From Escherichia phage vB_EcoM_ASO2A: DNA of 64,000 nucleotides. The notes under the pieces are model-generated. The model saw nothing but the letters and a program-made list of their open reading frames with translations, had not been told where the DNA came from and ran no database searches. The stretch is taken from the sequence record MZ726793.1; one strand, given 5' to 3'. Shown here piece after piece: positions 1-64,000 of this stretch (positions are counted from its first letter, which is position 1; each line of letters starts with the position of its first letter). The position numbers and the translations under genes were made by a program.

Positions 1-26
1 GGGCGCACCAAGCGCCCTTTCTTTTT
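1..26 (+). terminator. Rho-independent terminator, conserved GGGCGCAC-N-AAGCGCCC hairpin (copy 1 of 3)
   Basis: gggcgcaccaagcgccc followed by tttcttttt; same hairpin recurs at 3984 and 5122. Confidence 0.65.
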
Positions 27-47
27 ACATGTAGAGGATAAACAAAA

Positions 48-233
48 ATGACTTTAAACGAGCTTAAAACAGCCTATAACGCAACATTAAAAATAGCCGT
101 GCGTTACCGTGACGAATACGGTTTTATTGCGCAGGGTGTGATCCTGGGCTTTTCTGACGATGGTTTGATCTATGTTGATGCACATCACAACAAGGTTAAA
201 CCTGAAAACGTCATTAGCATAAAATATCTTTAA
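48..233 (+). CDS. hypothetical protein (61 aa)
   Basis: ATG ORF directly after terminator, purine-rich leader. Confidence 0.55.
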   Translation: MTLNELKTAYNATLKIAVRYRDEYGFIAQGVILGFSDDGLIYVDAHHNKVKPENVISIKYL

Positions 234-239
234 AAACGC

Positions 240-298
240 TTGACACCATAACCAGGTAGGATAAGATGTATCACATAGGGCGGGAATAGTTCCCGACC
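240..298 (+). promoter_or_regulatory. promoter + 5'-terminal GC hairpin cassette, copy 1
   Basis: -35 TTGACA 240-245, -10 TAAGAT 262-267, cacaTAGGGCGGGAAtagTTCCCGaCC from 276. Confidence 0.6.
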
Positions 299-318
299 AC
301 ATAAAAGAGAAAAACATT

Positions 319-531
319 ATGACCACTATCACAACAAAACAAGAAAAAATTATTACAGACATTGCCGCAGTAGCCGCTATTGCTATTATCGGTACCTACT
401 ATGACACCGCGCGTCCTTCCTCCTTGCATGAGATCGCCGCCGTTGCATCAGTTGGCGTGCTGTTTTACGTTGGTAAACGTTATTTATCACCAATGATTAA
501 CAAGCTGACACCGTGGAAAAATAAAGGTTGA
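319..531 (+). CDS. small membrane protein, two hydrophobic segments (70 aa)
   Basis: leader agagaaaaacattATG; AAVAAIAIIG and AAVASVGVLFYVG segments. Confidence 0.6.
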   Translation: MTTITTKQEKIITDIAAVAAIAIIGTYYDTARPSSLHEIAAVASVGVLFYVGKRYLSPMINKLTPWKNKG

Positions 532-587
532 TCCTGTTTTACATTGTGTTATAGTTATCGTGTAGGGCGGCAATGGTGCCGCGCCCC
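528..587 (+). promoter_or_regulatory. promoter + 5' hairpin cassette, copy 2
   Basis: -35 TTGATC 528-533, -10 TATAGT 550-555, gtgTAGGGCGGCAatggTGCCGCgCCC from 563. Confidence 0.5.
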
Positions 588-602
588 TTTGAGGATGCAA
601 TC

Positions 603-887
603 ATGAGTAAAGCTAACACCGTGCTAATGTTTTCCCTGATTAATGATCCCGCTTACTTGTCCAACATGACGCAGGAGGGTAACACATTAACGGCAACATT
701 CACCAATAAGCTTGACCGAGTGATCATCATCTCACTGAAAACAGTTAGTAAAGGCTTTTACTCGTTAGCTTATCATTGGATCACTGATACCGACGAGACA
801 AGCCAGGACTATAGCGCCCCTTTCCCTGAATCAATGGCACGGGAGATCATCGCCGCCGTTGTAAATGATGGTTTGTTTACTGCATAA
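603..887 (+). CDS. hypothetical protein (94 aa)
   Basis: start moved to ATG 603 (leader ...gcaatcATG, downstream of hairpin); track start 573 lies inside the hairpin. Confidence 0.55.
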   Translation: MSKANTVLMFSLINDPAYLSNMTQEGNTLTATFTNKLDRVIIISLKTVSKGFYSLAYHWITDTDETSQDYSAPFPESMAREIIAAVVNDGLFTA

Positions 888-904
888 ATAATTTAGAAAA
901 AGGC

Positions 905-961
905 TTGCAATCATTTTGAGATAGTGTATATTTAATTCATAGGGCGGCGGGAATAGTTCCC
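905..961 (+). promoter_or_regulatory. promoter + 5' hairpin cassette, copy 3
   Basis: -35 TTGCAA 905-910, -10 TATATT 927-932, tcaTAGGGCGGCGGGAAtagTTCCC from 940. Confidence 0.5.
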
Positions 962-984
962 AAAGCAAACGAGAGGATTACACG

Positions 985-1104
985 ATGAGCAAGTACACAG
1001 TAGAATACACGGTAGAGAATCCGGTAGTATCCGAAGGTAAAAAGATGACATTTGCCATCAGTATAATCGCTTTCGTTGTCACTATCTTATCAATCATCTT
1101 ATAA
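985..1104 (+). CDS. 39-aa peptide with C-terminal transmembrane segment
   Basis: not in track (<60 aa); gagaggattacacgATG; MSKYTVEYTVENPVVSEGKKMTFAISIIAFVVTILSIIL. Confidence 0.45.
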   Translation: MSKYTVEYTVENPVVSEGKKMTFAISIIAFVVTILSIIL

Positions 1105-1114
1105 GGTGCACACC

Positions 1115-1276
1115 ATGAAAATAACAGACATTATCAAAGAGATCGCCCTTGCCGCTGGCGTTGAAGTCGAGGAAGTGATCGCGCTCAATCTTACAGAAAA
1201 CGATCTGCGCAACTATGAAGCGGAAAGCGTGAAAGCAAGCGGCGCGGTCCTGGCATATAATCCGGCTAACAAATAG
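1115..1276 (+). CDS. hypothetical protein (53 aa)
   Basis: taaggtgcacaccATG; track ORF 1076 trimmed to this ATG. Confidence 0.5.
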   Translation: MKITDIIKEIALAAGVEVEEVIALNLTENDLRNYEAESVKASGAVLAYNPANK

Positions 1277-1277
1277 T

Positions 1278-1332
1278 TTGACAAGCTGAATCAACCTGAT
1301 AAGATGTATCACATAGGGGCGACAAGCGCCCC
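1278..1332 (+). promoter_or_regulatory. promoter + 5' hairpin cassette, copy 4
   Basis: -35 TTGACA 1278-1283, -10 TAAGAT 1300-1305, cacaTAGGGGCGacaaGCGCCCC from 1314. Confidence 0.6.
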
Positions 1333-1356
1333 GCCTAACAGAAGAGAGAAAAAATC

Positions 1357-1635
1357 ATGACCATCGTTAAATTAACAACCGAAGAAATGAAAACAATGTT
1401 AACCACTAATTTACAAAATTGGAAAATTGGTGTTGACGTTGAAACAGTGTGCAAGTTGAACGACAAACTAACACCGGACGACATTGAAACGATCATCCGT
1501 GCAGATTTCTATGATGCTTTATACGATGATTCCACAGTCCTTGAAACGATGTTGGATAACGCTTGGATCAATCCCGATTTGGCGGCTTATGGTCATCTTG
1601 CCTTTGAAGCCATCCATAATGTTTATAATCGTTAA
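1357..1635 (+). CDS. hypothetical protein (92 aa)
   Basis: leader agaagagagaaaaaatcATG. Confidence 0.6.
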   Translation: MTIVKLTTEEMKTMLTTNLQNWKIGVDVETVCKLNDKLTPDDIETIIRADFYDALYDDSTVLETMLDNAWINPDLAAYGHLAFEAIHNVYNR

Positions 1636-1645
1636 GGGGGATAAC

Positions 1646-1756
1646 ATGAATCCGAAAGATATGCAAGCATGGAAAGGGTACGACGATCTAAGCGCCTTGC
1701 GCAATAAGTCAAGCCGTAACTTTAGACGGTTGGAAGCAAAGAAAAAGAAAAAATAG
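1646..1756 (+). CDS. hypothetical basic peptide (36 aa)
   Basis: taagggggataacATG; ends in KKKKK. Confidence 0.4.
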   Translation: MNPKDMQAWKGYDDLSALRNKSSRNFRRLEAKKKKK

Positions 1757-1757
1757 T

Positions 1758-1813
1758 TTGACAAGTCCGCGTAGTCTGGTAATATGTATCTTGTAGGGCG
1801 GCAATGGTGCCGC
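1758..1813 (+). promoter_or_regulatory. promoter + 5' hairpin cassette, copy 5
   Basis: -35 TTGACA 1758-1763, -10 TAATAT 1780-1785, cttgTAGGGCGGCAatggTGCCGC from 1794. Confidence 0.6.
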
Positions 1814-1834
1814 TCACAAGAAGAGAGAAAAATC

Positions 1835-2119
1835 ATGAAAATTACAAAAAGCCTAACTAATTATGCAGCACGTCGCGGATTATGCTTAACCGTTGAAAAC
1901 TTAGGGAAAGAAGACTTTTTGTGTTTTTGGGAGCTTGAGAATGATTGCGAGTGGATGTTTTCTTATTCTATCTGCGAAGATCAAAACGGTTGTTTGTTAA
2001 CCTGGCGCGGTAATATCTATTTACCGGAAGAAATTAAAGAAGAGTTACCAGGTACGATCATGACAGAGAGACAGCTTAAAGAAGTGATCAATTTTGTAGG
2101 GCAAAACATTAAAAAATAA
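1835..2119 (+). CDS. hypothetical protein (94 aa)
   Basis: leader agaagagagaaaaatcATG; track start 1784 overlaps promoter/hairpin. Confidence 0.6.
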   Translation: MKITKSLTNYAARRGLCLTVENLGKEDFLCFWELENDCEWMFSYSICEDQNGCLLTWRGNIYLPEEIKEELPGTIMTERQLKEVINFVGQNIKK

Positions 2120-2120
2120 T

Positions 2121-2183
2121 TTGACAGTAGGCAAACAACGTAGTAAAGTTTATTACATAGAGCGGCGGAATGGTCCACCGCTC
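2121..2183 (+). promoter_or_regulatory. promoter + 5' hairpin cassette, copy 6
   Basis: -35 TTGACA 2121-2126, -10 TAAAGT 2144-2149, tacaTAGAGCGGcGGAatggTCCaCCGCTC from 2158. Confidence 0.55.
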
Positions 2184-2204
2184 ACAACAGAAGAGAAACA
2201 AATC

Positions 2205-2375
2205 ATGATCCCGACTATGTTTTATGTATCGCGCAAAGGTCACAATATTTTTTGGTCTGAAGATTTAAATGAAGCTATGACGTTTGCCCATGATCGTGTT
2301 GCTATCGGTGGCGTTAACATCACTGTAACCGATGAAAACGGCATTGAATACTATAACGGCGACGATGAAGAATAA
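2205..2375 (+). CDS. hypothetical protein (56 aa)
   Basis: leader agaagagaaacaaatcATG. Confidence 0.5.
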   Translation: MIPTMFYVSRKGHNIFWSEDLNEAMTFAHDRVAIGGVNITVTDENGIEYYNGDDEE

Positions 2376-2382
2376 TTAATGA

Positions 2383-2405
2383 GGCGGGGGGAGTATTCCC
2401 CGCCG
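2383..2405 (+). promoter_or_regulatory. GC hairpin of the same type but without an upstream promoter
   Basis: GGCGGGGggagtattCCCCGCC, no U tract, followed by aaagaggtaaatcATG. Confidence 0.4.
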
Positions 2406-2423
2406 TCAATAAAGAGGTAAATC

Positions 2424-2693
2424 ATGAAAATATCATTAGACGTTGCAATCAAGGCCATCGAATCCGGTTACATCCTGGTAAAAGATGATAAGGCTAAAAC
2501 CGTGCACCACGTTAACAAGGAAACAGGCGAAAGCATGATCACATATAAAGCCGCCTACTTTCTCCAATCAGTAGCAGATCCGCGCGTACAACGCCAGGTT
2601 ACAGCGGCTATTGCTAAAAAATTATGTGCTTTACAGGGCACAAGTTTTAACGAGATCGCCCCGTGTTTTGACTGGTCGAGCTTGAAAAAATAA
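2424..2693 (+). CDS. hypothetical protein (89 aa)
   Basis: ATG ORF with purine-rich leader. Confidence 0.6.
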   Translation: MKISLDVAIKAIESGYILVKDDKAKTVHHVNKETGESMITYKAAYFLQSVADPRVQRQVTAAIAKKLCALQGTSFNEIAPCFDWSSLKK

Positions 2694-2694
2694 T

Positions 2695-2756
2695 TTGACA
2701 ACAATTATAAATCGGGTAGAATGTATTTCGTAGGGCGGGGCAATAAGGCAACGCCC
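2695..2756 (+). promoter_or_regulatory. promoter + 5' hairpin cassette, copy 7
   Basis: -35 TTGACA 2695-2700, -10 TAGAAT 2717-2722, ttcgTAGGGCGgggcaataaggcaaCGCCC from 2731. Confidence 0.55.
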
Positions 2757-2774
2757 ATTAATGAGGGTAGAATC

Positions 2775-2879
2775 ATGTTAGAGAAAATTTTCACGGTCGT
2801 AGTAGTGGGCCTGGCGTTATCGGTTGGAGTGGTTGCAACTATGGCTAACATGATCCTATCTTCCCACGGTATTGGATAA
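2775..2879 (+). CDS. 34-aa hydrophobic (transmembrane) peptide
   Basis: not in track; gagggtagaatcATG; MLEKIFTVVVVGLALSVGVVATMANMILSSHGIG. Confidence 0.4.
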   Translation: MLEKIFTVVVVGLALSVGVVATMANMILSSHGIG

Positions 2880-2889
2880 GGTGAATCAA

Positions 2890-3105
2890 ATGATCACGAA
2901 TAAGACAGGTAAAACAGAATTTTTACGCGCCTTGCAGATCGGCAAGCCTGAGATCTGGCATTGCACTAAATCCGCGCATAATGAAATGAAAGATTTTACC
3001 GCTACTTTACAACGTGTTAAAATATCTATCACACAGAAAAAAGCCTTGTTAGTAGTAGAAAACGAGATCCCGCAAACTATTATTATTGTCGAGCGTACAG
3101 CATGA
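2890..3105 (+). CDS. hypothetical protein (71 aa)
   Basis: aaggtgaatcaaATG; track start 2872 is TTG. Confidence 0.5.
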   Translation: MITNKTGKTEFLRALQIGKPEIWHCTKSAHNEMKDFTATLQRVKISITQKKALLVVENEIPQTIIIVERTA

Positions 3106-3488
3106 AAACAGAAATCATTATTGAAATCATCAACGGTTATAAAGAAGCCTTTATTTTTGCTGAATCAGCAAGGGATCATGAAGGTAATTTTATTGATAAC
3201 TTAGACGATTATGATTTTTCTCCTAGCGCGGACGAACGGATCGCCCAGGATGTAACAGCCTTTATTAATGCTAATCTTGCCGCTATCTCTGAGGCAATGA
3301 GCGACGGCGCAACAGCCAACCAGATCGGGAATGATTTACATTTTACCCGTAACGGTCACGGCGCAGGCTTTTGGGATCGCCCTGAAATATACACCACTAA
3401 CACGGCGAACCGCCTAACCAATGCAGCTAAGTTTATGCCGAACGTGTCGGCTTACATTGGTGAAGATAATTTGATTTATATTGAATAA
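3102..3488 (+). CDS. hypothetical protein (128 aa) with TRNGHGAGFWD motif
   Basis: ATGA overlap with upstream stop; I recognise the motif but no function. Confidence 0.6.
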   Translation: MKTEIIIEIINGYKEAFIFAESARDHEGNFIDNLDDYDFSPSADERIAQDVTAFINANLAAISEAMSDGATANQIGNDLHFTRNGHGAGFWDRPEIYTTNTANRLTNAAKFMPNVSAYIGEDNLIYIE

Positions 3489-3494
3489 AAAGTA

Positions 3495-3552
3495 TTGACA
3501 CCGATCCCCAATATGGTACTATTTACCACGTAGGCGGGAAATGGTTTCCCGC
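3495..3552 (+). promoter_or_regulatory. promoter + 5' hairpin cassette, copy 8
   Basis: -35 TTGACA 3495-3500, -10 TACTAT 3517-3522, cacgTAGGCGGGAAAtggTTTCCCGCC from 3531. Confidence 0.6.
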
Positions 3553-3576
3553 CAGGTAATCAAAAAGGTAAATACT

Positions 3577-3966
3577 ATGCGCAACCTGGTTTCTGTTTCT
3601 AACGTTGAAAAATTTCAATCTTTACAGGGTATCGTTAACAACGTAGCGCCTTTTTTAGTCAACGGCTTGATTGCAAAGATGAAAAATAAACATCATGCGG
3701 CATGGTCTGCTTACTGCTTTGATAATGATGAAAAAGCGGCTGAAATGATGCTAAATATGCTGTTAGACAGTGTAGAATCATCTTTACCGGAAAACATCGC
3801 AGAAGAGATCACCTATCGTTATAATATGGCGATCACTTACCAGGAGGTTGCGCAATTTAATATGATGGACGATGACGAACAACAGGATCAGGAAATGTTT
3901 TGGGAGTATGCTGATCGTCAATCGGCTTTTGATGAAAAATTAGCGATGTATTATAACGAATATTAA
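3577..3966 (+). CDS. hypothetical protein (129 aa)
   Basis: aaaaggtaaatactATG; track start 3541 lies inside the hairpin. Confidence 0.6.
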   Translation: MRNLVSVSNVEKFQSLQGIVNNVAPFLVNGLIAKMKNKHHAAWSAYCFDNDEKAAEMMLNMLLDSVESSLPENIAEEITYRYNMAITYQEVAQFNMMDDDEQQDQEMFWEYADRQSAFDEKLAMYYNEY

Positions 3967-3983
3967 TACACGGTAAAAGAAAG

Positions 3984-4006
3984 GGGCGCACTAAGCGCCC
4001 TTTTTT
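3984..4006 (+). terminator. Rho-independent terminator, conserved hairpin copy 2
   Basis: GGGCGCACTAAGCGCCC + tttttt. Confidence 0.75.
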
Positions 4007-4071
4007 GTATTCTTTTTTCACGATGGAAACAACACGTAAAGAATAGGCGTAAAGGTGGCGTAAAACCATCT

Positions 4072-4164
4072 AAAACCGACTGTAACCGCTTAAACAAGGT
4101 AGGAATGATTAATCACCTTACCAGGATGAAAAAGCCGTTATAAAGCTATCTAGAGCGTTTAAAG
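4072..4164 (+). repeat. post-terminator non-coding module, copy 1 (related to 5180-5296)
   Basis: shares aaaaccgac ... taccagg..gccgtta.a.agc.at.tagagcg.ttaaa with copy 2, roughly 60-70 percent identical by eye. Confidence 0.45.
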
Positions 4165-4351
4165 CACATAGGAAATAATTTGCTTTTTATCTTGCCTTTT
4201 ACCCTGCTTTTGATTATTATTATGGAACGGGCGGCACCTGGAAGCAGGGGAAGATAATCACCGGAAGACCCCGCTATATATTGATAGCTAACATCTATCA
4301 AACAACAAAACATCAAAGAGATAAACTATCAAATCTTTACAATCCTACCTA

Positions 4352-4410
4352 TTGACACCGGATCACGCTTACATTATCATTTATCACGTAGGGCGGGAAT
4401 GTTTCCCGCC
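4352..4410 (+). promoter_or_regulatory. promoter + 5' hairpin cassette, copy 9
   Basis: -35 TTGACA 4352-4357, -10 TATCAT 4375-4380, cacgTAGGGCGGGAAtgTTTCCCGCC from 4389. Confidence 0.6.
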
Positions 4411-4428
4411 TGATTTAGGAGTCATATC

Positions 4429-4662
4429 ATGATCGAACAAATTAAAAGCACTAAACCAAATGTTAACGGTAATGTTTCTCACTTTATCGGGGATAATGAA
4501 AGAGGTACACCGTACGCCGCCGTAACCGTTCAACCGAACGGGGATTATTGGTTTACCGTGTACGGATCTTACTCTTTTGGACGTTCGGCACATGATAAGA
4601 TCTTGCAAGTGGTTAAGCCTACTGGGAAGAATATCACAGCAGAAAAATTTTATAAAAAATAA
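4429..4662 (+). CDS. hypothetical protein (77 aa)
   Basis: ttaggagtcatatcATG. Confidence 0.6.
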   Translation: MIEQIKSTKPNVNGNVSHFIGDNERGTPYAAVTVQPNGDYWFTVYGSYSFGRSAHDKILQVVKPTGKNITAEKFYKK

Positions 4663-4663
4663 C

Positions 4664-4723
4664 TTGCTTTATAGCTCCTGTTAACTTATAGTTATTGCGT
4701 AGGGCGAGCAATACAGCAAGCCC
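4664..4723 (+). promoter_or_regulatory. promoter + 5' hairpin cassette, copy 10
   Basis: -35 TTGCTT 4664-4669, -10 TATAGT 4687-4692, tgcgTAGGGCgagcaatacagcaaGCCC from 4700. Confidence 0.5.
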
Positions 4724-4741
4724 ACAAAGAGGAAAATAAAA

Positions 4742-5110
4742 ATGAGCAAATCAGCAATTAAAGCACTTGAAAAAGCACAAGAAGTGATCGCAACGTCAAC
4801 CACTGGCGCAAAGGTTAATCTTGTTGGTTATCTGACAGATGAAACTATCCGTAAAAATTGGCGTAATGCTGATTTACTGGCTTGCTTATTGATTAATAGT
4901 GTCGCTAATGCTTTCCAGTGCGAAACAGCCGAGAGCCTGGAGGAAAACTTGTTTGATAATATGGATCAAGCCATTGAAACCTATATACAATCAAACATGG
5001 ATAGCTGGAACAGTAAAACATGGCCCGACAATTTACGCGATACAACTGATCAACTGATCCGCCTTGCCCTGATGGTTGAACGCGATAACGTTCACAACCG
5101 CACAAAGTAA
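4742..5110 (+). CDS. hypothetical protein (122 aa)
   Basis: aaagaggaaaataaaaATG. Confidence 0.6.
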   Translation: MSKSAIKALEKAQEVIATSTTGAKVNLVGYLTDETIRKNWRNADLLACLLINSVANAFQCETAESLEENLFDNMDQAIETYIQSNMDSWNSKTWPDNLRDTTDQLIRLALMVERDNVHNRTK

Positions 5111-5121
5111 GATTATACAAG

Positions 5122-5147
5122 GGGCGCACTAAGCGCCCTTTCTTTTT
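5122..5147 (+). terminator. Rho-independent terminator, conserved hairpin copy 3
   Basis: GGGCGCACTAAGCGCCC + tttcttttt. Confidence 0.75.
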
Positions 5148-6659
5148 GCCTAAATAATGTTGATAGATTCCGCCTATGGAAAACCGACACAGAACAAAAC
5201 TGAATAAATAGCGGTATCGAGCTAATCAACCATTAAACGAATAACCATACCTCCCAGGGTAACAGGCTGTTAGAGAGCCATTTAGAGCGGTTAAAATCGA
5301 TCAACAACCAACAACAAACCATCAAAAACACCCTTTTACCTCCTTTCTAGTGCAATGATAACCATTATCATCTATCCATGTTTATCTATGCAATATAAGT
5401 GCATAACTATAATGTTGATAATAGTTCGCAACAACTAACTAACCAACAACCTAAAACAATAAGCAAACTAATCATAATCAAAGGAATAATAGCAAGATGA
5501 TTGATAACGACAAACAATCAAACTATGATGAATACTAAGCAAGATAACGATAATACGACAAAACAACCAACTAACGAACAATAACAAACGAAACCATTAA
5601 AATAATAACTATTAGCAAAATAGTGCCTGAATGAAATCATTACAAAACGAATCATTCACAGGATCATCATTAGCACGCTATGCCGGACACATAGCGAGCT
5701 AATAATAAGCCAACTACACCCCAACAATCATAACCATCGGTGATGGTTATTTCTTGTTACTGCGTAGCTTGCAATAATTGCAAGCGTAATACGCTTACAC
5801 TTATTGCGCTGGCTTATTATTAGCATTATATGTAATTACCAAGATCATAACATTAGCGCAATAACAATAATCATTGTGGTAATTACAAGATGAAATCATT
5901 AGCAAGATGAATAATTGCACGTAGCAACATGAGCGAATAGCGACAGGTTGCATAGTGTGCACATAGATGTACACGCAGTGTATAAACATACAAGAAAATA
6001 AAGGCTAATCTTTCGGGGGCGAATACTATCGCGTAGCGATATGTTGAGCATCTTCTCTTAAACGTAAATAAAATCAGAAAATTCTTGATTTATTTTAGTT
6101 TTTATGTTAATAAACGTTTAAATAATAATCATTCTCATATAAATAATAGTCTGCTTGTCATGAGCGGGATCAGTTGACAATGTTCCGTCATATGATGAAG
6201 TTGCCAAACCATTGATAAATAAGTGTTTGTGTGATTTATAATCAAGTGGCCCACCTTGTCGCTATGTTGGCATGAGCCTTGCATAAGTCCTTGAATACGA
6301 ATGATAATTATTCTCATTCTCATGATATTTGGGAATTGTCGCTGCGTGGACCTGACGGCCCGAAAATTCGCGTTAAGCACTTCTTACGTATGCGCCATGA
6401 TTTTTGCCATATGATATTGATTCTATTAGATATTCTTGCCATGATTGCCATGAAACAGGGTGTCCCGAAATAATCTCTCCCCGTAGATATTTTGGGTTAC
6501 TTTTTATACAAGAGTGGGGTGTCAAAAATAATCGGTATATATGGGATAATTGATAGGAATCCCCTATGATAATTCGATTGTAATTCCCTGAGATTGATCG
6601 TATGATGTTGGTGATTGATGATTGCCATGAAAGATGGCTAACGATGAGAGGAGATTATC
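5148..6659. other. 1.5 kb gene-free, repeat- and palindrome-rich region
   Basis: no credible ORF. Plus strand is A+C rich and G poor over about 5280-5720. AGCAAGAT(G/A)A occurs at 5491, 5538, 5901. ATCATTAGCA occurs at 5666, 5895. Palindromes at 5730-5750, 5767-5785, 5782-5796. GATTGCCATGAAA occurs at 6443 and 6620. Confidence 0.6.
5180..5296 (+). repeat. post-terminator non-coding module, copy 2
   Basis: see 4072-4164. Confidence 0.45.
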
Positions 6660-7034
6660 ATGCAAGAGAGTAAAAATGTTCCGTTGAGTAGTGCAACATT
6701 GCTTCGCTTCTATAAAGCATGGATTGCCAACTATCCTGCAATGAATCGCACAACGAGTGGCTTATGTGGTTGTCTGGTGGATTATGTAGATGATTTTGTT
6801 GGTGAGACAACTAGAGAAGAAGATAGAAAATGGCGGGATAGTTTGTTGGACCGTTTGAAATATGAAATGAGGAAACAATTTACATGTGCAGGGCTGGACT
6901 ACAATCTTCCGTTCAATGCAGATTGCATGGATTACCTTTCAGAGTGTATAAACTTGGCGTGTCATACCAACACGTTACGTCTTCAATGGGTGAAAGACAG
7001 AATTGAAGATGCAAATAATGCTTGCATTGAATAA
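6660..7034 (+). CDS. GLC/WVKD paralog family, member 1 (124 aa)
   Basis: SD gagaggag; FYKAW, GLCGC, EMRKQF, LPFN, RLQWVKDR. Confidence 0.7.
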   Translation: MQESKNVPLSSATLLRFYKAWIANYPAMNRTTSGLCGCLVDYVDDFVGETTREEDRKWRDSLLDRLKYEMRKQFTCAGLDYNLPFNADCMDYLSECINLACHTNTLRLQWVKDRIEDANNACIE

Positions 7035-7093
7035 AGATGTTTGTATAATGGTTTGCATACCGCGCATAACAGATAGCCAATGAGGAGATTGAA

Positions 7094-7303
7094 ATGTCAA
7101 ATATGAAAACTGTATCCTTGTATTTAGCTAACACTGATCGTGTGCACACCCTTGCTAACGCAAGTCGTGTACTCGTGCAGTTTCGAAACTTCGCACCGTC
7201 CGTTGTGACAGGTAGTGAAACGTGTGTTATCGATTTCATTAACGAATACTTCCGAGGGAATCCGGTTGGTCGTTATTTCATTAAGGGTCTGAAGGATGCA
7301 TAA
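7094..7303 (+). CDS. hypothetical protein (69 aa)
   Basis: SD tgaggag. Confidence 0.6.
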   Translation: MSNMKTVSLYLANTDRVHTLANASRVLVQFRNFAPSVVTGSETCVIDFINEYFRGNPVGRYFIKGLKDA

Positions 7304-7304
7304 T

Positions 7305-7526
7305 ATGAAACGCATGAAAATTCGTATTGAGAATGATGGTGGTTATAAAGGATTGGCACATGCAAAATTTCCACTTGTGCTGGAAGCTACGGTGGAATAC
7401 AGTGGGCTTGCTCATGTGCGATTCTCGAAGATGATGGAAGTGCAGGAATGGTTTTGGGACGAGATAGATGCACGAGAAGGAGAAGATTATGTTTTCTTTC
7501 CTCACGAATATGAAATTGTCTATTAA
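7305..7526 (+). CDS. MKIR/DYVFF small-protein family, copy 1
   Basis: paralog of 11243-11464 (MKIR., FP.V.EA, DYVFF); start ambiguous between 7296, 7305 and 7314. Confidence 0.55.
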   Translation: MKRMKIRIENDGGYKGLAHAKFPLVLEATVEYSGLAHVRFSKMMEVQEWFWDEIDAREGEDYVFFPHEYEIVY

Positions 7527-7538
7527 AGGTTGTGTGCA

Positions 7539-7778
7539 ATGATCACACCACAGCAAAACGAAGCAGCAATGGATCTTCTTGATAGTTTGTATTTCGATAA
7601 TTGGTATTCTGAATGTGAATGGATGAATATGCAAACTCTGAAAGAGAAGACAAAAGCGTTGATTACAGTAGATCAATTTCTTGCAGAGACGGAAAGAATG
7701 AATTATGATATGGCATCTCGCGCACGACGCGTTTCCATTTTCAATAAAATGTTAGCATTATGGGGAGGTAGAAAATGA
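7539..7778 (+). CDS. hypothetical protein (79 aa)
   Basis: ATG after taaagg; track start 7530 is TTG. Confidence 0.5.
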   Translation: MITPQQNEAAMDLLDSLYFDNWYSECEWMNMQTLKEKTKALITVDQFLAETERMNYDMASRARRVSIFNKMLALWGGRK

Positions 7779-8236
7779 GACAATTCACTATACTGGCAGC
7801 TTATGTGCAATGTGTTCACGATTATGTTAGTGCTCATACAGGTTTGCTGGAAGTTAATAGTAAAATTGAAGGCAATATGGGTACTGTCTATGTGCAACAT
7901 ACTTTATCCAATGTGCCGTTTAAAGTGTTCACTGTTGTAGCTGCCGATTACAATCGTGTAGATGTACGTTTCTTGGATCATAATTTTCGTAACGCACTAG
8001 ATAATATCGAAGATTATCTTCCCGTGAAACCTTTGTCATTTCCACCAAGTCGTGCAAATAATGTAGTGACAAACCTTAATGAAAGGAATGTGGCTATGCA
8101 CAAAAAAGTCCGTCAACTGAAAACGCTGATGGAAATGCAAGAAGAGATTGAAAAAGAACTAAAAGAAGATTTTGGTATGCTTCCAAAAGACGCTTTGAAA
8201 TGGTATGATGAACTAAGAGGAGAAAGTTATGAATAA
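7775..8236 (+). CDS. hypothetical protein (153 aa)
   Basis: SD ggggagg, ATGA overlap. Confidence 0.6.
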   Translation: MRQFTILAAYVQCVHDYVSAHTGLLEVNSKIEGNMGTVYVQHTLSNVPFKVFTVVAADYNRVDVRFLDHNFRNALDNIEDYLPVKPLSFPPSRANNVVTNLNERNVAMHKKVRQLKTLMEMQEEIEKELKEDFGMLPKDALKWYDELRGESYE

Positions 8237-8423
8237 AGGAACTACTGTATATTTAGTAACAAAGAATACCCCAGGCTGGAGCCAATGCAGCACTGTCCCT
8301 TACAAGATCTGTGCAACATTAGAACTAGCACAACGTGCAGAAGCAGAAGTGGATGCCATGCAATACAGCTATGGTGAGATCATTCCTTTTACTCTTGAAC
8401 AAGAAGGAGCATACAATGTTTAA
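8229..8423 (+). CDS. hypothetical protein (64 aa)
   Basis: SD agaggag. Confidence 0.55.
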   Translation: MNKGTTVYLVTKNTPGWSQCSTVPYKICATLELAQRAEAEVDAMQYSYGEIIPFTLEQEGAYNV

Positions 8424-8871
8424 AGTAGGGATTACTTATAAATTCAAAAGCGTTGCTGACCAAGGAGATATGGCAACACATGACAAAGCAAATATTGCTG
8501 TTTGCCAAGCGATTGGAAACGAAGTTTTCAAAGTTATGAATACAGATGATAAGTATGGTCATGTTCTTGAGTTTTATATCAATGGTACCCTCTATACAGC
8601 AGGTGTTACCCCAGGGTTTAATTCGTATACTTATTTGATTGATAACGAAGAATTTAAATATTTTGAAGAAGTAAAGGAGGAAACAATGGGTAAAGCAGAA
8701 CCACAATGGCATGTTGTGATCGTAGGATCAGAGTGTGTAGATGTTTGTTCTAGTTTTGAAAAAGCTTCTGAAGTAGCTACAAAAGCTAAGAAGGATTATC
8801 CGTCGAAGACGGTTGAGATTTACGCTCGTGTTGCAGTAGCAAACGCCACAATCACTATTGATAAGGAGTAA
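8416..8871 (+). CDS. MFK tandem paralog 1 (151 aa)
   Basis: SD aaggag then ATG 8416 (MFKVGITYKF); the C-terminal half (WHVVIVG..FEKA.E.A....P...VEIYARV) resembles the next gene. Confidence 0.6.
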   Translation: MFKVGITYKFKSVADQGDMATHDKANIAVCQAIGNEVFKVMNTDDKYGHVLEFYINGTLYTAGVTPGFNSYTYLIDNEEFKYFEEVKEETMGKAEPQWHVVIVGSECVDVCSSFEKASEVATKAKKDYPSKTVEIYARVAVANATITIDKE

Positions 8872-8876
8872 AGCCA

Positions 8877-9332
8877 ATGTTCAAAGAAGGTCATGTCTAC
8901 CGTTTCCAGGATGAAGATTATATGCGACTATATTCTACCTTTGATAACAGTATTGCGGCTATCATCGGAGAGAATTTTTTCGAGGTGTTGAGCACTGATG
9001 CAAATGGTAATATCTTGTCAATTGTTGTGATAGGGAGAGACGGTATTATCACTGCTAGTGATGGGGATCGTTACATAATCAATTCTGCTCATATAGATTA
9101 TTTTGTTGACGGTGGTATTCGTGGTGGTCGTGGAAAACCCCAAGAAGAACCTGTTGATACAACAAAAGAAGAGTGGTATGTTGTAATGACTGATGACACC
9201 TGTATTTCTGGGTTTGAAAGTTATGAAGAAGCTTTGAAAGAGGCAGCAGAGCATAAAATGTCTAATCCTACAGAAGAGGTTGAAGTTTATAAACGTTTGG
9301 TTGTTGCTACCATCGGCGTATCTTTTGTTTAA
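8877..9332 (+). CDS. MFK tandem paralog 2 (151 aa)
   Basis: SD taaggag; MFKEGHVYRF; WYVVMTD..YEEA.KEA...P..EVEVYKRL. Confidence 0.6.
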   Translation: MFKEGHVYRFQDEDYMRLYSTFDNSIAAIIGENFFEVLSTDANGNILSIVVIGRDGIITASDGDRYIINSAHIDYFVDGGIRGGRGKPQEEPVDTTKEEWYVVMTDDTCISGFESYEEALKEAAEHKMSNPTEEVEVYKRLVVATIGVSFV

Positions 9333-9344
9333 AAGGGGAATGTT

Positions 9345-9782
9345 ATGTTTAAAGTTAATGCTGTTTATTGTTTCAAAAGTAAAGCTGCCTGTGAAGCTTT
9401 CTCTATGATCTCTGATGAAAATTTCAAAATGGCAGCTTTGATTGAAGGGTCTTGTTTCCGCGTCGAGGATGTTAGTGAATCAGGGTCTGTTTGCTCATTG
9501 ATTTTATTGGACAGCGGGGATATTATTGAAGCTGGACAGTATCCGTTCAGAAGTTGGGAGATATTGTTAGCTCGCGGAGAGCGTAACTTTTTTATGTGCG
9601 TGTCTGCGGGGGAAGTTGTGAAAGAAACTAAGGATGTTTCTGTTTACAATTCTGAATTTATAAGTTATAGTGAGTATCAACATCTGGAAGGCATTGTTGG
9701 TCACTTGTTATCTCTGATTGACATTGAATGTGACCTGCCTGAATCATTGAAAGAAGAGTTGAAAGCATTAGATTTGTTATAA
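9345..9782 (+). CDS. MFK tandem paralog 3 (145 aa)
   Basis: MFKVNAVYCFKS N-terminus as in the two preceding genes. Confidence 0.6.
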   Translation: MFKVNAVYCFKSKAACEAFSMISDENFKMAALIEGSCFRVEDVSESGSVCSLILLDSGDIIEAGQYPFRSWEILLARGERNFFMCVSAGEVVKETKDVSVYNSEFISYSEYQHLEGIVGHLLSLIDIECDLPESLKEELKALDLL

Positions 9783-9809
9783 TGTTTCGCACAACGAAAG
9801 GAGAATAAG

Positions 9810-10109
9810 ATGAATCTGACCGAACAGTTACGCCGTATTGCAAAAGAAGCTTCCTTCAACTTCCCTGTTGAAGAAGTGATCGAGACATGTTTTGCTGAAG
9901 CACGAGCGGGGAATTCTTCAAGAAATTTCACACCATCTGATTTTGGTCTGGATAATTCCCCTACCCACCCAGGGGCGATCTACAATCAGGTGAAGTGGAT
10001 GGATGAAGCAGTAGCAATTCTTCGTGAGCGTGGGCTTATTGTTTATAAAGAAATGGATCTGAACGGGGCATACGAGTGGATCACTATTGATTGGTCCGAG
10101 GTGAAATGA
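9810..10109 (+). CDS. hypothetical protein (99 aa)
   Basis: SD aaaggag; C-terminal ..LRERG......I.W resembles 17732-18004. Confidence 0.6.
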   Translation: MNLTEQLRRIAKEASFNFPVEEVIETCFAEARAGNSSRNFTPSDFGLDNSPTHPGAIYNQVKWMDEAVAILRERGLIVYKEMDLNGAYEWITIDWSEVK

Positions 10110-10342
10110 TGAAAGGTAACAAGATGAAAGTTAATCAAGTGCCGAGCGCATACACTTTGTGGCTTGCGCGAGCGTTACACCAGACGATCAAAGACCCTAA
10201 GAAGCCAATGAAGAGTGGGAAGAAGTTTATGTCTAAGGGCAAAACAACCTTTGGCTTCACTCGTATGTCTGTTAAGATGAAAAGGCTGGGGTACAAGCCA
10301 AACTACGCTCGTTACCCTTCTGAATACAACTGGTTTGACTAA
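10106..10342 (+). CDS. hypothetical basic protein (78 aa)
   Basis: ATGA overlap with upstream stop. Confidence 0.5.
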   Translation: MMKGNKMKVNQVPSAYTLWLARALHQTIKDPKKPMKSGKKFMSKGKTTFGFTRMSVKMKRLGYKPNYARYPSEYNWFD

Positions 10343-10355
10343 AAGGAGAAAGACT

Positions 10356-10532
10356 ATGGCTACTTTTCAACAACTGAAAGATGTTTCACGTTTAGTAAGA
10401 AAAATCCGAGAAGCAGACGCTGCTGTGCGGAATGCATTAACGCCAGCAGAGCGTGAAGATCTTGAAGAGGAGGTGAAAACAGCCGAGAATGCTTTTGCTG
10501 TGTATCTTTCAACACTGTATACAGGAGGTTAA
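10356..10532 (+). CDS. hypothetical protein (58 aa)
   Basis: SD aaaggag then ATG 10356. Confidence 0.5.
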   Translation: MATFQQLKDVSRLVRKIREADAAVRNALTPAEREDLEEEVKTAENAFAVYLSTLYTGG

Positions 10533-10847
10533 ATGTCAGAAGAACTTAAAGAATTTTATCAAGCATATCATAACTGGCTGTTAGCTGGTGCTCCTGATAA
10601 TAATCCTTTCTGGCATGATAAAGGATTATGTAGTTGCCTCTACCTTTGGACTGGAGGTTATGATGATCTAAATTATGAAATGCAAATGCAATTCCGTGAG
10701 GCAGGATTGTCTGAAGAATACCCGTTTGATGACGGAGACTGGTTTAAATATGATTTTGCACAAAGAAACGGGCTGCTACATTTGAATGCTGCCCGTATAA
10801 AATGGGTAAAAGATCATGCTACACAGGAGGATGTGCAATGCCAATAG
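10533..10847 (+). CDS. GLC/WVKD paralog family, member 2 (104 aa)
   Basis: SD caggagg; FYQAYHNWL, GAP, GLCSC, EMQMQF, YPF, RIKWVKDH. Confidence 0.7.
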   Translation: MSEELKEFYQAYHNWLLAGAPDNNPFWHDKGLCSCLYLWTGGYDDLNYEMQMQFREAGLSEEYPFDDGDWFKYDFAQRNGLLHLNAARIKWVKDHATQEDVQCQ

Positions 10848-11038
10848 TGTTTAGTTTCTTGGTGATTGTTATGGTTGTTCTTTTCGCGGCATGGCTTTGG
10901 GATTTTGACCCAGGAGCAGCGCAGCAAAGAGCTACAGACTGGAAAGAACAATGTATTGTGCTCAAACATGAACGAAATGCGGAGAAATTTCTTGACCTGG
11001 AGTGTGATCGCCTTGTAAGATACAAGCAAGATAAATAA
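10838..11038 (+). CDS. small membrane protein (66 aa)
   Basis: SD caggagg; MPIVFSFLVIVMVVLFAAWLW. Confidence 0.55.
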   Translation: MPIVFSFLVIVMVVLFAAWLWDFDPGAAQQRATDWKEQCIVLKHERNAEKFLDLECDRLVRYKQDK

Positions 11039-11052
11039 CCTTGAGGTGCAAA

Positions 11053-11241
11053 ATGGTAATTGAGATTAAACTTGAATATGCTGGGGCTGTTGCCCTGATC
11101 GCACAAATGTTGGGAGCAAAGATTGAAGAAGTGTGTATCAATGCCTGGAGTGTAGAGATTAATGTTCCTATGGATAACATTGCTAATCGCTTGCTGGTAG
11201 CAGAGTGTGAACGCACCAACATAATCTACAAAGGAGCATAA
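11053..11241 (+). CDS. hypothetical protein (62 aa)
   Basis: SD gaggtg. Confidence 0.5.
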   Translation: MVIEIKLEYAGAVALIAQMLGAKIEEVCINAWSVEINVPMDNIANRLLVAECERTNIIYKGA

Positions 11242-11242
11242 T

Positions 11243-11464
11243 ATGAAAATTAGAGTTTGTGATGTATTGGGTTATGTTGGTTTTGAGAATGTTCAGATTC
11301 CTTTTGTTGTTGAAGCACATCTTGTTAGCGATGACATGACAACATTCTTTGTTACGATAGAAGAAATGTCCAAAGTTGAGGGATGGGAGTGGTTTGAAGA
11401 AGATGTTTGGGAAGGTTGTGATTACGTATTTTTCTCTGACGAAGTGAATATTCTTGCGGAGTAG
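11243..11464 (+). CDS. MKIR/DYVFF small-protein family, copy 2
   Basis: SD aaaggag; paralog of 7305-7526. Confidence 0.6.
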   Translation: MKIRVCDVLGYVGFENVQIPFVVEAHLVSDDMTTFFVTIEEMSKVEGWEWFEEDVWEGCDYVFFSDEVNILAE

Positions 11465-11466
11465 GT

Positions 11467-11673
11467 ATGTCTTGTTTTACAAAAGCAGTGTCCATATGTA
11501 AGAAACAATATGAAAGTGATTACGGAATATTTAATATTCCAGTAGATCATACAGAGTATTGTTCATGTGGTGGCAGAATGAAGAAAACAGTGATTTATGC
11601 GGATAATGGAGATGAACTTGTTCCGGTTGTGGTTTGCAAAGCTTGTCATTCTGTTAAAACATTAAAAGCGTAA
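11467..11673 (+). CDS. small cysteine-rich (zinc-ribbon-like) protein (68 aa)
   Basis: CSCGG ... CKACH. Confidence 0.5.
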   Translation: MSCFTKAVSICKKQYESDYGIFNIPVDHTEYCSCGGRMKKTVIYADNGDELVPVVVCKACHSVKTLKA

Positions 11674-11768
11674 GGAGTCGGGACACCCGACGATTGGAGC
11701 TAAAAATTTTGCGTACAACCCTTTCCGCCCAACAGGGGCGCGTCGGGTAAGTAAAGAGGAGAGTTTAT

Positions 11769-12167
11769 ATGAAAAAGATCATCGTAGGTTTCTTGTTACT
11801 CATTGCATCACTTGGAACAGCAAATGCGTCTCAAGTTTATGAGTGTGTGTCAGATGTGGTTGTTAAAAATCTGAAAGGTGAAGTGATTTCTGGTCCTAAG
11901 AAAATGGCTTCTGTTGTCATTAATAAAGATAACTCCTTTATCCTTAAAAATTCAGGTGGTGCTTTGATGAGTGGCATTCTGCAATACACAGGAGAAAAAA
12001 GTAAAGATGGTAGTGCTATGTATGGTTCACAACAGTTTATTGGCACTACTGAAGTTGTGATGATGCGCACAGAGTATCGAGACACTTTAGCTTGGTTTGC
12101 ATTTCTAAAAAATGATAAAACAATAACGAATGTTCTTACTCTAGAAGCTGATTGTACGCAACGATAA
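11769..12167 (+). CDS. secreted protein with N-terminal signal peptide (132 aa)
   Basis: SD agaggag; MKKIIVGFLLLIASLGTANA-SQ. Confidence 0.65.
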   Translation: MKKIIVGFLLLIASLGTANASQVYECVSDVVVKNLKGEVISGPKKMASVVINKDNSFILKNSGGALMSGILQYTGEKSKDGSAMYGSQQFIGTTEVVMMRTEYRDTLAWFAFLKNDKTITNVLTLEADCTQR

Positions 12168-12177
12168 GGGGGGATTT

Positions 12178-12633
12178 ATGACTAAAATGAGACATTACGC
12201 TGTAAACTGCAACGATGCTTGGCGTTTGTGTCCTGATGATCCGACAGAAGGCACATTTGTAAGATATGAGGATTATAAAGAGTTATCGGATGCTGTAATC
12301 GCATTGTTAACTGATATCCGTTCACGTTATCCAGGACAAGATTTCACTTGCCCTCACATCAAACTTCTTGCTTGCCTGGTAGAAGGTGAGAAAGAAGTGG
12401 AAGATGGCTTCAAGCGTGTAGAGTATCAAGGTGAAACTTTAGATGTTCCTGAATTTGTTAATTATATTGCAACAGATTCAAGTGGCGAGCGTTATGGTTA
12501 CACTCATAAACCGGAGATTCCAGATTTCGCTTATGCGTGGCGTATTCCTTATGAAGTTTTTAATGTTGCAGATTGCTGGTATTTAGGAGAAGGAAACAAC
12601 CTTAATTGGCGTGATTCCTTGTTTCAGGTTTAA
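12178..12633 (+). CDS. hypothetical protein (151 aa)
   Basis: SD aagggggg. Confidence 0.6.
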   Translation: MTKMRHYAVNCNDAWRLCPDDPTEGTFVRYEDYKELSDAVIALLTDIRSRYPGQDFTCPHIKLLACLVEGEKEVEDGFKRVEYQGETLDVPEFVNYIATDSSGERYGYTHKPEIPDFAYAWRIPYEVFNVADCWYLGEGNNLNWRDSLFQV

Positions 12634-12637
12634 CAAT

Positions 12638-12901
12638 ATGAAAGAGACATTGCCAGCAGCATACCGTTTGAATGATGAACGTATTTGGGAGTGGACCGAC
12701 GTTTCTTGTTTTTACCCTGAAATAGTTCAATATTGGCGAGCAAAAGGGTGTGTTGTAGTTATCAACCCATGTGGACCAGTCGATGAAGATTGCTTGTATC
12801 TCGATGGAAAGTGGCACAGTTATTGTCGCTGGCCTTTTGAGTGGATGTGTAAAGAAGATCTCCCAGAGGGTTGGGAGTATCCAAAAGCAAATAGGAGATA
12901 A
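12638..12901 (+). CDS. hypothetical protein (87 aa)
   Basis: ATG 12638; weak SD. Confidence 0.45.
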   Translation: MKETLPAAYRLNDERIWEWTDVSCFYPEIVQYWRAKGCVVVINPCGPVDEDCLYLDGKWHSYCRWPFEWMCKEDLPEGWEYPKANRR

Positions 12902-12902
12902 T

Positions 12903-13265
12903 ATGTCTAAAGATTTTGTTGAAATGTTTGTCAAAGATGAAGAAACTGGTTTAGGCACAGGTTTCATTTGTGAAGAAACCTTTAAACGTGAACAAGAAAA
13001 AGCTATTCTTATGCGAAACTATGATCACGCATTAGAACAATGGAAAAATGCAGAACAAAAATGCAAAAACCTTTATGCAGAAAATAGAAAACTACAAGAT
13101 CAAATGGAGTTGTTAGCTATCAGTTTACGATCTCTCATTTTGGCTGTAGAAGATGGTTTTAAAAATCCAGATGGTTTTCCTGTGAGCGATATTGAACATG
13201 ATTTGTATCTTGCTCGTGGTGCTTACTTCTATGTTAAACAGAAGTCTGTAGAAGGAGAGAAGTGA
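12903..13265 (+). CDS. hypothetical coiled-coil protein (120 aa)
   Basis: SD taggag; track ORF 12771 trimmed. Confidence 0.55.
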   Translation: MSKDFVEMFVKDEETGLGTGFICEETFKREQEKAILMRNYDHALEQWKNAEQKCKNLYAENRKLQDQMELLAISLRSLILAVEDGFKNPDGFPVSDIEHDLYLARGAYFYVKQKSVEGEK

Positions 13266-13462
13266 TGGAAGAAAAACTGGAACGTATTATCGAGTTAGCC
13301 ATGTCTATTGGCTACGACGATTGTTTTCTCCAAACTATTGGAGAAACAGAGAACGATTACGACTCTTGGGTGAAAGAGTTGGAAGAACTTAAAACTTCCT
13401 TGATTGCTGACTTTGCTAAAGCAGAGGATAAAGCAGATCGTTACAACTATCTGTGTCGATAA
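13265..13462 (+). CDS. hypothetical protein (65 aa)
   Basis: SD ggagag. Confidence 0.5.
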   Translation: MEEKLERIIELAMSIGYDDCFLQTIGETENDYDSWVKELEELKTSLIADFAKAEDKADRYNYLCR

Positions 13463-13465
13463 ACC

Positions 13466-13493
13466 TTGACATTTATTTTATGTATGGTATACA
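13466..13493 (+). promoter_or_regulatory. sigma70-type promoter
   Basis: TTGACA 13466-13471, TATACA 13488-13493, overlaps palindrome ATGTATggTATACATACAT. Confidence 0.45.
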
Positions 13494-13524
13494 TACATTA
13501 TCAACGTGAGCAAGGTGGTGTAAT

Positions 13525-13797
13525 ATGAATAAAGATCGGTTTCTTTCTTTAGTCGCGGAAGCTCCTTTTGATGTTCTTGGGGTGAGATTATGGAAAGACA
13601 GAAACTATGGGTTAGATGTTCAAACATACTCTCTTTGGTTGGTTGGGGAGCACAGCTTAGATGAAAGCTTGTGCATGGGTAGGGATTCTCGTTCCCTCTG
13701 TTTAAAGTTCAGAAGCTTAGAACGCGCAAACAAAGAGCAAGAAAAACTAACGAGGTGGCTAAATGAAAACAAGCGCAAGGTTGATGGAGTTTTATAA
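13525..13797 (+). CDS. hypothetical protein (90 aa)
   Basis: SD aaggtgg. Confidence 0.55.
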   Translation: MNKDRFLSLVAEAPFDVLGVRLWKDRNYGLDVQTYSLWLVGEHSLDESLCMGRDSRSLCLKFRSLERANKEQEKLTRWLNENKRKVDGVL

Positions 13798-14089
13798 AAT
13801 TTATCTAGCATGGATTGATGTTGGTGCTCCTGATGGTAAACCTTTTCGGCGGGATTGCGGTTTGTGTGCCAACTTATTCGACTATGTGCACGCGGATGGC
13901 TACAATCCCCTTATAACAACCTTGTCAGATGAAATGCACGCACAGTTTTACCACAAAGGGTTAAGTCAAGAATTACCCTTCAATGAGAACTACGATGCAT
14001 ATGTCTTAGAATCAGATGCAGAGGTATGTCACCTGAATGTGGACAGGATTAATTGGGTAAGAGATCGTATTGCAGAGGAGGATGAATAA
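13763..14089 (+). CDS. GLC/WVKD paralog family, member 3 (108 aa)
   Basis: SD gaggtgg; FYKIYLAWI, GAP, GLCAN, EMHAQF, LPFN, CHLNVDRINWVRDR. Confidence 0.7.
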   Translation: MKTSARLMEFYKIYLAWIDVGAPDGKPFRRDCGLCANLFDYVHADGYNPLITTLSDEMHAQFYHKGLSQELPFNENYDAYVLESDAEVCHLNVDRINWVRDRIAEEDE

Positions 14090-14316
14090 TGTCGGATTAT
14101 AACTGGTATGAACTTGAGGCTGTTTGTCAGTTTTATGACTCAATAGTTCTGCGTGATCCAATCTGTCAAGAATTGAGTCGCCGTGCAAGTGCATTGGCAA
14201 TCCGTGTTAAAATAAACGGTTGGAACGCAGATTTGGAAAAAGAGTTGGAATTTCTCTTAGAAAACACGCGGGTCTTCCGCAAAGTGTTCCCTGAATGGTT
14301 TGAGATGGAAGAATGA
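14089..14316 (+). CDS. hypothetical protein (75 aa)
   Basis: SD gaggagg. Confidence 0.55.
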   Translation: MSDYNWYELEAVCQFYDSIVLRDPICQELSRRASALAIRVKINGWNADLEKELEFLLENTRVFRKVFPEWFEMEE

Positions 14317-14531
14317 TCATGTGGATTGTGCGTCTTAAGTATGATGGCAAGTTTCCGTGGGAGAAAGATGTTTGTGCTTGTGATTCGGCAGCACATGCCA
14401 AAGCAGCGGGTCAGGCAGTAGTTGACATGTATAACAACACTTCCGTTGATCCAGAAATGGCAGGTGTTACAATGAGCATGTTCACTTACTATTCTTTTGA
14501 GGTTTACTATCATGAAGGAGAGTGGAAATGA
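14313..14531 (+). CDS. hypothetical protein (72 aa)
   Basis: ATGA overlap. Confidence 0.5.
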   Translation: MIMWIVRLKYDGKFPWEKDVCACDSAAHAKAAGQAVVDMYNNTSVDPEMAGVTMSMFTYYSFEVYYHEGEWK

Positions 14532-14848
14532 GCGAAGAACTATTAACATTTTACCGCACGTATTTGGCATGGTTGGAAGCTGGTGCTCCTGAAGGCGAAC
14601 CGTTCACCCGTTGCACAGGTTTGTGCTCGAACCTCTATGATTTTTACGATATGGGTGAAAGCGAACGATACGAACCCGTACTGGATGAAATGCATGAGCA
14701 GTTCTACCGCAAAGGTTTGGTTATGGTGTTGCCTTTCAACAGTAATTTTGGAAAGTACACCTTAGAAGCGGAAAAAAGCCGCTGTCACTTGAATGTGGAT
14801 CGTGTGAACTGGGTAAAAGAACGTGTAGCAGAAGAAATAATTGGTTGA
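14528..14848 (+). CDS. GLC/WVKD paralog family, member 4 (106 aa)
   Basis: SD aaggagag; MSEELLTFYRTYLAWL, GAP, GLCSN, EMHEQF, LPFN, CHLNVDRVNWVKER. Confidence 0.7.
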   Translation: MSEELLTFYRTYLAWLEAGAPEGEPFTRCTGLCSNLYDFYDMGESERYEPVLDEMHEQFYRKGLVMVLPFNSNFGKYTLEAEKSRCHLNVDRVNWVKERVAEEIIG

Positions 14849-14873
14849 CAGAGGGATCTATCTTTGTCATAAT
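14845..14873 (+). promoter_or_regulatory. sigma70-type promoter
   Basis: TTGACA 14845-14850, 17 nt, CATAAT 14868-14873. Confidence 0.5.
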
Positions 14874-14902
14874 CATCTCATCGAAACAGAGAGGAGAGAA
14901 TC

Positions 14903-15316
14903 ATGAAAAAGTTTATTTGCACCCGTTCCACTAACAGTGATATCCTTGTAGGTAAGGTTATCAAAGGAGAACTCTTCCATGCAAACGGTAAGAAATATAT
15001 TCTGCTGAAAGATTCTTTCAACGGGGAATATCCGCGCTGCACTTTCTTCAATTACAACACTCCATTTGCTTTAGAAGGAGATGCTTGGGATTGGGCTGAA
15101 CTCAATCCTTGTTGTGAGGAAGAAGAATCTATGTTCTTAGGTTTAAACGTTTACCGTGTAGATTACACCATGTGCGGAGCGGAACATTCTGTTCGCGTAG
15201 AAGCCGAATCCAAGCTACAAGCACCTTTCAAGGCGGGATTGACTTTGGGTCATTGTTTGGCAAACATTGAAGATGTTGTGATCCAAAGAGTTGTTTTAGA
15301 GAAAGAGGCTATTTGA
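14903..15316 (+). CDS. hypothetical protein (137 aa)
   Basis: SD agaggagag. Confidence 0.6.
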   Translation: MKKFICTRSTNSDILVGKVIKGELFHANGKKYILLKDSFNGEYPRCTFFNYNTPFALEGDAWDWAELNPCCEEEESMFLGLNVYRVDYTMCGAEHSVRVEAESKLQAPFKAGLTLGHCLANIEDVVIQRVVLEKEAI

Positions 15317-15341
15317 CAGAAAACGGTGCAATATTTAAAAT
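15313..15341 (+). promoter_or_regulatory. sigma70-type promoter
   Basis: TTGACA 15313-15318, 17 nt, TAAAAT 15336-15341. Confidence 0.5.
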
Positions 15342-15369
15342 ATAAAGATTAACCACAAAAGGAGAGAAA

Positions 15370-15669
15370 ATGCAAGTTGAAGACCTGATCCAGATTCTAA
15401 ATAAAGCCAAAGAGAAGGGTGCTATCAAAGACTGGAAACGTGAAACGAGTGAAGACCTATCTCACTGTTGCCGAGAATTTTACATCGAAGGTATTGCTGA
15501 CGATCATTATATTATCGAATGGTATATCAACTTAATGACTCTTAAGCACGGTTCGTTTGAGGTTTGGTTTGATGACATTGATGTAAATGGTTTTCATCCT
15601 GGCTATAAAATCGCTATGCAGTTATCTTATCGTAGAGAAGTTGTAGCACATTTGGGTTTACATAACTAA
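15370..15669 (+). CDS. hypothetical protein (99 aa)
   Basis: SD aaaggagag. Confidence 0.6.
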   Translation: MQVEDLIQILNKAKEKGAIKDWKRETSEDLSHCCREFYIEGIADDHYIIEWYINLMTLKHGSFEVWFDDIDVNGFHPGYKIAMQLSYRREVVAHLGLHN

Positions 15670-15679
15670 GGAGAAAAGA

Positions 15680-16003
15680 ATGCAAGCAGTTGTTAACGAA
15701 GCTATTATGAACTTATCCTTCTTGTTAGCTGGTTTAGGAGGTGTTCTCATAGGTTTGGCTCTTATCTGGTGTATTCGTCGATTAGTCGGGTACCGACAAA
15801 AAGGTGTTTCATGTTTTGTATCTTACAATTTTACAACTGCTTACAGCAATGAGGTTGGATCTGGCAATGCTCAAGCATTTTTACCAACATATCCTCCTAC
15901 GGTGGAAGATATTCGAAACTTGGAAGTAGAACTTATGGGACTAAGTGATAACTATACATCTCTAGTTATTCAAAATATTTTTCGACTAAAACAGGGGGCG
16001 TGA
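15680..16003 (+). CDS. membrane-anchored protein (107 aa)
   Basis: SD taaggag; LSFLLAGLGGVLIGLALIWCI segment. Confidence 0.6.
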   Translation: MQAVVNEAIMNLSFLLAGLGGVLIGLALIWCIRRLVGYRQKGVSCFVSYNFTTAYSNEVGSGNAQAFLPTYPPTVEDIRNLEVELMGLSDNYTSLVIQNIFRLKQGA

Positions 16004-16216
16004 ATGAAGGTACATTACCCTCATCCGTTTGATCCTAAAAACAAAGCCGTAATTCTTCGTCAGTGGCAACGGGTTTGTCGTACTAAATGTCCAATCAATA
16101 GCCCACACAATGTAGACAAGGACTATCTTGGGACATTTGTTGAATACACTTACATAGACAAAAACAAGCGTAAACAACATGTCGAGGAATACTGCTTAAG
16201 AGTAGAATGGCTGTAA
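16004..16216 (+). CDS. hypothetical protein (70 aa)
   Basis: SD aggggg. Confidence 0.5.
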   Translation: MKVHYPHPFDPKNKAVILRQWQRVCRTKCPINSPHNVDKDYLGTFVEYTYIDKNKRKQHVEEYCLRVEWL

Positions 16217-16228
16217 ATAATAAATACC

Positions 16229-16257
16229 TTGACAAATGTTTATTCGTTTTGTAAAGT
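16229..16257 (+). promoter_or_regulatory. sigma70-type promoter upstream of the recombinase
   Basis: TTGACA 16229-16234, 17 nt, TAAAGT 16252-16257. Confidence 0.5.
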
Positions 16258-16286
16258 GAGAATACAGCAATGGTTTAGGAGTGGTT

Positions 16287-16958
16287 ATGAAAAAGTTTGT
16301 TGTTTACAGTCGTCTTTCTAAACAGAAAAAAGGTGAGGCACAATATGGTATGGAGAGCCAAGAGAACGATATCCGTTACTTCTTAGACTCTGTACCTGAT
16401 GCGGAAGTTATTGGTCAATTTTCTGAATACTATTCGGGTAAGGGCGATTGGAAGCAACGTAAGGAACTGGTTAAAGCGGTTGAAATGTGTAAAGCTACCG
16501 GAGCAACTTTATTGGTAGCTAAAGTTGACCGCTTGGGTCGTAACAACGCCTCCGTAGCAACTCTTCTAGAAATGATCGATGTTAAGATAGCCATCATGCC
16601 AGACGCAGATAAAATGGTTATACAGCTTCTGTCTGTTCTGGCTGAACAAGAAGTTAGAGGTATTGCTGATCGTATTAAAAAGGGTCTTGCTGTAGCAAAA
16701 AGCAAAGGTGTTTTATTAGGCAGTGCTAATCCTAAAACTGCCGCTGCACGTAGAAAAGGAAAAATGGAATACAACTCTGTTAAAGCAGACGCTTTTGCAG
16801 AGACATTCCGTGAACGTTTGGAGATCCTTAGAGATTTAAATACACCTTACAAAACTATTGCTGAAAAATTCAATAGTAAGAAAATAGCAACAGCACGTGG
16901 TGGTAAATGGGATGCTAAAACTGTTTCTCGTTTGTGTGCCAGACTGAACATTAAATAG
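16287..16958 (+). CDS. small serine recombinase (resolvase/invertase family, 223 aa)
   Basis: SD aggag then ATG 16287. VYSRLSKQ (catalytic Ser region), LLVAKVDRLGRN, EQEVRGIADRIKKGL; C-terminal HTH-like TIAEKFN...GGKWDAKTVSRL. Confidence 0.85.
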   Translation: MKKFVVYSRLSKQKKGEAQYGMESQENDIRYFLDSVPDAEVIGQFSEYYSGKGDWKQRKELVKAVEMCKATGATLLVAKVDRLGRNNASVATLLEMIDVKIAIMPDADKMVIQLLSVLAEQEVRGIADRIKKGLAVAKSKGVLLGSANPKTAAARRKGKMEYNSVKADAFAETFRERLEILRDLNTPYKTIAEKFNSKKIATARGGKWDAKTVSRLCARLNIK

Positions 16959-16966
16959 GAGAGGAT

Positions 16967-17389
16967 ATGAAACAAGAAAATGAATCTGTAGATCACTTAA
17001 TCATGCTGTCAGCCCTTTTTGCCGGATGGGACGTATTTTTTGAAAATTTGTTCAATTCTGCTACAGATGGTTCCGATTTTATGCGCCAGTTTAAACGACG
17101 AACTGTTGAGGACTATGCTTTCTATTCAGGTCGGATTGAAAAAGGTTACGAAGATACAAATACAACACTCACCATTAAAGTTTTAGATGTGATGTTTAGT
17201 GTTATAGATGCTATCGACGAAAGTCTTCCGATCCTAGATAATTGTAATACGAAAGTCTATGTTTACAAAATAGCTCGTGCTTATGTGTCTGCAAACAGTT
17301 GTCTTCTTTCCACCCAGATTGCCGTGAACAATCTTGCCAACTTGTTTGATGAAGGAGAAACTTTTTATGACAATCGATTTGAAGTGTAA
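16967..17389 (+). CDS. hypothetical protein (140 aa)
   Basis: SD taggagagg. Confidence 0.6.
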   Translation: MKQENESVDHLIMLSALFAGWDVFFENLFNSATDGSDFMRQFKRRTVEDYAFYSGRIEKGYEDTNTTLTIKVLDVMFSVIDAIDESLPILDNCNTKVYVYKIARAYVSANSCLLSTQIAVNNLANLFDEGETFYDNRFEV

Positions 17390-17732
17390 GAGGATTCTTT
17401 TAGATTTCTATAATAATTGGTTAGAACACCTCCGGCTCTTTCCAAGAGAAAGTGGTTACGCTGATGTTGGCTTATGCCGAGGTCTACGTATGTATATAAG
17501 TGATGAATTTCGGGCCGAGCATTCTTTAGCATATTCTGTTTATGGTATGCAATTAGCCAGTTTTGAAAACGCTGGCTTAGATACAACTTTCCCATTTAAC
17601 ACAGCAAAATCTTTTGAGCAAGAGTGTAAGGAAAAACGTTGCATGTTTAATGAAAAACGTGTACAGTGGGTTAAGGATCGAGTTAAACAACTGGAACAAG
17701 AGTTGGATTTCTTCTATGATGAGGCAGAATAA
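17367..17732 (+). CDS. GLC/WVKD paralog family, member 5 (121 aa)
   Basis: SD aaggag then ATG 17367; FYNNWL, GLCRG, FPFN, RVQWVKDR. Confidence 0.65.
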   Translation: MTIDLKCKRILLDFYNNWLEHLRLFPRESGYADVGLCRGLRMYISDEFRAEHSLAYSVYGMQLASFENAGLDTTFPFNTAKSFEQECKEKRCMFNEKRVQWVKDRVKQLEQELDFFYDEAE

Positions 17733-18004
17733 TGGATAGACAAACCTTAAAAACAATGGCAGATGCCACTAATTCCCCGTACTTTGAAAAAGTAAGTAAA
17801 TTGGTAGCTCAAGCCGCAGAGGAAGGATATTATAACATAAACATCCACAACCCAAGTCTTATACTAGAAATGCCAAGTGATAAGAAGATACAAGAGAGTA
17901 TCTGTGAAGGTATTGTTAGTTACTGGCGCGAGCGTGGGTGTGGTGCAAACATGGCTTTAGACAGTGCAAACATTGTAAGATATATAAATATTTCTTGGGG
18001 GTGA
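17732..18004 (+). CDS. hypothetical protein (90 aa)
   Basis: TAATG overlap; C-terminal WRERG......I.W as in 9810-10109. Confidence 0.55.
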   Translation: MDRQTLKTMADATNSPYFEKVSKLVAQAAEEGYYNINIHNPSLILEMPSDKKIQESICEGIVSYWRERGCGANMALDSANIVRYINISWG

Positions 18005-18008
18005 TTTT

Positions 18009-18620
18009 ATGATTCAATGCACTCATATCCAAATTACTTGGAGAGATGAACTTTACCATTTGGGACAATTTACTGTAGGGGAAACATACCCTGTCATTAA
18101 ACATAATCCTAACATCGCAAACTTTGATAGGATGGTTCTTGTTGAGGACGATCTGGGTCAAACTTATTCTTTAGATCTAAAATATCCGTTTTCTTACGGC
18201 TACGATTGGATCGTTACTTTTGAAGACGTGGAGGAAAATAAAACAATGAACGAAAAAAATTCTTGGTATTATCGTTGTGAACTGCCGCCAGTAGGTGAAA
18301 AGGTTATCTTTGTTCCTGATTTGGAAAGATATTCTTGGGACAGTTCTTATTCTGTTCCTAAAGAAGGCACCGAAGTTGAAGTTATTGCACATCGCACGAC
18401 TTCGCATGGTAACGATGTAGCAGTTGTTTTCTGGGATGATGAAGGCGCTGCTTGTGCAGGTGGCTTTGTTGCAGGTAACTTTGAACCCCTGCCAGATCCT
18501 TTGAAGGAGGCAATTTTAGGCGTAGCTTCTTTTGGACTCTCTTACACGTCTGCACAGGAGATCGTAGAAGGTATTTTAAACGGTACTGTTCCAAACGAAA
18601 TTTTCAAACAGATTAAGTAA
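18009..18620 (+). CDS. hypothetical protein (203 aa)
   Basis: SD gggggtg. Confidence 0.6.
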   Translation: MIQCTHIQITWRDELYHLGQFTVGETYPVIKHNPNIANFDRMVLVEDDLGQTYSLDLKYPFSYGYDWIVTFEDVEENKTMNEKNSWYYRCELPPVGEKVIFVPDLERYSWDSSYSVPKEGTEVEVIAHRTTSHGNDVAVVFWDDEGAACAGGFVAGNFEPLPDPLKEAILGVASFGLSYTSAQEIVEGILNGTVPNEIFKQIK

Positions 18621-18626
18621 CAGTTG

Positions 18627-18650
18627 CACCCCGTTCTGCGGGGTGTTATT
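18627..18650 (+). terminator. hairpin / weak terminator
   Basis: CACCCCGttctgCGGGGTG + ttatt. Confidence 0.45.
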
Positions 18651-18671
18651 GTATATGTAAAGGAGGCGCTA

Positions 18672-19010
18672 ATGTATTACACTGAAGACTACATATTGTA
18701 TAACTTTTTTAAAGGTTGGTTGAAATGGGCGGAACAAGCTCCTGTCGGAGATTGTGTTTTTCCTTGGGATTCTCGTCAAGGCTTGTGTCGTTGTTTGGAA
18801 GATTGGCTTATAACCACAAACTACAATTCAGAAACTAAGAAATCTACATCAAACAGATTAAAAATGTTGTTTGAAGAAGATGGTTTAGATCCAATTTATC
18901 CTTTCGGTGAGGAAAGTTTCCACAATGGTCTTTTCCTTGGCACTCAACATTATGATAAAGATCGTGTAGATTGGGTAAAAGAAAAGGTAGCACAGTATGA
19001 ATGGGGTTAA
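18672..19010 (+). CDS. GLC/WVKD paralog family, member 6 (112 aa)
   Basis: SD aaaggagg then ATG 18672; FFKGWLKW, GLCRC, YPF, RVDWVKEK. Confidence 0.65.
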   Translation: MYYTEDYILYNFFKGWLKWAEQAPVGDCVFPWDSRQGLCRCLEDWLITTNYNSETKKSTSNRLKMLFEEDGLDPIYPFGEESFHNGLFLGTQHYDKDRVDWVKEKVAQYEWG

Positions 19011-19200
19011 GAATTATCACCGCTGGTTAGAAAGCTATCTTAAGAAATGTGAACTTGGTGTTCCAGGTTATACTTACGACACGGACGAGATTCTTGATGA
19101 AATGGAAGTTTGGTTTAAAGAGCCTCGTGAACTATTGGAAAACATTCTAATGGCTTGGGATGGTACGGCACAAAGCATTGAAGGAGGTAGAAATGAGTAA
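18997..19200 (+). CDS. hypothetical protein (67 aa)
   Basis: ATG ORF overlapping the upstream gene end. Confidence 0.5.
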   Translation: MNGVKNYHRWLESYLKKCELGVPGYTYDTDEILDEMEVWFKEPRELLENILMAWDGTAQSIEGGRNE

Positions 19201-19327
19201 GAAATTGTTTAATATTCGTGAGAACCGTGATGGATCGTTCTCTGTAGTCAATGAGTTTAACGTTTCGGTTGGGACTTTTATTACTAAACGTCAAGCAGAA
19301 CAAGTAAGAGATACTTTAAACAAGTAA
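19193..19327 (+). CDS. hypothetical protein (44 aa)
   Basis: not in track; SD aaggagg; MSKKLFNIRENRDGSFSVVNEF... Confidence 0.45.
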   Translation: MSKKLFNIRENRDGSFSVVNEFNVSVGTFITKRQAEQVRDTLNK

Positions 19328-19345
19328 ATTTTTAAGGGGGGACTT

Positions 19346-19765
19346 ATGTTAGGTAAGATCAAAGCTTTTTTCAAACGTATTGTTGAAGGAAGTCCAACAG
19401 AAGGTGCATTAGGAAGATCTCTAACAGGAGAACCACTTGCCATAATTTCTATCAGTCGGTATGGTGGATATTCAATTAAACAAACACCTTTAGGTATAAA
19501 AGGTAGTATGCTTTCTTGGACAATATCTCAAGTTGGTGATAACAGACTTGCAGCTATAGCATTGCTTCGTGGGGAGTATGACTATTGTTTATCAGCATCT
19601 TGTAAAAAGCACCTCATAGAGCACATTAGAGACAGAGTAGAAAGAGAAGGCGGATACTTCTTCGAAACTAAGAGAAACGAACAAGGAACTCTTGACTTCA
19701 CTAAGGTTTACTGGGACAATCATACTCGTCAAACTGTTGAACAACTTCTGGAGGAAAGATGTTAA
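19346..19765 (+). CDS. hypothetical protein (139 aa)
   Basis: SD aagggggg. Confidence 0.6.
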   Translation: MLGKIKAFFKRIVEGSPTEGALGRSLTGEPLAIISISRYGGYSIKQTPLGIKGSMLSWTISQVGDNRLAAIALLRGEYDYCLSASCKKHLIEHIRDRVEREGGYFFETKRNEQGTLDFTKVYWDNHTRQTVEQLLEERC

Positions 19766-19968
19766 AAGCTTTTGCTGTATACTCTACTGTAGGATTCTTT
19801 TATTGGATTATAGTTGTTGTTGGATGTTGGTTGGGTTCTTCTGTTGTGATGGGAGAATGGTTAACATACAATGTATTTGAATGGGATGTAGTTTGTAGAT
19901 CATTACTTGTTATATGGACTGCTATTGTTTGTTGGATAACTGTTAGTCTAACATTAGATCTATATTGA
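19759..19968 (+). CDS. polytopic small membrane protein (69 aa)
   Basis: SD ggagg; FFYWIIVVVGCWLG and LLVIWTAIVCWITVSL segments. Confidence 0.6.
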   Translation: MLKAFAVYSTVGFFYWIIVVVGCWLGSSVVMGEWLTYNVFEWDVVCRSLLVIWTAIVCWITVSLTLDLY

Positions 19969-20261
19969 TTAATAGATGGTAGATAGATGATCATAGTTTA
20001 TCTACCTTCACTTACGTTTCATACCTCACTATCGTGAGTAACATGAAACATTATTATATAGAAATCTACTACTCGCTATCGCTCGTAAACATATGTTTAG
20101 GGTACCATATTTTTTTGAAAAAGTCAATGTTGATTCACCTATCAATTATCTGTTTAAGATAAATCTTACCTATCAATCTAACTCTTAACTAGTATTGCAC
20201 CTATAGTAAGACTATTCCTATAGTTATTAACCCTCTTCTTCTGTAGAATGTAATTAGATCC

Positions 20262-20291
20262 TTGACAAACTCACAAAGCTTGTGTTACATT
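20262..20291 (+). promoter_or_regulatory. sigma70-type promoter
   Basis: TTGACA 20262-20267, TACATT 20286-20291. Confidence 0.5.
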
Positions 20292-20328
20292 GTGTCTCAC
20301 AAGTGAATAATACCGAACAGGAGGAAGA

Positions 20329-20544
20329 ATGAGTTCCAATTTTCTATACAAAGCAAAAGATTCACGAGATGGAGAGAACCATTGGTGGTTGATCACAGAA
20401 GATGGTGTTATCATCCTACCGTGGGACGGAGAGACGAAAGTTCAAATACTAGAGAAAGTAAAAGGTGTTAGTTTTAATGTTAGTCATGATATAACAACTT
20501 TCAAAGCTTTTGCTATGAATCCTAGTCTTGTTGCTGAATGGTAA
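20329..20544 (+). CDS. hypothetical protein (71 aa), ..VAEW family copy 1
   Basis: SD caggagg; same C-terminus (AEW) as the next gene. Confidence 0.6.
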   Translation: MSSNFLYKAKDSRDGENHWWLITEDGVIILPWDGETKVQILEKVKGVSFNVSHDITTFKAFAMNPSLVAEW

Positions 20545-20557
20545 TCCAGGAGAAGAT

Positions 20558-20776
20558 ATGACTAAAATGTATGCAGCCGTTGATAAGCTGGATGGGTCTG
20601 ATTCTGTTTTTATTTTGAATAAAATGGGTGTCTTAGTTTATGCCCGAACTTCTCAAAACATAGAGCACCAAGTGGAAGCAGCACAAATTTTAGAGCAAAT
20701 AACCCCTCCATACCTATACTCAAATGTTGAGCGTTTTAACGATGCACTTGGTTTGACGTTAATAGCGGAATGGTAA
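20558..20776 (+). CDS. hypothetical protein (72 aa), ..IAEW family copy 2
   Basis: SD aggag then ATG 20558. Confidence 0.55.
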   Translation: MTKMYAAVDKLDGSDSVFILNKMGVLVYARTSQNIEHQVEAAQILEQITPPYLYSNVERFNDALGLTLIAEW

Positions 20777-20778
20777 TA

Positions 20779-20976
20779 ATGGCGAAAATGTTGAAAATTG
20801 ATAATGTCGTAACAATCACTACGTCCATACCTTGTCCTCCTATGCCTTGCCCCTATTGTGGTGGTGCAGGATATGTTATGGCGGATGTAGGTCAAATTTA
20901 CGAGTGTAACCCGTGCAAAACCACAGGTTATATCCAAATAGAATCAGAGGAGAAACACTATGAGCCAAAACGCTAA
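20779..20976 (+). CDS. stand-alone DnaJ-type zinc-finger mini-protein (65 aa)
   Basis: CPYCGGAG ... CNPCKTTG (CxxCxGxG twice). Confidence 0.55.
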   Translation: MAKMLKIDNVVTITTSIPCPPMPCPYCGGAGYVMADVGQIYECNPCKTTGYIQIESEEKHYEPKR

Positions 20977-21409
20977 AGAAAAAGAAGTAATCACGGTAAT
21001 CCGTCAGATGGAAGGTGCCGAAAACAATGCTTTTGTTACTAAGATTCTTCTTAATATTTTTGAAGATGTTATTTTAAACAATCCTGGTCATAAAGATTAT
21101 CAGTATGATGTTATGATGGGTGCTTTGCTTGAGATTAACAAAAACACTTTTGCTGAATATGAGCAACACATGCTTTTACCAGAGGAAGATCAGGATTATT
21201 TGTTATCTGGTGCTTTAAGTGCACAAGAAAATTTCTACCACGTTCTTAATATGGCTTATGCAGATGAACTTGCTGTCTCCCTTGAAGAGCGGATTCAAAT
21301 GGTTCGTGACGTAATGAATGAACAAATCCAAGAAGTTGAAGATCTGGTAGCAGAGCCTTTAGCAGAAATTCGTGCAGCTATTGAAAAACAAAAAGGAACT
21401 CAATCATGA
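20960..21409 (+). CDS. hypothetical protein (149 aa)
   Basis: SD agaggag. Confidence 0.6.
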   Translation: MSQNAKEKEVITVIRQMEGAENNAFVTKILLNIFEDVILNNPGHKDYQYDVMMGALLEINKNTFAEYEQHMLLPEEDQDYLLSGALSAQENFYHVLNMAYADELAVSLEERIQMVRDVMNEQIQEVEDLVAEPLAEIRAAIEKQKGTQS

Positions 21410-21573
21410 TGCAAGTAGGTGATGTGGTTTGTCTTAAAGGTGCAAACAAACAAATGACAGTAATAGAAAGTTATGGTGAATCTTGTAAAGTAACTTGGTT
21501 TGATGAAAACGGGGATTTGCAACACGCTATATTCGATCAAAAAGCTTTGAGGAAGGTTGAAGAAAAAGAATGA
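21406..21573 (+). CDS. small protein resembling the YodC/DUF2158 pattern (55 aa)
   Basis: not in track; MMQVGDVVCLKGANKQMTVIE...CKVTWFDENG. Confidence 0.45.
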   Translation: MMQVGDVVCLKGANKQMTVIESYGESCKVTWFDENGDLQHAIFDQKALRKVEEKE

Positions 21574-21833
21574 GCCATCCGTCAATATTTTTCTGTTTTG
21601 TAGATCTTGAAAACGAGTCTTTAATCGTTGATAGTGAGGGTTACTTCACTTATTGGGAATCCGAGCACGAAACTATAAGTGTAGTGAAAGAAATTATGCA
21701 AACCAATCCAAACCTACCAGCGCATAAGTACGGTATTGCAAAAGTGTTTGTTACTAAAACAGAGTACACAAAAGAGCGAAGCACTTTGTACCATAATATT
21801 GAAGTGATTCACTATTTCAAAGATGTTATTTAG
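21570..21833 (+). CDS. hypothetical protein (87 aa)
   Basis: ATGA overlap. Confidence 0.55.
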   Translation: MSHPSIFFCFVDLENESLIVDSEGYFTYWESEHETISVVKEIMQTNPNLPAHKYGIAKVFVTKTEYTKERSTLYHNIEVIHYFKDVI

Positions 21834-21841
21834 GAGGTTAT

Positions 21842-22450
21842 ATGGAAGAGAAGATTTGGGATGGTAAAGATCCTTTAGAAGTTGGACACGTAGCACGTGT
21901 CAAAAAATCTACTACAGGTCCTGGTTTTTCTGGTTTGTATCATATACCAGAAGAAGGTCAGCACGTTACAATTTTGGCTCGTGACAAACAAAACGGAGCA
22001 ACGCCTGTGTGGATTGTTCGTTGGTATGACAAAGATCTTAACATTTGCTTGTCACCTATTATGGCTCATTTGCTGGAAGCCCCTTGCTCTGAAGAAGCTC
22101 TAATTTTTGTTTCGGCTTTTCAGAAAGCCACAGGTTTAACATTAGATGCAAAAGATGTGCAAAAAGCATTTGACATTATTCAGGAAGACAACGATACTAC
22201 ATCTAACGACGAACTGGTTGAAGTTACAATCTTATCTTCAGCAGATATCCGAGAGATTGATAATTGTGATTTTCCAATCACATTTAAAATGTCGCAGAAA
22301 GACATGCAGTCATCTGGAAGTTGTTTTGGTATACCTCGTTGGTTTTTTGATTCTATCAAAAATTCTACTACAGAGGGATCAGACTATGATCAAGATGACA
22401 TGCTTTGGTTCTTAAAAAACCGAGAGATTGTTCTCTCACCACTTAAATAA
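21842..22450 (+). CDS. hypothetical protein (202 aa)
   Basis: SD taggagg. Confidence 0.65.
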   Translation: MEEKIWDGKDPLEVGHVARVKKSTTGPGFSGLYHIPEEGQHVTILARDKQNGATPVWIVRWYDKDLNICLSPIMAHLLEAPCSEEALIFVSAFQKATGLTLDAKDVQKAFDIIQEDNDTTSNDELVEVTILSSADIREIDNCDFPITFKMSQKDMQSSGSCFGIPRWFFDSIKNSTTEGSDYDQDDMLWFLKNREIVLSPLK

Positions 22451-22459
22451 GGAGAAATA

Positions 22460-22561
22460 ATGGTTTCATTTATCGTAGGTGTAGTTGTAGGCTATCTTAT
22501 TAACAAATATCAAGACGTTATCACGGCAAAAGTAAAAGACATTTTAGACTCATCTAAATAA
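22460..22561 (+). CDS. 33-aa membrane peptide
   Basis: not in track; SD taaggag; MVSFIVGVVVGYLINKY... Confidence 0.4.
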   Translation: MVSFIVGVVVGYLINKYQDVITAKVKDILDSSK

Positions 22562-22613
22562 TCTATCAAAGCTGCATCTTCAATAGGTGCAGCCTTTTAA
22601 AAGGAGATATGGC

Positions 22614-22784
22614 ATGACTAAACGCACTGATTTTAAATGTATGCATTGTGGGAAATCTTTTGGGGATCATCAAGCTCGCACATTCAACTGTCCACGTAAA
22701 GGTCGCGGAAATTTTAAAGGTTTTAATCCCGCACATGTTTATTCTCCAGATTACGATAAGCCAGAAGAAAAATTTGTTATTTAA
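22614..22784 (+). CDS. small cysteine/histidine-containing protein (56 aa)
   Basis: SD aaaggag; CMHCG ... H ... C. Confidence 0.5.
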   Translation: MTKRTDFKCMHCGKSFGDHQARTFNCPRKGRGNFKGFNPAHVYSPDYDKPEEKFVI

Positions 22785-22796
22785 TAAGGAGGTCAT

Positions 22797-23078
22797 ATGG
22801 AACTCGTTCAAGAATTGTATAATGCTTTAGGAGCAAAAGGAAAAGATTGGCCCGAACATGCGCTTATTGCTATAAGAGACTCCGATGGTGAGATTAAGTT
22901 TTCAAGCGTAAGTAAAGAGCACATCGTAGAAACAAAACTGGGTATTTACATGCGTGGAACTTATTGCTTATTCAACACTAGAATGGTAGAAGCCCCTGTT
23001 ATCGAGGATGGAACAAAAGGTTGCCCCACAATCGTAACAAAATCTGAATATGAGAAGTTTTTCTACGCTAAGGCTTGA
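22797..23078 (+). CDS. hypothetical protein (93 aa)
   Basis: SD taaggagg. Confidence 0.6.
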   Translation: MELVQELYNALGAKGKDWPEHALIAIRDSDGEIKFSSVSKEHIVETKLGIYMRGTYCLFNTRMVEAPVIEDGTKGCPTIVTKSEYEKFFYAKA

Positions 23079-23123
23079 CACAGAAACAATACTATAGGAT
23101 AGTGATCCTATCGTAGCAATAGA

Positions 23124-23145
23124 ACCCGCTTCGGCGGGTTTTTTC
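23124..23145 (+). terminator. Rho-independent terminator
   Basis: ACCCGCttcgGCGGGT + tttttt. Confidence 0.75.
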
Positions 23146-23169
23146 ATATCTGTAGCAATAGGAGGTCGT

Positions 23170-23400
23170 GTGTTAAATAAAATCGAAGAAGGTTGTATGG
23201 CATTTTTGGTAGATAACCCGTTTCCCTTTATGGTTAAGGTCCATGTAGGAGAGTATTTAGGTTATGACGAATGGGATTGTAGTATCAATAGTGAAATGCA
23301 CCACTACCAACCAACAATACTTAAGACGGATCAAATGGCGCGTATTACAGTAGAGGATGAATTGATCATCGAGTTATACGAGAGAGCACTGCACAAGTAA
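23170..23400 (+). CDS. hypothetical protein (76 aa)
   Basis: SD aggagg then GTG. Confidence 0.5.
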   Translation: MLNKIEEGCMAFLVDNPFPFMVKVHVGEYLGYDEWDCSINSEMHHYQPTILKTDQMARITVEDELIIELYERALHK

Positions 23401-23442
23401 GCTAGAACCCACCTAAATCGAACAGAGACGCTCTAAAATAGA

Positions 23443-23470
23443 AAAGGCACCCACTTGGGTGCCTTTGTTT
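23443..23470. terminator. bidirectional terminator at the convergence of the plus and minus blocks
   Basis: aaaAGGCACCCacttGGGTGCCTttgtttt. Confidence 0.7.
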
Positions 23471-23742
23471 TATTCTTCGTTAGATTGCGTCTCAGACGCG
23501 TTAAATTCGGTTTCAGTACAACTTGCTAGGTAACTTATATTTTGCATCACTACAACTACAGGTGTTTGAAGTTTATCTTCTAGCCCCGCAGCCACTTGAG
23601 CCAAGGCATTATCAATATTTGATTTCCTAACGCCTGTTCCATGTCCTGTTGCCAAGTAAAGATTACCTTCCCCTTTTTGTGTAGCATTAGCAAAGTAGTA
23701 AACGTAATGTGCAAGGTAGTAATCACGGATTTCTTCAGTCAT
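23470..23742 (-). CDS. hypothetical protein (90 aa)
   Basis: SD aggag. Confidence 0.6.
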   Translation of the reverse strand: MTEEIRDYYLAHYVYYFANATQKGEGNLYLATGHGTGVRKSNIDNALAQVAAGLEDKLQTPVVVVMQNISYLASCTETEFNASETQSNEE

Positions 23743-23751
23743 TTTATTCTC

Positions 23752-23778
23752 CTAATAAGAAAGGGGCCGAAGCCCCTT
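23752..23778 (-). terminator. hairpin terminator (GGGGCttcgGCCCC type)
   Basis: minus strand aaGGGGCttcgGCCCCtttcttatt. Confidence 0.6.
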
Positions 23779-23785
23779 GAGTGGT

Positions 23786-24586
23786 TTATTTGTTTAAGTG
23801 GTCTTCGACCATTTTAATGAAACCTTCATTGCTGAAGGCTGTTGCAGCTTTTTCTCGGTAAACAAAAACTCCACGATCTTCATAGAGAAGTGTTTCTTCG
23901 TAATTAACTCCAGGGTTAACTACAACCATTTTTGTCCCGATATTAAGAGCAGGAAAAAGCTCCCAGTTAAAATTGATAACTTGATTAGAGCAACCCACTA
24001 CAATCACCATATCTTGAGCCGTCAAGCCGTCTAAGATGTGGTACATATCGTTATACAATGGGGCAGTCTCCCCAAAGAACACTACATTGGGCTTCACATA
24101 CTTGTAATCATCCACATCGATAGCAGCATAGCCAACATCTTTGATGATTCTATTGTCTACGATCACTTCAGGCAGGAAGCCGTGAACATGTAGAACATCT
24201 TCATGAACAACACCCGCTTGTTCCAGAAGATCATCTACGTTTGTCGTGATGTTGATAACACGATCACAGCCGTACTCTTGAAACCATTCCGCGATCTGGT
24301 AATGCGCAGCGTTAGGAGACACACTATCCATCTCTACGCGACGTTTATTGTAGAAGTCATGAGTTTTACGGTAGAGGTTGTATCCCTCTGCATCTAATCC
24401 ACCAACAGCGCCAGGAACACACTGTTCTTGCTGGTAGCCAGCACGGAAATTGAAAATGTCACACACTTCAGAAAGGTCGTATTCATCCCACAAAGCTTTA
24501 CCACTTTCTGTGTCAGTGCGGAAAGTACGAATACCGCTATCGGCGCTTAAGCCAGCGCCGCTAATCACTATTAATCGTCTTGGCAT
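23786..24586 (-). CDS. SIR2-family NAD-dependent protein (deacetylase/NADase-like), no zinc ribbon (266 aa)
   Basis: SD gaggagg. ISGAGLSADSGIRTFR, TTNVDDL, LHVHG, KPNVVFFGE. No CxxC pairs between the HG and FGE motifs. Confidence 0.8.
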   Translation of the reverse strand: MPRRLIVISGAGLSADSGIRTFRTDTESGKALWDEYDLSEVCDIFNFRAGYQQEQCVPGAVGGLDAEGYNLYRKTHDFYNKRRVEMDSVSPNAAHYQIAEWFQEYGCDRVINITTNVDDLLEQAGVVHEDVLHVHGFLPEVIVDNRIIKDVGYAAIDVDDYKYVKPNVVFFGETAPLYNDMYHILDGLTAQDMVIVVGCSNQVINFNWELFPALNIGTKMVVVNPGVNYEETLLYEDRGVFVYREKAATAFSNEGFIKMVEDHLNK

Positions 24587-25056
24587 TCTTCCTCCTCAAA
24601 TGGATCATAAGAATCGTACTCGTAAGTATCATCTTCTGAAAATTCTACTTCGAAATAAATATCAAACTCTGCAAACAGACGTAGGATGTTAGACATGCTG
24701 TAATAATTATCGTAGGCAGATTCAGCTTCATAGTAAACATAAAGCAAATGGTTAGCCTTATCATCTTCCAAATATTTCCCGTCTGCATACGCATAGTCTG
24801 CATATGCTTTACCTGCATCTTCCACAAGAGAACGATCAAGCAGAGTAGGAAATGGTTTCTCTTTTTCTTTTAGTTTGCTCACCAACCAATGTGCAATATC
24901 ATTCCATTCTGCATCCATACCACTAAAGCAACTTGCTTCTTCTCCAAAAGAAGCTTCTCCTAAATCGCCACTAATACGAACAACATTAGATGAACTATAG
25001 CCACACGTTTCACAATCAGAGTAACTATTATGCACATTGACATTTACTTGAAACAT
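24571..25056 (-). CDS. hypothetical acidic protein (161 aa)
   Basis: SD taggaggg. Confidence 0.6.
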   Translation of the reverse strand: MFQVNVNVHNSYSDCETCGYSSSNVVRISGDLGEASFGEEASCFSGMDAEWNDIAHWLVSKLKEKEKPFPTLLDRSLVEDAGKAYADYAYADGKYLEDDKANHLLYVYYEAESAYDNYYSMSNILRLFAEFDIYFEVEFSEDDTYEYDSYDPFEEEECQDD

Positions 25057-25072
25057 ATTCCCTCCTATAAAA

Positions 25073-25097
25073 GAAAAGCCCCCTGAAACAGGAGGCT
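25073..25097 (-). terminator. Rho-independent terminator
   Basis: minus strand AGCCTCCTgtttcAGGGGGCT + tttctttt. Confidence 0.55.
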
Positions 25098-25114
25098 TTG
25101 TTCAGATATCGGCA

Positions 25115-25768
25115 CTATACCAGACTTTGAAGGTATTTGTCAAGTGCTTCTTGATCACCTTGACAAACATAGCAACGGAAGTCTTGAGCAGAAGGTTCTT
25201 TGTCCTCGTCCCAATCCCAATAGACAGTACCTTTATAGCGTGAGCCTGGGAACTCGAAGTATGCCACATGAGTAATATGGTGTGGGCCACCCCAAAACTC
25301 TGTAAAAGTAAATTGAGGATACGCTGCTTTAACTGTATTTTCAAACCAAGTTTTACGATCTAATGCTTCGTTTATAAAATAAGCATGGCGTTCCATTTCA
25401 TCCCACGTTTTCCAGACACTTCTCTCATCAGGAGAAAAGACAAGCCATTCTGGAAGGTAGAGAGTGTCATAGTAATCATCATATTCGATCTCGGAGACGC
25501 ACGAAGCTGACTCCTCCAGTTTTGAGTAATCAAAAGCAGAATATACCCACCAACCATCTTCCAGTAACGCTTTGATAGGGACGAAGCCTTTATCAGCATA
25601 TTGATCGAATTGTTTGACACGGTGGCTTGTGCAGTCTTCAAACTCACATTCTAAACGATATGCACCTTTTCGACGAGCCTCAAGACCGTGTGCACTGAAA
25701 ATAACAACACTTCCTTCACCATCATTACGATCTACTTGATAAGCAACTACTTGTTTTGAATTTGACAT
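25115..25768 (-). CDS. hypothetical protein (217 aa)
   Basis: SD taaggag, TAATG overlap. Confidence 0.65.
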   Translation of the reverse strand: MSNSKQVVAYQVDRNDGEGSVVIFSAHGLEARRKGAYRLECEFEDCTSHRVKQFDQYADKGFVPIKALLEDGWWVYSAFDYSKLEESASCVSEIEYDDYYDTLYLPEWLVFSPDERSVWKTWDEMERHAYFINEALDRKTWFENTVKAAYPQFTFTEFWGGPHHITHVAYFEFPGSRYKGTVYWDWDEDKEPSAQDFRCYVCQGDQEALDKYLQSLV

Positions 25769-26451
25769 TATTTCTCCTTATCTAGAAGATTGTTAGACAA
25801 AAACACTGCACGAGCAAAACCACGTGCGGTTAAGGATCTAAGTTGTTTTGTTTTTGCACTAGCTCCACCTAAGCTTTTCCAACCCCAGAAGCAGCCTATA
25901 TGATCTACTGGTTTCTTCACTGGTTGAACAAAACCATTGCCGTGCCAAATACAAGTTTTCTTTGTATACCCATCACGGGTAGGCATTTTAGGATGAAAGC
26001 TTCCTTCCTCTTCAAACAAATACCCACCATACTCATAAGGATCAAAGTAAAAATCGGGTTTACGCCATAAGGTTGAAAGTTTACCTACTGGGTTCTCAAT
26101 CATCCAAGGAACATTATATTTGTTACCCAAAGCTTCCACTACACGAATATTAGCTAAAGCTTCATCTAGTTCCTCTGTGCTACGTTCGTGTTTGCTACCA
26201 CTACCTGCTAACATAGTGCAAGGTGGAAATCCAAAAATAATATCGGGTTTAGGTATCCCATGATCTTCAGGGTTGAATGTAGAATCTATCCAGGCATTCA
26301 CATAGGTTATGTTTGGGTGCTCCATCCTAACCTCGTATTTACCGTGATCCCCTTCATCAGCGTTTACACAAAAACACTTGTGACCTGCTTCGGCATAACG
26401 TAACACCATAATCCCAGATCCGTCAAACATAGACAAAACTGTTTTACTCAT
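25768..26451 (-). CDS. cytosine-C5 methyltransferase-like protein (227 aa)
   Basis: SD ggagggg then ATG 26451. SMFDGSG (motif I-like), GFPPCT (PC motif), IENPVG (ENV-like). Shorter than canonical Dcm enzymes. Confidence 0.5.
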   Translation of the reverse strand: MSKTVLSMFDGSGIMVLRYAEAGHKCFCVNADEGDHGKYEVRMEHPNITYVNAWIDSTFNPEDHGIPKPDIIFGFPPCTMLAGSGSKHERSTEELDEALANIRVVEALGNKYNVPWMIENPVGKLSTLWRKPDFYFDPYEYGGYLFEEEGSFHPKMPTRDGYTKKTCIWHGNGFVQPVKKPVDHIGCFWGWKSLGGASAKTKQLRSLTARGFARAVFLSNNLLDKEK

Positions 26452-26839
26452 TACCCCTCCATTCAAGACAAGCCATAACTTTACGCCAATCACTTTCTGT
26501 AAGAAAAATCTCGTTTGCTTTCTTCCACAAATCTAAATCGTGAAGGGTTGGAATACGATATGTTAGTTCACAGAATCTATGCTCTTCTTCTGTAATATAA
26601 CCAAAATGCAGAGCCACATCGTGAAACCAACACCAACCATGCATCTCTCGAACAACATGGTCATGCTGAGACATTGTTTTATGCCGTAAACCTAACCAAC
26701 AAGGAACAGATACTTTAGTAGTCTTTAATCTGTGATCAACAGTATTAGAGTATTCAATAATAGCTGTCAGTTTCAATCGTGCTTTTTCTAAATCCTCATG
26801 GGTCACTTTGAAATAACTTTCTGAAAGATATCCACACAT
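26444..26839 (-). CDS. hypothetical protein (131 aa)
   Basis: SD aaggagg then ATG 26839 (track start is TTG 26857). Confidence 0.6.
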   Translation of the reverse strand: MCGYLSESYFKVTHEDLEKARLKLTAIIEYSNTVDHRLKTTKVSVPCWLGLRHKTMSQHDHVVREMHGWCWFHDVALHFGYITEEEHRFCELTYRIPTLHDLDLWKKANEIFLTESDWRKVMACLEWRGNE

Positions 26840-26840
26840 A

Positions 26841-27782
26841 TTAATAACCTCCTTCAAAAGGCTTAACTACATGTTGATTAGCTTTAAAACGTTCAACATA
26901 GTCGTTTTCGCCCATGTTTTCATATAGCTTAGTAACAACATAAAAGTTTTCCCAAGCATATTCCCTAAACCAACCACTAGTGATGGATGTGCAGACTTTA
27001 GATAAAGCCATTATAAAACTTTGCTTAGGGGTTGGACCTCCGATCTCTTCACCGAAAGGAATTTGTGAACGTTCCAAAGCCAAAACACACGCTTCTTCAT
27101 AAACACCTAACAGGCGCACATGTTTTGGTTGAGCAAAAAACTTTTCTTTGCTGGTCATAACTTCACTTCCATCTTTCATATAAGATTTATATGCTGGAGC
27201 ATCCATTAACGCGATTGCTTCATGGATAGAATCATGATCATAAACATAGGGAACCTCGTCACCTTTAAAGAAGTCTTTACTTTTTACGTTTAAGTTCGGA
27301 TGAGAGTAAGTGTATGTTTCTTTCTCACGTAACTCATAAATACTCTTAAGATTTTCTGGGATCTTTGCGCCCAGTGACCGCATGAAATGAATATCTTTCA
27401 TAGTTTTAAAGAAGTGAGGACTATCCTTTTTAAAACGATGACTCATTTTAAGAAGGTAGAGCACATCTAAAGGAGCAACAACATGTCCAGCGTAAGTTCG
27501 ACGAACATCATCAGAATCTTCACAATAACTAATCAAAGCTTCTGTGCTATCTCCTTGAGAAGCAATATCATATTCCAAATGTGCACCAGCTATCATTTTG
27601 ACGTGGCCTTTGTTCCTTTTACGTTCTACAAGTTCAACAAACTCGTCTTGAGAGAACATTTTTGATAATTCTTCCCACTCTTGTTCTGTACACAGGTAAT
27701 CTAAATCTACACAAGGGCGATACAAGTCTTTTCCCATGTCCATAGCATGAATTTGTAATGCACGGCTACCAATTAACACCAT
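26841..27782 (-). CDS. hypothetical protein (313 aa)
   Basis: SD agaggag; the N-terminal IGSRAL...DLDY faintly resembles a Pol-beta nucleotidyltransferase signature (weak). Confidence 0.65.
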   Translation of the reverse strand: MVLIGSRALQIHAMDMGKDLYRPCVDLDYLCTEQEWEELSKMFSQDEFVELVERKRNKGHVKMIAGAHLEYDIASQGDSTEALISYCEDSDDVRRTYAGHVVAPLDVLYLLKMSHRFKKDSPHFFKTMKDIHFMRSLGAKIPENLKSIYELREKETYTYSHPNLNVKSKDFFKGDEVPYVYDHDSIHEAIALMDAPAYKSYMKDGSEVMTSKEKFFAQPKHVRLLGVYEEACVLALERSQIPFGEEIGGPTPKQSFIMALSKVCTSITSGWFREYAWENFYVVTKLYENMGENDYVERFKANQHVVKPFEGGY

Positions 27783-27812
27783 AATATTTCTCCTCTATTG
27801 GTTGATAGGTTA

Positions 27813-27841
27813 AGTTTATCAAGCTTCCAGATTCCTGTCAA
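27813..27841 (-). promoter_or_regulatory. sigma70-type promoter
   Basis: minus strand TTGACA (27841-27836), 17 nt, TAAACT (27818-27813). Confidence 0.5.
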
Positions 27842-27864
27842 TAAAAAACCCGCCGAAGCGGGTT
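27842..27864 (-). terminator. Rho-independent terminator
   Basis: minus strand ACCCGCttcgGCGGGT + tttttt. Confidence 0.7.
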
Positions 27865-27872
27865 ATTATTTA

Positions 27873-28145
27873 CTAACACATTGAGGAAGAAGAGATCCAA
27901 ACACCTCTTGTGGTTAAACCATTTTCATCCAACTCTACACCATAATCTTCACAAATGAAATCAATATAGTGATCTGCGGCTGGCGTTCCTGTAGGGTAAT
28001 AAGTTTCTCCGTTACCGTAGTCACCTATCCAAGCTTGTTCCTGAAACTGTTCACAGAGTTCTTCAATTTCCTTACGAAACTTTCTTTGTGCTTGTTCCAT
28101 CTCTTTAACTTTCTTTTTTATCAGCAGTTCGCCTTCAGACTCCAC
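27873..28145 (-). CDS. small acidic protein ending ..GVWISSSSMC (W-x-S-S-x-C family, copy 1)
   Basis: SD aaggagag then GTG. Confidence 0.55.
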   Translation of the reverse strand: MESEGELLIKKKVKEMEQAQRKFRKEIEELCEQFQEQAWIGDYGNGETYYPTGTPAADHYIDFICEDYGVELDENGLTTRGVWISSSSMC

Positions 28146-28154
28146 AATCTCTCC

Positions 28155-28373
28155 TTAACAGCTACTACTGTGCCAAACGCCTTGAGAATTAACGACGAAA
28201 CCATCATCACCTTCACCATAACAAGAAGAGGATTGCCAATCTTCAAAACAGATTGCGTCATCTTCTAAGCTAAGACCAAAACCAGCATCTTCGGCTTCTT
28301 TTGTAAGTTCGTCCACTAAAGCCATAATAGCTTGGGCTTTTTCAGTTAATTCTTCAATGTTACGATAACTCAT
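28155..28373 (-). CDS. small acidic protein ending ..GVWHSSSC with internal DWQSSSC (family copy 2)
   Basis: SD agaggag then ATG 28373. Confidence 0.55.
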   Translation of the reverse strand: MSYRNIEELTEKAQAIMALVDELTKEAEDAGFGLSLEDDAICFEDWQSSSCYGEGDDGFVVNSQGVWHSSSC

Positions 28374-28642
28374 TAGTATTTCTCCTCTGGTTGGAAAACG
28401 GAACGACAGGCCCACATAGAAGCTTCTTTCAACTTAGTCTTTGCTATTGAAATTTGGTCAAGGCGGGTGGATATATTGGTAGACTCTTCCAAATCTTCAC
28501 AATCATCCAGTTCAGCCCACAATTCAGACATTAGAGCATCAAAGATTAATCCTAATCGAACTTCAGCATCTTTAATAGCATTCACTTTACCAATTTTGTC
28601 ATCGGTATGCGGTTTATAACCTTTGATATCTTCGATTCCCAC
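28373..28642 (-). CDS. hypothetical protein (89 aa)
   Basis: SD taggagg then GTG 28642. Confidence 0.5.
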   Translation of the reverse strand: MGIEDIKGYKPHTDDKIGKVNAIKDAEVRLGLIFDALMSELWAELDDCEDLEESTNISTRLDQISIAKTKLKEASMWACRSVFQPEEKY

Positions 28643-28653
28643 TTTACCTCCTA

Positions 28654-28851
28654 TTAACAACTTAAAGAAGATGGATGCCAATTTGTTCCAGTATTCTCAT
28701 TTTCATCTTCTGGATCATAATAACCACCCATCCCATATTCAGGAGAGAAACTGAAACCTTCACCAGTCTCGTCTGCTAACTGTTCTGCTTCCGCTAAAGC
28801 CTCATAAGCTGCTTTTACGGCTTCTTCTACTGTTTTAAACTTGGTCGTCAT
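28654..28851 (-). CDS. small acidic protein ending ..NWHPSSLSC (family copy 3)
   Basis: SD agaggag. Confidence 0.55.
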   Translation of the reverse strand: MTTKFKTVEEAVKAAYEALAEAEQLADETGEGFSFSPEYGMGGYYDPEDENENTGTNWHPSSLSC

Positions 28852-29125
28852 AAAATTTCTCCTCTCCTAAAGACATGTTGACATGAAATGCGCGGTATGT
28901 AAATTCGTTGTCCGTTGTGTTAGAATAAAACTCAAATTGAACAACACCGTCTTGAGAAGACAAATACATGCCAATTTGAACTGTTCCTTCTGGTACCAGG
29001 TAAGCATACTCTGGACGTAGTGTTACATTGTAAAAATAAAGTTCCCCAACACCCATTTCATCCCAAGCTTCCCAAGCGGTAACGAAGTTACTTTCAAAAC
29101 TTGTTACTGATCCGAACTCTGCCAT
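28835..29125 (-). CDS. hypothetical protein (96 aa)
   Basis: SD tgaggagg. Confidence 0.6.
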   Translation of the reverse strand: MAEFGSVTSFESNFVTAWEAWDEMGVGELYFYNVTLRPEYAYLVPEGTVQIGMYLSSQDGVVQFEFYSNTTDNEFTYRAFHVNMSLGEEKFYDDQV

Positions 29126-29616
29126 AAAACCTCCTCAATCTTGTAGTTTGACTCCATCTCCAACACATTTCCACGAACATCTCTCCGAAGAAAGGCATAA
29201 GCTTTATTAGGTATTGTAGACTCATATTTAACCATATCTGGCACAGCAAAAGATACTACTACTCCTGCTGGGCTTCTGTCAAGAGCCTTATTAATATTTC
29301 TAAGGATATCGTTAGCCAAGATTTCTGCCAATTCTCCAAGAACAGTTTCGGTTATATCTTTATATCCCATTAAATATTTGTTGATATCTTTCATCTCTGT
29401 ATTGTTCAGAGTATAGTCTAAAGGATAAAAATTCAAAGAGGAGTCACTTTTATGTGTCCACATGAAATGCACCCGATCCGAGCAGAATCGTAACCCTCTA
29501 CGAAGAATATCTTCTACAACAGGGAGAATTTCTTTTGTCACATCATTAACCATGTTGTAATCTAAGATTTCTGCCAAGTTTGTTCTTTGTTCACCACGTT
29601 TACGTCTAGGAATCAC
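29104..29616 (-). CDS. hypothetical protein (170 aa)
   Basis: GTG start after gaggg; start uncertain. Confidence 0.5.
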   Translation of the reverse strand: MIPRRKRGEQRTNLAEILDYNMVNDVTKEILPVVEDILRRGLRFCSDRVHFMWTHKSDSSLNFYPLDYTLNNTEMKDINKYLMGYKDITETVLGELAEILANDILRNINKALDRSPAGVVVSFAVPDMVKYESTIPNKAYAFLRRDVRGNVLEMESNYKIEEVLWQSSDQ

Positions 29617-30187
29617 TTGTTATTGCCCTCATTACCAAAGGTCGTAGAAAATCGTAAATCTCTTGTTTTGTTTTCCCACGAATGTTTAAACAAGGAACAT
29701 TATTGGCTTTAGCTATCTTCCAAGCCGTAGCTGTTCCACCTTTTGCATCTCCATGTTTATCAGTATTAGTACAAGCCAACAAGAAACATGATGGAGCAGG
29801 ATTCTCCAAATCTCTGCCTAACACTTGATGCACATTACGTTGGTGCAATTTTCTAGCACCCTGCTTAAGCTTTTCATAAGCTGGGTGAACATCTTTGATC
29901 CATTGCACAGAGATAGCATAGTTCATTGTATCTGGTTTTGCAAGAACAATAACATCACCTGGAATCTGATTACCTTTGAAATTTTCCCAAGGAACATAAA
30001 TTTCCTTGTTAGTAGGATTTTCAGACTCTTGGACACCTGTTTCAAAAGCAGAATCACTACCCTCTGCCTTACCAGACCGTAATTTAAACCCAAGGTTTGA
30101 AAGCCATTTCCCTATGCCTACCATCAAAGCCCACTCTTCTTCAGATATGTCCCTACTTCCAACTCCCGTATAGAACAGTTCTGCCAT
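29606..30187 (-). CDS. Rossmann-fold SLOG/DprA-like nucleotide-binding protein (193 aa)
   Basis: SD gaggtg then ATG 30187; FYTGVGSR ... SGKAEGSDSAF pattern. Confidence 0.4.
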   Translation of the reverse strand: MAELFYTGVGSRDISEEEWALMVGIGKWLSNLGFKLRSGKAEGSDSAFETGVQESENPTNKEIYVPWENFKGNQIPGDVIVLAKPDTMNYAISVQWIKDVHPAYEKLKQGARKLHQRNVHQVLGRDLENPAPSCFLLACTNTDKHGDAKGGTATAWKIAKANNVPCLNIRGKTKQEIYDFLRPLVMRAITSDS

Positions 30188-30194
30188 AATCACC

Positions 30195-30503
30195 TCAACA
30201 AGTAATTTCAAAAGGTGTATAGGGTTCCGTATTTCTCATAATCCAAGGACTGCTAGGATTGCTCGGATCATAAGGACCAAAAGGTTTTATGGTAGGTTGT
30301 GTTTCTTTCTTCTGAATCTCTTCAAAAATACGACGAAGTTCAGAATATTCTTGATCCACCATAAGATTCGGTGCATCTGATTCTACAGTTTGCAGGTTAT
30401 CTTCCTTAAGAACAATCTCACGAACAAGATTAACATCTTCTGTTTCTAAGATAACTTCTTTACGGATATTACCTACACTTTGAATAATTGTAATTTTATA
30501 CAT
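30195..30503 (-). CDS. hypothetical protein (102 aa)
   Basis: SD tgaggagg, TAATG overlap. Confidence 0.6.
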   Translation of the reverse strand: MYKITIIQSVGNIRKEVILETEDVNLVREIVLKEDNLQTVESDAPNLMVDQEYSELRRIFEEIQKKETQPTIKPFGPYDPSNPSSPWIMRNTEPYTPFEITC

Positions 30504-31246
30504 TAATCCTCCTCAAGAGTTGAATAAAATTGAAGACCACCATCCATATCGAAATAAGCAAATGTTAAGTTATTATTGAACACAGATCCAGTATCCATAT
30601 AAACACGATTCGCATTGATAATAGGTGTTTTTACATAAGAGTGTCCATGAAACACATAATCCACACCCATCACAACAGGAAGTTTCATTCCCTCTTTAGC
30701 ACAGTCTACCATATCTCTGTCCCACATAAGTGCTTCAGCAAAACGGTTTTCCTGTGTTTTTGTCATCTTCGAAATGTATTCTGGAAGATCTGTTACAGGG
30801 AGATATTCCAAAGAAGATGGATACCCACCATGAATAAACGCAAGTTTCATGCCTCTGTAGTTAACAATGAGAACAACAGGTAAATCTTCTGTCATCATTG
30901 CTAAGGCTGTAGCTCCTTCTTCACCACATTCTTCAAATACCGTATATCCTCCATTTTGATACCAACACTCGTAGTAGCTACGATCTCCTTCCAGCATACC
31001 TTTAATCATCATGTCTTCATGATTGCCACGAATAGCGTAGCGATTGTGTTTACGAGTAAATTCTAAAACACAACGAAAGTTTTGCTTTCCACGATCAGTA
31101 AGATCTCCTAAAGATACAACTACATCTGTATCTCGGATACCTAACTTTGCCTTTCCTTTTTCATACAGATTATAACAACCATGTAGATCTCCAATTATAA
31201 AAAGGTCTTGATCGCTTTTAACAGTAATTTCTCTATGTATGATCAC
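30503..31246 (-). CDS. Ser/Thr protein phosphatase (lambda PPase-type metallophosphoesterase)
   Basis: GDLHGC, GDLTDRG, RGNHE, HGG, GH motifs; SD gaggagg then GTG. Confidence 0.9.
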   Translation of the reverse strand: MIIHREITVKSDQDLFIIGDLHGCYNLYEKGKAKLGIRDTDVVVSLGDLTDRGKQNFRCVLEFTRKHNRYAIRGNHEDMMIKGMLEGDRSYYECWYQNGGYTVFEECGEEGATALAMMTEDLPVVLIVNYRGMKLAFIHGGYPSSLEYLPVTDLPEYISKMTKTQENRFAEALMWDRDMVDCAKEGMKLPVVMGVDYVFHGHSYVKTPIINANRVYMDTGSVFNNNLTFAYFDMDGGLQFYSTLEED

Positions 31247-31572
31247 TTATCCTCCTCAAAATCTAAGAAAATAAAAATATTCACCTTTCCTTCAATCTCT
31301 TGTTCTAAAACAAGATCGGCAAATTCTGCATAAGCTTTCTCTTCAACTTTTTCAATATGCTCTGCGGCATCTTTAAAAGGCGTATCCCCATCCACCTTTA
31401 CTAATAAGAAAAGAGATCGCATTTCTACGCTTTTACTGTTACGAGGAAGGAAATCTACAGCTTCAACAATTCTCCAACCCAAATAGCCAGGGGTTTTATG
31501 AATCTCTCCTAAATACTTTTCTAAGATTTTACGACCCTCGTCGATAAGGGCTTGTTCTGTAGTAATTTCCAT
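31243..31572 (-). CDS. hypothetical protein (109 aa)
   Basis: SD tgaggagg. Confidence 0.6.
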   Translation of the reverse strand: MEITTEQALIDEGRKILEKYLGEIHKTPGYLGWRIVEAVDFLPRNSKSVEMRSLFLLVKVDGDTPFKDAAEHIEKVEEKAYAEFADLVLEQEIEGKVNIFIFLDFEEDK

Positions 31573-31582
31573 TCCTTCCTCC

Positions 31583-32155
31583 TCAAATTATTAACGAAAC
31601 CGCATGACTAAATCTTGGTTCAGATATAACCTCTGCTACAGTAACATATGTATCGTGCAGCCAAAAAGATTCTACTCTACAAACACAAATACCGTTGATA
31701 ATGAAATCTACACAGGCTTTATTATTTTCGCACACTTGTTGACTATAAACAACCCCTAAAGAGTCATAAAGTGATCTCACTGTTGCTACCATTTCATCTG
31801 TTTCGTCTTCCTGTGAAACAAAGAAAACGAATACAGACAAGTTATTAGCGAAAGTATTGCTATTCTCTACTTCAACCGACTTACAAGGTAAAAAGGAGTA
31901 ATATTTACCATTAGGTATCAATTTCGCCTCAACCTGGTTAAGTATGCTTTGAGATGGTTTTGTTACATAAAAAAGATTTTCTGTTGGGTTTTCAACATTA
32001 CTCCTTACTATGCAACGAGTGGGGTTCGAAGGATCAAAAACATGATCGAAATCGACACACACAGGTAAGTTAACAACTTTAAACTTTTTGCTAAGAATGC
32101 TTACTGCTGTAAAAATCAAACCAGCATTTATTTTGCCAGTGAAAGTTGAACGCAT
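31583..32155 (-). CDS. hypothetical protein (190 aa)
   Basis: SD gaggag then ATG 32155; alternative ATGA-coupled start at 32173. Confidence 0.55.
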   Translation of the reverse strand: MRSTFTGKINAGLIFTAVSILSKKFKVVNLPVCVDFDHVFDPSNPTRCIVRSNVENPTENLFYVTKPSQSILNQVEAKLIPNGKYYSFLPCKSVEVENSNTFANNLSVFVFFVSQEDETDEMVATVRSLYDSLGVVYSQQVCENNKACVDFIINGICVCRVESFWLHDTYVTVAEVISEPRFSHAVSLII

Positions 32156-32169
32156 AACTACTCCTCGGA

Positions 32170-32364
32170 TCATTCTACCAAAGAGAATTCCGCCTCTTCC
32201 AGGTAGATTACAGACCTTGTTGCATGATATTTAACGCTCCAGAAATTACCTTCGCGCCGTAAAAGTATCTCATTCACATCAAGATTGCTTAGAAAAACCA
32301 TATAACTTAAAGCTTGTTGACGCGTTGAGAATTGTTTCTCTAAAAGTTCTTCTCCGCTCTGCAT
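32170..32364 (-). CDS. hypothetical protein (64 aa)
   Basis: SD taaggaggg. Confidence 0.55.
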   Translation of the reverse strand: MQSGEELLEKQFSTRQQALSYMVFLSNLDVNEILLRREGNFWSVKYHATRSVIYLEEAEFSLVE

Positions 32365-32375
32365 AATCCCTCCTT

Positions 32376-32402
32376 AAAATACTCCCTCCGAAAAGGGAGT
32401 AT
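32376..32402 (-). terminator. hairpin terminator
   Basis: minus strand TACTCCCTtttcggAGGGAGTA + tttt. Confidence 0.5.
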
Positions 32403-32409
32403 AAGTATA

Positions 32410-32613
32410 TCACGTAGTTGTTATGTTGTCTTCTTGGATTCTAGAATCCACTTCTGCAAACATATCTTCTGCACTGTAATTATTTCCAGTCCAGCGTGAT
32501 AAAAGGATAGCACCAATCTCTTTTGCATGAGATTCGGACTCCGCATAAACGTTAGTCCCAGTGTCACCTTTTTTCTTTTCATGTGCATAAATGCAGTAAT
32601 AATTGTAAGCCAT
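32410..32613 (-). CDS. hypothetical protein (67 aa)
   Basis: TAATG overlap. Confidence 0.5.
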   Translation of the reverse strand: MAYNYYCIYAHEKKKGDTGTNVYAESESHAKEIGAILLSRWTGNNYSAEDMFAEVDSRIQEDNITTT

Positions 32614-32849
32614 TAGTCTTCCCAGTCATTGCCCTCGGTAGAGTGAACCAAAGCTCGCACGATACCGCCGTAATCTACTGCCTGATTTGCAGCATGTTCG
32701 GCATAAACTTCAATGGCTTTTTTGAAGAAAAGAGCAGTAGCTGCTTCAATATTATCCATTTCGCCATCTACGTCAGTAGAAAGTGAAAGGTTGAGGCTTT
32801 CATCTACTTCATCAAAATCAATAGCCACTGTCATAATTAGTTTACCCAT
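32613..32849 (-). CDS. hypothetical acidic protein (78 aa)
   Basis: SD taaggag. Confidence 0.55.
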   Translation of the reverse strand: MGKLIMTVAIDFDEVDESLNLSLSTDVDGEMDNIEAATALFFKKAIEVYAEHAANQAVDYGGIVRALVHSTEGNDWED

Positions 32850-32861
32850 AGTTCACACTCC

Positions 32862-33371
32862 TTAAACAAAATAAAATGGTTGAGAGAGGCCCAAACGATT
32901 CTTTGGGTCGTATACATACCAAGCGTATGCTGTCTTATCTGTTCCACCTGCAACAAACGAAGGCCGTTCTGAAAGGACTATAAGGTTTGTTGGTGGATTC
33001 TTTTGATGGAACTCTCGTCGTTTCTTTGACTCCAAGAAGCCCAACCGAAGAAGATAAATACAAACATCCGCCTCTTTTAAGCTCTTTTCCAAGAACTCCA
33101 TTGCTAACTTAAATGGAGGATTTGTGATTATAATATCGGGACGATTTTCCCATTTATGACTAAAATAATCTTTACCTTCTTCAAGTTCGCAATATTCTGA
33201 ACCTTCAGGAAAATGGCGATAAATCGCTTCAGCTTCACCTCTACAAGGTTCTGCAAAAACCCAACCTTCTTCCTTTAGATTTTTGAAATCTATAACACTA
33301 AACAAACTATTGATTGCTTTTTGCGGTGTCGGATAATAATCGCTCGTTGGGCGATCATAATCTAATGCCAT
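32862..33371 (-). CDS. small DNA N6-adenine (or N4-cytosine) methyltransferase (169 aa)
   Basis: DYYPTP, EPCRG (SAM pocket-like), IITNPPF catalytic motif. Confidence 0.65.
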   Translation of the reverse strand: MALDYDRPTSDYYPTPQKAINSLFSVIDFKNLKEEGWVFAEPCRGEAEAIYRHFPEGSEYCELEEGKDYFSHKWENRPDIIITNPPFKLAMEFLEKSLKEADVCIYLLRLGFLESKKRREFHQKNPPTNLIVLSERPSFVAGGTDKTAYAWYVYDPKNRLGLSQPFYFV

Positions 33372-33789
33372 CTAAAATCTCCTCTTTTGTAATATTATCC
33401 AACTCTTTAAAGGATGAAATCTCGTTTAATAATCCTATTTGATCAGCCTCTAGAGGATAAGTGTTTTTATCTGTTTTTCTAGACAGAATATCTTCAACAA
33501 ACTTATCAATAGCCAAAGAAGAATCATAAAATTTTAAAAGTTGGTAATCCATAGGAGATATTTTGTCATCTCTTAGAAATATTTCTAACATGTTTTCAGT
33601 AGTATCGTGGTTTAGTGTATGTTCACCAAAAATATTAACTTCGTAAACATCTTTGCCAAACCAACGTTTCTTCTTTTCAACAGTATAGGTTTTTGCCACC
33701 AGACCATCTAAACAGTTTCTTGCCCTCTTACATGTTTGACGGTAAGAGTGGATAGCGCCTTCAACAAACTTAGCAGGAACTTGTAACAT
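33355..33789 (-). CDS. hypothetical protein (144 aa)
   Basis: SD taggag. Confidence 0.6.
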   Translation of the reverse strand: MLQVPAKFVEGAIHSYRQTCKRARNCLDGLVAKTYTVEKKKRWFGKDVYEVNIFGEHTLNHDTTENMLEIFLRDDKISPMDYQLLKFYDSSLAIDKFVEDILSRKTDKNTYPLEADQIGLLNEISSFKELDNITKEEILDGIRL

Positions 33790-33815
33790 TATTAATCTCC
33801 TATGTTTAAGAAATG

Positions 33816-33833
33816 CCCCCGAAGGGGCAGTTT
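33816..33833 (-). terminator. hairpin terminator
   Basis: minus strand TGCCCCttcgGGGGCA + tttctt. Confidence 0.55.
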
Positions 33834-33834
33834 G

Positions 33835-34527
33835 TTAAATAGCGGTTCCTTCGAAATCCGCCACATTTACGAGATTAATATTTTCAGATTTAGAAGTCAA
33901 GTTGTTTTCTGCAACAGATTTTTCTTCAGTATCCGCCTCGTTACCTGCCACGTTACGAGGTTCTTCTTCACCGTAGGGATTACCGAATTTCAAAAGATTG
34001 ATCAATTCTTCTTTGGAGAAGTTTTCTAAATCATCGTCTGTTAATTCAATAATCTCGTCTTGTTCTTCAATAAATGTTTCACCACCAGAAAAAGCATCTC
34101 GCTTTTTAGCTACTTCCATAGCTTGTTCTGGTGTTGCCCCTGCGTCAAGAGCAGCTAAAGCAAAGTCTGACCCACTTCCTACTGCATAATATTCTTCATC
34201 AATCGGATATGCACGTGTTGGGTTGTTACCTTCGTGCAAGAAAATACGTCCGTCTGGATGAACAACAAGTGCAATAAACTCTTCATCTTCTTTATCTGGA
34301 TCAGAGTGAATCATCAAACCAGGGACAGCATCACGTGCTGCTTCGCACTGTAGATTTTGTTCAAACCATTGAAAGAAAGAAAGCACGGAGGTCAGACGAC
34401 CAGCACCACCTACAAGGTAATCTCCAATTTTTCGGACCTTTTTGAAATTAATAGAATCTACACGTCCACCAAAAGTTACCTTACCGTCACTCAAAATCTT
34501 ATTTTTGGTTGCAATAATTGTCGTCAC
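33835..34527 (-). CDS. HslV-like / proteasome beta-type Ntn-hydrolase peptidase with acidic C-terminal extension (230 aa)
   Basis: N-terminus M-TTIIATKN (Thr nucleophile after Met removal, cf. HslV MTTIVSV), KVRKIGDYLVGGAG, YAVGSGSDFALAALDAG; SD gaggagg then GTG. Confidence 0.65.
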   Translation of the reverse strand: MTTIIATKNKILSDGKVTFGGRVDSINFKKVRKIGDYLVGGAGRLTSVLSFFQWFEQNLQCEAARDAVPGLMIHSDPDKEDEEFIALVVHPDGRIFLHEGNNPTRAYPIDEEYYAVGSGSDFALAALDAGATPEQAMEVAKKRDAFSGGETFIEEQDEIIELTDDDLENFSKEELINLLKFGNPYGEEEPRNVAGNEADTEEKSVAENNLTSKSENINLVNVADFEGTAI

Positions 34528-35027
34528 TATTCTTCCTCCTCTGTTAATGTTTTAAGAACCGCTTTCCCGCCATTCACATATTTGCAGATGTATTCTATCG
34601 CACGTAGTGTCTCTTTGTCAACAAAAATTTGATCAGACGTTGCGAGCGGGTTATTAAGAAGATCACTGCAATCACGAACAAGCAGTGCTTTCTTATTAAA
34701 CAAATTACTTAAGAACAGTAACTTCGCCTCTTCTTCTGTTATGTGCAGAAGGCTAGGATCGGAGCCAGCTATTCCTATTATACAATCAAACAAGCTTTCT
34801 TTACTATCAGAAAGTTCTTGAAAATGGTTTAAAAGCCAATCTTCTCCTAGACACCAACATTTAAACATTTCCAGTTTATCTCGGAGGGTCATATTCTCTA
34901 AAGTAAGAGCAATCTCTTTTTCAATATGGTTTACACAAATTTGACGAAATTCGTTAGGTTTTACGAGTCCCGTTTGATAGCACTCATCTATACCGCTTCT
35001 TCCGATAGCTATTGTTGCTACACCCAT
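34527..35027 (-). CDS. hypothetical protein (166 aa)
   Basis: SD aaggagg. Confidence 0.6.
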   Translation of the reverse strand: MGVATIAIGRSGIDECYQTGLVKPNEFRQICVNHIEKEIALTLENMTLRDKLEMFKCWCLGEDWLLNHFQELSDSKESLFDCIIGIAGSDPSLLHITEEEAKLLFLSNLFNKKALLVRDCSDLLNNPLATSDQIFVDKETLRAIEYICKYVNGGKAVLKTLTEEEE

Positions 35028-35062
35028 CAATCCTCCTTATAAATGGCTTCCCTGCCATGTCA

Positions 35063-35821
35063 TTAAATAAACACTTCAGTAATCAGTTTAGACAAACGTC
35101 CACGTTTATTATCGTCCGTTGTCAGTTCAACGTATCCAATAAAATCTACAATTGGCTCACGAACACCTTCTTCATTTTCTGGATATAAAAGTTCCAAAAT
35201 TTGATGCAGACCATTGCTACGTTTTTTAATTGCATATGTCTGGCGAACATCGCCTAATACAATAACATGCGTATTAATACCTGCACGTTCAATAAGAAGT
35301 TTAAGTGTTTCTGTTGACATAAGTTGTGCTTCGTCAATAATGACGATTGTATTATCCAGGGTGGCCCCCAACAAATAGTTAGGAATATTCAATTCGATCT
35401 TACCTGATCCAATATCGTTTTCCAATTTGTTGGCTGTCATGAATTGCTGGAAAATACGTTTTGTAGATTCATAGTGTGCTGCTAGTTTATCTGTTTTATC
35501 TCCAGACAAGAAACCAATCTGGTCATCTCCGACTTCAGTAGGGTTCTTGATAAAAAGTAGTTTACGGAAGTCTCCTGAACGAAGCATCTGCAAAGCTTTC
35601 CATAAAGCAACAGAGGTTTTACCAGTCCCTGCCGGAGCATTTACAACAGTCAGATCATTCCAAATCATGCTTTGAACAATCTTATTTTGGTCCCCTTCAG
35701 GCATAAATTCATCTAAACGGTAATCGTCATTACCTACCGCTTTTGCTGCATAACGGCTTTCAATCTTTGCTGAATTAGCCAGTTTCTGCCGTTGTGTTTT
35801 AGCTGCGGTTTTATTTCCCAT
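35063..35821 (-). CDS. phoH: PhoH-like ATPase
   Basis: SD aaggag then ATG 35821. NAPAGTGKTSVAL (Walker A), VIIDEAQ (Walker B). The track start 35872 would run through a hairpin. Confidence 0.9.
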   Translation of the reverse strand: MGNKTAAKTQRQKLANSAKIESRYAAKAVGNDDYRLDEFMPEGDQNKIVQSMIWNDLTVVNAPAGTGKTSVALWKALQMLRSGDFRKLLFIKNPTEVGDDQIGFLSGDKTDKLAAHYESTKRIFQQFMTANKLENDIGSGKIELNIPNYLLGATLDNTIVIIDEAQLMSTETLKLLIERAGINTHVIVLGDVRQTYAIKKRSNGLHQILELLYPENEEGVREPIVDFIGYVELTTDDNKRGRLSKLITEVFI

Positions 35822-35858
35822 AGTAGCACTCCTTTTAGAAGGGGCCGAAGCCCCTTTA

Positions 35859-36359
35859 TTAGTTGTAAGCATCTAAAGTTCCAGAAGTCAGAACTTTAAT
35901 TACTCGTTCAGCACGGTTTGGCGTCTGGCTATACCATCGGCTTTTACGCATGTTTTTACCTGCTTGAGTATAATATGCATTGCTGATTAAAGTCAAGCTA
36001 TTTTGAAACCCTTCAGCACCTTTTAACCCCAACTGGAAAACCATGTTGATTATTCCCAATTTACGAGTATCACTAACCTTATCATAGATTGGTGATAAGA
36101 TAGCACTGTTTTTTATGTCTCTCTTCACTTTTGCAACATCGTCAGCAAAGATTTGACGGGCTTCTTTTTCTGTGATAACTCCATTAGTCTTACGACCAAG
36201 AAGATTATCTAAGATTTGAATAGCCTTTGCTTTATCTTTTATTTTAGTCAGAAGGTGTCCTATGCCGACTGTCCAATAACCAAGATGGTCTTGATAAACA
36301 GTAAGCTTCAGTCCTTCATCGACTCGTAGCATATCAAACTCATCTACTACTTTAGCCAT
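35859..36359 (-). CDS. T4-type lysozyme (GH24 endolysin)
   Basis: FDMLRVDEGLKLTVYQDHLGYWTVGIGHLLTK ... SRWYSQTPNRAERV aligns by eye with T4 gp e. Confidence 0.95.
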   Translation of the reverse strand: MAKVVDEFDMLRVDEGLKLTVYQDHLGYWTVGIGHLLTKIKDKAKAIQILDNLLGRKTNGVITEKEARQIFADDVAKVKRDIKNSAILSPIYDKVSDTRKLGIINMVFQLGLKGAEGFQNSLTLISNAYYTQAGKNMRKSRWYSQTPNRAERVIKVLTSGTLDAYN

Positions 36360-36366
36360 TTACTTC

Positions 36367-36516
36367 CTATTCGTCGTCTCCTACTCCGTGATCCAACTCG
36401 TTAAACAACAGATGTTCTGGAGAAGTTTCACGTTTTGGTTTCGTTTTCTTTATGTTGGACTTCAGCTCATTTGCCAAAGCACGAGAAAAGATCTTACGTT
36501 TCTGTTTACTTTTCAT
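36367..36516 (-). CDS. 49-aa basic peptide
   Basis: not in track; SD ggag 8 nt upstream; MKSKQKRKIFSRALANELKSNIKKTKPKRE... Confidence 0.4.
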   Translation of the reverse strand: MKSKQKRKIFSRALANELKSNIKKTKPKRETSPEHLLFNELDHGVGDDE

Positions 36517-36521
36517 AATTG

Positions 36522-36782
36522 TTACTCCGCAATTTGAGCCATGAGATCACGCAGTTCGGTAAAACCGCCTACGTATGTTACCTCCCCGTTCACTTCGGAC
36601 AGAATTTGTGGAAATGTGCGTGGAGGAACTCCGGTAAGATCAACAACTGTTTTAGTCATTGATTCTAAATCATAGTCTTGATCAAGACTTAAATATTCAA
36701 ACTGTTTATTGCGCATGGTTAATAGTTGTTTTGACATTTCACAAAATTGACAGTTAGGTTTACCAAAAATTACAAATTCCAT
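36522..36782 (-). CDS. glutaredoxin / NrdC-like thiol-disulfide oxidoreductase (86 aa)
   Basis: FGKPNCQFCEMSKQLL (CxxC), ..TFPQI..., GGF..L; TAATG coupling to rmlD. Confidence 0.8.
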   Translation of the reverse strand: MEFVIFGKPNCQFCEMSKQLLTMRNKQFEYLSLDQDYDLESMTKTVVDLTGVPPRTFPQILSEVNGEVTYVGGFTELRDLMAQIAE

Positions 36783-37624
36783 TACCTCTCCTTATTAAGT
36801 AATACTGCTAAAGACTGTTCAATACCTTTATTTAAATCTGATTTTGTAAGATAGTGACTGGTTACTAGTTGTGACTTCACCGGACGTGCTGCTGGAGCAT
36901 TATAGGTTGAAGCTGATACCGCCGATATCTTAACAGGTTCTGGCATCTGTGTCAAGATCTTTTCCGCAAACTCCGCCCAAGAAATAAGATGGCTTCCTGC
37001 AAAATGGTAAGTCTTAACAGACCTTGACCAACCTGTTTTTAATACTTCAAAAATAGCTTCTGCTAAATCTGGAGCATATGTTGGACAAGAGAACTGATCA
37101 GCAACAATAATAAAATCACGTTGTCCATCATTATAGCGAGACAACATGGTTTTTAGAAAGTTATTTCCAAATTCGCTATATACCGAGGCTGTTCGAATAA
37201 TATATGCATTTGGGTTAACTCCTCGCACCATTTTTTCACCAAGTTCTTTCGTATACCCATAATTGTTTATTGGGTTAGGTGTAGTATCTTCAAAAATAGG
37301 ATGAGAATAATTAAAAATATAGTCTGTAGAAATATGCACAAAATCAATTTTAAGTTTGCTGCACACTGCCGCAATATTTGCAGGTCCATACGCATTAACA
37401 GCCAAAGCAGTAGCAAAATCATGTTCTGCTTTATCTACAGCCGTATAAGCGGCGCAATTAATAACACCATCTACATAATCTTCAATAATAGCGTTTCGCA
37501 CAGCTTCAAAATTTGTAATATCTACACGTTCTTTAGGATAAATTAAAGATACATTTGAAGGAGCCACTTTACGTAAAGCTTGTCCCAGTTGTCCATTACC
37601 GCCCAATACCAGATATGTTAGCAT
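36782..37624 (-). CDS. rmlD: dTDP-4-dehydrorhamnose reductase
   Basis: LVLGGNGQLGQAL Rossmann N-terminus, 280 aa, position after rmlC, overlapping start. Confidence 0.9.
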   Translation of the reverse strand: MLTYLVLGGNGQLGQALRKVAPSNVSLIYPKERVDITNFEAVRNAIIEDYVDGVINCAAYTAVDKAEHDFATALAVNAYGPANIAAVCSKLKIDFVHISTDYIFNYSHPIFEDTTPNPINNYGYTKELGEKMVRGVNPNAYIIRTASVYSEFGNNFLKTMLSRYNDGQRDFIIVADQFSCPTYAPDLAEAIFEVLKTGWSRSVKTYHFAGSHLISWAEFAEKILTQMPEPVKISAVSASTYNAPAARPVKSQLVTSHYLTKSDLNKGIEQSLAVLLNKER

Positions 37625-38184
37625 ACACCCTCGCTACGTAACTGTTGAAAAGATTTAGCCATTGCATCTTTTGTTGATAGAATAGGTTTAAAACCTTCGT
37701 CAAAAATCATATCGAAGCCCCAATCGATCCCTATATCAGGATCATCCCAACGTAAACTTTGTTCACTAGAAGGGTCGTATGGAGTTGTGCATTTGTATTC
37801 AAAGATAGCATCCATACTCAAAACTATAAAACCATGAGCCAAACCAGGCGGAAGCCAAAACTGCGTATGGTGTCGTGCACGAAGAACAACACCGTCCCAA
37901 GCACCGTAAGTTGGACTATCTTTACGTAAATCTACAGCGAAATCCAATACTTCCCCACTTACACAACGAACTAGCTTACCTTGCGGGTTATTTGTTTGAA
38001 AGTGCATTCCTCGCAAAACACCGAAGTTTGATTTAGACATGTTATCTTGAACGAAAGTTTGTCTACCAATAATATCTTCGTATTTTTGTTCATTATATGT
38101 TTCTAGAAAGAAACCACGATCATCTTTATAAACGTCTGGTTTGATAATTACCGCACCTTCAATTTTTGTTTTTTCTACTTTCAT
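37618..38184 (-). CDS. rmlC: dTDP-4-dehydrorhamnose 3,5-epimerase
   Basis: start ATG 38184 (ATGA overlap with the rmlA stop); [50 protein letters not shown]. Confidence 0.9.
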
Positions 38185-39059
38185 TTTCTCTCCGCTAATT
38201 TGAGTAGGTATTGCCCGTACTCTGTTTTCTTCAGTGAGTTTCCATGATACACCAAAGTCTCTAAAGAAATCCACCCTTTTTTGAAAGCAATTTCTTCCAG
38301 GCACGCAATCTTCAATCCTTGACAGTTCTCAATAGTCTGCACGAATTGACCAGCTTCCATCAGACTGGCGTGTGTTCCTGTGTCAAGCCAAGTAAATCCT
38401 CGTCCGAGAACTTCCACTTGTAACTTCCTGTCTTCTAGGTAGCTGCGATTGATATCAGTGATCTCCAGTTCTCCACGCGCGGAAGGGGTTACTTCTAATG
38501 CACGTTGAATAACAGAGTTATCATAGAAATACAAACCTGTGACAGCATAATCTGATTTAGGATTTTCAGGTTTCTCTTCAATAGAAATAGCTTGACGATT
38601 ACTCCCAAATTCAACCACACCGAATCGTTCAGGATCTTTCACCAAATACCCGAAAATACAAGCTCCGCCCCAAACATCTACCATCTCACTGGCGTTAATC
38701 AGTAGTTTACCAAAGCTTTGTCCGAAGAATAGGTTGTCACCTAAAATAAGAGCAACAGAGTCTTCTCCGATAAAATCTTTACCTATGATGAAAGCTTCCG
38801 CAAGACCTCGTGGCTCGGATTGGATTGCGTAAGTGAGTTTTATCCCAAACATAGACCCATCTCCGAGAAGATACTCAAAGTCTTCCTGATCACCTGGTGT
38901 GGTGATGATTAAAATATCCTTAATGTCAGCCAACATCAATACCGATAAAGGGTAGTAGATCATGGGTTTGTCATACACAGGGAGCAATTGCTTGCTCACA
39001 CTGCGTGTTACCGGATGAAGGCGGGTTCCGCTTCCTCCCGCCAAAATAATACCTTTCAT
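38181..39059 (-). CDS. rmlA: glucose-1-phosphate thymidylyltransferase
   Basis: [37 protein letters not shown]. Confidence 0.95.
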
Positions 39060-39067
39060 AACCCTCC

Positions 39068-40060
39068 TTAAATTTTCTCACTCCACCATTGAGGGTTGTT
39101 TAAGTACCATTCAATCGTTGAGTAGAGATCTTGTTCAAATGTAGAGTTTGCACTCCAGCCCAGTTCAGACTCTATCTTAGAAGGATTGATTTCATAACGC
39201 AAGTCATGTCCTTTACGATCTTCAACAAAAGTTATCAAGTTGGAAGAAGGGTAGGTTACTGCTTCTGGATGTACAGTATCCATATAGTCACAAACCATAT
39301 AGATGATCTCCATATTGGTTTTGGGATTACGTGTTCCAACATTATACGTTTGACCTGGTTCTCCACCTGTTGCCACTTGAAGAATAGCTCGCGCATGATC
39401 CTCAACAAAAAGCCAGTCTCGCACCTGGTCGCCTTTACCATACACCGGAATCTCTTTATTCGTCAAGATACTTGTGATGATTTTTGGGATCAGCTTTTCT
39501 GGATGTTGATAAGGCCCAAAGTTATTGGAGCAGTTGGTTATCACAACAGGCAAATCGTAGGTGCGGTGCCAAGCTTTCACAAGATGGTCAGATGCCGCCT
39601 TAGACGCACTGTATGGGCTTGAAGGGGCATAAGCTGTCTCTTCGGTAAAAGGAACGCCAGAGTCTGCCATATCGCCGTACACTTCGTCTGTGGAGACGTG
39701 TACGAACATCTTCAGTTTATTTTTTGGGAGGAGCCTTGCAGCTTCCAATAAATTGTATGTACCAATAATATTGGAGTCAATGAAAACTCGTGGATTCTTG
39801 ATAGAATTATCCACATGACTCTCTGCCGCTAAGTGAATGATGAAATCGGGATTGCACTCTACTACTAAACTTTTGACCTGGGTTTCGTTTGCCAAATCTG
39901 TCATGCTTAGTTTAATGTGAGTGATATCGCCTACATTCTCAATATCTGCTGCATAGCCCATCTTATCAACGACAAAAACTTCGTTATTAGGATCTTGACA
40001 AAGAGAGCGCACCACGGCACTCCCAATAAAACCAAGACCACCTGTTACCAGATAGCGCAT
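39068..40060 (-). CDS. rmlB: dTDP-glucose 4,6-dehydratase
   Basis: [30 protein letters not shown]. Confidence 0.95.
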
Positions 40061-40069
40061 CAGTTCTCC

Positions 40070-40396
40070 TTACCAGACATGTTGAGAAATAATAGTTTCC
40101 GTTTTAATGTTATATTTTTCAAGTAGTTTTGCATAGGCTTCTTTTGCATTCTCATTCAATTGCTCAAGATCTACAGCTATGCTTCCCTCTCCGCCTTCTA
40201 AATCAAGGCCATATATGCAATAAGACTCATCCGCATCGTAGAAAGGAGAGATGCGGCTTAAGTCCAGACCTTCTTGTAAGAACCAGTTAAAATCTCCATC
40301 AAATTCTTCTTCAATTCTAGGATCTTCTCCTACAGCCTCTTCCCATTTATTAAAAGGTGCACCCTGTAACATACGCCATGCAATATCAACTCCCAC
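40070..40396 (-). CDS. hypothetical acidic protein (108 aa)
   Basis: GTG start; overlaps the end of the upstream mini-ORF. Confidence 0.5.
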   Translation of the reverse strand: MGVDIAWRMLQGAPFNKWEEAVGEDPRIEEEFDGDFNWFLQEGLDLSRISPFYDADESYCIYGLDLEGGEGSIAVDLEQLNENAKEAYAKLLEKYNIKTETIISQHVW

Positions 40397-40532
40397 TATC
40401 TTCCTCCTCTTCTTTTTCTTCTGTATGAACGAAACCTAAGCCGTTACAATTCCAACAAGGAATAAATTGTTCCATACTAACAATAAAATTCCCAGTGCCG
40501 CCGCAGATAGGACAAATACTTACATCATCCAT
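40386..40532 (-). CDS. stand-alone DnaJ-type zinc-finger mini-protein (48 aa)
   Basis: not in track; SD gaggag; MDDVSICPICGGTGNFIV...CWNCNGLGFV. Confidence 0.5.
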   Translation of the reverse strand: MDDVSICPICGGTGNFIVSMEQFIPCWNCNGLGFVHTEEKEEEEDSGS

Positions 40533-40534
40533 TA

Positions 40535-40717
40535 TTAAAGCTCCTCAATCTTTTCTAACATCTGTTTTAACTCATTCTCTGTTAACAGAATTTCTGTGAT
40601 ACCATCATAAGTTTCTACCATCAGAGTAAAACATTTTTCCCCATCTGAACACACAAAAGCGCCACCTTCATCTTCTGTTAAGTCAGAATTAATATCTACA
40701 TCACCAAAATCAATCAT
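40535..40717 (-). CDS. hypothetical acidic protein (60 aa)
   Basis: SD aaggag then ATG 40717. Confidence 0.5.
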   Translation of the reverse strand: MIDFGDVDINSDLTEDEGGAFVCSDGEKCFTLMVETYDGITEILLTENELKQMLEKIEEL

Positions 40718-40928
40718 CTTTTTCTCCTTTGATAATTTCAAACTTGGCTACACCATTAACTATAATGTGACCACAAGACATAACTCCTAGCCAAGGATCG
40801 CCGTTTTTCTTCAGGCGTTTACCGAATACATCACAAAAACCATTCTTCATTTCGGAGGCTTCATAAGAAGCCCCTTTATCAAAAACGTCTTTGAATGTGT
40901 CGATTATACCAACACATCTCAAAATCAT
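40710..40928 (-). CDS. hypothetical protein (72 aa)
   Basis: TAATG overlap with the nrdB stop. Confidence 0.5.
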   Translation of the reverse strand: MILRCVGIIDTFKDVFDKGASYEASEMKNGFCDVFGKRLKKNGDPWLGVMSCGHIIVNGVAKFEIIKGEKDD

Positions 40929-42013
40929 TAGAAGTCAAGCTCCTCATCATCAGAGAGATCTTTGTTAGCTGAATTCAATTTGTAATTAGTTAACTGAATC
41001 TCTTGGGCTGCTGACTGAATCAAATCAGGATTCAACCATTTTTCCATCCAAGCTAAAGGACTATGTTTAGGTGCTTTAAACTTGGCTTTCATTTTCAATC
41101 GACGATAAATAGGAGCAGCATTGAAATAAACCCACTGTTTAGACAATTCGGCGTTAAGACCTACAATAAAACGACCTTCACTAAACAGGTAGTCACACCA
41201 CTGTTCCTCTTGTTCAACAACAGTGTCGAGGATCAAAGTCAACTCTTCAATATTGTCTTCGTAAATTTTACGCCAAATTGGGTCATGCATCAATGCATCA
41301 ATTACAGCATAATCCATCTTAACATGCAAGATTTCATCTAGCATAATTTTCTGGATCAGTTTACAAGCCCCAACAAACAGTTGTTGTTCTGCCATAGCAA
41401 AAGTAGCAGAGAAGGAAGATATAAACTGAATACCTTCTAATCCAATCAGGGCTACCATCCCTTTAAGAATCAGCAGTCGAAGTTCATCGTTAGCTTCAAT
41501 CAATCCTAGAGCATACTTATGACCAGCTTCTTCCAACTGACCCATGATATCAGCAATGATACCCATACGATTGAAAATTTTATCATTAATCATAATCTGA
41601 TTGATGACTTCAATTGGATCTGGAGTACATTGACGGATTATTTCAGAATACGTTAACGCATGGAGAACTTCCATTTCACTCTGCTTCATCATCATAGCAC
41701 AGGCTTCATTGTTACTCAAGAATGGAGAGAACAAAGTGATGATTGATTTTGCAAGAGAATCATTTTCCCATTGGAACGATAAGTTTTTAATCATAACATC
41801 ATAGTTGTTTTTAGAACAAGCTACGAAATCTTTACGTGTCTGATCCAGATTAACTTCGTTTTCATCCCAATCTTGTGCTTTTTGAAGTTTGTAGAGTTTG
41901 TGCATTTCAGGGTAAGTCACGTTGATAGAATCAAAAATCCCCAACTGTTCCCCCATGAAAACTGGATATTTACCTGTTTTGTAAGTCTCGTTATGTAAAT
42001 TAATTGCTGCCAT
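40928..42013 (-). CDS. nrdB: ribonucleotide reductase class Ia beta subunit
   Basis: 361 aa; EVLHALTYSEII, EGIQFISSFSATFA, DEILHV iron-site helices; acidic C-terminal tail. Confidence 0.95.
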   Translation of the reverse strand: MAAINLHNETYKTGKYPVFMGEQLGIFDSINVTYPEMHKLYKLQKAQDWDENEVNLDQTRKDFVACSKNNYDVMIKNLSFQWENDSLAKSIITLFSPFLSNNEACAMMMKQSEMEVLHALTYSEIIRQCTPDPIEVINQIMINDKIFNRMGIIADIMGQLEEAGHKYALGLIEANDELRLLILKGMVALIGLEGIQFISSFSATFAMAEQQLFVGACKLIQKIMLDEILHVKMDYAVIDALMHDPIWRKIYEDNIEELTLILDTVVEQEEQWCDYLFSEGRFIVGLNAELSKQWVYFNAAPIYRRLKMKAKFKAPKHSPLAWMEKWLNPDLIQSAAQEIQLTNYKLNSANKDLSDDEELDF

Positions 42014-42338
42014 TTAAATCCTCCACTATTTCACAAAAACCTCTTAAGCTTAAAATATCTTCTTCCTCAAAATCATTGCTCCGGTAGAAAGCTTCCAGTG
42101 CTTCCCATACGCTTCTACCAAGTATAACAGTCACTGTTTCTTCACTTCTTGCCCTTGTTATTGCGTAAGCCGTGGCTTCTGGATAAAAAGATTCCCAAAT
42201 CTGCATGTTAGCTATTTCAAGACCGCCAAGATAATGGTGACACCAAGTAGGGGTAAAATCTTCAGGGCGAATCAACAGAGGCTTAAACCCAGGTCGGTAG
42301 ATTGGGGTTACTCCAGGTAAAACTATAATTGTGCTCAT
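42000..42338 (-). CDS. hypothetical protein between nrdA and nrdB (112 aa)
   Basis: SD gaggagg then ATG 42338. Confidence 0.55.
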   Translation of the reverse strand: MSTIIVLPGVTPIYRPGFKPLLIRPEDFTPTWCHHYLGGLEIANMQIWESFYPEATAYAITRARSEETVTVILGRSVWEALEAFYRSNDFEEEDILSLRGFCEIVEDLNGSN

Positions 42339-42349
42339 AATCCTCCTCA

Positions 42350-42371
42350 ATAAAAAGGGGCTGAAGCCCCT
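42350..42371 (-). terminator. hairpin / attenuator after nrdA
   Basis: minus strand AGGGGCttcaGCCCCT + tttta. Confidence 0.5.
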
Positions 42372-42378
42372 AGTTTCA

Positions 42379-44619
42379 TCACATTTTGCAAGCTTCACAA
42401 CCACCATCAGAATCTTCTTGTGCTAAAGAGTCTGCTGATTTTGTTCTACTGTTAAGGTAATACAATGACTTGCCACCCAGTCTAGCAAAATTCAGAATAA
42501 ACTGCATCTCAGCTTTCACTGATAAACGTCCACCTACCAATTTAGAATAATCTAGCCAAGAATCACAAGAAATTCCTTGGTCCGTAAACTTGGTAAAGAT
42601 ACCATACATTTCTGCAAGATCTTTAGCCGGAGTGTCCCAGGCAGACTGGTAGAACATTTTCAGTTTTTCATAGTCTGGAACAATAAATAATACACTACCT
42701 TTCTGACTTTGTTTATACATAATAGTATCACGAACAGGATACAGAGAGTTAGTAGTATTGCTTACCAAACTGCTGGACTCATTAGGTGCAATAGCAGCCA
42801 AGACACTGTTACGGATACCACCTTGTTCAATGATTTCAGCACGTAAGCCTTCCCAGTCCATTTTAAGATCAAAATTACCGATACTATCTACTGTTTTAGC
42901 ATAAGTGTCAATTGGTAGCCAACCTTGAGGCCATTTGGTCTTATCGATCCATTCTGCATTACCTTTTTCCTTAGCCAGACGCAGAGAGGCTTTTGCCAAC
43001 CAAAAGTAATGACGTTCTGCAAGTTCATGCATTAATTTTTTAGCATAAGCGTCTGAATAATTTACAAAATTACTTGCCAAATAATGCGCTAAGTTTGTAA
43101 TGCCTACACCAATAGATCTACGTGCTTTAGCAGTTATTTCGTTATGTTTAAATGGATAATCCATTGTTTCAATAACGTTGTCAATTGTCAATACAGTGTA
43201 GTATGCAACATCCTCATATTCTTCAGGTAAGACACGACCAGCAACAATAGAAGATAAGAAGCATAAAGCCAATTCTTGATTTTCTGTATTCTCACCAGTA
43301 AAGAGATCCGGCATACTGTGGAAAGCTTTAGTTGGTAAGAAGATCTCTTGACACAGGTTTGATTGATACACCGTATCCAGGAAAGGTGTATGGTTGTTAA
43401 CGTTGTCAGCAAAGAACATGTAAATACGTCCTGTTTCTGCACGTTGAACAATAATCTCTGTCAGAAGATCACGAGCCTTAACAAATTTTTTCTTAATGCG
43501 ACGACGGCTTACTTTGTCATAAACTGCATCAAACTCTTCTTCACTTTTATACAAAGCTTCATAAAGTTCAGGAGCATCATCACAACTAACTAACATCCAA
43601 TCTTCGTTTTTTGCTGCTCGACGCAAGAACGAACGGTTAACAACAATAGAATAATCCAGTTTGTCTACTCGTTTATCTATAGGTGTTGTTGGATTCTTCA
43701 GTCGAATCAGATCGTCGAAGTCTGGTTCAAGTATGGTAAAGGTAACTGTAGCACTACCTCCACGGCTTGCTTGCTTCGAAGCTCCAACACTATCTTCCAT
43801 CCATTTCAGATACGGAAGAAGACCACCATGAATAATACGATTATTCTTAACACCTTGACCTGTGGCACGAGTTTGAAGATTAACACCAATACCTGCGTTA
43901 TTCAACGTATACTCATGAGCTAAGTAATTAGCAATGGCTAAAGACTCTGCCGTATCGTCTGCACGGAACAAACAACAAGACGCACTTCCTTTGATTGGAG
44001 TTCGTAGAGTTGTCAGATACGGCGATGGCAGATTAATCTTAAGATCGCTAACATAAGTATAAAGTTTTTTAATATCTTCTATACGGCGTTCTTTTGGTTG
44101 GATCTCCATAACCTTCATTGCGATACCAATGAAAAGAAACTGTGGAGACTCATGCACCACATCGTTTACTGCATCTCGAATAAGATATTTATCTACCATC
44201 TGACGTAAAACAGAATAACCATAAGTTAGATTTTTATTATGCTTTACAATCTTACCGATTTCTTTGATCTCTTCATCAGTATAATCCATTTTAGCCCAAT
44301 GTCCACGTTCTACCATATCATGATAAAAGGTATTCAGTGAAGGGATACTGTGGTATCCCCCATGAGCCTGTTTGTAAATCATACCCAGAAGAAGTCTTCC
44401 TGCCATATCACTGTAAGCTTGTGTTTTCTTGTCAATACACGCTGCAATCATTGCTTTATGCAGATCACGTGTAGACACACCGTCATAACACCGCTTCACA
44501 GCTTCTAATTCAATTTCAGACCAGTTTAGTTTACCTGCTGCAAATTCAGACCACTTGCGAAGTTTTTCTGGATTAAACTCCTCTGTCTTACCGTTAGATT
44601 TAGTTACAAAACGAATCAA
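42379..44619 (-). CDS. nrdA: ribonucleotide reductase class Ia alpha subunit
   Basis: 746 aa; N-terminal ATP-cone-like VTKSNGKTEEFNPEKL, ..SCCL.., NLCQEI, C-terminal CEAC pair; TTG start after gggaggag. Confidence 0.95.
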   Translation of the reverse strand: MIRFVTKSNGKTEEFNPEKLRKWSEFAAGKLNWSEIELEAVKRCYDGVSTRDLHKAMIAACIDKKTQAYSDMAGRLLLGMIYKQAHGGYHSIPSLNTFYHDMVERGHWAKMDYTDEEIKEIGKIVKHNKNLTYGYSVLRQMVDKYLIRDAVNDVVHESPQFLFIGIAMKVMEIQPKERRIEDIKKLYTYVSDLKINLPSPYLTTLRTPIKGSASCCLFRADDTAESLAIANYLAHEYTLNNAGIGVNLQTRATGQGVKNNRIIHGGLLPYLKWMEDSVGASKQASRGGSATVTFTILEPDFDDLIRLKNPTTPIDKRVDKLDYSIVVNRSFLRRAAKNEDWMLVSCDDAPELYEALYKSEEEFDAVYDKVSRRRIKKKFVKARDLLTEIIVQRAETGRIYMFFADNVNNHTPFLDTVYQSNLCQEIFLPTKAFHSMPDLFTGENTENQELALCFLSSIVAGRVLPEEYEDVAYYTVLTIDNVIETMDYPFKHNEITAKARRSIGVGITNLAHYLASNFVNYSDAYAKKLMHELAERHYFWLAKASLRLAKEKGNAEWIDKTKWPQGWLPIDTYAKTVDSIGNFDLKMDWEGLRAEIIEQGGIRNSVLAAIAPNESSSLVSNTTNSLYPVRDTIMYKQSQKGSVLFIVPDYEKLKMFYQSAWDTPAKDLAEMYGIFTKFTDQGISCDSWLDYSKLVGGRLSVKAEMQFILNFARLGGKSLYYLNSRTKSADSLAQEDSDGGCEACKM

Positions 44620-44635
44620 CTTCTCCTCCCTATTA

Positions 44636-44878
44636 TTAATGCATATTCAAAACATCTACATCATAACCGAACTTCATTTCATTAAAAAGTCCATTAGCAT
44701 ATAGAAAACCTTCAAAATGAGTTATGTCATCAAACCCTTTTGCTTTTGCTCGACGGTCTGCTTCTTGTCTTTTAGGAGATAAACGTTTTGAAGTGTCTAG
44801 AATTACAGTTACATTACAACCAACAGTTTCATCAAAATAGACTTCGATTTCACAGCCTTCATATTTATTATCAGTCAT
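44636..44878 (-). CDS. hypothetical protein (80 aa)
   Basis: ATG 44878 after gagaggg; alternative start at 44890. Confidence 0.5.
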   Translation of the reverse strand: MTDNKYEGCEIEVYFDETVGCNVTVILDTSKRLSPKRQEADRRAKAKGFDDITHFEGFLYANGLFNEMKFGYDVDVLNMH

Positions 44879-44886
44879 TGTCCCTC

Positions 44887-45297
44887 TCATTGATTAGTAT
44901 CATCTGCTTTCGCAGGATCATAAGAGTTACCGAAATCATCCATCTTAATATGTGACGCACCCCAACCTGTAAATTCTTCATCACCAAAATGAAAAATATC
45001 ATTTTCTTGATAGATTCGTTTAAAACCACAATTAGGTGAAACAGGGAAAGTGAAAAGCGTTGTATTTGAAAACACTACTCGCTTATCGTTATTGCTTCGG
45101 ATATTCACATTACGCTCAACAGAATAGTGTGAATCTTCAGCCATACCCAGCATTACAAGCGACGCTCTAATAACAGCATTTTGTTTCTCGTGTGGGATAT
45201 TGCCATTGTGTTTATTTGATTCTAGTTTCCAGATAGGGGTAGACATTACAGTAGACATGCTTACGGTAGCCCAAGTTGTAGTATTTACTAATGACAT
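44887..45297 (-). CDS. hypothetical protein (136 aa)
   Basis: SD aaggag then ATG 45297. Confidence 0.55.
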   Translation of the reverse strand: MSLVNTTTWATVSMSTVMSTPIWKLESNKHNGNIPHEKQNAVIRASLVMLGMAEDSHYSVERNVNIRSNNDKRVVFSNTTLFTFPVSPNCGFKRIYQENDIFHFGDEEFTGWGASHIKMDDFGNSYDPAKADDTNQ

Positions 45298-45351
45298 ATT
45301 TTCTCCTTCATTTTGAATGGGAGGACTCACCTCCTCCCAGTATTGTGCTAT

Positions 45352-45379
45352 ATTATACTAAAACTAATACTAAAGTCAA
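45352..45379 (-). promoter_or_regulatory. sigma70-type promoter followed by a GGAGG-containing leader hairpin
   Basis: minus strand TTGACT (45379-45374), TATAAT (45357-45352); leader hairpin GGGAGGAggtgagTCCTCCC at 45338-45319. Confidence 0.6.
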
Positions 45380-45395
45380 TAACTATTTAAACAGA

Positions 45396-46394
45396 TCACC
45401 ATTTAGTATGATTTGTTAAAAGTTGACGATGTTGAATCCAGCCTTTGAAATTGCCAGACCAAAACTTACCATTACGATCTACATGGGTAATACCTGGTTC
45501 CCAAGAGTTAAAATCCCAAGGAGCATTGATAAACAAATCTTCAAAACAGTTCTCTCCATATTGTTCGCATGTTTCTTGAATTGGAGTGGCTTGATGTTCA
45601 AACGGAGAAGCATGAACCTTGCGCCCAGTCAGCAAACGACCATAGATATCTAAAGCTTTATCTTTAGTTGCATTTAAACGACGATAGCTAACCTGTGCAC
45701 AACATGAAGCTGAAATAGCTTTGGCTTCTTCCAAGGTAAGCACAACAACTTCTCCAGATTCATCTTGAACGTAGTATCCACCAAAAACAAAATGATCGTC
45801 ACCTTCTGTGCCAATATTATCGTAGAAATGGTCTACATAAGGTGTGTGCCATTGCCCTGGTTTCAGCACTTCTGGTGTAGATCCTTCATACTCTTTGTGC
45901 ATCTCTTTAGCCAAAGCTTCGATAGTAGGATCGGCTTCTTTGTCATCACGTAGCCACCAGAAATTTTCATATTCTGTTGCTGTCAGAACTGTTTTAATTC
46001 GTTGGAAAGGTTCCAGAAGACGGTTTGCAACTTGTTTGTGGTACCCTGCCAAAGAGAATTCTTCTGCAAAACGTGCTGCACTAAGCGCGGCAAGATCCCA
46101 CCACTCTTGAGCAGTATAACCTGCATCAATAAGAGCGTCATGATCAACACCTTTATCCTGCATACCAGGTTGGTTAGCCCCAAAACGATAAGGACGAGCA
46201 GGTTGATTTCGCACCATTTCAATCAGTGTTTTAACAGGTATAGCACGGCTAGAAGCAGCATTACGACTGAACAGGCGGTGAGTCATCAATTCTGAATGAA
46301 TAATACGTGGATATTCTAGTTCAAAAGTTACAATCTCTTTTCCGTCTTCAGTGATGGAATGCGCAATAATACTAGCCGAAATCTGTTTTGTCAT
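45396..46394 (-). CDS. thyX: flavin-dependent thymidylate synthase
   Basis: THRLFSRNAASSRA matches the ThyX RHRxxSxxxxSxR motif; SD taaggag; 332 aa, longer than typical. Confidence 0.85.
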   Translation of the reverse strand: MTKQISASIIAHSITEDGKEIVTFELEYPRIIHSELMTHRLFSRNAASSRAIPVKTLIEMVRNQPARPYRFGANQPGMQDKGVDHDALIDAGYTAQEWWDLAALSAARFAEEFSLAGYHKQVANRLLEPFQRIKTVLTATEYENFWWLRDDKEADPTIEALAKEMHKEYEGSTPEVLKPGQWHTPYVDHFYDNIGTEGDDHFVFGGYYVQDESGEVVVLTLEEAKAISASCCAQVSYRRLNATKDKALDIYGRLLTGRKVHASPFEHQATPIQETCEQYGENCFEDLFINAPWDFNSWEPGITHVDRNGKFWSGNFKGWIQHRQLLTNHTKW

Positions 46395-46403
46395 TTTTTC
46401 TCC

Positions 46404-47012
46404 TTAGTTTTTAAAATTGTTCAAAGTGTTAAAAACATCCAAACATGTTAGCCACTGATCTTCTAAACCTGTGATCACAACATTTGGTTTTTTCTTTAGT
46501 TCTTCTAGATGGTTATCTTTATAAGGCGTATTAAAATATATTTTAACCACTTCATCTGGAAAATATAGTAGGTTATCAGCCCTGTCATCTATTGCTATAT
46601 CACAAGGCAATAAGTATTTTTCTTTCGTAGCAAAAAAGCCGTTACCAGATCCTTTGCTAAAATCAATCGTATCTAACGTTCTTAAAACATGCTTATGTTT
46701 AGAACTTAAGTGACCACCTTTTGTCACACTTGCGATCAAAAGATTGCTACCTTTCCTTGAAACATACTTTAAGAAATCTGGCATACCTGGAACAAAACCC
46801 ATTGTATCATAGAGATGAGGATTATCCAGAAATCCGTAAGGATCTATATTGAACTCCTCCCTGAAACCAGGAAAGTAGTTGGTAAGATCATAGTCTGCAT
46901 TTTTTGTGAATGTGTCTATCTTAACACCAAGTCCACTAATCTTATTCAACCATTCTAACCAAGCAACATCTAATGGAGCCACAACTAAATCCCAATCACA
47001 TACTATCTGCAT
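46404..47012 (-). CDS. HAD-superfamily phosphatase, 5'(3')-deoxyribonucleotidase-like
   Basis: VCDWDLVV (DxDxV motif I), LLIASV, SKHKH, IAIDDRADN. Confidence 0.55.
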   Translation of the reverse strand: MQIVCDWDLVVAPLDVAWLEWLNKISGLGVKIDTFTKNADYDLTNYFPGFREEFNIDPYGFLDNPHLYDTMGFVPGMPDFLKYVSRKGSNLLIASVTKGGHLSSKHKHVLRTLDTIDFSKGSGNGFFATKEKYLLPCDIAIDDRADNLLYFPDEVVKIYFNTPYKDNHLEELKKKPNVVITGLEDQWLTCLDVFNTLNNFKN

Positions 47013-47030
47013 AAAACCTCCTCTCTCTTT

Positions 47031-47059
47031 TAGTATAGTTATCTTATACTAACTTTCAA
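47031..47059 (-). promoter_or_regulatory. possible promoter
   Basis: minus strand TTGCAG (47059-47054), 17 nt, TAAGAT (47036-47031). Confidence 0.35.
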
Positions 47060-47624
47060 TTTCCTGCAATAGGATTTTGACTATTTGTTTGCGGCGTTTC
47101 GCTACTGTGCTTTCAGGTTCTATTTTACGCTTCTTCAACCAAGCTTTATCTTTCTTAGCTCTACACAAAGCTATTGCTTCTTTTTCAGCTTTCGCTTCTT
47201 CAAAAGATATACCTTGTTTATCTGCATAAGCAAGAATAGAGTTGCACAATTTACAAACCATTCGCAAATCTTCTTCTTTCACATAGATCAAACGGAAAAC
47301 AAAAAGGGGAATATCCTCAAAACATTGAAGTTGTTTTGCTGCGTGAATATGATCCACTTGGAAGTCTTTCATTCCTCCTCTGTGTCCACATATTTCGCAC
47401 TCACAATTCCAAACTTGTTTTGGTTTTCCAGTTTTCTTGTCTATCATCACATTGCCGTCTTTATCTACACGATCAACTTTAAAACGCCTTGCATTGATAA
47501 CCTTAATTTTATTAGGGTGTCTCATCCATGCTTTTCTAAAACATCCCCTAAGATAAGTATAAAATTCAGCTTGTGTTTTCCAGGGTGTTCCTTCACCCCA
47601 CATTATTTTTGGTTCACCTGCCAA
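47049..47624 (-). CDS. HNH-type homing endonuclease-like protein (191 aa)
   Basis: CECEICGH...FQVDHIH...CKLCNS (CxxC..DH..H..CxxCN); TTG start after aaggtgag. Confidence 0.6.
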   Translation of the reverse strand: MAGEPKIMWGEGTPWKTQAEFYTYLRGCFRKAWMRHPNKIKVINARRFKVDRVDKDGNVMIDKKTGKPKQVWNCECEICGHRGGMKDFQVDHIHAAKQLQCFEDIPLFVFRLIYVKEEDLRMVCKLCNSILAYADKQGISFEEAKAEKEAIALCRAKKDKAWLKKRKIEPESTVAKRRKQIVKILLQEIES

Positions 47625-47808
47625 TATTGCTCACCTTTTTAGCTGTATATTCCCCTGGTGGGATATTGTGTTTAAAAAACAAAAGGCGGTCTAACCCCGC
47701 CTTGCACATTGTTTCTGGAATAGTCAAAGTTAGTAAAAGTTTATCACCTTTTCGGTTGAATATTTTATAAACTTCTCCTGCTCCATATTGTTTAGTATTG
47801 CTCGCCAC
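47614..47808 (-). CDS. small protein, possibly AbrB/SpoVT-like fold (64 aa)
   Basis: GTG 47808 after aaggaa; KGDKLLLTLTIPETMCKAGL; start uncertain. Confidence 0.35.
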   Translation of the reverse strand: MASNTKQYGAGEVYKIFNRKGDKLLLTLTIPETMCKAGLDRLLFFKHNIPPGEYTAKKVSNIGR

Positions 47809-48193
47809 TAATACGTTCCTTAAGTTGTTTAATAGCTTCGATTGCATCTAAATAAGAAGAGTTATACATGTGTTTCAGTGCTACTCGTACTAAAGGATCT
47901 TTTGTGAAGAAATCAATAAGAAGCATAGCTTGATCATGTTTAGCTGCATTTGTCATAGATGGATAATTTTCACGAACCATATACGTGCTATTTTGCATAA
48001 GGGTTCTTTCTAGTTCAATACAATGAATAGCTTTATCTAGGTTAATCTGACGTTCACCTTTAATACGTGTTGCGTATTTTGCCAATTTGCAAAAACAAGG
48101 TGTGCCACCAACCAAATAAGCTAGTTCAATAGGTTGCATTGCCATTTTTGTGTAGTGATCACCGTCAACCTGATTATCAAAAGCATTAGACAT
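47792..48193 (-). CDS. DUF3310-type protein (T7 gp1.7 nucleotide-kinase-like family)
   Basis: QVDGDHYTKMAMQPIELAY...FCKLAKYATR.KGE...DLDKAIHC pattern. Confidence 0.55.
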   Translation of the reverse strand: MSNAFDNQVDGDHYTKMAMQPIELAYLVGGTPCFCKLAKYATRIKGERQINLDKAIHCIELERTLMQNSTYMVRENYPSMTNAAKHDQAMLLIDFFTKDPLVRVALKHMYNSSYLDAIEAIKQLKERISGEQY

Positions 48194-48413
48194 AATTTTC
48201 CTCCTGAATTCCTACTGCACCTTCTTCTGGGTAGTCTGCATAATAAGCTACCCTACCTTGATAGATAACATCACCATCATTATTGTAGATTGCTGTATCT
48301 TCTTGAATTGTTATTTCAACATCAAGTAAATCTGGGTCTTTCTCGATGGTATAGTTCAAACCTAACATTTCAAACAGTTCGAAAATTTCGTTACCTGTTA
48401 ATGTAATGCTCAT
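48186..48413 (-). CDS. hypothetical protein (75 aa)
   Basis: SD aaaggagg then ATG 48413. Confidence 0.55.
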   Translation of the reverse strand: MSITLTGNEIFELFEMLGLNYTIEKDPDLLDVEITIQEDTAIYNNDGDVIYQGRVAYYADYPEEGAVGIQEENYV

Positions 48414-48440
48414 ATTTCCTCCTTTTATTGTGGTTAGCAG

Positions 48441-48469
48441 AGTATACACTAATATAAAATTTTTGTCAA
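48441..48469 (-). promoter_or_regulatory. sigma70-type promoter
   Basis: minus strand TTGACA (48469-48464), 17 nt, TATACT (48446-48441). Confidence 0.6.
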
Positions 48470-48472
48470 TAA

Positions 48473-48495
48473 AAAAGGGAGCAATAAGCTCCCTG
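48473..48495 (-). terminator. Rho-independent terminator
   Basis: minus strand GGGAGCttattGCTCCC + tttttt. Confidence 0.65.
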
Positions 48496-48499
48496 ATTA

Positions 48500-49459
48500 T
48501 TAGATTCCAATAATAGTTGCTGCTCGTTTATCCTTGGATCTGGTGTTTGCTCTACTACGTGACAAACCGCCGCAAGATTCACAACGAATGATATCGAAAG
48601 AACTTACCGCAGTGTGGTATTGTTTACCAGTAACAACGTGAACGTGATCACTGCCACAACGAGAACAACGGACCTTCTCATCTGGGTAATAAGCGGATAA
48701 GTTAGGATGCTGTGGAATCCACGGAAGGATTTTCATATACAAATCACGGAGTGAAACAACATCACCATCATTGTAAATCTGCATACGTTCAAAAGCATCA
48801 CGATCACCTTCACAACATGCTTTCCATAAAGGGAATCCCTCGTTATCCAGTTTTTCACTTTCTGTTTCGAAATATGCTCCCATTTCTTTAAGGGAGTTGG
48901 AAGGAAGTGCAAATTGTTTCTTAGCTGCCTTCAATGTATCAACAACTACATAATTAGAAGGAGGAGCCATATCGTGATATGCAAATCGTTGGTTAATGTA
49001 TGCACGGTCAAACTTATACCCGTTGTGTGCCACAACTACATCTGCCTCATTCAGAAGGTTCCAAAGATCTTGGCAAAGCTCCCAATCATCTGTATGATCA
49101 ATATCAAAAAGAGGATAAGAAGACAAGTTCTTACCTTCCACTTCACCAGTATACAGGTCAGCAGAAGAGTAAGATAACAAATAACCCCTACGAATTACTT
49201 GATCTGGAGAAATGAAGGCTTTGAATCGACGGAAAGTATATGCAATCTCTGGTGCAGTTTCAACATCAATAATTTTAATAACGGGTTGTTTCTTTTTAAC
49301 TGGCTCTTGTTTACTTGCTCCAAATCGTGCAAGGAAATCGTTCACTGTGCTTTTTCTTGTTGGACTACCTAAAACAATTGCTGCAATATTACGAGAAGAC
49401 ATACCCTCTGCACTCATACTAAGGATATCTGCTTTCTGCTCTTCTGTTAATCTGCTCAC
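48500..49459 (-). CDS. DEDDy-type 3'-5' exonuclease (RNase H-like fold) with N-terminal HTH and C-terminal zinc ribbon
   Basis: IIDVETAP (Exo I), VVAHNGYKFD (Exo II), YNDGDV (Exo III), CSRCGS...CESCGG. Confidence 0.65.
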   Translation of the reverse strand: MSRLTEEQKADILSMSAEGMSSRNIAAIVLGSPTRKSTVNDFLARFGASKQEPVKKKQPVIKIIDVETAPEIAYTFRRFKAFISPDQVIRRGYLLSYSSADLYTGEVEGKNLSSYPLFDIDHTDDWELCQDLWNLLNEADVVVAHNGYKFDRAYINQRFAYHDMAPPSNYVVVDTLKAAKKQFALPSNSLKEMGAYFETESEKLDNEGFPLWKACCEGDRDAFERMQIYNDGDVVSLRDLYMKILPWIPQHPNLSAYYPDEKVRCSRCGSDHVHVVTGKQYHTAVSSFDIIRCESCGGLSRSRANTRSKDKRAATIIGI

Positions 49460-50574
49460 TCTGCCTCCTGTTGTGAGATGTATGACTGAAGCATACTCTC
49501 AAATGTTGTATCGTCATTATCCCAGCGTTTCATGTATACCAACTGGAAAATTGTTTCTATCCATTCATCTGTTGTCATATGGACTTCTTCTCCATCCCAA
49601 GAAGTAAAATTAACACCATCTGGGAACCATGAGTAGTAAGTATCTTTAACTGTTTGGAAAAGTTCTGCTTGAGTTTTACAAGCTGAAAGAAGATTAAAAC
49701 AAGTAATATCTCCGAACTTAATATCAAAATCTTGATAAGGTCGGATACTATCTGTTTTATCTCCCATTAGCATCTGATATGCTAACCAGTAACTGCCCCA
49801 ACCTTTAACTTCTTTCTTTTTACCTTTATCTACGATCCATATATCGCCAATAGACTCGTCAATAAGAATTATATCTGGATTTTTAAATACTCCATCCTCT
49901 TTGTAGAAATTAAAAAGGATACTAGGAGTATGTAAACTATCTTTATCTATAGATACTACGATATAAGAAAATTTACCCGTCCTTTTATAATCTTTATAAC
50001 CTTGGAAACCATACTTCTCTAACTCATCATCAGCTTCTATTACAGTAACAACATCACCATTGTGGAACTCCACAAGATAATCTTTGGTTTCTGAAAGCTG
50101 AAGTGGTTTGATATCTAATCGTTCAGATTTATATTCTACAGGCATTTTGAAGGCGTGTCTGAAAGTTTTTCCTACGCCAATAACTCCGCAATATTTTTCT
50201 AAACGTAGATGTTTTAGAATACCTAAGACTTTTGTTTTAGCTGCTTGGAAGGTGTGTCCGATATCTTCTGGCGGGTATTGCTTATCAATGATTTCGAACT
50301 CTTCCTTTGTGAAGGGACGTTTGTTTTTGGAGGATCTTTCTGCATTTGTATCTCCTAGCCAACCTCCAATTTTAGTCTTGCTTTTACCCCAAAACTCTGT
50401 CTTATTTTTAAATTCCTTTTGAGCACCTGAAGGGATGTGCTTCGCAATGATTGTTCTTTTCTCTAATGCAGACGCTGCTTGGAAAGCGATCTGATCATAA
50501 TCAATTGCAGCTATTGTTTCTTCATTGACATATAAATGAAGATCTTCAGGTTTAATTAAAATATAACCGCTAAT
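49456..50574 (-). CDS. T7 gp6-like 5'-3' exonuclease (FEN family); no canonical start codon, AUU 50574 proposed
   Basis: The frame is open from 50586 to 49456. The N-terminal AIDYDQIAFQAASA resembles T7 gp6 VMDGDWLVFQAMSA. SIDKD and LMGDKTDSI motifs are present. The first ATG/GTG/TTG is codon 148 (50145). Confidence 0.6.
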   Translation of the reverse strand: MSGYILIKPEDLHLYVNEETIAAIDYDQIAFQAASALEKRTIIAKHIPSGAQKEFKNKTEFWGKSKTKIGGWLGDTNAERSSKNKRPFTKEEFEIIDKQYPPEDIGHTFQAAKTKVLGILKHLRLEKYCGVIGVGKTFRHAFKMPVEYKSERLDIKPLQLSETKDYLVEFHNGDVVTVIEADDELEKYGFQGYKDYKRTGKFSYIVVSIDKDSLHTPSILFNFYKEDGVFKNPDIILIDESIGDIWIVDKGKKKEVKGWGSYWLAYQMLMGDKTDSIRPYQDFDIKFGDITCFNLLSACKTQAELFQTVKDTYYSWFPDGVNFTSWDGEEVHMTTDEWIETIFQLVYMKRWDNDDTTFESMLQSYISQQEAE

Positions 50575-50586
50575 ATTTCCCCCTAG

Positions 50587-50796
50587 TTATTCATCGTCAT
50601 CCTCTGTTGAGAATGTTTTAGTATACGGACATTGACGACTTTTCGGGATTGCTATAACTTCATCTTGGTTAGCGTTAGAATAGTAGCAATATTTTGTATT
50701 GCCATTAACTTCAGAATCAGACAAGATTAAAGTAATTTGACCTGCTGCTACTGTGAAACTAAAAGCTAAAAGAACGACTGTCAGAATCTTTTTCAT
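50587..50796 (-). CDS. small secreted protein with signal peptide (69 aa)
   Basis: SD taggagg; MKKILTVVLLAFSFTVAAG-Q; two Cys. Confidence 0.6.
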   Translation of the reverse strand: MKKILTVVLLAFSFTVAAGQITLILSDSEVNGNTKYCYYSNANQDEVIAIPKSRQCPYTKTFSTEDDDE

Positions 50797-50805
50797 AACG
50801 CCTCC

Positions 50806-50831
50806 TAAAAAGCCTACCTCATTAAGTAGGT
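50806..50831 (-). terminator. Rho-independent terminator
   Basis: minus strand GCCTACCTacttaatgAGGTAGGC + ttttt. Confidence 0.65.
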
Positions 50832-50868
50832 AGGCATAATATCATAACTAATCCCGCAAGTCAAGAAC

Positions 50869-51747
50869 TTATTTAAGGATTGTTGCTTTGGTTAAATCTT
50901 CCATCAGACCTCGAATCTCATTGAAGCACAGAAGGACTGAAGCTTCAATACTGCCTTCTTCGTCTGCAAAATATTTCGGAAAACGTAGTTTAGAAAGTTT
51001 AAACTCTTTATCCACTACGAAATCTACAACACCGTCATATTCAAGACCGATTGCAACAACATCTTTACCATCTTCTTTTAGTTCGACAGCTTTAGACTCG
51101 TATAGGGATTCTTTACTCCAAACAACAACGCCCTCGCTATCCTCCATTTTGATATAATTTCCGAGAGTAATACGATCTGCTTCGTGATTCTCCAGCAATT
51201 CACCAAAACCTTTTACAATAGCTTCTTCATGCACACTAAAACCTACCGAAGGGAAAGTCCCCAGAACGGAACGGAGGAAAGAAGTAATCTCTTCTGCAAC
51301 CTTTTTACTTCCATTAAGAACATAAAGAAGATTCGTAGTTTTATCCAAGACAACATAGTTAAAGAAATCTTCAGGTTCTGTTTCAGGCAATAGTGCAAAT
51401 TCAATATCTTCCTTCATTGCTTTTACTACTTCTTTATCGACATAAAACTCTTTACCTTCGCTCTCCATGTCCTGACGCATTTCTTCTAGACGTTCATTCA
51501 GAATACGTTTAACTTTCTTTTTATCTACCTTCTTCACAGATTGACCTACATTAAGCAGTTCAAGATCTGAAAACTCTTTTACAAATTTAGAGTCATCTTC
51601 GAAACGAACAAGACCGATAGTGTGTGACTGGGAGCCTTCTGCTGTTACAAATTCCAGAGGAATATCTGTAATGTTGTTAAGGGATGCTACAGAAGCATTG
51701 TCACCAACAACCATAGGCAGAGCGGATTTAAAAGATTTTACAAACAT
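50869..51747 (-). CDS. RdgC-like recombination-associated protein (292 aa)
   Basis: size and MF.K N-terminus; VLDKTTNLLYVLNGSKKVAEEITSFLRSVLGTFPSV resembles RdgC [36 protein letters not shown]. Confidence 0.45.
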   Translation of the reverse strand: MFVKSFKSALPMVVGDNASVASLNNITDIPLEFVTAEGSQSHTIGLVRFEDDSKFVKEFSDLELLNVGQSVKKVDKKKVKRILNERLEEMRQDMESEGKEFYVDKEVVKAMKEDIEFALLPETEPEDFFNYVVLDKTTNLLYVLNGSKKVAEEITSFLRSVLGTFPSVGFSVHEEAIVKGFGELLENHEADRITLGNYIKMEDSEGVVVWSKESLYESKAVELKEDGKDVVAIGLEYDGVVDFVVDKEFKLSKLRFPKYFADEEGSIEASVLLCFNEIRGLMEDLTKATILK

Positions 51748-51803
51748 GTTTCCTCCTATTTAATACATCTCACATTACCGCCCGTAAAGGGCGGCTTACA
51801 ACA

Positions 51804-52529
51804 TTACTTGTTAATAATACCTGCAATATTAGGTTTGACAAAGGTCGATGGTTTCATGATCTTACCTTTATCATCAAAGAACACATACACTTTCTGTTTT
51901 TCATTATAAACAGCATGAACACCAGTGTATGCCCCTTCTGGACGATTGGCATTTCGTTCTTCAATTGCAGCGCATTCTTGTGCAATGGCTGAATCGATAT
52001 CCGAAGTTTTCCAAGTTTTCAGCAACTGTTGTTTAGTTGGATACTTGGAATCATTACTTTTCAATACCTCTTTAATAACTTTCTTTTCTGGATATTTTGA
52101 ACGGATTAGAGTGTCACGAGACATACGCATAATACCAGCAGCCATTAGTGCCATTTGAACTGGCTCTGTAAATGTTTGTTCCAAAGCATCAAAATCAGTA
52201 TACACAGTTGGAGTAAAAACATCGCCTACAGCATAGTCCAAGAAATTCATCGTATGTTCTTCACCAAAGAACATGTAAGTCAGATAACTGGATACTACAA
52301 AAATATCCGCTGCTGCATCCAAGAGTTCTACATGATCGTTTACTTTCGCGGCTGTTTCATACTCTTTAAGCTCTTCACGAACGAACCCGATTTGGGACAT
52401 AAATAACTCTTGAGTGAATTCAGGTTGTTCACCACCTCGTGCTTTGGCATTCCAATCAATTACGTGCTTTGCTGCATTTTTGAAAAATTCAGTATCGAAT
52501 TTAATATCTTTAAAAAAATTCTCGATCAT
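51804..52529 (-). CDS. MazG-like all-alpha NTP pyrophosphohydrolase (241 aa)
   Basis: REELKEYETAAKVNDHVELLDAAADI fits an ExxE...ExxD signature. Confidence 0.45.
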   Translation of the reverse strand: MIENFFKDIKFDTEFFKNAAKHVIDWNAKARGGEQPEFTQELFMSQIGFVREELKEYETAAKVNDHVELLDAAADIFVVSSYLTYMFFGEEHTMNFLDYAVGDVFTPTVYTDFDALEQTFTEPVQMALMAAGIMRMSRDTLIRSKYPEKKVIKEVLKSNDSKYPTKQQLLKTWKTSDIDSAIAQECAAIEERNANRPEGAYTGVHAVYNEKQKVYVFFDDKGKIMKPSTFVKPNIAGIINK

Positions 52530-52538
52530 TATAACTCC

Positions 52539-52721
52539 TTATTTAAAATAGCTTTCTAGAAAGTTGCTAATATTTACTACAGACTCACCCATGTAAATCC
52601 CTGCGAAACCGAAAACAAGCATACGTGGAATATTGAAATACCATTTATCTGCCGGAAAAGATGCCAGAATTACAATAGCAATTGCTATCAACATCATAAG
52701 AATTGTTGCTAAAATTATCAT
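52539..52721 (-). CDS. small membrane protein (60 aa)
   Basis: SD tggagg; two hydrophobic helices. Confidence 0.55.
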   Translation of the reverse strand: MIILATILMMLIAIAIVILASFPADKWYFNIPRMLVFGFAGIYMGESVVNISNFLESYFK

Positions 52722-52774
52722 AAAAATGCCTCCAGGTATTTTTCACAATGATAAGCTAAGAACATTTTTCCTCC

Positions 52775-53890
52775 TTATTCTGCTGGTTCCCAAGTGCCTG
52801 GGATCATTTCTCGAATACGAACACCAACAGGTTTTGTTGGAATACCTTCATCTGAAAATTCTTCATACTCTATTTCAACGAACTGATTAATCAAGGTAGA
52901 AGCATTCTCTGCTTTACGATAATTGATAGTCTCATGAGCATCTTTACGCATTAAGAATTCGACTACTTTACCATTTTCCATCTCGCCTGTCAACACTCCA
53001 TCACCATTTTTATCACTTTTTGAATTTATTACTTTAACTTCAAGCGTATGACGAGGCTTACGTTTAATAACATCATAAGAACGTTTATCAAATTCGTAAA
53101 CTCCGTGAGCATTACGATATACTACACCTTCAGCTTTCTCAAGTAAAGCTTTTTCATAGAAAGCATCAAACTGTTCTTGGTTTTCAATATACTCTGTATG
53201 AACTACACAAATAAGCTCATCAAGACCATAATCCTCCACTACTGCCTTAAGAGCAGTAAGAACATCAACACGTTTTTCAAACGGTAGATCTGGAACTGGA
53301 ATATCGTATACGTAATAGTTCAGCAAAGGTGTATTTGCATTATGCTTCTTCCAGGCACTGTTAATTTGTTGTAGACTAAGGACACCTAACCCAGCAAACA
53401 CTTCACCATCAAGAGGATGACCAACAACTTCACTAATAAAGTTTGGAATACCTTTCCAATGAGGTGGCAGGTTATACACTTCCCCAGCTTTTGATAAACA
53501 CTCCCCTTTCATGTTAATCATAGAACGTAACCCGTTCAGTTTGTATTGTGCATAACCAGGGAACACAACCCTTTCAGGATAATCTTTATAATCCTGGCAT
53601 TTCATTGGTGTGGAAGGAACATGGTTTTCAGCTTCTTCTTTTGTTTTATAATAGCCATTCTTTAACTGTTTTGTCCATTTGGCAAAAGCTTCAAGTTCAG
53701 CTTGTTCTTCCGGTGTTGTTTCATTGGAACGACCAATGTTTTTTGCTTCTGCTGTATAAGATTTTTCTGTGATTTTTCCACCTACCCTTCCATGAGCTAC
53801 AGTAACAACTGCACCATCTGTATACACTGTCCACTGTTTAAGTTTTCCTTTTGAATCTTTACCATACAGCGTTTGATTTGTTTGTTGCAT
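52775..53890 (-). CDS. ATP-dependent DNA ligase (371 aa)
   Basis: start ATG 53890 (TAATG overlap, GGAGGA upstream). QYKLNGLR (motif I with N for D), LDGEVF (III), YYVYD, AEGVVYR (IV), VIKRKP (V). Confidence 0.8.
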   Translation of the reverse strand: MQQTNQTLYGKDSKGKLKQWTVYTDGAVVTVAHGRVGGKITEKSYTAEAKNIGRSNETTPEEQAELEAFAKWTKQLKNGYYKTKEEAENHVPSTPMKCQDYKDYPERVVFPGYAQYKLNGLRSMINMKGECLSKAGEVYNLPPHWKGIPNFISEVVGHPLDGEVFAGLGVLSLQQINSAWKKHNANTPLLNYYVYDIPVPDLPFEKRVDVLTALKAVVEDYGLDELICVVHTEYIENQEQFDAFYEKALLEKAEGVVYRNAHGVYEFDKRSYDVIKRKPRHTLEVKVINSKSDKNGDGVLTGEMENGKVVEFLMRKDAHETINYRKAENASTLINQFVEIEYEEFSDEGIPTKPVGVRIREMIPGTWEPAE

Positions 53891-54111
53891 TAGTCCTCCC
53901 ATTTAAAAACTGAAATTTTCAATCTGTTACACACTTCATCCAAATCTGCGTCGAGTAACGTTGTAGATGTTGCCAACATATAATCAATGCTTGTGAAACC
54001 TTGCCCTTTGGCATAGTCAAACATATCTTCATACATATCTTCAAGATCACCGTCATCAAAAGTAGCTAGAAAATCCTCGTCCCCACTACGAACATAAAAT
54101 GCAGTACTCAT
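53890..54111 (-). CDS. hypothetical acidic protein (73 aa)
   Basis: ATGA overlap. Confidence 0.5.
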   Translation of the reverse strand: MSTAFYVRSGDEDFLATFDDGDLEDMYEDMFDYAKGQGFTSIDYMLATSTTLLDADLDEVCNRLKISVFKWED

Positions 54112-54296
54112 TCATCTTCATCCCAAGATTCAAAAACGCAGCAATCATCGGTTTCTATAATACCAACACGTCCGCAGGTATTGCAAGTGATTTTATCACC
54201 GTAGAATAAATAATTTTTATCACCCTCTGTGTTTACAGAGATTTCATGACTGCCACAAGGACAAGTCAGCCAATCAACAACGATATCTTTTTTCAT
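54108..54296 (-). CDS. zinc-ribbon protein (62 aa)
   Basis: SD taaggaggg; CPCG ... CNTCG. Confidence 0.55.
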   Translation of the reverse strand: MKKDIVVDWLTCPCGSHEISVNTEGDKNYLFYGDKITCNTCGRVGIIETDDCCVFESWDEDE

Positions 54297-54305
54297 AATC
54301 CCTCC

Positions 54306-54632
54306 TTAAGCGTTCAGTTCGTTGTTGAGTTCGTAAATCTCTTCTTGAAGAGCATCAATCTCTTCCTCCAAACGGGAGATCTCTTCTTTTAGATATACCA
54401 TTTCTGATTCTTTCTCTTCTAACTCATTTTCAAATTTTACTTTATTCGCCTCATTTTCATAATGGAGTTCAGCGTAATCATCGCGCATTTGTTCAATAAG
54501 ATGAATCAGAGACAAGATGTAATTATCTCCCGTTTCATCACGCCATTCTTCACCGTGGCGGAGAACGGTAATTCGTCCAGTATCTTCATCTAAAATTGTC
54601 TCATATTTACGATCATCTGTATAAATCTGCAT
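54306..54632 (-). CDS. hypothetical coiled-coil protein (108 aa)
   Basis: SD taaggag. Confidence 0.55.
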   Translation of the reverse strand: MQIYTDDRKYETILDEDTGRITVLRHGEEWRDETGDNYILSLIHLIEQMRDDYAELHYENEANKVKFENELEEKESEMVYLKEEISRLEEEIDALQEEIYELNNELNA

Positions 54633-54641
54633 TATTACTCC

Positions 54642-55046
54642 TTATTGAAGTTTAAGTGAACCACGAAGACGTTTCTCTTGCTGATCACGAATATATTGTG
54701 GAACCTCGTGAATTGAATCATTACCGTGCCTATTTTCAACAACTAAAGAGATAACTTGATAACCAAACTCTTCAGCAAGAGTTAGATAAGGTTTAAGTTC
54801 TTTCTCTGTGGTTGAAGTGTTAGAAACAATAATCTTGTTAAGATTAGATGCCATAGCATCACGAACAATACTCTGACACCATGCGTGTGCTTTACCTACG
54901 TTTTCTGGCTTCCAATCGTAAACACCACTTTCTGTGTAATGATATTGATCTGCCTCACAGATAGGCCAATAACCTTCAGAAATAATTTCTGCTACTGTAG
55001 ATTTACCAGCACCTGAAACGCCACGTAAAATGATAAGTTGTTTCAT
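54642..55046 (-). CDS. P-loop polynucleotide 5'-kinase-like protein (T4 Pnk kinase-domain-like, 134 aa)
   Basis: LILRGVSGAGKST, EADQYH, IIVSNTSTTEKELKPYLTLAEEFGYQV parallels T4 Pnk [45 protein letters not shown]. Confidence 0.6.
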   Translation of the reverse strand: MKQLIILRGVSGAGKSTVAEIISEGYWPICEADQYHYTESGVYDWKPENVGKAHAWCQSIVRDAMASNLNKIIVSNTSTTEKELKPYLTLAEEFGYQVISLVVENRHGNDSIHEVPQYIRDQQEKRLRGSLKLQ

Positions 55047-55979
55047 TTATCCTCCAAAGAAGTTTTCGATTTTTTCACGTCGCTCCTGCTGATTTAAAGC
55101 AGCCCATTGAGTCTTCGTAAAATTATTTCGAATCCATTCTAACAAAGCGTAATATTCTTCGTCAACAATTTGTTTGGCATTTTTTGGATTATCCCAAATC
55201 AGATCCCACTTTTTATCTCCACCACGCATAAGAAACTTCTTAGTAAGATAGTGTGGTGATTTAATTTTTAAAAGTAAGTTGAACGGATAGTTTGTTTCAC
55301 GAACTACAAATCCTTCGTGTTTACAATGTTTAGACATTTCAACAACATCTGAAAACTTAACCATTGGATGAACTTCAGGACGCTTAAATTTGGTGACAGA
55401 AGCAATTCCATCAAGAGCACCTTCAGGTAACATAAAACTTGTCCCATCAGGATTTTGAATTCTGGCACCAATTAAGTATGCACCTGGTTCTTCTTCGACA
55501 ATATGCGGATCAGAAGGATCACAGATTTCAAAAAGGAAAGTTGCTTTTGCACTCTCTATCCATTTGATGAAATGTTCTATGTCATCACACTCTGAAATAA
55601 TATGATTCTTTGCAATACTTGCAAAATCTGATTCAAGGCTTCCTGTTGTCGATACAATAAGTTGACCTTTATATACACCTACAGAGGCCATAAAACCATT
55701 TACTTTACGAACCACATCTACAAATTCATCCGCTGGTAGATCTGTGCCATTCTCAAAACGATTAAAAATCTTAGTGAAAGGCCAAATAACAACATTGTCA
55801 TCATCGTCAACAACGATTCCGCGACATTCTAGAAGACGAGAATCAATGTTCCACAGGTTATCCCAGAAAACTTTGTTCTTATACTTAAGAACAGATAGAC
55901 CAGAATACTCTCCTTCTTTATATGTTTTCTTATGAACTAAACCTTTTTCAACCAAATCGTCGCAATTAAATTTAGCCAC
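55047..55979 (-). CDS. Rnl1-type RNA ligase (310 aa)
   Basis: LECRGIVV and PFTKIFNRFE parallel T4 Rnl1 LECRGIMF/PMEKFFNLNE; RKVNGFM as the nucleotidyl-lysine motif; GTG start after aaggagag. Confidence 0.7.
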   Translation of the reverse strand: MAKFNCDDLVEKGLVHKKTYKEGEYSGLSVLKYKNKVFWDNLWNIDSRLLECRGIVVDDDDNVVIWPFTKIFNRFENGTDLPADEFVDVVRKVNGFMASVGVYKGQLIVSTTGSLESDFASIAKNHIISECDDIEHFIKWIESAKATFLFEICDPSDPHIVEEEPGAYLIGARIQNPDGTSFMLPEGALDGIASVTKFKRPEVHPMVKFSDVVEMSKHCKHEGFVVRETNYPFNLLLKIKSPHYLTKKFLMRGGDKKWDLIWDNPKNAKQIVDEEYYALLEWIRNNFTKTQWAALNQQERREKIENFFGG

Positions 55980-55980
55980 A

Positions 55981-56532
55981 TTACTCTCCTTTGATTATTT
56001 TGTGATGGTCTACAGTTACGATATCTCGTTTACTCATCATAGAAATTATCTCATCAAAATGTAAGATTTTTCCGTGTGCATCCCAACCCACATCTAACAT
56101 TTTACCATAAGCTTCATCAGGGAAAGATCCGTGGGAATGCCCGTGTAGCATGATTGATCCACGACCTTGCTTATTCCAGGAGGCCATAGGGTAATGGCTT
56201 AAGACGAAGAACAGCTTCTGATATTTCACTTCGTCATAATACACCACTTCTCCATACTCTGCAAGCACTTCTCGGTGTTTGCTGTAATCATGGTTCCCAA
56301 CACAATAAGTGATATCCCCTTGGAGGCGGGAAGCAATCTTACGGGTATCTTCTTCAGTCCCGAAACAGAAGTCACCCAAATGCCACATCTTGACACCTGG
56401 ACTCGTAGCGCATTTATTCCATGCTTCGATCAGTGCTTCTGTCATGTGGTCCATATCTTCCCACGGTCGATATTCAGGAGCAAACTCTCGTATACGTTTG
56501 TGCATAAAATGCAAATCACTTGTAATAAACAT
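55981..56532 (-). CDS. calcineurin-type metallophosphoesterase (183 aa)
   Basis: SDLHFMH, LGDF, VGNHD, LHGHSHG. Confidence 0.8.
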   Translation of the reverse strand: MFITSDLHFMHKRIREFAPEYRPWEDMDHMTEALIEAWNKCATSPGVKMWHLGDFCFGTEEDTRKIASRLQGDITYCVGNHDYSKHREVLAEYGEVVYYDEVKYQKLFFVLSHYPMASWNKQGRGSIMLHGHSHGSFPDEAYGKMLDVGWDAHGKILHFDEIISMMSKRDIVTVDHHKIIKGE

Positions 56533-56888
56533 TAGTATAATCCCTCGCTAAATAGGTCACGATCATGACCATTACGTTCGTAGTCAATCTGGTCTGCGTG
56601 TTTTGCAATAATGTATGCATCTTCACGACTCCACCAATTGTAGTATTGATCAATAAAACCTTGATTGTTTGGAAGACAATGCACTTTATCAAGCACACCT
56701 GCTTCTTTCAATACATTCAATTGTGCTGATAATATAGGATTTGCATGTCGAACACAAGGAATAATTAACTCTTCACCATTTTTCAGAATATATTTATTCG
56801 CAGCACAGACGATAACACGTTGCGCATAATGACCCTCACCAATCCAGGTAAGAGGTTGGTAACAAATATTGTTTTCAATACCACTCAT
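56532..56888 (-). CDS. hypothetical protein (118 aa)
   Basis: coupled to the downstream gene (TAATG). Confidence 0.55.
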   Translation of the reverse strand: MSGIENNICYQPLTWIGEGHYAQRVIVCAANKYILKNGEELIIPCVRHANPILSAQLNVLKEAGVLDKVHCLPNNQGFIDQYYNWWSREDAYIIAKHADQIDYERNGHDRDLFSEGLY

Positions 56889-56894
56889 TGTTTC

Positions 56895-57038
56895 CTAATC
56901 CTCCTCTCTTAAGTTATCCTCGATAAAACTAGTATCTGGAAGTAAAAGATCATTACTTGTGTCGGGCCAATCCTCTTCTTCTCGGTAGATAAAATAACCT
57001 TCGTCCTCTTCTTGTTCCGACCAAACCGAATGATGCAT
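56895..57038 (-). CDS. 47-aa acidic peptide
   Basis: not in track; SD aaggagag; MHHSVWSEQEEDEGYFIYREEEDW... Confidence 0.4.
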   Translation of the reverse strand: MHHSVWSEQEEDEGYFIYREEEDWPDTSNDLLLPDTSFIEDNLREED

Positions 57039-57047
57039 GTTCTCTCC

Positions 57048-57404
57048 TTAATAGTGCACACGAATCATTTTAATACCATAACGCAGCATGGATTCTTTTG
57101 CAAGCATGAATTTATCCCCAGCGGCTGGATTAGAAGTATGCACGAAAATGGTAGGTGAACCAAAGCAAGGTTTACCAAACGCCAGAAGTTCTTCCAGGCA
57201 CAGGAAAACATCATACCCATCTTGGTCAGAATCTTCACCCAAATCGTTGTCAAAATGCCACTCGTCTACAAAACGATAACCCTTCTGCACCTCATTCATG
57301 TAGCGAGAGGCAAGAAGTTCCTGTGATGTTTTAAACCAGATTGCATCTGGACAACCATAATCTTTTGGATCACGTAAATCATCAAGCCAAATAATAGTAC
57401 CCAT
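57048..57404 (-). CDS. receiver-like domain protein, possibly the cyclic-phosphate-processing REC family seen in RNA-repair loci (118 aa)
   Basis: IIWLDDLRDP, WHFDNDLGE, VHTSNPAAG; assignment from memory of the motif pattern only. Confidence 0.3.
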   Translation of the reverse strand: MGTIIWLDDLRDPKDYGCPDAIWFKTSQELLASRYMNEVQKGYRFVDEWHFDNDLGEDSDQDGYDVFLCLEELLAFGKPCFGSPTIFVHTSNPAAGDKFMLAKESMLRYGIKMIRVHY

Positions 57405-57414
57405 ATAACCTCCT

Positions 57415-57885
57415 CTAAGCTGGCATGATTAAAAAAGAACTCTCCACTTCAAAATGCCAATCATCTACAAGCCCTGATTCCCAATCCTTCTCTTCATGGA
57501 AAGAGCAAATCCAACGGTACATACCTGGCGGTGTATTCTCAACATCTTCTGGCAACCCGTAATCCAAAGCTGTCAAACCGTTCTCTGTAAAACTAGAATG
57601 GAGATTAGGAGCTTTCAATACAGAAACCCTGCCTCCAACATCTACAGCCACAATCCACTCTGTCATGTATGGGCTGTCATATTGAGGCTCATCAGAACCT
57701 ACCTCAACAGCCTCTGTGCGTAAGATGATAAGAGGCTGCTCTGTGATTGGGGCTTTGACAATATACCCGTGATCCTCAAAAAGATCGATAACCTCGAACT
57801 CATCGCCGTTTTCGACACCATAACTCTTATTCAAAGAGATAAACTTCGGGTTATCATCGTAAGCTTTAGTTACTTTAATTCTCAT
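57415..57885 (-). CDS. hypothetical protein (156 aa)
   Basis: SD gaaggagg. Confidence 0.6.
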   Translation of the reverse strand: MRIKVTKAYDDNPKFISLNKSYGVENGDEFEVIDLFEDHGYIVKAPITEQPLIILRTEAVEVGSDEPQYDSPYMTEWIVAVDVGGRVSVLKAPNLHSSFTENGLTALDYGLPEDVENTPPGMYRWICSFHEEKDWESGLVDDWHFEVESSFLIMPA

Positions 57886-58088
57886 TTTTCCTCCTTCACT
57901 TTAACCTCAAATTCTACAGGCTTACCCTCAATGTAAAAACACTGATACTCTGCCTTATCATCCTCATCACGAGGCCAAGTTACCAAGGAGTTATAGCAAT
58001 CTTCTGGTGTTTTGAAGATGTTTTTAGTCTCCACAGTAACATTCCCATTAAGTGTTGCCAATACCACCCACCCAGCTACAGGGATCAT
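57882..58088 (-). CDS. hypothetical protein (68 aa)
   Basis: ATGA overlap, ggagg upstream. Confidence 0.5.
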   Translation of the reverse strand: MIPVAGWVVLATLNGNVTVETKNIFKTPEDCYNSLVTWPRDEDDKAEYQCFYIEGKPVEFEVKVKEEK

Positions 58089-58267
58089 AGTGCCTCCACT
58101 TTCCACGTTTTACCCTTATCAACCAAGGTCTTTGCTACAGCATACTCCTTCCCATTAACAAGGAAATAATAAACGATAAAAGATTTCCCGATTGTTACTG
58201 TCTTAGTAACCTCTACACGTTTAACACCTTGCATGTATTTTGCCTTACCGGAATAGAGTAAAATCAT
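58085..58267 (-). CDS. hypothetical protein (60 aa)
   Basis: ATGA overlap. Confidence 0.5.
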   Translation of the reverse strand: MILLYSGKAKYMQGVKRVEVTKTVTIGKSFIVYYFLVNGKEYAVAKTLVDKGKTWKVEAL

Positions 58268-58545
58268 TTTGCATTCCTCTTGTTGTTGATAACATCCATA
58301 GCAGTATATGGTTTATTAGTGCCATGATACTCCAGAATCATTGGAGAGCCTTCTTGCACTACTTCAAAGATACCATAAACAGAACTTTCAGCAAATACCA
58401 TTTGCTTCGTGCCTTCATCGTTTACAACGAGAGAAAACTTCTTGCCTGTCCCGTTGAGGATCTCGTATTTCTTGCCAGCAGTGAATAATCCAGAGTACCA
58501 CTCATTATCTGTTGCTTTTACACACTTCAGGAAAGTCTTGATCAT
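58264..58545 (-). CDS. hypothetical protein (93 aa)
   Basis: ATGA overlap. Confidence 0.55.
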   Translation of the reverse strand: MIKTFLKCVKATDNEWYSGLFTAGKKYEILNGTGKKFSLVVNDEGTKQMVFAESSVYGIFEVVQEGSPMILEYHGTNKPYTAMDVINNKRNAK

Positions 58546-58895
58546 TTCTTTTTGCTCCTCTTTTTAGATTTCTCATACAAACCTAACACAGCCGCTTCTT
58601 TTGCACAAGTAGGAACTGAAGTCATCCCTCTTCTTTTTGCTTCTGGTAGTTGCAAAGTCCATATTCCCCACCAATAAATTTGGTCTGCCGTGAGTGGTTC
58701 AGCCATTGGATCTGCCTCCTGCTCCTCAAGACGTTGCAACGCTTCTTCAATCTTCTCGATTGGTGTGTCAAAGACGAATGCCTCCGTATCAAATTTATCT
58801 TTCTTAGGAACTGATTTGGCTACTTTGAGAACCTCGTTTTTCGGTTTCTTAGTAACGTTCTTTGGCTTTGATAACTTCTTCGGTGTTTTCGCCAC
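58542..58895 (-). CDS. lysine-rich basic protein (117 aa)
   Basis: SD ggagg then GTG; MAKTPKKLSKPKNVTKKPKN... Confidence 0.55.
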   Translation of the reverse strand: MAKTPKKLSKPKNVTKKPKNEVLKVAKSVPKKDKFDTEAFVFDTPIEKIEEALQRLEEQEADPMAEPLTADQIYWWGIWTLQLPEAKRRGMTSVPTCAKEAAVLGLYEKSKKRSKKK

Positions 58896-59088
58896 TTACT
58901 ACCTCCATACGATCTAAAAAGTCATTCACAAATCTCCAGTAACGTTGACCTGTTCTAAGATCTTCATAGATAACCACAGGATCAAACACTTTAGATATTC
59001 CGGCAGGTTTTGGAAATTCCACTACTGTATATAAACCACCTTTTGCTACACAAGAATAGGTTACGCCTGTAATTGGATAGTTGCTCAT
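58849..59088 (-). CDS. hypothetical protein (79 aa)
   Basis: ATGA overlap; 47-nt overlap with the next gene. Confidence 0.5.
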   Translation of the reverse strand: MSNYPITGVTYSCVAKGGLYTVVEFPKPAGISKVFDPVVIYEDLRTGQRYWRFVNDFLDRMEVVSGENTEEVIKAKERY

Positions 59089-59279
59089 TTCTTTACGTAC
59101 TCCATGATTGGGGTATGGTCGCCAGTAAGCGTAACACGGCTGTAGGACACATCTTGTGTCTTCAACGTATCAATCCACTCTAAGAAGTGTTCTTTAGCTT
59201 CTGTGTAGTTCTGTGTGCCTTTAACAACGTGTATACCATCTAGCGTTACACGGAATACCATTTGAATAACGTCTTTCAT
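59085..59279 (-). CDS. hypothetical protein (64 aa)
   Basis: SD aaaggagg. Confidence 0.55.
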   Translation of the reverse strand: MKDVIQMVFRVTLDGIHVVKGTQNYTEAKEHFLEWIDTLKTQDVSYSRVTLTGDHTPIMEYVKK

Positions 59280-59391
59280 TTCTTACCTCCTTTGTTGTCA
59301 AAGTAGCTTACCAGAACATCGTGAACCACACACATGGCAAAAATCAGAACAATTGTTGCCAGGATTGGGTTCTCACTAATTAGTGCTATCA
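59275..59391 (-). CDS. 38-aa membrane peptide
   Basis: not in track; SD ggaggtgg; MIALISENPILATIVLIFAMCVVHDVLV... Confidence 0.45.
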
Positions 59392-59699
59392 TCTTTAACC
59401 ACCTCCAATTGCCTTTCTAGTTTGACTCTGTTTGAGAACTGATAATGACACAACTTACATTGCATGTCAACAATCTGATCGTGATTTAACCCTACAATTT
59501 TAACTTCCTTTGCACCATCCCACTCCAAATACTCAAAGCCATCCAAATGATTACTCTTGTACAACAGGAATGCTATCTGCTTCCATTCAATCTGAATATC
59601 ATTTAAATGATATGCTGCACAGAAGATATCCTCATAGTAAAAGACGATCATTGTCATTGCTTCGTCAAGTACAACTACCTCTTGTCTTGTAAATCTCAT
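59376..59699 (-). CDS. hypothetical protein (107 aa), first gene of the minus-strand block
   Basis: SD taggagg; leader hairpin GCGTCagaGACGC. Confidence 0.6.
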   Translation of the reverse strand: MRFTRQEVVVLDEAMTMIVFYYEDIFCAAYHLNDIQIEWKQIAFLLYKSNHLDGFEYLEWDGAKEVKIVGLNHDQIVDMQCKLCHYQFSNRVKLERQLEVVKDDSTN

Positions 59700-60178
59700 T
59701 CTAGCCTCCTAAACGCGTCTCTGACGCACTTTTATATATAAGATGATAAATCACCTTACCTAGTAAGTAAACTTGCTCTACAGCCTCTTATGAAGCTTAT
59801 GTTATAGGCTATACTATTGCTACCTGTTTAAGCAAGGTTTTTGCACACAGAAAATAATTTTTAATAAAACTCTTGACTTTTGTGTTCGAAGTATGCTACC
59901 CTAGAAATCTATTAACGAGCGCAGCGAGTTAAGGTTTTAGGTTGGTGATGTAGTACTCTGTACTCAAGTACTGTACTCCGTACTAGATTAATAATTATTA
60001 AATATTAATAATAAATAATTATTAGATCTAACAAACAGGTACAGTGTATCAGAACTGGTACGTACAGATCAACTTCTATCAATTAAAAATAAAATAATAA
60101 ATTATTATAAATAATACTTGATCTATAGATTAGTATGAAGTACAGTACGAAACATCTTAACAAGAATGGAGGTGTGCA
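59700..60178. other. divergent intergenic region with a GTAC(T) array and two pure A/T tracts
   Basis: GTACT at 59953, 59960, 59968, 59973, 59980. GTAC at 60039, 60058, 60062, 60140, 60145. A/T-only runs at 59987-60024 and 60081-60116. Three GATC sites. Confidence 0.6.
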
Positions 60179-60364
60179 ATGATTAGTGAGAATCCGTGCA
60201 AATGGCATCATGTGCCTATTAAAGATTGTATGTCTTGTAATCCACGTTCTATTTATAACATTGCATCTTATGATGATGACAATGTGTTAGACGATGATGA
60301 AGGCTGGGAGGATTTAGATTGGACTGGTTATGAAACCAAAAAGGATAAAATTATTCCTAGTTGA
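60179..60364 (+). CDS. hypothetical acidic protein (61 aa)
   Basis: SD ggaggtg. Confidence 0.55.
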   Translation: MISENPCKWHHVPIKDCMSCNPRSIYNIASYDDDNVLDDDEGWEDLDWTGYETKKDKIIPS

Positions 60365-60389
60365 CTTAAGATATCCTTCGTGCTAAACT
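60361..60389 (+). promoter_or_regulatory. extended -10 promoter
   Basis: TTGACT 60361-60366, 17 nt, TGcTAAACT ending at 60389. Confidence 0.5.
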
Positions 60390-60401
60390 AGAAGTGAGGA
60401 G

Positions 60402-60653
60402 ATGCCGATCACTCCCCATTTGGGGTTCGAAGGATATATGCAAAATAGCTTTTATTTTAGGTGCCGTGCTTGTAATAGGCATTTGACAAACCACTCCAGA
60501 CGTGATAAAAATGGAGTCATCAAGGAATCAGACCTCTGTTCTATTTGCACAGGTTTGGCTTTTGATGATAGTCCCGAAAGGGTTTATCAGCATCAATGTA
60601 TAACAGACGTTCTCGTGTCAAACTTGGTAGAGGACGAACAACTAACAGATTAG
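60402..60653 (+). CDS. zinc-ribbon protein (83 aa)
   Basis: CRACNRH ... CSIC; start may instead be ATG 60438. Confidence 0.5.
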   Translation: MPITPHLGFEGYMQNSFYFRCRACNRHLTNHSRRDKNGVIKESDLCSICTGLAFDDSPERVYQHQCITDVLVSNLVEDEQLTD

Positions 60654-60661
60654 GAGGAACA

Positions 60662-60910
60662 ATGTCTCTATTAGAAAAACACGTGTTTGAAGATGGTAAC
60701 GGCAATGCAGTTTTTCTTTTCCATCCAGAAAAATACACATCTGAAAACAATGGTACAACTTCTATTGTAATCACTAAAGATGTTAAAGTTATTGATTTCT
60801 TGGCTCTGATGCGAGAGATGGATCTTGAAATTAATACTTTTAACGCAGAAGCTTTGGTTGTTGCTCTTCTGGAAAAGAAAGATAGTGAAGAAGTAGCAGA
60901 ATATGCTTAA
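60662..60910 (+). CDS. hypothetical protein (82 aa)
   Basis: SD taggagg then ATG 60662. Confidence 0.6.
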   Translation: MSLLEKHVFEDGNGNAVFLFHPEKYTSENNGTTSIVITKDVKVIDFLALMREMDLEINTFNAEALVVALLEKKDSEEVAEYA

Positions 60911-60917
60911 ATAACTA

Positions 60918-60947
60918 TTGACAAACGTATCCTTCATATGTTAGGAT
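60918..60947 (+). promoter_or_regulatory. tRNA-operon promoter P1 (CTATTGACAA type, extended -10)
   Basis: TTGACA 60918-60923, 18 nt, TGtTAGGAT ending at 60947; 9-bp inverted repeat ACGTATCCT/AGGATACGT at 60925-60951. Confidence 0.6.
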
Positions 60948-60960
60948 ACGTTCATCAAGT

Positions 60961-61150
60961 GTGGTAACAGGGTCGTTGACTTTTGTTAAGAGGGGCTTGC
61001 ACTGCGGTAGTGTTAGAGACTACTTCTTCAGAGGTTAGCTACCAAAGAGGAAAAGGAATAGTCTCGGCTCAAGAACTTTTACGCTGAAAGTTGGGCTTGG
61101 TCTTAGAGAATGTAGCGGTTCTCTACAATCGTCAGCGTCTCTGTTACCAC
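60961..61150 (+). ncRNA. about 190-nt structured non-tRNA RNA, first transcript element of the tRNA operon
   Basis: 10-bp closing stem GTGGTAACAG (60961-60970) / CTGTTACCAC (61141-61150), extendable by cgttgac/gtcagcg; no ORF; ends 6 nt before tRNA-Met. Confidence 0.4.
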
Positions 61151-61156
61151 ATTTAT

Positions 61157-61231
61157 GGCCCTGTAGCTCAATGGGAGAGCTGTCGGCTCATAACCGATAG
61201 GTAGCTGGATCGAAACCAGCCAGGGCCACCA
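61157..61231 (+). tRNA. tRNA-Met (CAT), CCA encoded
   Basis: acceptor GGCCCTG/CAGGGCC, anticodon loop CTCATAA, T arm GCTGG-ATCGAAA-CCAGC. Confidence 0.85.
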
Positions 61232-61233
61232 AC

Positions 61234-61308
61234 GTCTTTATGGTGTAATGGATAGCACAGGAGTCTTCTAAACTCTTAGTCAAGGTTCGATTCCTTGTAA
61301 AGACACCA
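61234..61308 (+). tRNA. tRNA-Arg (TCT), CCA encoded
   Basis: acceptor GTCTTTA/TAAAGAC, loop CTTCTAA, T arm CAAGG-TTCGATT-CCTTG. Confidence 0.85.
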
Positions 61309-61309
61309 G

Positions 61310-61492
61310 AACATTTTAACATGAATTAGCTCAAGTGATTTGAACCCACTACTGATCATGGTGGCAGAGAATGAGGCAAGTATGTCAGACATTATAAACA
61401 AAGGCCACGGTTATATTAGAAGACATAAATGCTCGAAGAGCACCGTTCGTGGAGAACGGGGTTGGTGGAGTCACCATTCATGGTAAAATGTT
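61310..61492 (+). ncRNA. about 180-nt structured non-tRNA RNA
   Basis: 17-nt closing stem AACATTTTAACATGAAT (61310-61326) / ATTCATGGTAAAATGTT (61476-61492), 16 of 17 paired; internal hairpin CCGTTCgtggaGAACGG. Confidence 0.45.
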
Positions 61493-61503
61493 TTAAAAAA
61501 CTA

Positions 61504-61533
61504 TTGACAACTAACATTATTTTATGTTAGATT
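61504..61533 (+). promoter_or_regulatory. tRNA-operon promoter P2
   Basis: aaaaCTATTGACAA, 18 nt, TGtTAGATT; inverted repeat CTAACAT/ATGTTAG at 61511-61530. Confidence 0.6.
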
Positions 61534-61541
61534 ATAAGTAT

Positions 61542-61632
61542 GGAAGGGCAAATCGACGTGGCGACGAAAACGGTCTTGAAAACCGCCGAGCTTGAAAGAG
61601 CCTTGGGAGTTCGACTCTCCCTCCTTCCGCCA
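61542..61632 (+). tRNA. tRNA-Ser (TGA), type II
   Basis: acceptor GGAAGGG/TCCTTCC, G73, loop CTTGAAA, long variable arm GCTTgaaaGAGC, T arm GGGAG-TTCGACT-CTCCC; D arm atypical in my hand fold. Confidence 0.75.
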
Positions 61633-61637
61633 GATTA

Positions 61638-61723
61638 GGTAGATTGGTGAAATGGTAGCCACGACAGTTTGCTAAACTGTAGTCGGAAACGGCGTGTAGG
61701 TTCGAGTCCTACATCTACCGCCA
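61638..61723 (+). tRNA. tRNA-Ser (GCT), type II
   Basis: acceptor GGTAGAT/ATCTACC, G73, loop TTGCTAA, variable arm GTCGgaaaCGGC. Confidence 0.85.
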
Positions 61724-61853
61724 AGTTCTTTTTAATATAGCTTACTTTAGCAGAGTAAATCTTCGGCAAGTGGCGGTAACCACTTTACCGATAACTCATA
61801 GTTAGTGGTGTGAACACTGGCTATTTTAAAAAGAATTTAAATATTAGTATTTA

Positions 61854-61941
61854 GGTGAGTTAATTCCGTAGGGGTAGCGGGGCAGACTGTAAATCTGTTA
61901 TCATTGCGATTCGGGTGGTTCGACTCCATCACTCACCACCA
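61854..61941 (+). tRNA. tRNA-Tyr (GTA), type II
   Basis: acceptor GGTGAGT/ACTCACC, A73, GCAGA-CTGTAAA-TCTGT as in E. coli tRNA-Tyr; D-arm junction atypical. Confidence 0.8.
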
Positions 61942-61947
61942 AATTAA

Positions 61948-62033
61948 GATGAGTTGGCTGAATGGTTTAAGCGGCGGACTGTTAATCCGTGTTCGAAAGA
62001 ACGATATAGGTTCAAATCCTATACTCATCGCCA
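61948..62033 (+). tRNA. type II (long variable arm) tRNA with GTT (Asn) anticodon and G73
   Basis: acceptor GATGAGT/ACTCATC, D stem GCT/AGC, GCGGA-CTGTTAA-TCCGT, variable arm GTTCgaaaGAAC+gat, T arm ATAGG-TTCAAAT-CCTAT. Confidence 0.6.
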
Positions 62034-62040
62034 GAATTAT

Positions 62041-62117
62041 GGACTTGTAGAGTTAAGGTAAACCCCCAGTCGCCAAGAGGCTTCTGGAATTGCAGGTATC
62101 GAATCCTGCCGAGTCCC
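62041..62117 (+). ncRNA. tRNA-like element without an anticodon loop
   Basis: acceptor GGACTTG/CGAGTCC, D arm with GG, T arm GCAGG..CCTGC (8-nt loop). The anticodon arm is replaced by CCAGtcGCCaagaGGCttCTGG. No CCA. Confidence 0.35.
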
Positions 62118-62123
62118 AGCTTT

Positions 62124-62198
62124 GCTCCTATAGTATAATGGCTATTACAACGGTTTTGTAATCCGTGGATCTCTGTTCGATTCAGAGTGGGAGCACCA
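62124..62198 (+). tRNA. tRNA-Thr (TGT)
   Basis: acceptor GCTCCTA/TGGGAGC, loop TTTGTAA, T arm CTCTG-TTCGATT-CAGAG. Confidence 0.8.
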
Positions 62199-62473
62199 AC
62201 ACAACATTAAGGGCACTGTGATTGATCGTCGTATCCTGTGCACAAGGTCTGTTCGAAAGACAGTGTTCTTAGTATTGTGTTGATCACACAAAAAGAGTTA
62301 CCTGAAACTTGACCGGAGTAGGGTTGGATGGGGCAAAAGAAGAAGCGGCTCTCCCATCGACAGCAACGAAGAATAATATTTGACTTTGGTTTTGTATTAT
62401 TTTAAGTTAGCTTACCGAACGTAGGGCTAGTCACCCAACGGGATACTCGTCACTGTCCCACTCAATAAAACTA

Positions 62474-62503
62474 TTGACAACCAATAGTAAAATGTAGTAT
62501 AGT
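62474..62503 (+). promoter_or_regulatory. tRNA-operon promoter P3
   Basis: aaaaCTATTGACAA, 18 nt, TATAGT 62498-62503. Confidence 0.6.
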
Positions 62504-62524
62504 AAAGATGTAGGGCGTTCTTGG

Positions 62525-62598
62525 TGTAGCGGTAGCATTCCGTCCTTCCAAGTCGGCGGCACGAGTTCGATCCTCGTAGAACGCTCCAAATTATTTAA
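62525..62598 (+). tRNA. tRNA-Gly (TCC)
   Basis: acceptor GCGTTCT/AGAACGC, loop CTTCCAA, T arm ACGAG-TTCGATC-CTCGT. Confidence 0.8.
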
Positions 62599-62678
62599 TA
62601 AAGGGTTGCCAGAAAACTTTCTCTTTTACTCATGGTTTTCTCCTTCTCTCACACCTCTTCTGGTTGCCCTTCATTAAA
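62594..62678 (+). ncRNA. long hairpin RNA with a 43-nt pyrimidine-rich loop
   Basis: arms TTTAATAAAGGGTTGCCAGAA / TTCTGGTTGCCCTTCATTAAA (about 18 of 21 paired); the loop contains TCTCCTTCTCTCACACCTC. Confidence 0.45.
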
Positions 62679-62686
62679 TGATTTAT

Positions 62687-62762
62687 TGGTTTGTAGTGTA
62701 GTCCGGTAGCACACGACACTTTGACTGTCGTAGGTTTGGTTCAAATCCAGACAGACCAGCCA
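62687..62762 (+). tRNA. tRNA-Gln (TTG)
   Basis: U1-A72 acceptor TGGTTTG/CAGACCA, G73, loop CTTTGAC. Confidence 0.8.
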
Positions 62763-62855
62763 TATAACAAAGGTGAGTCACTACCTCAAGTGTGAAGTTA
62801 AAAACGAGGAGCCGCCGAACACTTTCTTTTGCGGTGTACCTTTAGAATGTTATGA

Positions 62856-62932
62856 CGGAATTTAGCTCAGTTTGGTAGAGTGTACGCTTTGGGAGCGTAT
62901 TGTCGCAGGTTCGAATCCTGCAATTCCGACCA
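62856..62932 (+). tRNA. tRNA-Pro (TGG)
   Basis: acceptor CGGAATT/AATTCCG, loop TTTGGGA, T arm GCAGG-TTCGAAT-CCTGC. Confidence 0.85.
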
Positions 62933-62938
62933 ATTAAA

Positions 62939-63012
62939 TGTTTCGTAGTTCAATGGTAGAACCCACGACTGATAATCGTGAGATACAAGTTCGATTCTTG
63001 TCGAAACAACCA
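62939..63012 (+). tRNA. tRNA-Ile (GAT)
   Basis: acceptor TGTTTCG/CGAAACA, loop CTGATAA, T arm ACAAG-TTCGATT-CTTGT. Confidence 0.8.
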
Positions 63013-63014
63013 GT

Positions 63015-63084
63015 TTCCCGTTAGACTTACAGGATAAGAGTTCCACAATTTATTGTGACGCTGGTTCGAATCCAGCACGGGATA
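63015..63084 (+). ncRNA. tRNA-like element without an anticodon loop
   Basis: acceptor tTCCCGT/ACGGGAt and T arm GCTGG-TTCGAAT-CCAGC are intact. The anticodon arm is CACAA-ttta-TTGTG (4-nt loop). No CCA. Confidence 0.35.
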
Positions 63085-63090
63085 CATAAT

Positions 63091-63169
63091 AGCGGGATAG
63101 AGGAGTCTGGTCGTCCTCGCCAGTTTCATATGCTGGAGATCATTGGTTCAAATCCAATTCCCGCCTCCA
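63091..63169 (+). tRNA. tRNA with CAT anticodon (Met, or Ile2 if lysidine-modified), 1:72 mismatch
   Basis: acceptor aGCGGGA/TCCCGCc, loop TTCATAT, T arm ATTGG-TTCAAAT-CCAAT, CCA encoded. Confidence 0.75.
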
Positions 63170-63284
63170 AATATCGCTTGCCAGCGGTATCTTTGAAGAC
63201 CTTGCCTGGTTCCTTCTAAGATGGAGGGGTGCGACTCCTTAACGCACAATTATAATAAAGCATTTCAAATTAACAGTATTTATT

Positions 63285-63307
63285 AGCCTCCTTATTGGAG
63301 GCTTTTT
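63285..63307 (+). terminator. Rho-independent terminator closing the tRNA operon
   Basis: AGCCTCCttatTGGAGGCT + ttttt. Confidence 0.75.
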
Positions 63308-63326
63308 GCTATCTATTGAATAAAAC

Positions 63327-63355
63327 TTGACTTATTATTTTTTATATGTTAAGAT
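63327..63355 (+). promoter_or_regulatory. extended -10 promoter
   Basis: TTGACT 63327-63332, 17 nt, TGtTAAGAT ending at 63355. Confidence 0.55.
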
Positions 63356-63376
63356 AAAGTTTAGGAGGATTTTATT

Positions 63377-63673
63377 ATGCCTAAACTAAAACGTGGTCGT
63401 GGAAGACCAACAGCCGAAATGCAACAGATTTACGCAATGGATGCGGCGCAAGCAAGTGTAAAAGAATTATTTGCAGAGCATTATTTAGAAGCTATGCGGT
63501 ATATTGTTGAACTTGTTAATGATAAGGATGCAGCAAAACCTCTCCGCTTCCAAGCAGCTAAAGCTATTAAAGAGCAAGTAGAAGAATGGTTAGAAGAACA
63601 TTATGAAGCTATGGAAGAAGAAACCCCTGCCGTGCAGAATACAGATGACGTTCCTAAAAAGATCGTAATCTAA
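63377..63673 (+). CDS. small protein with N-terminal AT-hook-like motif (98 aa)
   Basis: SD taggagg; KRGRGRPT; acidic C-terminus. Confidence 0.6.
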   Translation: MPKLKRGRGRPTAEMQQIYAMDAAQASVKELFAEHYLEAMRYIVELVNDKDAAKPLRFQAAKAIKEQVEEWLEEHYEAMEEETPAVQNTDDVPKKIVI

Positions 63674-63722
63674 TCCCTCTCCTCTCTTGGGGCTTTGCCC
63701 CTCCTCCTTGTTATTTTTAACA

Positions 63723-63752
63723 CCCCTCTCCGAAAGGTTAGGGGCTTTTTTA
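63723..63752 (+). terminator. Rho-independent terminator
   Basis: CCCCTctCCgaaaGGttAGGGG + ctttttta. Confidence 0.55.
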
Positions 63753-63762
63753 TTTTTAATGC

Positions 63763-63792
63763 TTGCAATTATATATCATTTTGTGATAAGAT
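63763..63792 (+). promoter_or_regulatory. extended -10 promoter
   Basis: TTGCAA 63763-63768, 18 nt, TGaTAAGAT ending at 63792. Confidence 0.5.
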
Positions 63793-63813
63793 CAGATATG
63801 AGGAGGATAAAAT

Positions 63814-63984
63814 ATGCGCAATTTTGTAGTTAAAAATGATTTTAACCGTTCTTCTTATCATAAAGATAAAAAGAATGATTACACACGGGCTTGGAACTTG
63901 GAGGAAGAACTTTATGATGACAGAGAAGACTTGGGAAGAGATCCTAGCGGAGGCTCAACCAATGGAAGTGAAGAAGATAGTTAA
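63814..63984 (+). CDS. hypothetical protein (56 aa)
   Basis: not in track; SD gaggagg; MRNFVVKNDFNRSSYHKDKKNDYTRAW... Confidence 0.5.
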   Translation: MRNFVVKNDFNRSSYHKDKKNDYTRAWNLEEELYDDREDLGRDPSGGSTNGSEEDS

Positions 63985-64000
63985 CAACGCCCCTTCTCTT

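Follow-up and report, generated by a model that had tools for sequence, protein, structure and literature searches.

The window, by which is meant the whole 64-kb stretch of DNA that was analysed, is from a Phapecoctavirus (phAPEC8-like), the region considered here being 93-97% identical to Phapecoctavirus genomes. Within an early array of small hypothetical ORFs, ten promoter-hairpin cassettes of about 80 bp each precede small early genes; they span 240-4741 and lie on the + strand only (Table 1), and all ten were located where the initial annotation had placed them. Matches to PHROG families were obtained for nine of the ten ORFs tested, eight of these being to families of unknown function, and relatives carry some 16-22 cassettes per array. 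Each cassette is made up of four elements. A host-type sigma-70 promoter close to consensus is followed by a conserved initial-transcribed core, YR-TAGGGCGG, then by a hairpin rich in GC that ends 15-24 nt upstream of the ATG, and lastly by an unstructured purine-rich leader with a ribosome-binding site.

A layout of -35 box, 16-17 nt spacer, -10 box, 7-8 nt and TAGGGCGG core is shared by all ten copies. The -10 box conforms to TAnnnT rather than to the TAnnAT first described, and the ATC-ATG said to end the leader is present in six of 11 copies but not in the remainder. The core is exact in six cassettes and differs by a single-base change or a 1-nt shift in the other four (TAGGGGCG, TAGAGCGG, TAGGCGGG and TAGGGCGA). 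A promoter scan, run independently, recovered nine of the ten promoters with 9-11 matches out of 12; the -35 box of c10 is weak (TTGCTT, 3/6). When a composite regular expression (TTG..., -10, 7-8 nt, core) was applied to both strands of the 64 kb it yielded nine matches on the + strand, all within the cassette region, compared to a mean of 0.04 and a maximum of 1 in 100 shuffles, with no matches on the - strand and none elsewhere in the window. Similarly, + strand matches at E < 0.05 to a covariance model constructed from relatives were confined to 270-4415, and the one other match at this threshold was a reverse-strand palindromic echo of c9.

Table 1. Coordinates of the cassettes and associated features in the window
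Feature	Position	Strand	Details
Cassette c1	240..318	+	-35 TTGACA 240-245; -10 TAAGAT 262-267; predicted TSS A275; core TAGGGCGG 276-283; hairpin 279-298; leader up to ATG 319; covariance model 36.9 bits
Cassette c2	528..602	+	-35 TTGATC 528-533; TG-extended -10 TATAGT 550-555; core 563-570; hairpin 565-585, one bulge, loop contains ATG 573; ATG 603
Cassette c3	905..984	+	-35 TTGCAA 905-910; -10 TATATT 927-932; core 940-947; weaker 5-bp hairpin 949-961; ATG 985
Cassette c4	1278..1356	+	-35 TTGACA from 1278; -10 TAAGAT 1300-1305; core variant TAGGGGCG 1314-1321; hairpin 1316-1332 (GGGGCG-acaag-CGCCCC); ATG 1357
Cassette c5	1758..1834	+	-35 TTGACA from 1758; -10 TAATAT 1780-1785; core 1794-1801; hairpin 1796-1815 with G·U pair; ATG 1835
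Cassette c6	2121..2204	+	-35 TTGACA from 2121; -10 TAAAGT 2144-2149; core variant TAGAGCGG 2158-2165; hairpin 2160-2183, 1x1 C·A internal loop; ATG 2205
Promoter-less hairpin h11	2380..2408	+	GGCGGGGGG-agtatt-CCCCGCC; -19 kcal/mol; covariance model 14.4 bits
Cassette c7	2695..2774	+	-35 TTGACA from 2695; -10 TAGAAT 2717-2722; core 2731-2738; hairpin 2733-2756, 2x2 internal loop; ATG 2775
Cassette c8	3495..3576	+	-35 TTGACA from 3495; -10 TACTAT 3517-3522; core variant TAGGCGGG 3531-3538; 9-bp hairpin 3533-3553; ATG 3577; covariance model 34.0 bits
Cassette c9	4352..4428	+	-35 TTGACA from 4352; -10 TATCAT 4375-4380; core 4389-4396; 9-bp hairpin 4391-4411; ATG 4429; covariance model 34.6 bits
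Cassette c10	4664..4741	+	-35 TTGCTT 4664-4669; -10 TATAGT 4687-4692; core variant TAGGGCGA 4700-4707; hairpin 4702-4723, internal loop; ATG 4742
Intrinsic terminator	1..25 (scan: 1-17)	+	GGGCGCACCAAGCGCCC + T-tract; closes preceding part of array
Intrinsic terminator	3978..4006	+	ends c1-c8 block; same module as 5119-5144
Intrinsic terminator	5119..5144 (scan: 5119-5141)	+	ends c9-c10 block
Related promoter and initial-transcribed core	62474..62514	+	TTGACA-18-TATAGT-7 nt-TGTAGG; tRNA-Gly from 62515 in place of hairpin

A Y-R step is found 7-8 nt downstream of the -10 box and, going by the spacing rules for sigma-70 promoters, the transcript would start at the R just upstream of TAGGGCGG, with the hairpin predicted to begin 3-4 nt later. 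The same promoter and core occur 3-5 nt upstream of the mature 5' end of a tRNA-Gly, which was counted in favour of this start site. The hairpin had been placed at the extreme 5' end of each mRNA; it does lie near the predicted start, but some 3-4 unpaired nt precede it and it would thus be near, rather than exactly at, the end. The fixed distance from the -10 box that was also described is borne out among relatives, where the first paired base falls 11-13 nt past the -10 box in 72 of 96 distinct cassettes.

Conservation of the hairpin structure

All ten cassettes fold into a GC hairpin of 5-9 bp (-7.8 to -15.9 kcal/mol) and, when set against shuffles, the folding z is -3 or lower in seven of the ten, with c9 at -2.6. 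For c2 (z -0.34) and c3 (z -0.93) energy alone does not set the hairpin apart from shuffles, and the stable stem of c3 has only 5 bp and is farther from the core, about 10 nt from the predicted start. In 86 distinct sequences 94.4% of the cells pair, compared to 77.5% in shuffles, the covariation score was 0.436 against 0.162, a value reached by none of 500 shuffles, and both sides had changed in six of nine stem pairs; with slid-partner controls the signal collapsed. Pairing is therefore maintained despite sequence variation, as had been claimed, but the accompanying suggestion of compensatory variation needs qualification, since much of the variation consists of a few hairpin types that recur in, and are exchanged between, paralogous cassettes rather than of many independent double substitutions. 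Gene conversion among cassettes could mimic compensatory evolution. At orthologous positions an A/G toggle facing a fixed U (GAGCGG or GGGCGG with CCGCUC) keeps the pairing, two C-to-U changes are also pairing-neutral and one change disrupts a pair, whilst the c6 gene has three different apical stems on one stem base, depending on the phage. An alignment that was fitted to the model and made up of related sequences contained 43 G·U pairs, compared to 12 of the A·C or C·A type; a strand-symmetric stem finder gave 700 of 712 positions as Watson-Crick, with two G·U and five A·C. As the stems are almost wholly Watson-Crick, a role at the RNA level is not cleanly separable from that of a DNA-level inverted repeat.

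The geometry of the cassettes is conserved beyond their sequence, as rV5-like phages have a promoter, about 10 nt, unrelated GC stems (GGCGGGAA.., GGGGCAA.., GGGGAG..) and a purine leader. This bears on the possibility, to which we attach a rather low probability, that the hairpin or DNA inverted repeat, together with the TAGGGCGG 5' flank and an AAURG apex, is an operator at which a phage-encoded regulator shuts off the early genes. The regulator would either be a repressor that forms a roadblock at +1 to +25 or bind the RNA and repress its translation. Conservation within the Stephanstirmvirinae is indeed higher in the 5' flank and the apical AAU(A/G)G than in the mid-stem (the commonest loops in the 96 distinct cassettes are ATGG in 25, TGG in 16, TAG in 14 and ATAG in eight), the element adjoins the ribosome-binding site and all copies fall in one temporal gene class. 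However, the rV5-like relatives keep the geometry without the TAGGG flank or the loop sequence, which argues for a generic structural role, and the conserved flank is equally explicable by concerted evolution and recombination among copies. Furthermore, the 5' arm is G-rich in all cases, a poor fit to a symmetric dimer site, and a candidate regulator was not found.

There is also one case of the hairpin persisting without a promoter. The eleventh hairpin, h11, immediately follows the stop codon (2373-2375), precedes the ATG at 2424 by 15 nt and is kept in relatives; in agreement with the initial annotation, there is no credible promoter upstream.

Promoter-early stem-loops and the question of termination

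Although the initial annotation did not recognise the element, its 20-mers already bear the label "putative promoter determined with PHIRE" in the GenBank record of phAPEC8 and there is a close analogue in the promoter-early stem-loop (PeSL) cassettes of the T4-like phages RB49/phi1, PST/T4 and nt-1/KVP40 (Arbiol et al. 2010, PMC2839356; Comeau et al. 2014, PMC4122927). In both, an early sigma-70 promoter close to consensus is preceded by an AT-rich tract and adjoined by a G(n)-loop-C(n) stem-loop, after which come a Shine-Dalgarno sequence and ATG; both occur in tens of copies ahead of small ORFans in plastic regions and are sites of indels or replacements between close relatives; and "half" elements occur in both, h11 being the example in the phAPEC8-like window. 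Unlike PeSLs, the present cassettes belong not to T4-like phages but to Stephanstirmvirinae and, judging by their geometry, also to Vequintavirinae; they add the conserved core, and their stem-loop is fixed after the predicted start, whereas that of PeSLs can take any of five positions, most of them inside the promoter or upstream of it. Terminator activity and mini-circles have been shown for PeSLs. The best reading of the comparison is that the cassettes are probably a PeSL-like element, in a phage lineage that would be new for such elements.

A further difference from PeSLs is that no T-tract follows any + strand hairpin (0-3 T in the next 10 nt), so that a terminator role is unlikely and these are not classical terminators, a point already made in the initial annotation. 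A terminator scan of the first 5 kb agreed, flagging none of the cassette hairpins and only the three intrinsic terminators in Table 1. We consider it unlikely, nonetheless, rather than implausible that the hairpins are transcriptional attenuators or insulators, a role suggested earlier for PeSL stem-loops, stopping or damping upstream read-through such that each small gene relies mainly on its own promoter. An RB49/phi1 PeSL stem-loop cut lacZ expression as strongly as rrnB T1 (PMC2839356), there are no terminators between cassettes, the true terminators in the 5 kb being three only, the promoter-less h11 directly follows a stop codon, and the annotation of phage Paula labels such hairpins terminators, albeit on the opposite strand. 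Against this, besides the missing T-tracts, must be set the other geometry of most PeSLs, and a terminator downstream of its own predicted start would equally abort the transcript of its own cassette.

The terminators that end the blocks also enter into a reading that we regard as very improbable, in which the hairpin is a promoter-proximal RNA element acting in cis on RNA polymerase (put-like antitermination, or a sigma-dependent pause at which a Q-like factor is loaded) and early transcripts would pass the downstream terminators. Its position just past the start site is fixed and the core is G-rich after a TA-containing start, but each cassette has one short 5-9 bp hairpin, as opposed to the two stems of the ~70-nt put RNAs, and a search of Rfam gave no match at E <= 1 other than one chance-level match to a ribosomal leader. 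With a promoter for every gene and about three terminators, it is hard to see what some 20 antiterminators per array would be for, and a Q-like or N-like gene was not found.

Exchange of cassette parts and a possible role in early expression

When related phages are compared, mosaic breakpoints, taken as the internal end-points of homology in blast, are concentrated in the cassettes, which cover 17.6% of the region and contain 39 of the 96 end-points, these not being phylogenetically independent. In four relatives that lack the ORF at 4429-4662 the c9 promoter is joined to the c10 hairpin, with the junction exactly inside the shared CGTAGGGCG, and at least four different promoters are found in front of the c7 gene, which retains its own hairpin and leader. 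The one junction examined was at the stem edge, within short homology, and the window contains a single recombinase, of the small serine type. Recombination and gene shuffling, omitted from the functions listed in the initial annotation, are the best-supported function of the cassettes, the mechanism being inferred from these comparisons.

It may be asked whether the repeats are kept mainly as recombination substrates, i.e. selfish or evolvability linkers for ORFan shuffling, with a hairpin that has no role at the RNA level. The enrichment of breakpoints, the exact junction at the core, the independent re-assortment of promoters and hairpins upstream of one gene and the precedent of PeSL mini-circles all point in that direction. 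We nevertheless think this improbable, as pairing is kept over many different stem sequences and also in a second subfamily without shared sequence, which homology linkers would not require, and the distances to the -10 box and the ribosome-binding site are fixed.

The explanation that we favour, at slightly better than even chances, is that these are modular early-expression cassettes of a virulent myovirus in which the mRNA would be stabilised or insulated by the leader hairpin, with the repeats as recombination linkers. Immediately upon infection host RNA polymerase would initiate at every cassette, and the hairpin would protect the 5' end of the mRNA against both RppH and 5'-end-dependent attack by RNase E. 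In read-through transcripts from upstream cassettes it would be an internal obstacle or insulator ahead of each ribosome-binding site. Separately, the repeated core and flanks may act as short homology linkers at which recombination exchanges, removes or adds promoter/ORF modules, as in the T4-like PeSL cassettes. The predicted 3-4 nt single-stranded overhang is borderline for the exclusion of RppH and RNase E.

Such an effect has precedents. The leader hairpin of phage T7 gene 10 is a 5'-terminal stabiliser-type stem-loop near the mRNA 5' end, although the promoter upstream of it is that of a phage RNA polymerase and not of the sigma-70 type. RNase E is slowed by a base-paired 5' end, and the ompA and papA mRNAs are stabilised by 5' stem-loops (reviewed in PMC3997798). 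As that review presents the ompA and papA stabilisers (Emory, Bouvet and Belasco 1992), they resemble the present leaders in having a stable hairpin a few nt from the 5' end and an accessible ribosome-binding site after it, and for these and T7 gene 10 the expected effect is likewise protection against 5'-end-dependent decay; they are, however, single, experimentally validated elements, in contrast to a multi-copy family with a predicted overhang.

As modules, the cassettes are comparable to the lambdoid morons (promoter-gene-terminator; Hendrix et al. 2000, as discussed in PMC2839356), which are also self-contained, independently transcribed accessory units variably present among relatives. 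Morons lack shared repeated regulatory flanks, are usually single insertions and have real terminators, whereas the present units are tandem, co-oriented and joined by one common conserved linker. The analogy with integron attC cassettes, also drawn by the authors of the PeSL studies, lies in arrays of small promoter-dependent ORFs separated by imperfect inverted repeats that are conserved in structure and not in sequence. However, the recombination of attC sites takes place at a defined core in single-stranded DNA and depends on a tyrosine integrase, whilst each present unit has its own promoter and a link to an integrase was not found. The hairpin promoters of the N4 virion RNA polymerase are another instance of a DNA hairpin tied to early promoters in a virulent coliphage. 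In N4, where sigma-70 boxes are absent, the hairpin itself is the promoter; its loop has 3 nt and transcription starts about 11 nt downstream. For phAPEC8, the segments that were inspected carry no annotation of a phage RNA polymerase. The present hairpins differ in being preceded by canonical -35 and -10 boxes and in having loops of 3-6 nt.

Cassette architecture and predicted transcription start

The region is 93-97% identical to genomes of Phapecoctavirus, among them phAPEC8, ESCO37, tuntematon and Schickermooser. These phages, about 150 kb in size, are virulent myoviruses belonging to the subfamily Stephanstirmvirinae, and position 1 of the window corresponds to position 1 of phAPEC8. Reading of positions 1-5400 and alignment of all ten sites bore out the ten promoter and hairpin units of the initial annotation (c1-c10 in coordinate order), in which an A-rich tract, a -35 box, a spacer, a -10 box, 7-8 nt ending in a Y-R step, a core string YR-TAGGGCGG, a GC-rich hairpin, a purine-rich leader and an ATG follow one another on the + strand. 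The -35 box is TTGACA in seven copies and TTGATC, TTGCAA or TTGCTT in the remaining three, the spacer is 16-17 nt, the -10 box is TAnnnT throughout the ten cassettes and the core TAGGGCGG is exact in six copies, the other four being off by one base or one position. Nine of the ten promoters were also listed by an independent promoter scan, which gave them 9-11 of 12 matches and a 16-17 nt spacer. Ten copies occupy 4.7 kb, with none elsewhere in 64 kb, and a composite pattern gave nine matches on the + strand, none on the - strand and none in the rest of the 64 kb, compared with a mean of 0.04 in shuffled sequences. The further hairpin h11, between c6 and c7, had been described as lacking a promoter, and no credible promoter was found with it (2380-2408).

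The leaders of all ten cassettes fold to a hairpin (-7.8 to -15.9 kcal/mol), the folding z-score being -3 or lower in seven and -2.6 in c9; on energy alone c2 (z -0.34) and c3 (z -0.93), the latter with a stem of just 5 bp, are no different from shuffles. The 3' end of the hairpin lies 15-24 nt before the ATG and directly adjoins the ribosome-binding region.

If spacing is as usual for sigma-70, -1/+1 would fall on the Y-R step found 7-8 nt past the -10 box. The transcripts so predicted begin R-U-A-G-G-G..., the R lying at 275, 562, 939, 1313, 1793, 2157, 2730, 3530, 4388 and 4699, and the stem is preceded by 3-4 unpaired nt in most cassettes and by about 10 in c3. For Stephanstirmvirinae, Vequintavirinae and phi92 a search of the literature yielded neither transcriptomes nor start-site maps. 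An internal control for the start site is offered by the tRNA-Gly gene, whose mature 5' end at 62515 comes immediately after the same promoter and a TGTAGG core (see table), a placement that fits a start a few nt upstream of GGGCG. There the acceptor stem of the tRNA takes the place of the cassette hairpin (62474-62515). A further unit outside the early array, at about 45379 on the - strand (phAPEC8 has another such unit at about 121.9 kb, minus strand), has a consensus promoter (TTGACT-16-TATAAT), a hairpin TGGGAGGA-ggtgag-TCCTCCCA at a cassette-like distance and an AAGGAGA ribosome-binding site.

Coordinates of promoter, recombinase and terminator features in the window
Feature	Position	Strand	Detail
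Promoter and core before tRNA-Gly	62474-62514	+	TTGACA-18-TATAGT-7 nt-TGTAGG
Small serine recombinase, 225 aa	16281-16958	+	Pfam Resolvase N-terminal domain, E = 5e-18
Intrinsic terminator module, three near-identical copies	1-25, 3978-4006, 5119-5144	+	AAGGGGCGCAC[T/C]AAGCGCCCTTT...

Three other identities were considered and rejected. The string TCACATAGGG resembles the T7 sequence CACTATAGGG, yet it does so in two copies only, the upstream boxes vary in the manner of sigma-70 hexamers and phAPEC8 has no annotated phage RNA polymerase at 1-50 kb or 100-147.7 kb, all of which speaks against a promoter of the T7 class. A hairpin promoter of the N4 type, in which the hairpin takes the place of sigma-70 boxes and the phage encodes a virion RNA polymerase, is contradicted by the canonical -35 and -10 boxes before every hairpin, and again no RNA polymerase is annotated in those two stretches of phAPEC8. 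Stems of 5-9 bp, such as those of the cassettes, are too short to be RNase III sites.

The hairpin as a conserved structure

The initial annotation had held that pairing is kept in spite of sequence variation, and had proposed a covariance model and a search of related genomes. Since a MAFFT alignment of all hairpin types mixed two stem registers, the model was built from 14 hairpins of one register only; the types with an internal loop, c7 and c10, escape it, and c2 and c4 score weakly. In the window, at E < 0.05, every + strand match falls in the stretch 270-4415 and the sole other match at this threshold is a reverse-strand echo of c9; 22 related loci yielded 249 matches at E <= 1. The 150 best matches, comprising 86 distinct sequences, were aligned; these sequences are related and their alignment is fitted to the model. 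Standard pairs fill 94.4% of the cells (77.5% in shuffles). None of 500 shuffles equalled the covariation score of 0.436, for which shuffling gave 0.162, and six of the nine pairs vary on both sides, so that the claim of maintained pairing stands. When the partners were slid out of register as a control the covariation signal collapsed.

Whether the structure belongs to the RNA was approached from the strand. In the same model-fitted alignment of related sequences G·U pairs outnumber A·C or C·A (43 versus 12), which favours a structure on the transcribed sense strand. A comparison of sense with antisense folding energy gave a difference of -1.2 kcal/mol (p = 9e-9) but was biased, because the hairpins had been chosen on sense stability; a symmetric repeat gave -0.76 kcal/mol (p = 0.005). 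The stems returned by a strand-symmetric finder are almost wholly Watson-Crick, with too few exceptions (G·U 2, A·C 5) to separate RNA-level from DNA-level structure.

Orthologous comparisons are more telling. Before the c6 gene three different apical stems stand on one stem base. Elsewhere at orthologous positions a fixed U faces either GAGCGG or GGGCGG, to give A-U or G·U, two C-to-U changes yield G·U pairs and just one change disrupts pairing. The rV5-like Vequintavirus phages keep the layout of promoter, about 10 nt, GC hairpin and purine leader; their stems are unrelated and they lack the TAGGG core. Among 96 distinct cassettes from all relatives the first paired base falls 11-13 nt past the -10 box in 72, and it is therefore geometry and pairing, not sequence, that are deeply conserved. 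The distribution of sequence conservation bears on the idea that the hairpin is an operator for a phage regulator: the flank and an AAURG apex are conserved within the subfamily, as an operator would suggest, but both are absent from the rV5-like phages and this reading is considered improbable. An Rfam scan of 1-8000 at E <= 1 returned a single match, to the L2 leader and at chance level (18.8 bits against a gathering score of 37.8).

Relation to PeSL elements and probable recombination at cassettes

The initial annotation had not recognised the element. It closely resembles the promoter-early stem-loop (PeSL) cassettes of T4-like phages, the closest described system (PMC2839356, PMC4122927), in promoter, stem-loop, copy number and association with indels; the earlier observation is confirmed, and its interpretation supported in part. 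As in PeSL, the cassettes have a sigma-70-type early promoter preceded by an A-rich tract (an AT-rich upstream region in PeSL), a stable G(n)-loop-C(n) stem-loop adjoins the promoter in the same short intergenic motif, many copies stand ahead of small ORFans in plastic regions, and indels or replacements between close relatives map to the cassettes, with the qualification that the end-points are phylogenetically non-independent. Unlike PeSL as defined in T4-like myoviruses, they occur in Phapecoctavirus, they carry an extra conserved core, and their stem-loop occupies a fixed, transcribed position, whereas PeSL stem-loops lie mostly within or upstream of the promoter. PeSL elements also give rise to extrachromosomal mini-circles via recombination of neighbouring elements.

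The PeSL stem-loop terminates or attenuates upstream transcription. The sequence of the cassettes argues against a classical terminator because no copy is followed by a T-tract (0-3 T in the next 10 nt, where an intrinsic Rho-independent terminator has a U-tract immediately after its GC hairpin) and because the hairpin is downstream of its own predicted start. This supports the earlier statement that the hairpins are not terminators, and for the same two reasons a PeSL-style attenuator of upstream transcription is unlikely. A terminator scan found true terminators solely at 1-17, 3978-4006 and 5119-5141. They mark the limits of the cassette blocks and, as near-identical copies, indicate that terminators too are re-used as repeated modules.

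Homology end-points were mapped between the window and 19 related loci, 15 of which gave matches. Cassettes cover 17.6% of the region, the expectation by area, and contain 39 of the 96 internal end-points, which are not phylogenetically independent; most of the remainder are at cassette edges or terminators. Four relatives without the ORF at 4429-4662 have a chimeric cassette in which the c9 promoter precedes the hairpin and leader of c10, with the switch, in the sole precise junction examined, within a shared CGTAGGGCG. The same hairpin and leader stand behind at least four different promoters at the c7 gene, and in Justusliebigvirus both promoter and hairpin differ at the c5 gene. It therefore appears that a promoter moves together with the gene upstream of it and a hairpin-leader with the gene that follows, exchange taking place at the conserved core. 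That the cassettes are recombination linkers and nothing else is quite unlikely.

A small serine recombinase is encoded in this virulent myovirus (see table), and phAPEC8 notes it as a putative site-specific recombinase. No link between the gene and the cassettes was found, and the proposal that the enzyme acts on the hairpins is unsupported, the repeats differing in sequence and the examined junction lying at the stem edge, not the centre. It is conceivable, and very doubtful, that the core YR-TAGGGCGG and the AAURG-apex hairpin form the site of a dedicated phage factor, which could be a structure-specific, attC-like and integron-like system mobilising promoter and ORFan cassettes in virulent phages, or could be a hairpin-binding regulator turning off the whole early class. 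The junction exactly at the core, the apex conserved in the subfamily and a serine recombinase encoded 12 kb away are all consistent with such a factor, but short-homology recombination and shared ancestry account for them equally well.

Proposed role, annotation and gene context

We lean towards the view that the cassettes are modular early expression units, in which the leader hairpin protects or insulates the mRNA and the repeats double as homology linkers. Host RNA polymerase would initiate at each cassette, the hairpin near the 5' end would shield the mRNA from 5'-end-dependent decay, and in read-through transcripts it would be an obstacle or insulator before each cistron, a role that would account for the promoter-less h11 too; the repeats would also serve as homology linkers in gene shuffling. 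A base-paired 5' end slows RNase E, and the ompA and papA mRNAs are stabilised by 5' stem-loops (PMC3997798). As in ompA-type stabilisers, structure and not sequence is kept. In stabilisers of that type the hairpin is expected about 0-4 nt from the 5' end, and the cassette hairpins would be 3-4 nt (c3 about 10) from a start that is itself predicted; an ompA-type stabiliser is further characterised by a shorter mRNA half-life, dependent on RNase E or RppH, once its stem is removed. Antitermination of the put-like or Q-like kind is extremely unlikely. Most likely the cassettes act like PeSL in genome evolution, with the hairpin serving in the leader RNA and not as a terminator. An ordinary kind of element, it had no earlier description in this phage group.

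If this is true, PeSL-type cassettes are not peculiar to T4-like phages, and a convergent or shared design exists in Stephanstirmvirinae and Vequintavirinae at least, both of them subfamilies of large virulent phages of enterobacteria, which would account for the strong mosaicism of early ORFan arrays in these therapy-relevant phages. The fixed post-start position of the hairpin would then make a clean case for 5'-end protection, or for RNase E obstacle effects, on phage early mRNAs, and the cassettes would be a natural library of strong sigma-70 promoters and 5' hairpin/leader modules for expression design. Annotation would also be improved, the hairpins now being "PHIRE promoters", reverse-strand terminators or overrun by mis-called start codons.

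Annotators saw the element and gave no interpretation. In phAPEC8 20-mers over the core and hairpin are a "putative promoter determined with PHIRE" and the sigma-70 part is a "host dependent promoter". Phage Paula labels cassette hairpins as reverse-strand terminators (2064-2088, 5387-5410, 7957-7980 and others), and these hairpins have no T-tract on either strand; the terminator predictor probably generated these labels as artefacts. In the rV5 and Certrevirus papers solely sigma-70-like early promoters are mentioned, clustered in the small-ORF region. At 573 and 3541 in the window and at 2073 in a related locus (L001) the hairpin loop, AATGG, contains an ATG in the reading frame of the true start. 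Such a loop ATG is taken as the start codon in Schickermooser_00276 and its ESCO37 homologue, phAPEC8 using the downstream ATG, and the loop starts in deposited annotations are probably mis-called.

The array continues upstream of the window, with more copies at 143.7-147.7 kb of phAPEC8, and in relatives each array, roughly 11 kb long, holds about 16-22 cassettes. A motif scan of IMG/VR found multi-copy arrays solely in contigs that resemble this phage group and measure about 97-153 kb, single matches elsewhere being about as numerous as expected by chance by our own rough calculation. Everywhere the small ORFs behind the cassettes carry the annotation hypothetical; of ten tested, nine match a PHROG family, eight of these nine being of unknown function. 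At four sites the stop codon of the upstream gene lies 1 nt before the -35 box (AAAAAATAG or TAA, T, TTGACA; 1274-1283, 1754-1763, 2117-2126, 2691-2700), and C-terminal Lys codons therefore double as the A-tract of the promoter; several ORFs end ...KK. There are no ORFs at 4010-4350 or at about 5150-7000, the latter being AT-rich (GC 0.33-0.38) with scattered short repeats and unannotated in phAPEC8 and other relatives too; the rV5 paper shows an equivalent "non-coding" box. Nineteen GenBank records (MG0656xx) named "Campylobacter phage" match this coliphage region, the best, MG065650 (phage B15), being about 95% identical over 81% of it, and records named for phages of Acinetobacter, Pseudomonas and Klebsiella likewise match, so that the host labels of all these records look doubtful.

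Follow-up and report, generated by a model that had tools for sequence, protein, structure and literature searches.

Layout and coding content of the tract

The window, that is, the whole 64-kb stretch of DNA that was analysed, stems from a phAPEC8-like coliphage of the genus Phapecoctavirus with a linear genome of about 150 kb. The tract under study (5148-6659, 1.5 kb) follows the intrinsic terminator of the rightmost plus-strand operon and ends in front of a gene with its ATG at 6660 and a ribosome binding site at 6646-6653. An overview of the features within and next to the tract is given in Table 1.

Table 1 Features of the gene-free tract and its left border. Positions are those of the window; DTR, direct terminal repeat
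Feature	Position	Strand	Remarks
Intrinsic terminator of the rightmost plus-strand operon	5119-5141	+	GGGGCGC-actaa-GCGCCCC, then T-run; terminator scan
Non-coding DNA, right genome end	5148-6046		about 900 bp left of the DTR
Strand-asymmetric block	5280-5660		plus strand A 45-48%, G 11%; minus strand C 10%, T 47%
Upstream Fur-box-like palindrome	5351-5369		TGCAATGATAACCATTATC; 15/19 to Fur consensus
ATTAGC/GCTAAT cluster	5611-6009		seven motifs, ATCATTAGCA-type
Five-helix structured element	5676-5824	-	~150 nt; folding and covariation
Helix H1, long-range closing stem	5824-5811 with 5711-5698	-	
Helix H2	5807-5792 with 5786-5771	-	
Helix H3	5769-5762 with 5719-5712	-	
Helix H4	5750-5742 with 5738-5730	-	
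Helix H5	5696-5689 with 5683-5676	-	
Hypervariable, indel-rich spacer from folded element to DTR	5831-6046		identity 51-86% among close phapecoctaviruses
Left boundary motif GTTG|AGCA	6043-6050		putative terminase nick/cut site
DTR	6047-6375		329 bp
DTR box A	6118-6136		TTAAATAATAATCATTCTC; near left genome end
DTR box B, Fur-box-like array	6303-6321	-	16/19 to Fur consensus; ~55 nt before right boundary
Right boundary motif GTTA|AGCA	6372-6379		putative terminase nick/cut site
Leader, left genome end	6376-6659	+	~285 bp, upstream of first gene

The original prediction, made from the sequence of the window, described the tract as free of genes, and this description holds. Plus-strand ORFs of at least 40 aa are absent from 5110-6279. 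Minus-strand ORFs in the tract reach 81 aa, and all of them are interrupted in relatives by stop codons or shifts of the frame. In a protein-coding test, stops or frameshifts disrupt each of the 18 tract ORFs of at least 30 aa in other lineages, and none stays intact across genera. A short minus-strand ORF (5331-5233, 32 aa) whose Shine-Dalgarno sequence is perfect (AAGGAGGT) was considered and rejected, as it is not kept in relatives: in-frame stops occur in six of nine Phapecoctavirus and phiWec relatives, among them EcG1, ETEC-TG, AV126, Schickermooser and phiWec. The start codon is also lost in phiWec, and the frame is shifted in other genera.

The layout of the tract is conserved well beyond the genus. 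An unannotated gap of 1.5-2 kb is kept in every Stephanstirmvirinae lineage examined, and phage Av-05 from a different subfamily (Vequintavirinae) shows the same arrangement. The genome map of rV5 contains an unexplained 'non-coding' box. The sequence of the terminator is kept in all lineages including Av-05, and it is annotated as such in the phAPEC8 and Schickermooser records. The high identity of 5148-5830 to phiWec (90-98%) was dismissed as an additional sign of constraint: the neighbouring gene is likewise 93-95% identical, so that the similarity reflects the relatedness of a mosaic block. At the other side of the tract, the leader contains promoter-like sites and a 20-nt repeat (ATGATTGCCATGAAA) at 6441 and 6618. 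It is 90% identical to that of the Justusliebigvirus muut, yet the DTRs of both phages are not alignable. When sites were scored against the sigma-70 consensus, the best ones in the tract were an overlapping pair at 5486-5529, which is not kept outside the phAPEC8/phiWec block.

Terminal repeat and genome ends

The Schickermooser record begins and ends with exactly the same 329 nt, which map to 6047-6375 of the window. In at least 11 independent phapecoctavirus submissions (3A1, 10C3, 118_SA_NWU, WPEC1, 2, 4, 6, Mt1B1_P17, BI-EHEC, Schickermooser, Ro121lw), the record ends agree to the base with this segment. Its positions 1-329 lie flush with these ends, which indicates fixed, non-permuted boundaries, and besides Schickermooser seven records hold the segment at both ends. 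The DTR of the source phage is 95-99% identical to that of its relatives, from which its own ends are inferred: virion DNA would start at 6047 (AGCATCTTCTC...) and end at 6375 (...TTCGCGTTA). The source record contains a single copy, presumably because the two were collapsed during assembly, and both virion ends would carry the DTR. A terminus with a 329-bp DTR at this position can be regarded as almost certain. The tract as a whole is thus supported as the joint of two physical genome ends, and with the ends located at the DTR, the DNA to the left of the repeat represents a non-coding right genome end.

These positions agree with published data. A terminal repeat of 328 bp was reported for Schickermooser (PMC6563267), the termini of Mt1B1_P17 were mapped with PhageTerm (PMC10470868), and a DTR of 342 bp is known from BME3 of the sister genus (PMC12210895); DTR ends have been stated for all Stephanstirmvirinae. 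Read starts that pile up at the ends, with about two-fold coverage of the repeat, are published for Mt1B1_P17 and BME3. The short direct terminal repeat is a repeat class in PhageTerm (PMC5557969). For Justusliebigvirus, VEcB was taken as end reference instead of BME3, since the BME3 record contains an extra copy of the repeat (98.8% identity) together with a duplicated element. Among the roles originally suggested for the tract, that of a genome end or terminal-repeat boundary is therefore borne out: the DTR of the genus falls inside the tract, the termini map to it, and it is conserved in relatives.

Both boundaries of the DTR carry the motif GTTR|AGCA in the same register (the bar denotes the boundary), and the same is found in the sister genus. 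The left motif is kept in phiWec and in VEcB, whose record is cut at ..TTTGTTG|AGCC. The right motif is found in VEcB as ..CGCGTTA|AGCACC about 343 nt into the record, in agreement with the DTR length of BME3. A gapped similarity between the neighbourhoods of the two boundaries was not significant (49 of 500 shuffles); the in-register 8-mer is significant and was alone retained. Inside the left boundary, the beginning of the DTR (6049-6148, 17% GC) is richer in AT than any other 100-bp segment of the 64 kb. Outside of it, the variable spacer is closed by a hairpin-capable palindrome (6028-6040) located 6 nt ahead of the left cut. This palindrome occurs in three compensating versions, namely ATCGC-gta-GCGAT, CCGCC-aca-GGCGG and CCGCC-tat-GGCGG. 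Owing to the hypervariable spacer, the distance between folded element and cut is not conserved, which argues against a rigid complex spanning both. The large terminase gene lies outside the window, in which a single ORF of at least 380 aa is found.

Composition, Fur-box-like palindromes and the folded element

The right genome end is marked by a pronounced strand asymmetry. The original prediction noted this skew and called the plus strand almost G-free; the skew is real, but the wording was too strong. Over 5280-5720, the plus strand consists of 45% A, 21% C, 11% G and 22% T, and its G content lies at about the 1st percentile of all 441-bp windows without being the lowest in the 64 kb. G-depletion is kept despite diverged sequence, with 5-11% G on the plus strand across lineages. 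It is even stronger in the diverged ones: G drops to 8% in KP13-26 and, in a stretch of 440-456 nt, to 5-6% in Justusliebigvirus.

The recurrent short motifs of the original prediction were all recovered at their positions and are concentrated in the tract, which holds three of the four window copies of AGCAAGAT[GA]A and both copies each of ATCATTAGCA and GATTGCCATGAAA. ATTAGC motifs are clustered locally, with about 0.2 motifs expected for the stretch that contains seven, but they are not enriched window-wide (31 copies versus 35 expected). Two of the clustered motifs make up the invariant outer portion of helix H1, and in KP13-26 units carrying the motif are amplified. The palindromes at 5730-5750, 5767-5785, 5782-5796 and 6028-6040 are present as well. 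A further small palindrome, TATGCA..TGCATA, is located at 5387-5405 after the upstream Fur-box-like palindrome. The features stressed originally, i.e. the A+C-rich block, the ATTAGC-type motifs and the palindromes at 5730-5796, thus exist, but they are found 220-770 bp outside the repeat. They may have a role in packaging or replication.

Palindromes in and next to the DTR resemble the Fur box of E. coli (consensus GATAATGATAATCATTATC, e.g. PMC4506495). Matches of 16/19 (6303-6321) and 15/19 (5351-5369) compare with 0.01 expected in shuffles of the tract. A box is found at the same relative position as the upstream one in phiWec, Justusliebigvirus, KP13-26 and Av-05. Box A follows downstream of the invariant AAATCAGAA..TCTTGATTT with constant spacing, and Justusliebigvirus carries GCAAATGATAATCATTATC at its position (17/19). 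The flanks of box B are conserved (aagtcaTTGAAT ... GATATTTGrGG), and phiWec and muut score 15-17/19 there. At corresponding places, phiWec and Justusliebigvirus reach 17/19. Scores of 15-17/19 recur at conserved positions in four lineages, and box length differs between lineages by one 6-nt unit, as expected of hexamer arrays. In contrast to known Fur boxes, a clear conserved overlap with promoters is lacking; such overlap is not consistently seen. Fur may bind to these boxes, or they could instead serve a phage protein. A literature search did not return reports that link Fur boxes to phage terminal repeats.

Between the asymmetric block and the spacer, the tract contains an element of five helices. 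Folding of 5655-5840 is far more stable than that of shuffled sequences (z = -6.8 to -8.4). The consensus structure on the minus strand comprises 53 pairs, 14 of which are compensatory with changes on both sides. All 737 of 737 pair cells are paired, a value matched by none of 500 shuffles, while slid controls reach 23-53%. The element holds in an enlarged alignment of 20 sequences, and a covariance model detects a single copy in the window (177 bits). It was found in all Stephanstirmvirinae lineages sampled and adjoins the terminal repeat in each of them. It is very probably a real base-paired structure.

The folded strand is probably the minus strand, as the same pairs comprise 71 G.U cells on this strand versus 71 A.C cells on the plus strand. 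If the strand call is limited to the hairpin predicted on both strands, five of five wobble positions agree, which is suggestive but not decisive. Minus-strand promoter-like sites are located upstream of the element (ATGTTA-17-TATAAT at 5853-5825 and TTAACA-18-AAGAAT at 6110-6081); they are weak and not conserved, and no convincing conserved promoter for the element was found on this strand. Likewise, the terminator scan did not detect an intrinsic terminator downstream of the element on the minus strand.

Within the element, a G-run of the TGGGGTG type is conserved and the 19-nt palindrome at 5767-5785 is invariant. This palindrome, GCTTGCAAT-a-ATTGCAAGC, had been predicted correctly as a sequence, but the pairing backed by covariation is a different one, in which half of the palindrome takes part in a longer covarying hairpin (5771-5807). 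The palindrome itself was rejected as an RNA helix, since it is invariant and without covariation, and it is treated as a possible protein site. A search of Rfam 15 on both strands with permissive E-values yielded only two chance-level matches (E ~0.8-0.9, far below gathering scores). Pattern matches in bacterial genomes and several metagenomes (L021, L026, L030-L038) were attributed to chance by profile and covariance model searches. So far as searched, neither the element nor the Fur-like boxes are described in the literature, and the element is not part of Rfam. The terminal repeat was known before from relatives; the folded element, the conserved G-depletion and the Fur-like boxes are new.

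Possible roles of the right genome end

We lean towards a reading in which the tract is both the joint of the genome ends and a control region for their handling. After replication, genomes would be joined head to tail via the repeat. By analogy to T7-type phages, the terminase would recognise the GTTR|AGCA motif of either boundary, and duplication of the repeat would provide two copies per packaged genome. The right end would then present, in this order, the strong terminator, a pair of Fur-box-like operators, an asymmetric block of 300-450 nt (G-poor on the plus and C-poor on the minus strand), the five-helix element and the variable spacer, which closes with a small hairpin just ahead of the cut. 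The invariant palindromes and ATTAGC repeats on the element look like protein-binding sites. Folded element and skewed block may together constitute a cis-acting signal that is used when the right end is replicated or packaged; the element could fold in a transcript that starts in the repeat and runs leftward, or in the minus strand of the DNA once this is displaced. To the right of the repeat, the ~285 bp would serve as leader of the first early genes. Whether the tract acts in end replication or packaging rather than purely in transcription control is close to evenly balanced, slightly on the unfavourable side. Only tentatively can the element be proposed as a new class of cis-acting structure for these processes in rV5/phi92/phAPEC8-type myoviruses, be it RNA or a displaced DNA strand, with the box arrays tying the first transcription or the processing of the ends to the iron status of the host via its Fur protein.

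The closest parallel is found in T7 and T3. As in the source phage, both of their genome ends carry an identical short repeat whose boundaries are fixed and specified by sequence, the flanking DNA is non-coding and contains brief recurring motifs, and palindromic sequence is found just within the right-hand repeat. In T7, concatemer processing gives rise to a hairpin end at this place, and a secondary origin together with the promoter phiOR adjoins the right-hand repeat. rV5-type phages, the group of the source phage, encode a replisome that resembles that of T7 in having a primase-helicase of the gp4 type and a polymerase of family A, which makes T7-style handling of the ends plausible. The differences are substantial, however. 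The source phage is a 150-kb myovirus without a phage RNA polymerase, its repeat measures 329 bp versus 160 bp in T7, and its flank is a covarying five-helix fold of ~150 nt in place of a simple array of 7-bp repeats. Furthermore, it carries Fur-box-like operators and has no sequence similarity to T7. The DTRs of Schickermooser, BME3 and Mt1B1_P17 within Stephanstirmvirinae represent the same repeat with the same boundaries (95-99% identity). The published reports give its length only, and the searchable papers do not contain the boundary motif, the tract, the fold or the boxes.

Several other explanations were weighed against that of a joint with a control region for end handling. It is possible, though not probable, that the tract is a transcriptional insulator. 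Both flanks are transcribed rightward, so that in concatemers the rightmost operon could be read through into the repeat and early genes of the next genome. The block would act in stages, by the terminator, by a long untranslated G-poor RNA with C > G that would be ideal for Rho loading, and by the hairpin cluster. The co-oriented flanking genes and the strong conserved terminator fit this idea, as do the plus-strand G-depletion with C > G that outlasts sequence divergence and a plus-strand hairpin (5730-5750) that is followed by a T-run and scored terminator-like. G-depletion is the most effective way of keeping RNA unstructured, as in Rho utilisation sites. However, C makes up only 17-21%, below classical rut sites, the wobble pattern favours the minus strand, and an insulator would not need the invariant palindromes, the ATTAGC repeats or the Fur-like boxes.

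A transcription-primed origin beside the right repeat, comparable to T7 phiOR, T4 oriF/oriG and ColE1 RNA II, may likewise be considered, albeit with reservation. Here, a leftward transcript would fold, an RNA-DNA hybrid (RNA G > C) would prime synthesis, and a helicase of the gp4 type would be loaded. The preference for the minus strand as the folded one, the positive GC skew in minus direction over 300-450 nt that is conserved across lineages, the G-run within the element and the T7-like replisome of the group are in line with this explanation. So are the AT-rich start of the repeat with the promoter-like minus-strand site at 6110-6081, and the clustered ATTAGC repeats and invariant palindromes, which resemble origin iterons. 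Besides the seven ATTAGC motifs within 400 bp, four AATGATAAYNATTMTCA boxes were counted. On the other hand, the -35 of this candidate promoter is not conserved in other lineages, the putative RNA contains only ~20% G, and a skew analysis of rV5 found no origin. The tract has no perfect DnaA box and is not enriched in such boxes (sites with one mismatch occur at 5.9/kb versus 3.2/kb window-wide), and GATC sites show no enriched clusters there. With ColE1 RNA II, T4 oriF/oriG and the G4- and phiX-type single-strand initiation signals, the element shares a multi-hairpin domain of ~150 nt beside a skewed AT-rich stretch and a folding strand that tolerates G.U or G.T wobble. Unlike it, those signals and R-loop origins are part of plasmids, T4 or ssDNA phages and are not located beside a terminal repeat, and neither sequence nor Rfam similarity to them was found.

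Somewhat more doubtful is an independent non-coding RNA of the phage, perhaps under iron control, that has no functional connection with the DNA ends and regulates, for example, host or phage genes; its gene would occupy the sole large non-coding space of the genome. G.U wobble, typical of RNA, is part of the covariation, the region is bordered by Fur-box-like operators whose positions are conserved, and an RNA missing from Rfam would constitute a new family. Yet conserved promoters and terminators bracket the element on neither strand, and it adjoins the terminal repeat in every lineage. In addition, neither the outer 10 bp of the closing stem nor the 19-nt palindrome covaries; both are invariant, which points to recognition of DNA by a protein. 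The pRNA of phi29 is comparable as a structured RNA of ~170 nt near a genome end that is used in packaging. It differs in that phi29 has protein-primed ends and lacks terminal-repeat cutting, that the Rfam search including pRNA families matched nothing in the tract, and that the tract shows no evident promoter and terminator as expected for an RNA gene of its own.

An injection stop of the T5 type, at which DNA entry would pause until early proteins are made, was part of the original prediction and is highly improbable. As in T5, a non-coding, repeat- and palindrome-rich locus adjoins the boundary of the terminal repeat, but the analogy fails on scale: the T5 repeat of ~10 kb carries pre-early genes, whereas the repeat of 329 bp contains no conserved ORF, so that such genes could not be expressed from a paused segment. 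Moreover, the part rich in repeats and palindromes belongs to the right end, which is remote from the early genes, and two-step transfer is not reported for the group. Just as improbable is degenerate former coding DNA under mutational bias that merely holds the repeat: the variable presence of the flanking genes 0017 and 0018 among relatives indicates that gene loss happens here and the spacer is hypervariable, but the size of the gap is maintained even in another subfamily, the 14 compensatory pairs face no broken pair, and boxes and composition bias persist across diverged sequence.

phAPEC8-, phi92- and rV5-type phages are among the most often isolated coliphages and are widely proposed for therapy. 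To our knowledge, recognition, duplication and replication of the ends are essentially unstudied in large myoviruses with short repeats. The covariation-supported fold of 150 nt, the skewed block and the conserved Fur-like operators inside the repeat offer three targets for mutation. If Fur indeed binds, a lytic phage would, unusually, have its genome ends or earliest promoters wired to the iron sensing of the host, with a bearing on how phages perform in the gut or bloodstream, where iron is limited. Many genome records of these phages have arbitrary start points or are labelled 'circularly permuted'. Ends at GTTR|AGCA together with the 329-bp repeat provide a simple rule for orienting and annotating such genomes. 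By the same rule, some small CDSs can be recognised as probably spurious, for example the seven that the ETEC-TG record places within the tract.

The tract contains the direct terminal repeat

The gene-free tract 5148-6659, whose coordinates and sequences were correct on re-check, marks the place where the genome ends meet and includes the direct terminal repeat (DTR), as one of the options in the original prediction (genome end, packaging site, injection stop or origin) had proposed. When only the tract was used as query in a distant blastn search, many GenBank records proved to start or stop inside it. In the record of Schickermooser, for which a 328-bp terminal repeat was reported by Korf et al. 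(PMC6563267), the first 329 nt are identical to the last 329 nt and map to window 6047-6375 at 96.6% identity. With this segment as sole query, positions 1-329 aligned right up to a record end in 3A1, 10C3, 118_SA_NWU, WPEC1, 2, 4 and 6, Mt1B1_P17, BI-EHEC, Schickermooser and Ro121lw, and several of these records hold it at both ends. The termini of Mt1B1_P17 were determined by PhageTerm (PMC10470868), a 342-bp DTR was obtained by PhageTerm for the sister-genus phage BME3, and Stephanstirmvirinae genomes end in direct terminal repeats according to a 2025 paper. The repeat is single-copy in the window, which matches the expectation for a collapsed assembly. Its position therefore splits the tract into right-end DNA, repeat and left-end leader (see table).

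Features of the tract and its surroundings (window coordinates unless stated otherwise)
Feature	Position	Strand	Details
Unique non-coding right-end DNA	5148-6046		
Upstream box	5351-5369		Fur-box-like palindrome
Sigma-70-like site	5501-5529	plus	TTGATA-17-TATGAT
Sigma-70-like site	5513-5486	minus	TTGTCG-16-TATTAT, upstream TG
Folded element	5676-5824		five helices
Perfect 15-bp inverted repeat	5698-5712 with 5810-5824		
Hairpin H4	5750-5742 with 5738-5730		
Direct terminal repeat	6047-6375		329 bp
Box A	6118-6136		Fur-box-like palindrome
Box B	6303-6321		Fur-box-like palindrome
Left-end leader	6376-6659		
gp0017			139 aa, phrog_12277; flanks the gap in phAPEC8 and many relatives
gp0018			114 aa, phrog_2510; flanks the gap in phAPEC8 and many relatives
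Av-05 stem arms	3445-3460 with 3547-3562 (Av-05)		GTTAACAATTTTGCAA with TTGCAAAATTGTTAAC

The left boundary reads ..ATGTTG/AGCATCTTCTCTTAAACGTA and the right boundary ..GCGTTA/AGCACTTCTTACGTA (slash, cut), thus placing GTTR/AGCA in exact register at both. This motif is kept in phiWec, whose repeat interior shows only ~70% identity. The record of the Justusliebigvirus VEcB is cut at ..TTTGTTG/AGCCTAC and contains ..CGCGTTA/AGCACC ~343 nt into the record, in agreement with the repeat length of BME3 (342 bp). When the wider boundary neighbourhoods were aligned with gaps, the similarity was not significant by itself (49/500 shuffles). A small palindrome with a 3-nt centre, originally noted near 6028, lies six nucleotides before the left cut; it is found as ATCGC-gta-GCGAT, CCGCC-aca-GGCGG or CCGCC-tat-GGCGG, three forms with compensating changes. 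No other 100 bp of the 64 kb are as AT-rich as those at the start of the repeat (17% GC); the first ~110 nt can be aligned across all lineages and the remainder diverges. The BME3 record (PP239276.1) has an annotated DTR-L at 146957-147298, a second copy (98.8%) 861 bp upstream and a partial repeat where the record begins; the folded element is also present twice. These extra copies reflect either misassembly around the repeat or a genuine tandem duplication.

By analogy, the conserved features flanking the repeat most likely act in cis when the right end is replicated, cut or packaged. In T7-type phages, a promoter and a secondary origin lie ahead of the right repeat, as does a palindrome that takes part in concatemer processing. 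This analogy is in keeping with the T7-like replisome of the present phage group.

Composition bias, promoter-like sites and Fur-box-like palindromes

The plus strand at 5280-5720 had been called almost G-free, which is too strong: G is low (around the first percentile of same-size windows) but still makes up 11%. In Phapecoctavirus and phiWec, A accounts for 47-50% and G for 10-12% of the plus strand between the upstream box and the folded element. The skewed blocks of Justusliebigvirus (5-6% G over 440-456 nt) and of the Klebsiella phage KP13-26 (8% G over 277 nt) align poorly with the window, and the low G content despite poor alignment indicates that the composition bias itself is maintained. 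The skew can be read in two ways. An unstructured plus-strand RNA with more C than G would suit Rho loading, and a transcriptional insulator between the co-oriented right-end and left-end operons is a possible but less likely alternative for the tract. A minus-strand transcript or displaced strand with more G than C would be R-loop-prone; a transcription-primed origin is likewise a possible but less likely alternative.

At 5486-5529, the tract's two highest-scoring sigma-70-like matches overlap in opposite, facing orientations. Both score in approximately the top 0.01% of the window and are conserved only in the phAPEC8/phiWec block. The short motifs listed in the original prediction cluster in the tract; the window as a whole shows no ATTAGC enrichment (31 copies vs. 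35 expected), but seven copies lie within 400 bp. In KP13-26 (~2700-3900), the spacer from the folded element to the presumed repeat is ~400 bp longer than in the window, and the extra DNA holds further TTATTAGC-type units, which gives the appearance of an expanded motif array. The leader region contains TTGCCAT four times within 6398-6637 (6403, 6435, 6445, 6622) and a 20-nt unit, ATGATTGCCATGAAA(c/g)A(g/t)GG, at 6441 and again at 6618, where it immediately precedes the ribosome binding site of the first gene. These repeats may represent an operator or 5'-UTR element of the earliest genes.

The pattern AATGATAAYNATTMTCA, which was derived post hoc, matches four sites with at most two mismatches (5354, 5601, 6121, 6300) and none in the other 62 kb (0.43 expected). 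Independent of this pattern is the 19-bp Fur consensus, confirmed in the literature, which is matched at 16/19 positions by box B and at 15/19 by the upstream box, compared to 0.01 matches in tract shuffles. Each lineage has a box ~245-305 nt from the start of the gap, plus one or two within the repeat. The boxes reach 17/19 in phiWec and Justusliebigvirus, though the repeats are otherwise unalignable between genera. Box B has conserved flanks, and its length varies by one 6-nt unit between lineages. Palindromes of 15-17/19 are found at conserved positions in and beside the repeat in four lineages, among them the three boxes of the window, VEcB ~73-91 and the box in the phiWec DTR. Through these boxes, the genome ends may be subject to host iron sensing (Fur) or to the action of a phage protein; a report linking Fur boxes to phage terminal repeats was not found in the searchable literature.

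A covariation-supported folded element

The palindromes originally noted at 5730-5796 are parts of one larger structure, enclosed by the perfect 15-bp inverted repeat. Folding z-scores for 5655-5840 are -6.8 for plus-strand RNA, -7.7 for minus-strand RNA and -8.4 for DNA. Fifteen aligned sequences, representing at least four lineages, show the closing stem in four Watson-Crick versions (AAGCCA/TGGCTT, AACGCA/TGCGTT, ACCGCA/TGCGGT, AACACA/TGTGTT), and the hairpins are likewise altered on both sides. RNAalifold predicts 53 pairs in five helices on the minus strand, 14 of them with compensatory changes (-65.8 kcal/mol; plus strand, -50.8 kcal/mol). All 737 of 737 cells (100%) are paired on this structure, the observed pairing or covariation was reached in 0/500 shuffles, and pairing falls to 23-53% with slid partners.

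On the minus strand, the pair set comprises 666 Watson-Crick and 71 G.U cells, the latter being A.C mismatches on the plus strand, a comparison biased by the choice of the minus strand for predicting the structure. For H4 only, a hairpin predicted identically on both strands, 5/5 wobble positions are G.U on the minus strand (20-sequence set, one misaligned row excluded). The minus strand is therefore favoured as the folded strand but not proven. A free-standing non-coding RNA is a possible but less likely reading. The 19-nt palindrome GCTTGCAAT-n-ATTGCAAGC does not vary at all, and neither do the outer 10 bp of the closing stem (GCTAATAATA/TATTATTAGC); such invariance in place of covariation is more characteristic of duplex DNA recognised by a protein.

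Searching the window with a covariance model gave a single match (5672-5829, minus strand, 177 bits), and the element is the part of the tract that is recognisable everywhere (75-81% in muut and KP13-26). Pattern scans yielded nine further homologs from metagenomes; matches in bacterial genomes were due to chance. Rfam contains no match for the element. The repeat is already known for the genus; no description of the boundary motif, tract anatomy, covariation-supported element, conserved composition bias or Fur-like boxes was found in the searchable literature or Rfam.

Conservation, coding potential and mosaicism

Megablast with window 4700-7100 matched 118 phage records at 92-98% identity, nearly all Escherichia phages (Phapecoctavirus, Stephanstirmvirinae). 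The homologous stretch in phAPEC8 is an unannotated ~1.5 kb gap (5513 to 7021) between the terminator after gp0017 and gp0018. A gap of 1.5-2 kb is also found in SKA64, vB_Ec-G1 and ETEC-TG, in the phiWec lineage, ZCKP1 and AV126, in the Justusliebigvirus members muut, inny and ALITA, and in the unclassified KP13-26. The window lacks the gp0017 and gp0018 genes and retains the gap (window 5110-5148 and 6659-6660 vs. 2050-2469 and 4013-4357 of the compared sequence L001). vB_Ec-G1 has the same short form, so that a presence/absence polymorphism directly abuts the terminal non-coding tract.

The absence of a credible ORF was confirmed: there is no plus-strand ORF of at least 40 aa between 5110 and 6279, and all tract ORFs of at least 30 aa are interrupted in other lineages. 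One minus-strand ORF of 32 aa, preceded by a perfect AAGGAGGT, is disrupted by TTG>TAG or TGG>TAG in six relatives, and its start codon is missing in phiWec. The ETEC-TG record (OR786310.1, 2464-3979) annotates seven small minus-strand CDSs (35-69 aa) within the tract, with similar calls in WPEC1/6 and EP57; these are probably spurious because none is conserved across relatives. Decayed coding sequence was rejected as a reading of the tract, as was the originally suggested T5-type injection-stop locus.

In the Vequintavirinae phage Av-05, a 1.9-kb unannotated gap (2910-4826) has the layout of the window's tract, with the same terminator, an A+C-rich run, two boxes and a perfect 16-bp long-range stem that encloses hairpins and occupies the corresponding relative position (weak covariance model match, 19.5 bits). 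The architecture may be general to rV5-like phages. The genome map in the rV5 paper shows a 'non-coding' box without ORFs; that genome was then assumed to be circularly permuted.

Identity to phiWec is 91-93% in 5148-5830, 93-95% in the adjacent gene and 69-70% in the repeat. Identity to muut is 90-97% in 6376-7034 (leader 90%, first gene 97%), and the muut repeat is unalignable. Recombination breakpoints thus appear to cluster at the repeat boundaries. An apparent hyper-conservation of the left part of the tract reflects block relatedness, as its identity to phiWec equals that of the adjacent gene.

Three records named Campylobacter phage B15, A150 and C3 (MG065650, MG065639, MG065656; stated host Campylobacter jejuni) show 95-97% identity to E. 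coli Stephanstirmvirinae across the tract, and their host label is doubtful. Ten tRNA genes are clustered at 61.1-63.2 kb (61157-63169). A single ORF of at least 380 aa is found in the whole 64 kb (42379-44619, minus strand), and the window therefore consists almost entirely of small genes of unknown function.
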